Source of the DNA: a virus
Virus record (IMG/VR): IMGVR_UViG_3300001195_000001
Location: 1-7,519 of that record
Direction: 5' to 3' (one strand)
Length of the DNA stretch: 7,519 nt
Both the position numbers and the translations under genes were made by a program. The notes under the pieces were generated by a model. It saw nothing but the letters and a program-made list of their open reading frames with translations. It did no database searches and was not told the DNA's origin. Shown here one piece after another: positions 1 through 7,519 of the stretch (the stretch's first letter is position 1; the number at the start of each line of letters is the position of its first letter).

Positions 1-258
1 CTCCCGCTTAACCAGCAGAAGTTTTGGACCGAGCATCGCCACCGCGGGCTTGAAATCGTCATCATGGGTCAGGACCGCGATGATGTGCATAAGATCATCC
101 GCAGCCGGATCGAGGATATCGTTTACTTCCTCAAGCTGCAGGCGGTTGGGCGTCCCAATCAGTACAAGTGGGAGCAGCTGCAGAAGCAAGCCAAGGGCCG
201 ATTCGTGAAGATCGGTTCAGGCGTTCGAACCTATGAATCCAAGTACTTCGGTCTTTAC
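1..258. repeat. Terminal redundancy copy 1 (identical to 7262-7519), the signature of a circular molecule linearised with overlap
   Basis: Base-by-base comparison of the two window ends shows identity over 258 nt. The repeat lies inside the zot-like ORF and keeps its frame. Confidence 0.95.
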
Positions 259-957
259 TCGTCTGTCCGCCGTGAAGGGGTAGGGACCGGCGTTTACCAG
301 ACAGGGCGCACGAACGTCCTCAAGAACTCCAGAGCGCTTGCTATGGGCGTTCCTGCTGCCTTCGTTCTTGCCGGCTATGCCGTGTTTCACCTCATCGGTT
401 TCTTCGGCGGCAGCGGTCCTGTCAACTCTGAGCCGGCTACCAAGGTCACCGTCGCTAAGGCTGCACCTGTTGTCTACGAACAGCCTCCGGCTGGTCTCGT
501 CAACCCGGACCCGCCAACGCTGCATGTTGCCCAGTCAGCGCCAATTACCGACCAGGGCGAGGAGGTGCACGCCATCGACTATTTGGACAACCTCGCGCAG
601 AAGTACACCGTCAGGGCTACCGGCATTATCGACAGCCAGAAGGAAGGCAAGCGGCTCATGGGCCAGATCGAATTGCTCGACAGCTCCTACAACGTCAAGG
701 AACGCATGTACGTTCGTGAGATCGAGGCCATGGGCTGGACCGTCACACGAACCGGTTACGGGCTGCTGCTCGAAAAACAGGGCGTTTCCCATGTTGCCCG
801 GACATGGCCGCTCGACCTCAAGGGCCGAGTCAACGAACGCACGGTCAATAGCCTGTCAGGTTCCCCAAGCGGCGTGCCGCGGGGAACCGGACAGGCAGCT
901 TCCCGGCAATCCGAACTCGTCGTCGTCGGAACCGGCAAACCCGGTCACCTGTGGTGA
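1..957 (+). CDS. zot: Zot / pI-like assembly protein, 3' part (same gene as 6941-7519 after circularisation)
   Basis: The frame starting at base 1 is open and in phase with 6941 (position 1 = 7262). There is one predicted TM segment (ALAMGVPAAFVLAGYAVFHLIGFF), followed by a ~200-aa C-terminal domain as in pI/Zot proteins. The stop is TGA at 955-957. Confidence 0.85.
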   Translation, partial: LPLNQQKFWTEHRHRGLEIVIMGQDRDDVHKIIRSRIEDIVYFLKLQAVGRPNQYKWEQLQKQAKGRFVKIGSGVRTYESKYFGLYSSVRREGVGTGVYQTGRTNVLKNSRALAMGVPAAFVLAGYAVFHLIGFFGGSGPVNSEPATKVTVAKAAPVVYEQPPAGLVNPDPPTLHVAQSAPITDQGEEVHAIDYLDNLAQKYTVRATGIIDSQKEGKRLMGQIELLDSSYNVKERMYVREIEAMGWTVTRTGYGLLLEKQGVSHVARTWPLDLKGRVNERTVNSLSGSPSGVPRGTGQAASRQSELVVVGTGKPGHLW

Positions 958-973
958 TCCATTCAGATGGGGC

Positions 974-1004
974 GCTTCGCATAATCGGGAACGTTACGTT
1001 TAAT
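974..1004 (+). other. dif-like XerC/XerD site 1 (candidate attP arm): GCTTCGCATAA-TCGGGAACG-TTACGTTTAAT
   Basis: Each 11-nt arm matches the E. coli dif arms (GGTGCGCATAA / TTATGTTAAAT, recalled from memory) at 9/11 positions. The central spacer is 9 nt rather than 6. Confidence 0.6.
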
Positions 1005-1037
1005 CGTGTCGGGATGATGGTTGGCGGTCCCGGCGCG

Positions 1038-1065
1038 ATTTAATGTAACGTTGGTTATGCGCTGC
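1038..1065 (-). other. dif-like XerC/XerD site 2 (candidate attP arm), read on the minus strand: GCAGCGCATAA-CCAACG-TTACATTAAAT
   Basis: Canonical 11-6-11 architecture. Both arms match E. coli dif at 9/11. It is inverted relative to site 1 and 33 nt away. Confidence 0.65.
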
Positions 1066-1302
1066 GCTCCCGTTCCACTCGAAATCCCGCTTCACCTGGT
1101 TAAACAGGCACGTCTCTACGCGGCTGGTCGAGGTCCTAGCGACCTGGAAGCCGTACTCCACGTTCTGAATGATTACCCTAGGTTGTTCGCTGAGCTCCGG
1201 GAGCTTCGCCGCCGTGTTGCTCAGCTAGACGACGAGGGCGCCGCTCTGGACGCCCGTCTAACTGCCCTGCAGGACGCTTGCCGCGCTATTTTGCAGCTTT
1301 AG
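1057..1302 (+). CDS. Hypothetical ribbon-helix-helix-like DNA-binding protein with a C-terminal coiled-coil-like tail (81 aa from the ATG; the ORF is open from TTG 1021)
   Basis: The N-terminus VPLEIPLHLVKQARLYAAGRGPSDLEAVLHVLNDY fits the RHH pattern (beta strand, helix, G-x-S/T helix cap). The tail is RLFAELRELRRRVAQLDDEGAALDARLTALQD. No clear SD precedes the ATG, and the start is uncertain (1021 or 1057). Confidence 0.5.
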   Translation: MRCAPVPLEIPLHLVKQARLYAAGRGPSDLEAVLHVLNDYPRLFAELRELRRRVAQLDDEGAALDARLTALQDACRAILQL

Positions 1303-1303
1303 G

Positions 1304-1735
1304 TTAGGCGTCCTCACAGTCACGCTGTATCGCGATATAGCGCGGAATAACCGGGCCTGCATTTTTACTATCAACAAACGGATTTCCCGAATGAAGCATT
1401 GCGGAATGAATCAAATTATCCAGACGCTCATAAAGCTCGTATGAAATCGCCTCAGCCTGGTGAAGCGCATAGATAGCGCCGCTGCACCGGCCGTAGTAAG
1501 CCATCCGATTCAATGATTCCTGCTCGACACGAAGGCGAACAATGTCCGCCCAAAACATATGAATCCATCTGCCAGACATGCTTCCGCCTTGTTTTGATTT
1601 CACCCGCTCACGATAGGCGCGTTGCTTCTCGGCTGGCGTCATCGCCTTGCCGGTAGCAGGTCGCCCGCGCTTGCGCTTGGCTGGCTGCTCGTCCAGGGGG
1701 AGGGTTTTTGTTTGCTTGTCTGCTTGGTCGATCAT
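1304..1735 (-). CDS. Hypothetical protein with a basic AT-hook-like N-terminus (KRKRGRPATGKAMTPAEKQRAYRERVK) and a ~95-aa C-terminal domain of unknown function
   Basis: 143-aa ORF. Its ATG overlaps the stop of the upstream gene (ATGA at 1735-1732), giving translational coupling. It ends 1 nt from the stop of the convergent ORF 1057-1302. I recognised no catalytic motif. Confidence 0.65.
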   Translation of the reverse strand: MIDQADKQTKTLPLDEQPAKRKRGRPATGKAMTPAEKQRAYRERVKSKQGGSMSGRWIHMFWADIVRLRVEQESLNRMAYYGRCSGAIYALHQAEAISYELYERLDNLIHSAMLHSGNPFVDSKNAGPVIPRYIAIQRDCEDA

Positions 1736-1965
1736 GCTATGCGCTCCATAGATTCATCTATTGCATCGTTGATGAGTCCTGCCCAGTTTGCATAGCTCAC
1801 CTGGTTGCCGTTCCAGAATGCTGCCAGCATCCAATATGCACGCTGTGAAAGTTCGTTCCATTCCGCCAGGGTCAAGCAGGATTCGATTGCGTCCAGAAGC
1901 GCACTTGCACGCGCGTCGTTCAGCTCATCTTCTTGCATGTTGTAGATTTCGTCGGGATCTCTCAT
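1732..1965 (-). CDS. Hypothetical small, strongly acidic, Trp-rich helical protein (77 aa)
   Basis: A GGAG sits 8 nt upstream of the ATG (plus-strand CTCC at 1974-1977). I count 15 Asp/Glu against 4 Arg and 0 Lys, plus 4 Trp. It is the first gene of the two-gene minus-strand operon. Confidence 0.65.
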   Translation of the reverse strand: MRDPDEIYNMQEDELNDARASALLDAIESCLTLAEWNELSQRAYWMLAAFWNGNQVSYANWAGLINDAIDESMERIA

Positions 1966-1996
1966 GCGTCTTACTCCGTTCGTTGTTTATGGAGTA

Positions 1997-2026
1997 ATTA
2001 TAGTAACGTTACCACAAATAAGACAA
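1997..2026 (-). promoter_or_regulatory. Candidate sigma70 promoter of the minus-strand two-gene operon: -35 TTGTCT (2026-2021), 18-nt spacer, -10 TATAAT (2002-1997)
   Basis: The -10 hexamer is perfect and lies ~30 nt upstream of the ATG at 1965. The spacer contains the 10-bp palindrome GTAACGTTAC directly abutting the -10. Confidence 0.55.
2003..2012. promoter_or_regulatory. Perfect palindrome GTAACGTTAC, a candidate operator (motif copy 3)
   Basis: It lies inside the spacer of the candidate promoter. It shares the AACGTTAC core with 990-997, 1045-1052 and 2068-2075. Confidence 0.5.
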
Positions 2027-2067
2027 TTGTATGTTGCTATCGCGCTCGCACGTCTGATAGATAAAGC

Positions 2068-2082
2068 AACGTTACCTTAATT
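2068..2082 (+). promoter_or_regulatory. Motif copy 4, AACGTTACCTTAATT (candidate operator or XerD-arm-like half site)
   Basis: Same 8-nt core plus an A/T-rich tail as the other three copies. It lies ~45 nt upstream of the -35 of the minus-strand promoter. Confidence 0.4.
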
Positions 2083-2190
2083 CATCCTCGACCTCGCCGC
2101 TCGCGGCGATTAGTCGCCTGCACGCACTAGACTGATTGCGCCACTCTCACCGCGACGACACCCGCGCAGCGGCCTCAACCCAAGACAACG

Positions 2191-2228
2191 AAAAAGCCCC
2201 CGACGGCCTCAACGGCTCGTCAGGGGCT
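2191..2228 (-). terminator. Rho-independent terminator for minus-strand transcription
   Basis: 13-bp GC-rich stem (2195-2208 pairing with 2214-2228, with one mismatch and one bulge) and loop TCAAC. On the minus strand it is followed by TTTTT (plus-strand AAAAA at 2191-2195). There is no T-run on the plus strand. Confidence 0.6.
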
Positions 2229-2397
2229 CTTCGCGATCCTCGCTCTACTGTCCCGCTACAAACTCAACCCGCGCCCTGATTTGCCCAAACTAGGCCACTC
2301 CGAGCGCCTGCCTGGCAGTCTCCCAGGATCATCAGCACCGCTGCTGGTTAGGTCACGAAGTTGCGCAGGTTCCGCCGCGCTTTTCAGCTGGTTGGCG

Positions 2398-2421
2398 GTG
2401 GGGGTGTTGTTACACCCCCAC
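2398..2421 (+). other. Perfect 9-bp GC-rich hairpin GTGGGGGTG-TTGTTA-CACCCCCAC in the large intergenic region
   Basis: Read directly from the sequence. It lies just beyond the 3' end of the minus-strand regulator gene and is adjacent to a second hairpin. Confidence 0.6.
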
Positions 2422-2424
2422 TTT

Positions 2425-2442
2425 ACCCCGGATTCCCGGGGT
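2425..2442 (+). other. 7-bp hairpin ACCCCGG-ATTC-CCGGGGT
   Basis: Read directly from the sequence. It is in tandem with the 2398-2421 hairpin and overlaps the stop codon of the minus-strand gene by 1 nt. Confidence 0.55.
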
Positions 2443-2651
2443 CACTCGGTCTCTATCACCACATCGCCAGATGCATTGATCTGCACGTAAGGCACTGATC
2501 TATCAAGGATTTTGTGCACAAGCTCGCTGTCCCGCATCGGCGGCATGCCGCGCTTTACGAGTAACTTGTTGATTTCTATGCATTTTTGCCGGATCGCCTC
2601 TTGTTCGGCGGTAGTTAGGCGAATCGTTGCTGGCATTTTCAATTGGTCCAT
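2442..2651 (-). CDS. Small ribbon-helix-helix-like transcriptional regulator, divergent from the replication gene (candidate phage repressor, RstR-position analogue)
   Basis: The translation is MDQLKMPATIRLTTAEQEAIRQKCIEINKLLVKRGMPPMRDSELVHKILDRS, which fits beta strand plus two helices. It is divergently arranged from rep, with palindromes between them. The start is uncertain: TTG 2666, ATG 2651 or ATG 2636. Confidence 0.6.
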   Translation of the reverse strand: MDQLKMPATIRLTTAEQEAIRQKCIEINKLLVKRGMPPMRDSELVHKILDRSVPYVQINASGDVVIETE

Positions 2652-2683
2652 ATTGACACCCGTCAATCAGCATACGTGCATGC

Positions 2684-2693
2684 ATGTGATTTG
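2684..2693 (+). repeat. Direct repeat ATGTGATTTG, copy 1 (abuts the TGCATGCA palindrome)
   Basis: An identical 10-mer recurs at 2734-2743, exactly 50 bp away. Confidence 0.6.
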
Positions 2694-2695
2694 TG

Positions 2696-2723
2696 TTGAC
2701 GCATGCAAGTTCATCCGTATACA
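2696..2723 (+). promoter_or_regulatory. Candidate promoter of the replication/structural operon: -35 TTGACG (2696-2701), 16-nt spacer, -10 TATACA (2718-2723)
   Basis: The hexamers were read from the sequence and lie ~50 nt upstream of the rep ATG. A GCATGC palindrome (2701-2706) lies in the spacer. Confidence 0.5.
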
Positions 2724-2733
2724 TTCCGCCTCA

Positions 2734-2743
2734 ATGTGATTTG
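2734..2743 (+). repeat. Direct repeat ATGTGATTTG, copy 2 (abuts the 18-bp palindrome)
   Basis: Identical to 2684-2693. Confidence 0.6.
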
Positions 2744-2758
2744 CATGCATGCATGCAA
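2741..2758. promoter_or_regulatory. 18-bp perfect palindrome TTGCATGCATGCATGCAA, i.e. (TGCA)4, in the rep leader; a candidate operator or cruciform
   Basis: The sequence is self-complementary by inspection. It sits between the candidate -10 and the rep RBS (AGGGGAG at 2761-2767). Related palindromes are TGCATGCA at 2677-2684 and GCATGC at 2701-2706. Confidence 0.55.
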
Positions 2759-2772
2759 CAAGGGGAGCAGGG

Positions 2773-3921
2773 ATGTTTATCGATTGGCTTACGGTGTCTC
2801 AAGAGCATCAGCACGACCTTCCGGTTGTGTGCGATGTGATGACCATCACGATTGATACGAATACCAATGAAGTGCTCTCCACCCGCCAGCCTCGCTTTAA
2901 GCATGAGGCCAGCTATTCCACTTCGGTCACGATCCATGTGCAGGGGCGGAAAGTCCGTGTTGAAGGCAACCCAAGCCGGGTAGGTCGCCTGGACAACCTG
3001 TTCGGCTTCTCGACCATCGAGCAGTGCGTTTCGGTCTACAACCAGCTTCTGGCCGAGTACGGCCTGCCGGGCTTTACCCGCTGCACTCGCGTTGATCTGC
3101 GGGACGGCGCATCAGGTGCAAAGACCGGCGATCGCGTGGCAGACGGTGCCAAGATTGAGCGCATCGACCTCACCACTAACGTATCGGTAGGAGAGGGCAA
3201 CGTGTTGGCCTACCTGCGCGGCGTTTCCTCCCAGCGCATCGGGCACAGCATCGGTTTCCTGTATCCCAACGGCCGCACCGTTGCGTGGACCCCGAAGGGC
3301 AATGGCAAAGGCGGGCGGCTCCAGTATCGCAAGGCCTATGACAAGGCTTTCGAGCTGGACGAGAACCTTCTCCCGAAAATCAAGCGCCTCTATGGCGATC
3401 AATCCCCCGAGTTCCTGTATGTGCAGCGCGTCCGCGACTACTGCGCCCTTCATGGCGTTGTGCGGATGGAGCAGGAGCTTAAGAACGAATTTTTGCAGCG
3501 TGAATGCCTGGCCTATTGGGGCCTGTTTGACGAACGGCGTTTTGCCGAACTCCACGATGAGTTTTTGAGAATTGATGAGCGACTGAAGGTGACCGCAATG
3601 GACATTGTTTCCATTTCCCAGCAGCTGATGCTTGAGAAAGATGCCAAGGGCAAACCTATCTGCAAAACCACCCGTGCAGCTAACACCACCGCCATGTATG
3701 CGATTCAGTGGATGCACGGTCAGCAGTTCGACTTCAACAAGTCCGCCGTCCAGGAACACGCCGCTCGCCTCAACCGCATCGGCATCAACATCCGCAACGC
3801 CTGCGATACCTCGCGCTTCGCGCCGGTCTTCGTCCGTCAGGCTCGTGAAATCACCAAGTCCACGGTGCTGGCAATCCCCAGCTGGTATCAGCGCCCGAAC
3901 CATCTGCAGGTGGCCGCATGA
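2773..3921 (+). CDS. Rolling-circle replication initiation protein, phage gene II/X (CRI-like) family, 382 aa
   Basis: An AGGGGAG RBS lies 5 nt upstream of ATG 2773. The N-terminus MFIDWLTVSQEH and the motif VEGNPSRVGRLDNLFG resemble the conserved IDW and GNPSK...N.FG signatures I recall for filamentous-phage pII/RstA-type initiators. The gene is first in the + operon. Confidence 0.75.
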   Translation: MFIDWLTVSQEHQHDLPVVCDVMTITIDTNTNEVLSTRQPRFKHEASYSTSVTIHVQGRKVRVEGNPSRVGRLDNLFGFSTIEQCVSVYNQLLAEYGLPGFTRCTRVDLRDGASGAKTGDRVADGAKIERIDLTTNVSVGEGNVLAYLRGVSSQRIGHSIGFLYPNGRTVAWTPKGNGKGGRLQYRKAYDKAFELDENLLPKIKRLYGDQSPEFLYVQRVRDYCALHGVVRMEQELKNEFLQRECLAYWGLFDERRFAELHDEFLRIDERLKVTAMDIVSISQQLMLEKDAKGKPICKTTRAANTTAMYAIQWMHGQQFDFNKSAVQEHAARLNRIGINIRNACDTSRFAPVFVRQAREITKSTVLAIPSWYQRPNHLQVAA

Positions 3922-4094
3922 TCGTTAAATCCCAGTGCGCCGTTTGTGCTTGCGACGTCGACTACGACGTTCCTGCTCACGAACTCCACGATGCCCAGGA
4001 ACACGCCACTAGTGGTTTCAACTACTGCGCTGACCATGAGCTTAGTGGCTTTCCTGATCCTTTTTGGTTTTACCGCGTTGAGTTTTCTCAATGA
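3918..4094 (+). CDS. Hypothetical 58-aa Cys/His-containing protein (possible zinc-ribbon-like: CAVCAC...YCADH)
   Basis: Its ATG overlaps the rep stop (ATGA at 3918-3921) and its own stop overlaps the next ATG (ATGA at 4091-4094). It is below the ORF-track size cut-off. An alternative reading frame (3946-4446) is also open, so confidence is limited. Confidence 0.45.
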   Translation: MIVKSQCAVCACDVDYDVPAHELHDAQEHATSGFNYCADHELSGFPDPFWFYRVEFSQ

Positions 4095-4177
4095 TCGCCG
4101 CAACCGTCTCCCTGCTCGCAACCCTCGCCGGTGGCGCCATCGCGCTCTACCTCGTGCGTTTGGAGTTCCGCCCATGA
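4091..4177 (+). CDS. Hypothetical 28-aa single-TM peptide (MIAATVSLLATLAGGAIALYLVRLEFRP)
   Basis: It is bounded by ATGA overlaps at both ends (4091-4094 and 4174-4177). It has a hydrophobic core with a charged C-terminus, like the small inovirus membrane or minor-coat peptides. Confidence 0.35.
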   Translation: MIAATVSLLATLAGGAIALYLVRLEFRP

Positions 4178-4446
4178 TCCAGATGACCGAAAGCAAGCCA
4201 GGGGAGGGCATGACCCTCCGCACCGTCAGTTTCCAAGGCACCCAGCTCACCAGCGGCCAGCGTCGCCGCCTTCAAGAGCAACAGCAGGCCCGGCCATTCG
4301 TGAACCCGGTTCTGCAACAGCAAGTAAACGAAACCCTGGCAGCGCTCGAAGCTCGCCAGTCCGAGGGCATCAAGCCCGAACGCCAATGGTTCTTGGAACG
4401 CCAAGAGCGTGGCACTCCCTGCGTTGCCGACCTGTTCGGCTTTTAA
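4174..4446 (+). CDS. Hypothetical Gln/Arg-rich protein (90 aa)
   Basis: ATG 4174 is coupled by ATGA to the upstream peptide. An alternative start is ATG 4210, just after AGGGGAGGG. It is in the frame of track ORF 3946-4446. The stop is TAA at 4444-4446. Confidence 0.55.
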   Translation: MIQMTESKPGEGMTLRTVSFQGTQLTSGQRRRLQEQQQARPFVNPVLQQQVNETLAALEARQSEGIKPERQWFLERQERGTPCVADLFGF

Positions 4447-4458
4447 GAGGCAATACCC

Positions 4459-4758
4459 ATGGCTATGACTATCAAGATCGAAACCACCGGCAACTTCCGT
4501 ACCGGTACCGCTGCCAAGTCTGGCAAGCCCTATTGGATGGCCGAAGCCTACGCGCACCTGCCGGGTGTCCCGTACCCGCAGAAGTTCAGCTACTACGCCG
4601 CCTCACAGCAGGAAGTGCTGCCGGTCGGTCATTACGAATGTGACGTTTCCTGCTCGATCAAGGATGACCGTATCCACTTTGAGGTGGACCCGCGCCAAGC
4701 CCGCCGCATTGCCAACCCGGCGCCCGCTGCTGTCGCGCCTGCCAAGGTTGCCGGCTGA
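4459..4758 (+). CDS. ssDNA-binding protein, gene V-like (OB-fold helix-destabilising protein), 99 aa
   Basis: An AAGAGG RBS lies 8 nt upstream. The translation MAMTIKIETTGNFRTGTAAKSGKPYWMAEAYAHLPGVPYP...LPVGHYECDV parallels Ff gVp (IKVEI...RQGKPY...EYP...APGLYTV) and the Pf3 ssDNA-binding protein as I recall them. It sits between rep and the coat genes. Confidence 0.75.
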   Translation: MAMTIKIETTGNFRTGTAAKSGKPYWMAEAYAHLPGVPYPQKFSYYAASQQEVLPVGHYECDVSCSIKDDRIHFEVDPRQARRIANPAPAAVAPAKVAG

Positions 4759-4760
4759 CC

Positions 4761-5036
4761 ATGGCGCTCTGCGTAGAACTGGTCGGCTCGACCCTCACCG
4801 CCGTTGGTGAGTATTCCGACGCCTGCTCGGGCTACGCACTTATGACCGCGCAAGAGTTCGCCAGTACGCCAACGCTGGCGGCGCTCTTCGCAGTACCGGA
4901 ACCAGAGACTGTCCAGACCGCTTTCGCTGCTGGGCTGACTCTGCCGCTAATGCTCTGGCTTTCCGCCTGGGCGTTCGGTGTTGTAGTGAGTTACATCAAC
5001 TCACGCACCGATGACACTGTAATCAACGAGGAGTAA
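4761..5036 (+). CDS. Hypothetical small membrane protein (candidate minor virion or assembly protein, g7/g9 position), 91 aa
   Basis: It starts 2 nt after the gV stop. It has one strong TM segment (LTLPLMLWLSAWAFGVVVSYI). It lies immediately upstream of the major coat gene. Confidence 0.55.
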   Translation: MALCVELVGSTLTAVGEYSDACSGYALMTAQEFASTPTLAALFAVPEPETVQTAFAAGLTLPLMLWLSAWAFGVVVSYINSRTDDTVINEE

Positions 5037-5041
5037 CAAAC

Positions 5042-5176
5042 ATGGACTTTTCCGCAATCGTAGGTGCTGTTGACGCTTCCACTATCGTGGCTGCTATTGC
5101 TGCCATTGCTGCAATCAAGGTTCTGCCCGGCGTCGCTAAATGGGGCTTCAACAAGGTCATCGGCTGGTTCCGCTAA
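5042..5176 (+). CDS. Major coat protein (pVIII-like), 44 aa, without a cleavable signal peptide (Pf3-type)
   Basis: Not in the ORF track (<60 aa). A strong GAGGAG RBS lies 8 nt upstream. The translation is MDFSAIVGAVDASTIVAAIAAIAAIKVLPGVAKWGFNKVIGWFR: acidic N-terminus, hydrophobic core, basic/aromatic C-terminus. It is followed by a terminator and precedes the pIII-like gene. Confidence 0.8.
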   Translation: MDFSAIVGAVDASTIVAAIAAIAAIKVLPGVAKWGFNKVIGWFR

Positions 5177-5197
5177 GAACCACGCTGACGCCTCGCC

Positions 5198-5228
5198 GGA
5201 GGCCCCTTCGGGGGCCTTCTTCGTTTCA
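5198..5228 (+). terminator. Rho-independent terminator/attenuator after the major coat gene
   Basis: 9-bp stem GGAGGCCCC / GGGGCCTTC with a TTCG tetraloop (5198-5219), followed by TTCGTTTC. This is the classical inovirus position, which sets the high coat : low pIII transcript ratio. Confidence 0.7.
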
Positions 5229-5277
5229 GGGGACAAACAATGCTAATTCAATTCGGACTGTTCTTTTGGGGGGCGTT

Positions 5278-6639
5278 ATGCGCTTGGGCAATTATTTCTG
5301 GCTTTTCTTCGCGCTAGCTTTCTTTCCTGCGCATGCGTATTCAGCCGATTACTATTGGCTATATGGAAGTGTAACCACTCAATATTCGGACGCCGAAACT
5401 GCCTGTAGTAGTAACCTTCCTGCCAATACTTCCACTTATCGTTATCGACACTCACGTGTAGAGAAGTCGAGTTCTCCAACTCAGTATTGGTGTTATGTCA
5501 TTCGCACCACAATTTCTACCGGCACTGAAACTGAGCTTTATATCATTGGCGGCACACCACGGCGCGCCAATAGATATGGTGATACTTGTCCGTCCGGTAC
5601 TGTTTACGATGAACTAATAGGTAAGTGCGTAGTACCAGATAATCCGTGTGCTGAAAAAGCAGGTCTTGAGACTGGATTCTCAAAAGCAGGTACGGCGCCT
5701 GACGACTTTATGAATATTTCCAGTAACGGTTACGGAATACCTCAGCGCCAGGGCTGTAAGGATGGTTGTGCTGTAGAGCTGACTGATATGCGCTGCAAAA
5801 CGTTTACTAGCGGCCCTTATATCTGCCGTGGTCTTTCAGGTTTTACCGGTCAGCAATGCTCCTCCACTGGTACGGGCACTCAGATTGATGAAGATGCCAA
5901 CCAGAATGTCGATCCCGAAACTGTAAAAGAGGACAAGCCGTGCGTTTATACGGCGGATGGTGATAAACAGGTTTGCGAGTCGAAAAAGAGCGAGGAAAAC
6001 ACCGGCCAGTCCTGCGGTACTGTCAACGGGGTTGAAACATGTGTGCCCAAGGCGCCGGATAAGAATGGGATCGACATCCGTACTGAGGCGACTACCACGA
6101 CCAATCCAGACGGCACGACTACCACGACGAAAAAAGACACTGCCACTACGACAACCTGTAAGGGCATAAAGAACTGCACAACCACAACCACAACTGTTAC
6201 GACCACCACGACGAAGAACGCCAATGGCCAAACCACCGGCTCTAGCTCTACCTGCTCAGGTCCTCAATGCCCGAATAAGAGTGGCAACCCTGACGCAGAC
6301 GGCGATGGCTTCGGTGATTGTGTTGGTGGCAATTGCGGCGGTGCTATGCCCGGTGGTTCAGAAGTTGGAGCGCAAGACTGGTTTACTCCCGGCGAAGATA
6401 CCTTTGGCAGTGTCCTGACTCAGTTTTCGCAGAAGGTTCAACTACTGCCGGTTAGTGTTCAAACAACCAAGTTCCTCACTTTTAATGCTTCTGGATCATG
6501 CCCAAGCTGGAGTGTCTCAACTTGGGTTTTTGACTTCGATTTTGATCAGTTCTGCACTGGTGATATTCCTTGGTCTGCAATCGCGGCGGTCATCATCGCG
6601 GCTGCTTCTTTTCTCGCATTCCGTATTGCTTTCATGTGA
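5278..6639 (+). CDS. pIII-like adsorption / minor coat protein (receptor-binding), 453 aa
   Basis: Signal peptide MRLGNYFWLFFALAFFPAHAYSA. There are Cys-rich N-terminal domains, a poly-Thr linker, a Gly/Asp-rich segment and a C-terminal TM anchor IPWSAIAAVIIAAASFLAFRIAFM. It lies between the coat and pVI-like genes. Track ORF start 5140 is rejected because it overlaps the coat gene and terminator. Confidence 0.75.
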   Translation: MRLGNYFWLFFALAFFPAHAYSADYYWLYGSVTTQYSDAETACSSNLPANTSTYRYRHSRVEKSSSPTQYWCYVIRTTISTGTETELYIIGGTPRRANRYGDTCPSGTVYDELIGKCVVPDNPCAEKAGLETGFSKAGTAPDDFMNISSNGYGIPQRQGCKDGCAVELTDMRCKTFTSGPYICRGLSGFTGQQCSSTGTGTQIDEDANQNVDPETVKEDKPCVYTADGDKQVCESKKSEENTGQSCGTVNGVETCVPKAPDKNGIDIRTEATTTTNPDGTTTTTKKDTATTTTCKGIKNCTTTTTTVTTTTTKNANGQTTGSSSTCSGPQCPNKSGNPDADGDGFGDCVGGNCGGAMPGGSEVGAQDWFTPGEDTFGSVLTQFSQKVQLLPVSVQTTKFLTFNASGSCPSWSVSTWVFDFDFDQFCTGDIPWSAIAAVIIAAASFLAFRIAFM

Positions 6640-6647
6640 GGTGAGCA

Positions 6648-6941
6648 ATGGAGATTTTCACACTTGAATTCTGGAAAGGCCTCTGGGACGACTTCACTGA
6701 GTATCTTTCAGATCTTCCGATACAGTTGCTTAAAAAGTTCCTAGATGGTGTCTTAGAGGTTCTTGGAACTATCCAGCCACCGGCGTTCATGGCTACACCT
6801 ATCAGCGATCACCTCGGCCCGACGATGGAGTTCATCGGGTTTTTCCTGAGTCAGTCCGGTATCAGTCAGGCCTTCAGCATCCTGCTTGCTGCCGTGCTCT
6901 TTCGCCTTGCTCGCAAGGCCATCACCCTGGGGCGCTGGTAA
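6648..6941 (+). CDS. pVI / Ace-like minor coat protein, 97 aa
   Basis: A GAGGTGA RBS lies upstream. Size and position (immediately before zot, TAATG overlap) match. The hydrophobic C-terminus FIGFFLSQSGISQAFSILLAAVLFRLARKAI and the N-terminus FWKGLWDDFTEYL resemble my recollection of CTXphi Ace (97 aa). Confidence 0.6.
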   Translation: MEIFTLEFWKGLWDDFTEYLSDLPIQLLKKFLDGVLEVLGTIQPPAFMATPISDHLGPTMEFIGFFLSQSGISQAFSILLAAVLFRLARKAITLGRW

Positions 6942-7519
6942 TGGCTATTCACTTTCATGAAGGCCTGCCGGGTGCTGGCAAGTCCTATGAGGCGTGCGTC
7001 TATCACATCCTGCCCGCTCTCAAGTCCGGACGGCAGGTCATTACCAATATTCGCGGCGTCAACTGGGACAAGTTCGCTGAGCTTCTAGACGAGCCCGTTG
7101 AGTATGTTCGCATGCTGCTGCTGTACATCGAGCCGGCCGAGCAGGACGGGGAGGCCGCCGACATTGAGCGCGTGAAGAACGAGTTCGCCGATCGCACGCC
7201 TGATAACGCGATGATCGTCTGGGACGAGATTCAGGATTACTTCCCAAGCGGCAACTACAAGCTCCCGCTTAACCAGCAGAAGTTTTGGACCGAGCATCGC
7301 CACCGCGGGCTTGAAATCGTCATCATGGGTCAGGACCGCGATGATGTGCATAAGATCATCCGCAGCCGGATCGAGGATATCGTTTACTTCCTCAAGCTGC
7401 AGGCGGTTGGGCGTCCCAATCAGTACAAGTGGGAGCAGCTGCAGAAGCAAGCCAAGGGCCGATTCGTGAAGATCGGTTCAGGCGTTCGAACCTATGAATC
7501 CAAGTACTTCGGTCTTTAC
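6941..7519 (+). CDS. zot: Zot / pI-like phage assembly P-loop NTPase, 5' part (runs off the window end and continues at base 259 of the circle; the full gene is 6941->7261 joined to 1->957, 425 aa)
   Basis: The ATG at 6941 overlaps the upstream stop (TAATG). The translation begins MAIHFHEGLPGAGKSYEACVYHILPAL. Walker A GLPGAGKS lies at 6962-6985 and a Walker B-like MIVWDE at 7211-7228. The gene sits last in the morphogenesis module. It is absent from the ORF track only because it has no stop inside the window. Confidence 0.85.
   Translation, partial: MAIHFHEGLPGAGKSYEACVYHILPALKSGRQVITNIRGVNWDKFAELLDEPVEYVRMLLLYIEPAEQDGEAADIERVKNEFADRTPDNAMIVWDEIQDYFPSGNYKLPLNQQKFWTEHRHRGLEIVIMGQDRDDVHKIIRSRIEDIVYFLKLQAVGRPNQYKWEQLQKQAKGRFVKIGSGVRTYESKYFGLY
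7262..7519. repeat. Terminal redundancy copy 2 (identical to 1-258)
   Basis: Same comparison as copy 1. The offset is 7261 nt. Confidence 0.95.

Follow-up and report, generated by a model that had tools for sequence, protein, structure and literature searches.

Two inverted dif-like sites downstream of zot form a probable CTXphi-type single-stranded attachment site in an integrase-less inovirus

The question raised by this locus is how an inovirus with no apparent recombinase of its own could insert its genome in a bacterial chromosome. We analyzed a stretch of 7,519 nucleotides (the window) whose element is a circular inovirus of 7,261 nt. Scans of all open reading frames against Pfam and PHROGs identified genes encoding Zot, Rep (Phage_CRI/G2P_X_C), ssDBP, and an Inovirus_capsid protein. 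The genome is small and circular and has the gene order of the Inoviridae (Tubulavirales): Rep, ssDBP, major coat, g3-like, g6-like, and Zot/pI. The original prediction for this DNA noted the absence of an integrase gene. We found that this was correct; that is, none of the ORFs in the 7.26-kb genome matched a recombinase family (integrase, transposase, or resolvase) in these scans. There was also no match to a DUF3653/XafT-like protein. Deposited phages matched the window only partially by megablast, and the best identity between their Zot proteins and that of the window was about 35%. An exact-protein look-up with Rep from a downstream start returned only L001, a chimeric 6.4-kb contig that is uninformative about junctions, and with Rep from the upstream ATG it returned no match.

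The region directly after zot contains two inverted sequences that resemble dif, and the coordinates and sequences first given for them all agreed with the window. Site 1 (+ strand, 974-1004) reads GCTTCGCATAA-TCGGGAACG-TTACGTTTAAT and consists of a XerC-binding arm (974-984), a central region of 9 nt (985-993), and a XerD-binding arm (994-1004). Site 2 (- strand, 1065-1038) reads GCAGCGCATAA-CCAACG-TTACATTAAAT, with its XerC-binding arm at 1055-1065, a central region of the canonical 6 nt at 1049-1054, and its XerD-binding arm at 1038-1048. As had been claimed, each of the four arms matches E. coli dif (GGTGCGCATAATGTATATTATGTTAAAT; PMC2731167) at 9 of 11 positions. The dif sites of the likely hosts have the form xxTTCGCATAA-TCTATA/TGTATA-TTATGTTAAAT. 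The site-1 XerC arm is identical to several of these (11/11), and the site-1 XerD arm matches TTATGTTAAAT at 9/11 positions. A search of the window with the degenerate motif CGCATAA-N6-10-TTAYRTTWAAT gave two matches, which are these two sites, and 200 dinucleotide shuffles gave none. The site-1 spacer is 9-11 nt in every relative, and at 9 nt in the window it is too long for a canonical duplex Xer site. The site-2 spacer is the canonical 6 bp, so site 2 might be competent as a duplex site.

The two sites are closely flanked by genes. The 3' part of zot (gene I) occupies 1-957 on the + strand (full gene 6941-7261 plus 1-957, 425 aa; Pfam Zot, 8.4e-32; phrog_197). It is the last gene before the putative attP and thus marks the right end of the prophage. 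On the other side, a small ORF of 81 aa (1057-1302, + strand; phrog_13909) is the first prophage gene after attL. Its start codon sits within the site-2 XerC arm, where TTATGCG on the + strand carries the ATG, and the ORF is kept in four relatives (L002, L003, L004, and L013).

We found that the + strand of this region folds as had been described. When 960-1080 was folded as ssDNA, the free energy was -33.3 kcal/mol, compared to a mean of -16.8 for 200 shuffles (z = -6.4), none of which folded as well. The whole folded region (969-1070) is an imperfect hairpin of ~100 nt on the + (coding) strand, which, going by the direction of the genes, is presumed to be the packaged strand. Its helices are 978-984/1055-1061, 990-1000/1042-1052, and 1002-1015/1027-1040, with an outer extension at 969-975/1064-1070. 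In this structure, the site-1 XerC arm is opposite the site-2 XerC arm (974-984 with 1055-1065), and the XerD arms pair with one G.T pair and one T.T mismatch (994-1004 with 1038-1048). Site 2 provides the bottom strand of the duplex, both in its XerD arm and in its central region. Between the sites is an apical stem-loop (1005-1037) with a stem of 8 Watson-Crick and 3 G.T pairs (1005-1015/1027-1037) and a loop of 11 nt (1016-1026). The - strand folded less well (-26.4 kcal/mol, z = -4.3).

The original prediction also placed an internal bubble of five nucleotides opposite two at the central region. For the window this needs a small correction. The minimum-energy fold has two further pairs, T985.G1054 and C986-G1053, and interrupts the helix with a 3-nt bulge (GGG, 987-989) and not a 5/2 loop. 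In the hairpin, 987-989 or 986-989 is bulged, and AACG (990-993) pairs with 1049-1052. Across the family, a bubble in the half of the central region nearer the XerC arm does hold, because the second central position is usually unpaired in relatives (22/32).

This architecture is conserved. A pattern search found the two sites in 63 IMG/VR contigs. The same pattern was present in relatives found independently through Zot (L002, L003, L004, L007, and L011) and in five deposited phages of Pseudomonas aeruginosa (WX_Y, Pf 36-2, 42-1, 97-1, and 17897). The retrieval pattern fixed the arms, so their invariance in our alignment of 32 sequences is by construction. The free evidence comes only from the apical stem (1005-1037), which the pattern left free, the central regions, and the outer arm bases. 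In this alignment, 92.2% of cells were paired, compared to 28-41% with slid partners. The covariation score was 0.267 versus 0.125 (0/500 shuffles), and 12 pairs, 8 of them in the apical stem, had changes on both sides.

The alignment also revealed a strand bias. There were 94 G.T cells and 16 A.C cells among the 32 variants (48 and 1, respectively, in the apical part). Because of these G.T wobbles, the + strand was the more stable in all 32 variants, with a mean of -28.3 kcal/mol compared to -22.8 for the - strand. The bias is not universal, since in P. aeruginosa members the folds of the two strands are of similar stability.

If the hairpin is an attachment site, then related prophages should be found at dif. 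They were: at least 13 related prophages sit at a canonical host dif and not elsewhere, in agreement with the original proposal. In each of these contigs (at least 13) the hairpin is at the left end, and 5.8-8.0 kb farther right there is a canonical dif in direct orientation. Relative to the host dif, the hairpin occupies the XerC side without exception. The junctions come mostly from the IMG/VR pattern matches and Zot homologues; a Zot search of genome contigs yielded one locus, L004. All of the integrated copies are from relatives, and an integrated copy of the window's own sequence was not found.

The junctions in these prophages place the crossover at the border between the XerC arm and the central region of site 1 (window 984/985). 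Junctions had been predicted within the site-1 central region, 985-993, or at site 2. The exchange interval that we observed is 976-986, which is consistent with cleavage at 984^985. Among the relatives examined, there were no junctions at site 2. At the right junction, the site-1 XerC arm is fused to the central region and XerD arm of the host. At the left junction, a host-type XerC arm directly precedes the site-1 central region. For example, in L014, which is 88% identical overall, the 54-nt right end (window 931-984, with one mismatch) is joined to TCTATATTATGTTAAAT, and the host part following the equivalent of 984 is TCTATA-TTATGTTAAAT. The hairpin of L013 is that of the window with one substitution. 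In the P. aeruginosa prophage L011, attL is GATTCGCATAA|TGTGCAGACG TTACGTT... and attR is GCTTCGCATAA|TGTATA TTATGTTAAAT. Combining the attL arm with the center and XerD arm of attR gives exactly the published dif of strain PAO1 (PMC2731167).

We also found an empty attB, AGTTCGCATAA TCTATA TTATGTTAAAT, with the same flanks as prophages L013, L019, L025, L049, and L065. Comparison of glutathione reductase assigned the genome that carries it to a Stutzerimonas stutzeri-like bacterium; the reverse transcriptase of a group II intron was uninformative as a host marker. In the different phages at this locus, the outer bases of the left arm are host-type (AGTT, GATT, or ATTT), and those of the right arm are GCTT or GGTT, as in the circular phage forms. 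The expectation that the arms would match dif of the identified hosts was thus upheld, both for PAO1 dif (PMC2731167) and for the empty attB of the Stutzerimonas stutzeri-like contigs. In L014, L041, L057, and L066, the hairpin is preceded by a phage end, and two hairpins occur in a single IMG contig (L040/L067). These arrangements are tandem-like, but co-assembly of the replicative form (RF) and the prophage may also yield them. One relative, L005 (Zot 74% identical), encodes its own tyrosine integrase, and we found no dif-like sites in it.

The central regions of the two sites differ in their relation to the host. The first central base, T, is universal, and the homology between site 1 and the host central region is often limited to it. 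The site-1 central region matched that of the host in 3 of 10 prophages in TCTATA hosts. It is the site-2 central region, rather than that of site 1, that tracks the central region of host dif: site-2 central position 2 was the same as that of host dif in 16 of 18 prophages, a small and phylogenetically non-independent set, with C in TCTATA hosts and G in TGTATA hosts. Because site 1 in the window starts with TC and site 2 reads CCAACG, we predict from sequence that the host of this phage is a Stutzerimonas-like bacterium with TCTATA as the central region of its dif.

The fold, the prophages at dif, the match of the arms to host dif, and the lack of a recombinase gene together give strong in silico support to the reading first proposed. 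We are confident, short of certainty, that an integrase-less temperate inovirus of the Pseudomonadaceae has in this region its CTXphi-type single-stranded attachment site, attP(+). Host XerC and XerD very probably use the hairpin to insert the phage at dif, as happens with CTXphi. Based on the analogy to CTXphi, we infer that the substrate is ssDNA and not the duplex replicative form, and that catalysis is by XerC only, with resolution by replication.

Integration could then proceed as follows. In the circular + strand, site 1 (974-1004) would anneal with the inverted site 2 (1038-1065), with the 1005-1037 stem-loop keeping the two in register. Annealing would create one duplex Xer site in which 974-984/1055-1065 is the XerC arm and 994-1004/1038-1048 is the XerD arm, with a central region between them. 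This central region would have 6 nt in the bottom strand and 9 nt in the top strand, with 3-4 of the top-strand bases bulged beside the XerC arm. Host XerC and XerD would bind the folded site and synapse it with chromosomal dif, and the incoming top strand of dif would pair with the site-2 central region (1049-1054). XerC would cut the top strands after ...CGCATAA (984^985, the predicted site of cleavage and strand exchange) and exchange one pair of strands. The resulting pseudo-Holliday junction would become a prophage through replication or repair. In the predicted attL, the host XerC arm would be joined to the central region of the phage, and after it would come the XerD arm of site 1, the stem, and site 2. 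In the predicted attR, the phage XerC arm would be joined to the central region and XerD arm of the host, and this attR would be a functional dif.

It is also conceivable that the attP is duplex, as in VGJphi-type phages. That is, the double-stranded replicative form would recombine with dif at site 1 alone, and site 2 and the hairpin would have another purpose or be a remnant. Exchange by XerC between duplex site 1 and dif would give the identical junction, at the border of the site-1 XerC arm and central region, and VGJphi-type phages do carry out duplex exchange with a non-canonical central region (PMC4246890). However, the site-1 spacer is 9-11 bp in every member of the family, and attP1 of CTXphi is unsuitable as a duplex site because of its extended central region (PMC4246890). 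Recombination at site 1 alone also leaves unexplained why a second, inverted site is strictly conserved at a distance of 33 nt, why the stem between the sites has compensatory changes, why the + strand has a G.T bias, and why host dif is tracked by the central region of site 2 rather than that of site 1. We therefore regard a duplex attP as improbable.

Large imperfect intergenic hairpins that follow the morphogenesis genes of Ff phages serve in packaging or as the minus-strand origin. The hairpin studied here directly follows zot and is specific to the + strand, and it could be primarily such a packaging signal or origin, with secondary likeness to dif and integration by something else. This seems very improbable to us. 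The conserved parts of the hairpin are precisely the sequences of the XerC and XerD arms, and the prophage ends fall inside it, at dif. In addition, two other hairpins, at 2397-2442, are stronger candidates for that role. The first hardly varies across 39 loci, the second shows covariation, and they are similar in size to the packaging hairpins of 20-26 nt that adjoin the origin in integrative phages of Xanthomonas (10.1101/2023.12.30.573655). These findings weaken the case for a packaging signal at 969-1070, although the hairpin may have a dual role, in attachment and in packaging or as an origin. A strong stem-loop right after a stop codon might also be a transcription terminator for zot or a chance inverted repeat. 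No T-run follows the stem, the motif expectation was 0 in shuffles, the structure is conserved with covariation in 60 or more genomes, and it coincides with prophage ends at dif. A terminator or chance repeat is effectively refuted.

In many relatives, zot and attP are separated by one or two very small cassettes (110-330 bp). These are bounded by repeats of GCTTCGCATAA and open with a third dif-like site, the ATG of which starts a small ORF. It is possible, though we consider it unlikely as a whole, that the Pseudomonadaceae harbor a large, virtually undescribed lineage of inoviruses that enter the chromosome as a folded single strand via XerCD and also use the XerC-arm repeat as a platform for cassette capture. 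In that tentative reading, the lineage includes the integrase-less Pf prophages of P. aeruginosa isolates from cystic fibrosis. If true, gain and loss of mini-cassettes, mediated by Xer or by the arms, would be an integron-like feature not described for IMEXs.

Two other ideas about the region were dropped. The octamer AACGTTAC found in attP is present in 5 copies, compared to 0.07 expected, and we considered binding of a repressor at attP. In L036, the operator palindromes switch to GTTACGTAAC and attP keeps GTAACGTTAC; that is, operator and attP do not co-vary, so we abandoned the idea. L004 has an insert of 185 bp between the phage and dif that could have been a separate IMEX. The same insert is directly upstream of the attP arm in L041 and L066, suggesting that it is carried within the phage genome.

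If the single-stranded attP is correct, then CTXphi, the one experimentally proven case of phage integration as ssDNA, is joined by a group of Pseudomonas and Stutzerimonas inoviruses that is both broad and abundant. The same mechanism probably explains integration of the published integrase-less Pf prophages of P. aeruginosa. These would gain a concrete, testable route where the source paper proposed that they 'may use host-encoded integrases' (PMC10675462). Variation within the family in the spacers (9-11 and 6 nt), the sequence and length of the stem, and the TCTATA- or TGTATA-matched central dinucleotides can be used to test the rules of Xer hijacking. For annotation, the prophage boundary can be set at the XerC arm of dif.

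The closest known system is attP(+) of CTXphi from Vibrio cholerae (Val et al. 2005; reviewed in PMC3089051 and PMC4246890). CTXphi has two inverted sites, attP1 with a 12-nt spacer and attP2 with a spacer of 5-7 nt, and exchange by XerC only regenerates dif at one end of the prophage, with both attP sites remaining at the other (PMC3089051, PMC4246890). Like the window phage, CTXphi is an inovirus that lacks an integrase and has, downstream of zot, a pair of inverted dif-like sites that fold on + ssDNA (a predicted fold in our case). In CTXphi, and by prediction here, the site with the over-long spacer supplies the cleaved top strand, and the other site is near-canonical. In CTXphi and in the relatives of the window phage, the prophage is at dif with the two attP sites on the XerC side and the regenerated dif opposite. 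A correlation of the bases beside the XerC arm with the central region of host dif, and tandem-like arrays, may be further common features. There are also differences. The hairpin described here is about 100 nt with 33 nt between the sites, compared to about 150 nt and about 90 nt in CTXphi; the spacers are 9-11 and 6 nt instead of 12 and 5-7 nt; and the XerD arms contain TTACGTT instead of TTATGTT. Here the site-2 XerC arm also provides the ATG of a conserved ORF, the hosts belong to the Pseudomonadaceae, and the window phage is unrelated to CTXphi in sequence.

CTXphi-type relatives outside of Vibrio have been recognized by their attP features: CUS-1phi from E. coli O18:K1:H7 and Ypfphi from Yersinia pestis (PMC3089051, PMC4246890). 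As here, their integration at dif as ssDNA is predicted from sequence. They belong to another phage lineage with other hosts. Judging from sequence, the integrase-less P. aeruginosa Pf phages of groups 4-7 (Pf 36-2, 42-1, 97-1, and 17897; Evseev et al. 2023, PMC10675462) and WX_Y are of the same broad attP family as the window phage. They have the same genome plan and a two-site hairpin at the left end of the prophage, and their records are bounded by the repeat TTCGCATAATG(T). They differ from the window phage in the longer, branched apical part and in Zot, which is about 33-35% identical in the two that we measured, WX_Y and Pf 97-1. The report on these Pf phages did not recognize dif, Xer, or the hairpin and only suggested 'host-encoded integrases' (PMC10675462).

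Phages of the VGJphi type (VGJphi, VEJphi, and fs2) and TLCphi type (TLCphi, phiLf, Cf1c, and XacF1) are also inoviruses or satellites that enter dif by means of host XerCD. In contrast to the site described here, their attP is a single duplex, and integration is reversible. A VGJphi-type attP is a single duplex with a center of about 7 bp, whereas the window has two inverted sites and the one at the junction has a 9-nt spacer. TLCphi-type elements lack a proper XerD arm and use XerD-first exchange with an activation factor; in the window, both XerD arms match dif at 9/11 positions and the DUF3653 search gave no match. Outside of phages, the attC of integrons becomes a recombination site only when a single strand folds, with some bases left extrahelical; exchange involves one strand, and the junction is resolved by replication. 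The site described here would likewise be a folded single strand. Integron attC differs in that the recombinase is IntI, the sequence logic is different, and it is not phage-borne. Among these systems, the window phage most likely joins the already known CTXphi-type class of IMEXs, an assignment that we make with considerable confidence.

We found that the window phage very probably integrates at the host dif by a CTXphi-type mechanism. [quoted passage not shown] Positions 1-258 exactly repeat 7262-7519; the window is therefore a circular genome of 7,261 nt (55.5% G+C). Its gene plan is that of an inovirus: Rep (2773-3921; Phage_CRI and G2P_X_C), an ssDNA-binding protein (4459-4758; PF17878), major coat protein (5042-5176; Inovirus_capsid), a g3-like gene (5278-6639; phrog_4352 and phrog_815, PHROGs of unknown function, with its role assigned from gene order), a g6-like gene (6648-6941; phrog_974), Zot/pI (6941-7261 plus 1-957; PF05707, 8.4e-32) and three small opposite-strand genes (1304-1735, 1732-1965 and 2442-2666). 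Imperfect threonine-rich repeats (ACGACCACCACGACG...) in the g3-like adsorption protein (6088-6226) are probably a flexible linker. As had been claimed, there was no sign of an integrase: no ORF in the window matched an integrase, transposase or resolvase family.

Both sites read as predicted. Site 1 (974-1004, + strand) is GCTTCGCATAA-TCGGGAACG-TTACGTTTAAT and site 2 (1065-1038, - strand) is GCAGCGCATAA-CCAACG-TTACATTAAAT, each in the order XerC arm, centre, XerD arm, and every arm does match E. coli dif (sequence verified in PMC2731167) at 9 of 11 positions. When spacers of 6-10 nt were allowed, a degenerate dif motif occurred twice in the window, as these two sites, and in none of 200 dinucleotide shuffles. 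Folding the + strand from 960 to 1080 as ssDNA gave the hairpin that had been described, at -33.3 kcal/mol (shuffle mean -16.8; z -6.4; 0/200 shuffles as good); the - strand reached only -26.4 kcal/mol. The expected interruption of the stem at the central region was present, but not as a 5/2 loop, since the minimum-energy fold adds the pairs T985.G1054 and C986-G1053 and leaves a 3-nt GGG bulge. In the hairpins of relatives the second base of the centre is usually unpaired, so the interruption does lie in the central region, in its half nearer the XerC arm.

The octamer AACGTTAC occurs five times in the window (0.07 expected). Two copies are in attP (990-997 and 1045-1052) and three are in intergenic palindromes TAGTAACGTTACC (2003-2012 and 2068-2075) beside the minus-strand gene 1732-1965, possibly operators. 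A functional link between the two is doubtful because in one relative (L036) the palindromes change to GTTACGTAAC and attP does not.

The architecture is conserved. It is present, with different stem sequences, in two bird-cloaca inoviruses in GenBank (MZ474489 and MZ474491), and a pattern with only the arm cores fixed matched 63 IMG/VR contigs. We counted pairs in an alignment of 32 distinct hairpins, leaving arm invariance, a product of the search pattern, out of the evidence. Standard pairs filled 92.2% of cells, compared to 28-41% with partners slid by 1-3 columns, and the covariation score was 0.267 versus 0.125 (0/500 shuffles). Both sides had changed at 12 pairs, eight of them in the part that the search had left unconstrained, the apical stem. 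G.T wobbles were conserved (column pair 26-74 in 26/32 hairpins, 37-62 in 27/32) and outnumbered A.C cells by 94 to 16 overall and 48 to 1 in the apical part. In addition, the + strand was the more stable in all 32 variants (mean -28.3 versus -22.8 kcal/mol), a bias that was weak in the P. aeruginosa members. The excess of G.T over A.C and the uniformly more stable + strand therefore point to selection on the + strand fold.

Prophages of relatives were predicted to sit at dif, and we could place two genomes and at least 11 further IMG/VR contigs at a canonical dif. The cleanest junctions are in a P. aeruginosa genome (L011) reached through a 56%-identical Zot. Its attL runs ...GATTCGCATAA|TGTGCAGACG-TTACGTTAGGC, then the stem and site 2, and its attR, directly 3' of zot, is GCTTCGCATAA|TGTATA-TTATGTTAAAT. 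The left arm plus the right centre and XerD arm rebuild exactly the published PAO1 dif, GATTCGCATAATGTATATTATGTTAAAT (PMC2731167). The arms match the host dif, as proposed. The sole genome-collection match, a Pseudomonadaceae MAG (L004; Zot 95% identical), has modABC/modE on one side of the prophage and curlin, an FAD-dependent pyridine nucleotide-disulphide oxidoreductase and uvrC on the other. On the right, homology to the window ends at 985, and on the left it restarts at 974; 185 bp past the right end is a canonical dif, GCTTCGCATAATGTATATTATGTTAAAT. In the IMG/VR contigs the hairpin is on the left and dif is 5.8-8.0 kb rightward, in direct orientation.

Five of the IMG/VR contigs (L013, L019, L025, L049 and L065) share one host locus. 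Its empty form, ...catgtg AGTTCGCATAA TCTATA TTATGTTAAAT ttgatatagg..., is in two large metagenome contigs, next to a gene for glutathione reductase whose product is 100% identical to the Stutzerimonas (Pseudomonas) stutzeri enzyme. On the left the outer arm bases are host-type and differ by phage (AGTT, GATT or ATTT); on the right they are GCTT or GGTT, as in the circular phage forms. The exchange is therefore placed within 976-986 of the window, from arm position 3 to the second base of the centre, an interval that fits XerC cleavage at 984^985. L013 has, at its left junction, the window hairpin with one substitution. In L014, which shares ~88% identity with the window phage across 5.6 kb, the right end of the window (931-984, one mismatch) runs directly into TCTATA-TTATGTTAAAT and then host DNA. 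As a control, a prophage on a JGI 3300011831 contig with a 74%-identical Zot and a tyrosine integrase had no dif-like sites, which suggests that integration systems are swapped as modules among close relatives.

Several relatives have further features. In L014, L041, L057 and L066 a phage 3' end precedes the hairpin, and one IMG contig (L040/L067) has two hairpins ~6-7 kb apart. These may be tandem prophage arrays, a requirement for virion production in CTXphi, or RF and prophage that were assembled together. Cassettes of 110-330 bp, absent from the window, lie between zot and attP/dif with GCTTCGCATAA repeats at both bounds (L004 11295-11480; L019 10475-10660; L066 7711-7896; L041 7367-7554; L049 6791-7219, two units; L057 427-760 and 7962-8294; L008 3791-3900). 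At the start of those of L004, L019, L049 and L066 (a variant in L041) is a third dif-like site, GCTTCGCATAA-TGGAGA-TTATGAAATGA, which contains the initiating ATG of a ~52-aa ORF; that of L008 has a 32-aa hydrophobic ORF. They could be gained or lost by an arm-mediated or Xer-mediated route. A group II intron reverse transcriptase/maturase (L025 3531-5078; best named matches from Stutzerimonas stutzeri and P. aeruginosa) lies ~1.2 kb from the occupied dif locus. A near-identical phage contig (L001; ENA ERZ27315047 k141_14480), in which g3-g6-zot is partly inverted compared with the window, is probably an assembly chimera.

Recombination of duplex site 1 with dif would give the same junctions as the hairpin, so the junctions alone do not discriminate. 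Four observations favor the hairpin. Every member has a site-1 spacer of 9-11 nt, and an extended spacer is the stated reason that CTXphi attP1 fails as a duplex site (PMC4246890). Compensatory changes accompany the conservation of the inverted site 2 and the stem, and the fold favors the + strand. Finally, 16 of the 18 prophages tallied here have a second central base in site 2 that agrees with the host dif centre (C in TCTATA hosts, G in TGTATA hosts), whereas the site-1 centre agrees in only 3 of the 10 prophages of TCTATA hosts. Site 2 would be the bottom strand with which the top strand of the incoming dif must pair. This parallels the CTXphi rule that bases beside the XerC arm decide integration (PMC4246890). 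By such a rule, a TCTATA host such as Stutzerimonas would suit the window phage, since its centres begin with TC in site 1 and read CCAACG in site 2. We infer that folded ssDNA is the substrate, with catalysis as in CTXphi.

It is possible that the attP hairpin has a second function as a packaging signal or minus-strand origin. A better candidate for a replication origin or packaging signal is a pair of adjacent hairpins in the large non-coding region (2397-2442; ssDNA fold z -5.1). The first, GGTGGGGGTG(T/C)TGTTACACCCCCAC, hardly varies across 39 loci, among which are distant P. aeruginosa and marine relatives; the second covaries (CCCCGG/CCGGGG, CCGTGG/CCACGG). They are similar in size to the 20-26-nt packaging hairpins beside the origin of Xanthomonas integrative phages (10.1101/2023.12.30.573655). 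A terminator or chance repeat at attP was ruled out by the covariation, the prophage ends at dif and the 0/200 shuffle result for the motif.

Pseudomonas filamentous prophages have been described as integrase-dependent (PMC7549136), and the integrase-less groups 4-7 of Evseev et al. as ones that 'may use host-encoded integrases', with no link to dif or Xer (PMC10675462). We found the two-site hairpin in all four deposited group 4-7 representatives (OR621023, OR621025, OR621019 and OR621020) and in phage WX_Y (OQ354711). Unlike WX_Y, the four have 11-12-nt repeats at their ends, TTCGCATAATG(T), which by sequence are the XerC arm of dif and the first bases of the centre. Our incomplete literature coverage yielded no paper tying these prophages to the hairpin or dif; an earlier description is possible.

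CTXphi attP(+) has two inverted dif-like sites with spacers of 12 nt (attP1) and 5-7 nt (attP2), the folded + strand undergoes XerC-only exchange, and the prophage has a regenerated dif on one side and both attP sites on the other (PMC3089051, PMC4246890, PMC5357621). The window attP is alike in its inverted sites and + strand fold, the prophages of its relatives are alike in having a regenerated dif on one flank and both sites on the other, and the exchange is presumed to be XerC-only here too. It differs in its shorter hairpin (~100 versus ~150 nt), its spacers (9-11 and 6 nt in the window phage and relatives) and its XerD arms (TTACGT). In addition, the site-2 XerC arm (TTATGCG) provides the ATG of a conserved 81-aa ORF without a Pfam family (1057-1302; phrog_13909), the first gene beside attL once integrated. 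The hosts are Pseudomonadaceae, and the phage is unrelated to CTXphi in sequence; among deposited phages its highest Zot identity is ~35%. CTX-type sites outside Vibrio were previously predicted for CUS-1phi and Ypfphi (PMC3089051, PMC4246890), so this kind of site was already known. The window phage and its relatives are a large new clade of CTXphi-type IMEXs.

Follow-up and report, generated by a model that had tools for sequence, protein, structure and literature searches.

Three small genes lie downstream of zot in the viral DNA analysed here (the window, a stretch of 7,519 nucleotides), and they raise the question of whether they constitute acquired cargo, a toxin-antitoxin pair or a part of the phage's own regulatory apparatus. 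An earlier note had described them as an accessory module occupying the moron position, the slot that in CTXphi carries ctxAB. We find that they are mostly the phage's own conserved regulatory kit, and not imported cargo or a toxin-antitoxin pair. The kit consists of a protein with an exchangeable tail that probably binds DNA and represses its own expression, a small companion gene that is optional, and a predicted ribbon-helix-helix (RHH) protein. The locus is a phage/plasmid repressor operon of a kind already known and not a new class of system.

The position of the genes relative to the phage attachment site does not agree with the cargo slot: ctxAB lies between zot and attP, whereas here zot ends at 957, the attP hairpin follows it, and the three genes are on the far side of attP. 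Nor is the moron position upheld, as the RHH gene and the N-terminal arm of the 143-aa protein belong to the conserved backbone of a clade of dif-integrating inoviruses. The attP (Table 1) consists of two inverted dif-like sites, at about 975-1005 on the plus strand and 1038-1066 on the minus strand, whose arms align to Pseudomonas dif and whose single-stranded form folds with -33.3 kcal/mol (z = -6.25; 0 of 200 shuffles fold equally well). Such an inverted dif-like pair forming a forked hairpin in the packaged strand is shared with CTXphi attP(+) and is the hallmark of CTXphi-type IMEX (XerCD/dif-integrating inoviruses). As with CTXphi, tandem prophages of relatives occupy the dif of their hosts, and the left junction carries a hybrid site (ATTTAACATAATATACATTATG in Pseudomonas sp. 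PS02288); dif integration is thus demonstrated for close relatives rather than for this contig. The region is best explained as the attP-proximal regulatory block of a CTXphi-style, dif-integrating Pseudomonas/Stutzerimonas inovirus with a circle of 7,261 nt, which also encodes a second, separate reverse-oriented regulator of 74 aa beside gII (2442-2666).

As the earlier note had stated, the plus-strand gene and the leftward operon converge tail to tail, their stop codons being exactly 1 nt (1303) apart, and the two leftward genes are translationally coupled by an ATGA (1735->1732 on the minus strand), in which the TGA of the 77-aa gene overlaps the ATG of the 143-aa gene. Both leftward genes have a GGAG Shine-Dalgarno sequence 8-9 nt 5' of their ATG, at 1974-1977 for the former and within the former for the latter. 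The RHH ORF lacks a Shine-Dalgarno sequence, and its ATG falls within the 3' arm of the attP hairpin; the additional residues of the longer reading from the TTG at 1021 ('RFNVTLVM') are the translated dif-like arm. All three genes are under purifying selection: dN/dS is 0.13-0.46 for the 77-aa gene against three relatives and 0.18-0.82 for the C-terminal domain of the 143-aa protein; across arm codons 16-45 of 24 loci the entropy at codon positions 1, 2 and 3 is 0.27, 0.22 and 1.13; and among 45 distinct RHH genes it is 1.1-1.6 at position 3 versus 0.2-1.3 at positions 1 and 2. Searches of Pfam, NCBIfam and PADLOC returned no family for any of the three proteins, and PHROGs offers only clusters of 'unknown function' (phrog_13909 for the RHH ORF; phrog_10506, 9651, 6334 and 23279 for the N-terminus of the 143-aa protein). 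Rfam gave one sub-threshold match, elsewhere in the window, and the literature searched holds nothing on the three genes or their deposited relatives except one metagenomic description.

Table 1. Features of the attP-proximal regulatory block, in coordinates of the window
Feature	Positions	Strand	Remarks
attP, CTXphi-type forked hairpin of the packaged (+) strand	969-1071	+	ssDNA fold, dif alignment
RHH-like ORF	1021/1057-1302	+	stop TAG at 1300-1302
81-aa protein, predicted RHH plus long coiled coil	1057-1302	+	phrog_13909, E = 1.4e-31
143-aa ORF, second gene of leftward operon	1304-1735	-	stop at 1304-1306
C-terminal domain of 143-aa protein, residues 55-143	1307-1573	-	predicted three-helix bundle plus F-x-D-x-x-NAGPV-x-P tail, swappable cassette
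N-terminal arm of 143-aa protein, residues 1-49	1589-1735	-	acidic/polar disordered leader, AT-hook core, basic helix
77-aa ORF, first gene of leftward operon	1732-1965	-	
Sigma-70-like promoter of leftward operon (predicted)	1997-2026	-	-35 TTGTCT (2026-2021), 18-nt spacer, -10 TATAAT (2002-1997)
Putative proximal operator GTAACGTTAC	2003-2012		perfect 10-bp palindrome abutting the -10 box
Putative distal operator GCAACGTTAC	2066-2075		9/10 match, 63 bp upstream of the proximal copy

Comparison of the 143-aa protein with its 160 homologues, of which about 50 are full-length and more than 100 share just the N-terminal ~45 aa, shows that it is a chimera of a near-invariant arm and a swappable C-terminus. 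The loci that we fetched gave 83 distinct arm proteins, in which the arm, near-invariant as protein with its third codon positions free, is joined to many unrelated C-termini. In the AF2 model (pLDDT 71) residues 1-26 are disordered and the arm forms a single helix; its AT-hook core is KRKRGRP (RGRP at 1658-1669) and the basic helix spans residues 34-49 (1589-1636). The AT-hook-like basic patch recognized earlier at this N-terminus stands: KRKRGRPATGK has the G-R-P core with basic flanks, G24, R25 and P26 are invariant in 34 diverse homologues, and a Ralstonia homologue reaches 17.5 bits against the Pfam AT_hook gathering cutoff of 17.4, the window protein itself giving no match in Pfam, AT_hook included. 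The RGRP core, the basic flanks, the AT-rich tracts beside the operators and the ACGT core of the palindromes are likenesses to eukaryotic AT-hook and bZIP motifs. In some relatives (L052, L141) the basic helix is directly followed by a leucine zipper as in eukaryotic bZIP proteins, with a bZIP_2 match of E = 0.049 in L052; membership of the 143-aa protein in that class was rejected, as it has neither a zipper nor the N-x7-R/K signature and the helix is followed by a loop and a three-helix bundle.

Profile comparisons indicate that the arm is homologous to that of a group of small 'basic arm plus RHH' repressors, namely YbfE ('LexA regulated protein', PRK11675), CopB, which is RepA2 of IncFII plasmids (PRK13702), and the RepB-RCR_reg family (PF10723). 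HHalign pairs the window family with arm-plus-RHH proteins from inoviruses and plasmids (99% probability, E = 4e-18), and these in turn align over their full length with E. coli YbfE at 95% (E = 2.5e-8). Given that a direct alignment of the arm alone with YbfE is not significant (2% probability), the link runs through these intermediates; further matches were obtained to PRK11675 (E down to 1.7e-5) and PRK13702, with weak ones to RHH_1 and RepB-RCR_reg. The features in common are M-x-D...T..L..., a K/R-rich stretch, GRP, x-T/S-x-x-E-K/R-Q and a basic helix; the GRP and the T/S-x-x-E-K/R-Q helix, which define the arm of this type, are present in the 143-aa protein through the HHalign chain. CopB represses the promoter of a replication gene on a mobile element, the same kind of job that we propose below for the 143-aa protein. 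The homologue in phage 42-1 is labelled 'replication regulatory protein RepB' in GenBank; since the window protein matches it over residues 1-42 only, this label most likely derives from, and fits, the shared arm only.

The two types differ in what follows the arm. In YbfE and CopB it is an RHH domain, whereas AF2 predicts no RHH in the 143-aa protein and instead places a three-helix bundle there (residues 55-70, 74-93 and 99-114), followed by a tail in which N125, A126, G127, P128, V129 and P131 are invariant or near-invariant. Neither RHH_1 nor PF10723 matches the protein even at E <= 1, and it reaches the score of no curated family in NCBIfam or Pfam. The C-terminal ~95 aa, which the earlier note could assign to no family, remained so in Pfam, in PDB sequence-profile searches, which gave nothing useful, and in Foldseek searches of the PDB and BFVD with the 143-aa model, which recovered generic three-helix bundles only (E >= 0.002; none significant).

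The predicted promoter of the leftward operon matches the consensus at 10 of 12 positions, and its architecture of a palindrome set against the TATAAT is repeated in 46 distinct relatives. The position of the proximal palindrome is conserved among them, and 36 of 46 distinct class-A promoters have the distal copy exactly 63 bp upstream. AACGTTAC is present 5 times in the window, where 0.07 copies would be expected. AT-rich TATTTAT/TATAAT tracts, conserved in all operator classes, flank the operators, and the core of the palindromes is ACGT. Across 83 distinct homologues the operator class tracks the sequence of the arm helix: AMT[P/A/Q]AEKQRAYR occurs with GTAACGTTAC in 43 of 43 cases, A[L/M]SNAERQR with GTTACGTAAC or GTTACGTTAC in 12 of 12, and AL[S/T]DAERARRYRAN with GTGACGCGTCAC in all 13 (one reading GTGATGCGTCAC), while single cases pair AERQAAYRER with GTAACGTCAC and TNAERQ with GTAACGCGTTAC. 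From class to class the two half-sites change together, and the distal copies change with them. RHH subtypes are shuffled relative to operator class, as are the three unrelated types of gII-side regulator, and P. aeruginosa 42-1-like phages keep the operon, promoter and operators with the RHH gene absent; this shuffling and these phages disfavour the RHH protein or the gII-side repressor as the factor that binds the palindromes. Two further ideas on this region were rejected: that it is a single-stranded hairpin promoter or minus-strand origin (1966-2110 folds with z = -1.23), and that a third, in-gene palindrome lies in exact helical phase at 189 bp (the distances are 179-196 bp, with 187 the commonest).

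In light of these correspondences we propose, at a probability of roughly 0.6, that the 143-aa protein is a modular transcription regulator which negatively autoregulates its operon through the arm. The arm would recognize the AT-rich flank together with the GTAAC half-sites of the palindrome, one copy of which fills the spacer beside the -10 box of its own promoter with the second six helical turns upstream, and oligomeric binding would shut the promoter, possibly with cooperativity between the sites. Besides its own promoter and possibly attP, no target of the regulator was found in this analysis. In YbfE/CopB-type relatives the RHH sheet, and not the arm, is expected to read DNA, and palindrome binding by an arm-only protein would be unusual. 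The association of operator and arm could also in part reflect co-inheritance as a block instead of co-adaptation, because the operator and the arm-coding DNA are only about 50-450 bp apart. Of what had been suggested earlier, a regulatory role or transcriptional switch is plausible, and a cargo, toxin-antitoxin or DNA-mimic module is mostly unsupported.

A bolder extension can be offered only tentatively. Here, the arm alone (AT-hook plus a single basic helix, ~45 aa) would be a self-sufficient, specificity-determining DNA-binding module that has shed the RHH of its YbfE/CopB-type ancestors, and together with the palindrome-controlled promoter it would form a portable docking platform into which inoviruses and small plasmids would insert a variety of domains and small genes through fusion and fission. 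On this reading the locus beside attP, hypervariable and self-limited, would act in interference, serving heteroimmunity, superinfection exclusion or anti-defence, and its expression would be opposed by the convergent RHH gene according to the integration or production state.

The first gene of the operon encodes a protein that is very acidic and Trp-rich, as described earlier (15 D/E, 4 R, no K, 4 W, pI 4.05). Its family forms 10 clusters at 90% identity, and a set of 1.84 billion proteins contains 8 representatives of it at 50% identity. Its members are encoded ahead of arm proteins of 143/149, 150, 169 and 185 aa, whose C-termini differ. The gene is optional: at least four types of C-terminus occur beside it, it is missing from many relatives, and the window-type C-domain is found without it in L005, L008 and L009. 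The 77-aa and 143-aa proteins, which had been regarded as a pair, are therefore not an obligate one, and this counts against a toxin-antitoxin interpretation. In about two thirds of the operons the regulator gene comes first, and the other small proteins found in this slot are mostly acidic as well (pI 4.5-5.1). An idea that the 77-aa protein is a paralogue of the C-domain of the 143-aa protein, raised by SY..W/Y..L patterns seen by eye, was discarded (HHalign probability 0.4%). We regard the 77-aa protein as a likely optional passenger between promoter and regulator gene, which speculatively might modulate the basic arm or act as an independent accessory factor expressed from a self-limited promoter.

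A more specific version of the former role, which we consider doubtful, is an anti-repressor/repressor pair, in which the 77-aa protein would bind the basic arm as a DNA mimic or by sequestering it, and so lift autorepression and provide a tunable switch. The low pI, the translational coupling and the first place in the operon are in its favour, as is the acidity of most other slot proteins; moreover, members of the family combine freely with various C-domains and occur in two arm/operator classes, as would be expected if their target were the constant arm and not the variable tail. However, the role would be dispensable, since about two thirds of the operons lack an upstream gene; one slot protein (L031) has a pI of 6.7; and the 77-aa protein has no homology to any known anti-repressor in Pfam, PHROGs, NCBIfam or the 1.84 billion proteins. 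CTXphi of Vibrio cholerae offers a parallel in that the regulator genes rstR and rstC are likewise reverse-oriented and follow attP. RstC is a small anti-repressor and a possible analogue of the 77-aa protein, but the three proteins studied here have no sequence similarity to RstR, RstC or RstB, and the present phage differs in its extra reverse-oriented regulator beside gII.

The C-terminal domain of the 143-aa protein shows a comparable mobility. The window-type domain is also found free-standing (L140, L141 and P0042-P0048), in one case directly after zot in a Rep_1-type inovirus, and the window-type bundle also exists as a separate protein whose gene immediately precedes that of an arm protein and is coupled to it. 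What recurs across unrelated inovirus backbones is the combination of the window-type C-domain and an arm protein, whether the two are fused or encoded by neighbouring genes coupled by ATGA. From this pattern of fusion and fission the bundle might be expected to work with the arm protein, in oligomerization or as a co-regulatory partner. The ancestral RHH domain would have been replaced in the window by the three-helix bundle with its NAGPVxP tail, and in other relatives by many different domains, mostly coiled coils and then small globular domains; Pfam searches of 34 variable-tail proteins yielded coiled-coil noise only and no functional domain.

These observations bear on the possibility, rather improbable in our judgement, of a hypervariable moron-like locus. 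Here the constant promoter, operator and arm would be a platform for expression and tethering, and the C-domains and slot genes would be payloads acting on the host or on rival phages through superinfection exclusion, anti-defence or host modulation. Variable presence among similar phages, as expected of morons, is indeed seen for the 77-aa gene and the C-domain, with the RHH gene, the arm and the promoter conserved. The C-termini borne by one constant frame are of at least 8-10 unrelated kinds and its slot proteins of at least 5, the window-type domain occurs on its own after zot, and the invariant NAGPVxP motif suggests a conserved protein partner. Against this, the variable tails are mostly coiled coils, which are more typical of oligomerization, and neither functional domains nor the defence and anti-defence models of PADLOC gave a match, which leaves the earlier proposal of defence or anti-defence cargo unsupported.

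The third gene, on the plus strand, is a separate conserved backbone gene; it encodes an 81-aa protein with 120 homologues and lies beside the arm gene in nearly all relatives with a hairpin attP. Its AF2 model (pLDDT 90) has an extended segment (residues 1-11) followed by helices at 12-21 and 29-80, the topology of an RHH domain, and the top Foldseek matches, none significant (E = 1.2-4), are nearly all RHH proteins (Rv0298, PutA, MatP, CopG, Arc and ParD2); both lend weight to the RHH-like character assigned to it earlier. No RHH family was matched in Pfam or NCBIfam, and a PDB profile search returned coiled-coil matches only; a bZIP match had E = 0.07. With P22 Mnt and E. coli MatP it shares a strand, a helix and a long helix continuing as coiled coil, but the scores are not significant (E >= 1.2) and its RHH half is not basic (4 K/R versus 4 D/E in residues 1-40), with Pro and acidic residues in the strand. 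That it is the detached RHH of the arm family was considered and rejected: HHalign places strand and helix A in register with the arm-plus-RHH proteins at a probability of 0.7%. The gene has the same orientation as the core operon (gII to zot), and its transcription would run head-on into the regulator operon, and its product could belong to the control of the integration state or of production.

It is unlikely that this protein, and not the arm, binds the GTAACGTTAC palindromes at the promoter and at the attP arms and bridges them as MatP does on matS. In its favour, short palindromes centred on ACGT are recognized by RHH dimers, as exemplified by the met-box of MetJ; MatP, likewise an RHH protein with a coiled coil, ranks with the best structural matches (TM 0.46); and directly 5' of the RHH ATG the attP arms contain imperfect versions of the palindrome (9/10 and 8/10). 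However, an identical operator occurs with RHH subtypes of very different strand sequence and one RHH subtype with different operator classes, the 42-1-type phages retain the promoter/operator design without the gene, and the N-terminal half is not basic. The palindrome type at attP is also independent of operator class; an idea from L005 that the two co-vary was not supported, as class-B phages have A- or C-type attP sequences, and the likeness in the window may simply reflect the sequence of the XerD arm and central region. Finally, a type II toxin-antitoxin system in reversed order, with the 77-aa protein as toxin and the 143-aa protein as DNA-binding, autoregulating antitoxin, is highly improbable: two small genes overlapping by ATGA, a palindromic operator over the -10 box, a second gene product predicted to bind DNA and its presumed autoregulation agree with it, but the 77-aa gene occurs with four C-domains and the window-type C-domain without the 77-aa gene, the putative toxin is strongly acidic, its family is tiny, and no similarity to a known toxin or antitoxin family was found in Pfam, NCBIfam, PHROGs or PADLOC.

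Among characterized phages, the autoregulatory arm protein that we favour has a parallel in ORF13 of phiRSS0 of Ralstonia solanacearum, a reverse-oriented HTH regulator for which a role in immunity has been proposed; attP lies within the 3' end of this ORF (PMC3816273). Both are DNA-binding regulators (predicted in the present case) encoded in reverse orientation, next to the intergenic region and a dif-type attP, by inoviruses that integrate through XerCD, and in both phages attP overlaps a regulatory ORF; the differences are that the overlap here is with the 5' end of the RHH gene and that the reverse-oriented regulator is an arm protein instead of an HTH protein.

Our analysis provides a testable identity for genes that every database and the deposited phage genomes list as 'hypothetical'. 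The match between helix and operator offers a way to learn whether the N-terminal arm of the YbfE/CopB family is itself the DNA-recognition element. That so many unrelated C-termini are joined to an invariant arm, next to attP in dif-integrating phages, is a sign of rapid functional diversification, which could bear on phage-phage or phage-host conflict. The full design of promoter, palindrome at the -10 box and arm protein is present in inoviruses of Pseudomonas/Stutzerimonas and of P. aeruginosa and apparently in small Aeromonas plasmids; in a Ralstonia RSS-like element the gene for a 199-aa arm protein immediately follows zot on the plus strand, accompanied by scattered half-sites only.

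The locus is best read as a conserved regulatory operon, probably self-repressing as far as its sequence indicates, that is built on the arm of YbfE/CopB-type repressors and faces a conserved RHH plus coiled-coil gene welded to attP. The arm comprises residues 1-49 of the 143-aa protein (an RGRP AT-hook and a basic helix); two slots of the operon are variable, one for an upstream gene that may be absent and one for a C-domain (residues 55-143) that is exchanged between relatives. An imported module of three genes, along the lines of the accessory module in the earlier note, is not borne out, given the conservation of both arm and RHH gene; of most interest are the match between arm and operator, the missing RHH and the extremely modular build.

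The ORFs themselves, with the coordinates, ATGA overlap and composition that the earlier note had reported, are all present in the sequence. The convergent stops are one base apart, GGAG ribosome-binding sites precede both minus-strand ORFs, and the 77-aa protein has 15 D/E, 4 R, 4 W and no K (pI 4.05). Comparative data indicate that all three are genuine genes, and previously undescribed: the 77-aa gene has a dN/dS of 0.13-0.46 and the 143-aa gene, over its C-terminal two thirds, one of 0.18-0.82, codon-position entropy in arm codons 16-45 is 0.27/0.22/1.13, and the RHH gene displays a marked third-position excess across 45 distinct copies. Searches of Pfam, NCBIfam and PADLOC gave no curated family match for any of the three proteins, listed in PHROGs as of 'unknown function', and their reading as recognisable defence or anti-defence cargo is rejected on this ground. 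The inverted repeat flanking the convergent stops was considered as a classical terminator and ruled out, since no T-run follows it on either strand.

Features of the locus and its surroundings in the window
Feature	Position	Strand	Remarks
Terminal duplication	1-258 = 7262-7519		exact, 258 nt
Zot-like gene	spans circle junction, ends at 957	+	
attP hairpin	969-1071	packaged strand	long, imperfect; -33.3 kcal/mol, z = -6.25
RHH gene (81 aa)	1057-1302	+	stop 1300-1302
Inverted repeat	1281-1294 / 1332-1345		14 nt, 86% complementary; flanks both convergent stops
143-aa ORF	1304-1735	-	stop 1304-1306; codons 1-15 at 1691-1735
77-aa ORF	1732-1965	-	ATGA overlap with 143-aa ORF
Promoter -10 box (predicted)	2002-1997	-	TATAAT
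Proximal operator	2003-2012		perfect palindrome GTAACGTTAC; final ten bases of spacer
Promoter -35 box (predicted)	2026-2021	-	TTGTCT; 18-nt spacer
Distal operator	2066-2075		9/10 copy, 63 bp upstream of proximal
Non-coding stretch	2100-2441		conserved; strong hairpins 2196-2228, 2397-2421 (GGTGGGGGTG...CACCCCCAC), 2426-2441
74-aa ORF	2442-2666	-	phrog_5642, E = 5e-25; divergent from gII
Direct repeats, gII promoter region	2670-2760		ATGTGATTTG at 2684, 2734; GCATGCATGCA at 2743, 2747
gII	2749-3921	+	Phage_CRI and G2P_X_C domains

Examination of 160 homologues indicates that the 143-aa protein is a chimera. About 50 are full-length, and more than 100 are alike only over the first ~45 residues (MIDPADKQTQALPLDEQPAKRKRGRPATGKAMTPAEKQRAYRER), beyond which they run into unrelated sequences, 92-197 aa; for the window-type C-domain alone there are seven clusters of homologous proteins (P0042-P0048). 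The N-terminus is kept constant by protein-level selection. Third-position variability is lower in codons 1-15 of the arm gene than in codons 16-45 (0.55 vs 1.13), which suggests an additional constraint at the DNA or RNA level, for instance from translational coupling or from a sequence that anchors recombination at the upstream slot. The AF2 model (pLDDT 71) predicts a disordered segment (1-26), a basic helix (34-49), a three-helix bundle (55-114) without significant structural match in PDB or BFVD, and a short tail holding the best-conserved feature of the C-domain, F-x-D-x-x-N-A-G-P-V-x-P.

Certain inovirus and plasmid homologues combine the same arm with a clear RHH domain, for example those at relatives' loci L121 (containing ...AERQAAYRARHELVAVTVELPSELVEALNDYLKFKD...) and L054 (with upstream GTGAC-NN-GTCAC palindromes), and an Aeromonas 2.8-kb plasmid protein (with upstream ATTTATCGTGAC units). 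These arm+RHH proteins match NCBIfam PRK11675 ('LexA regulated protein', YbfE) over its full length (E = 1.7e-5 to 4e-4), PRK13702 (RepA2/CopB; 0.003) and, in Pfam, RHH_1 (0.0056) and RepB-RCR_reg (0.067). HHalign aligns them with E. coli YbfE (95% probability, E = 2.5e-8) and aligns the window family with them over the arm (99% probability, E = 4e-18); the arm alone gave no significant match to YbfE. Through this chain the 143-aa protein appears to be an arm-only derivative of YbfE/CopB-type repressors: whereas those consist of arm and RHH, here the RHH has been swapped out. We found no solved structure for the arm of this family, and a search of the available literature on YbfE function returned no paper.

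Arm proteins also occur in other elements. A 199-aa one in a Ralstonia RSS-like element contains KRGRGRPRK, which attains the Pfam AT_hook gathering score; in this 7.2-kb element (L144) it lies straight after zot, with GTTAC/GTAAC half-sites upstream. The arm core GRP..G.AMTPAEKQ.AYRER.K forms the end of two large helicase-like proteins, one of 560 aa and one of 893 aa (L039 3729-5411 and L053 1718-4399). It also heads a 99-aa arm+RHH protein, of which one betaproteobacterial MAG has four intact and two truncated copies (L054-L059). Small Aeromonas plasmids such as A. veronii pHS28 (L145, 2.8 kb) encode arm proteins, with the ATTTATCGTGAC units ahead of an AATAAT box; a permissive tblastn search (E-value limit 1) placed 57 of its 98 records there. 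The arm protein of Pseudomonas phage 42-1 (OR621020.1, CDS 140-559) is named 'replication regulatory protein RepB' in GenBank. This name was probably transferred too far: its match to the window protein is confined to the arm (residues 1-42), and inspection of its sequence by eye revealed no RHH-like segment.

In the predicted promoter of the leftward operon, 10 of 12 bases agree with the sigma-70 consensus. The window contains five copies of AACGTTAC, where 0.07 would be expected, and the copies other than the operators lie in both attP arms. In 46 distinct relatives the homologous operon is likewise preceded by an AT-rich TATTTAT, the palindrome and TATAAT, and 36 of these have the distal copy at a distance of exactly 63 bp upstream. 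When 83 distinct arm proteins were gathered with their upstream DNA, the arm helix predicted the operator class without exception. AMT[P/A/Q]AEKQRAYR goes with GTAACGTTAC (43/43), A[L/M]SNAERQR with GTTACGTAAC (9) or GTTACGTTAC (3; together 12/12), AL[S/T]DAERARRYRAN with GTGACGCGTCAC (13/13, one being GTGATGCGTCAC), AMTNAERQ with GTAACGCGTTAC (two cases), and, in single cases, AMTPAERQAAYRER with GTAACGTCAC and AEKQARYRARK with GTAAC-G-GTTAC. Arm-coding DNA and operator are tightly linked, so that co-inheritance contributes to this association.

The other proteins of these phages do not follow the operator: the convergent RHH protein has several subtypes, shuffled with respect to operator class; phages sharing one operator have three unrelated kinds of regulator beside gII; and 42-1-type P. 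aeruginosa phages retain operon and operators with the RHH gene absent, only ~190 nt lying between zot and the operon end. Thus, the arm is the only protein element that is constant with a constant operator and different with a different one. Between classes both half-sites and the distal copies vary in concert, and such symmetry-preserving changes argue for a dimeric binder of altered specificity despite the linkage. We infer that the 143-aa protein probably negatively autoregulates its operon, in which case the AT-hook would lie in the AT-rich flank and the arm helix on the GTAAC half-site.

Further operator copies occur within genes. Many relatives of class A (the GTAACGTTAC type), though not the window, have a third exact copy, which lies within the arm gene at 179-196 bp from the proximal operator, on its downstream side (for example L015 5140-5149, L030 3202-3211, L034 4081-4090). 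It falls exactly at the joint of constant arm and variable tail and encodes [G/S/R]-N-V-T. Possible readings are a third operator, a remnant of the strand of the ancestral RHH ('NVTVT' in arm+RHH relatives) or a recombination joint. Clusters P0016 and P0040 have a 24-aa insertion with another copy. In class-B phages the class-B operator GTTACGTAAC recurs in the 5' part of the RHH gene (L043 3751-3760, L103, L130, L134), exact in most, with one mismatch in L103, and encodes 'LLRNA', a hint that the RHH gene may be a further target of the arm protein.

The 77-aa family is tiny: clustering at 90% identity gives 10 clusters, and a set of 1.84 billion proteins contains 8 representatives at 50% identity. 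It occurs with two arm/operator classes. Every member is ATGA-coupled to an arm protein, with differing tails: partners are of 143/149 aa (window type), 169 aa and 185 aa, and a 150-aa arm protein follows an 81-aa distant relative of the 77-aa protein. The window-type C-domain occurs without upstream gene (L005, L008, L009) or with a different small one (L006), and ~53 of 81 distinct operons have none. The 77-aa and 143-aa proteins, presented earlier as a pair, are thus not obligate partners, and the reading as a toxin-antitoxin system is rejected. The window-type C-domain also undergoes fusion and fission with arm proteins: in L140 the upstream slot holds it as a free 92-aa protein with ATGA coupling to an arm protein of 164 aa, and in L141, a Rep_1-type inovirus, a free 96-aa version follows zot, ATGA-coupled to a 71-aa arm plus leucine-zipper protein. 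By Rosetta-stone logic, C-domain and arm protein would work together.

The exact terminal duplication indicates a circularly closed contig, and the window is an inovirus genome of 7,261 nt with 258-nt terminal redundancy, its structural genes also on the + strand; the homologues of its proteins examined here were recovered from ~7-kb contigs of metagenomes and from genomes of Pseudomonas, Stutzerimonas and their relatives. The attP hairpin consists of two inverted dif-like sites, arm 2 being GCGCATAA-CCAACG-TTACATTAAAT, compared with the Pseudomonas dif consensus GATTCGCATAA-TGTATA-TTATGTTAAAT. A close relative is a tandem prophage in Pseudomonas sp. PS02288; its left junction has a hybrid site (ATTTAACATAATATACATTATG), whereas the right one retains both arms of the hairpin. 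Together these observations establish a CTXphi-type, XerCD/dif-integrating phage, integration being seen in the close relative. CTXphi holds ctxAB between zot and attP; here attP directly follows zot, so that the three genes lie on its far side, outside the ctxAB-type slot to which they had been assigned.

The RHH gene, found with a hairpin attP in nearly all relatives, has its ATG within the hairpin's 3' arm; upstream of this ATG, relatives share a peptide, 'RFNVT.IM', that is only translated dif arm. The AF2 model of the RHH gene product (pLDDT 90) has an extended N-terminus followed by two helices, one short and one of 52 residues, and the best PDB matches in Foldseek are RHH proteins (antitoxin Rv0298, PutA, MatP, CopG, CdbA, Arc, ParD2), all at E >= 1.2. 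A sequence profile search found only a coiled coil, the C-terminal and best-conserved part. An RHH fold is reasonable but not proven; Mnt and MatP have a similar architecture. The gene reads in the direction of zot, has no Shine-Dalgarno and yielded no convincing promoter candidate of its own; its start codon would be paired if the RNA folds as the DNA does. Gaps to the regulator operon are +1, -4 or -17 nt in relatives, and transcription of the RHH gene must enter that operon at its 3' end. A role in integration state or in antagonism between production and regulator is plausible.

The 74-aa ORF occupies the usual repressor position beside gII, and 'ATIRLTTAEQEAIRQKC' in its product resembles an RHH; in related phages this place is taken by an HTH_3 protein or by a 71-aa protein of unrelated sequence. 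The non-coding stretch beside it (ssDNA fold z = -2.94) could be the site of terminators, a packaging signal or the minus-strand origin, and similar sequence appears as spurious ORFs in L005 and L006.
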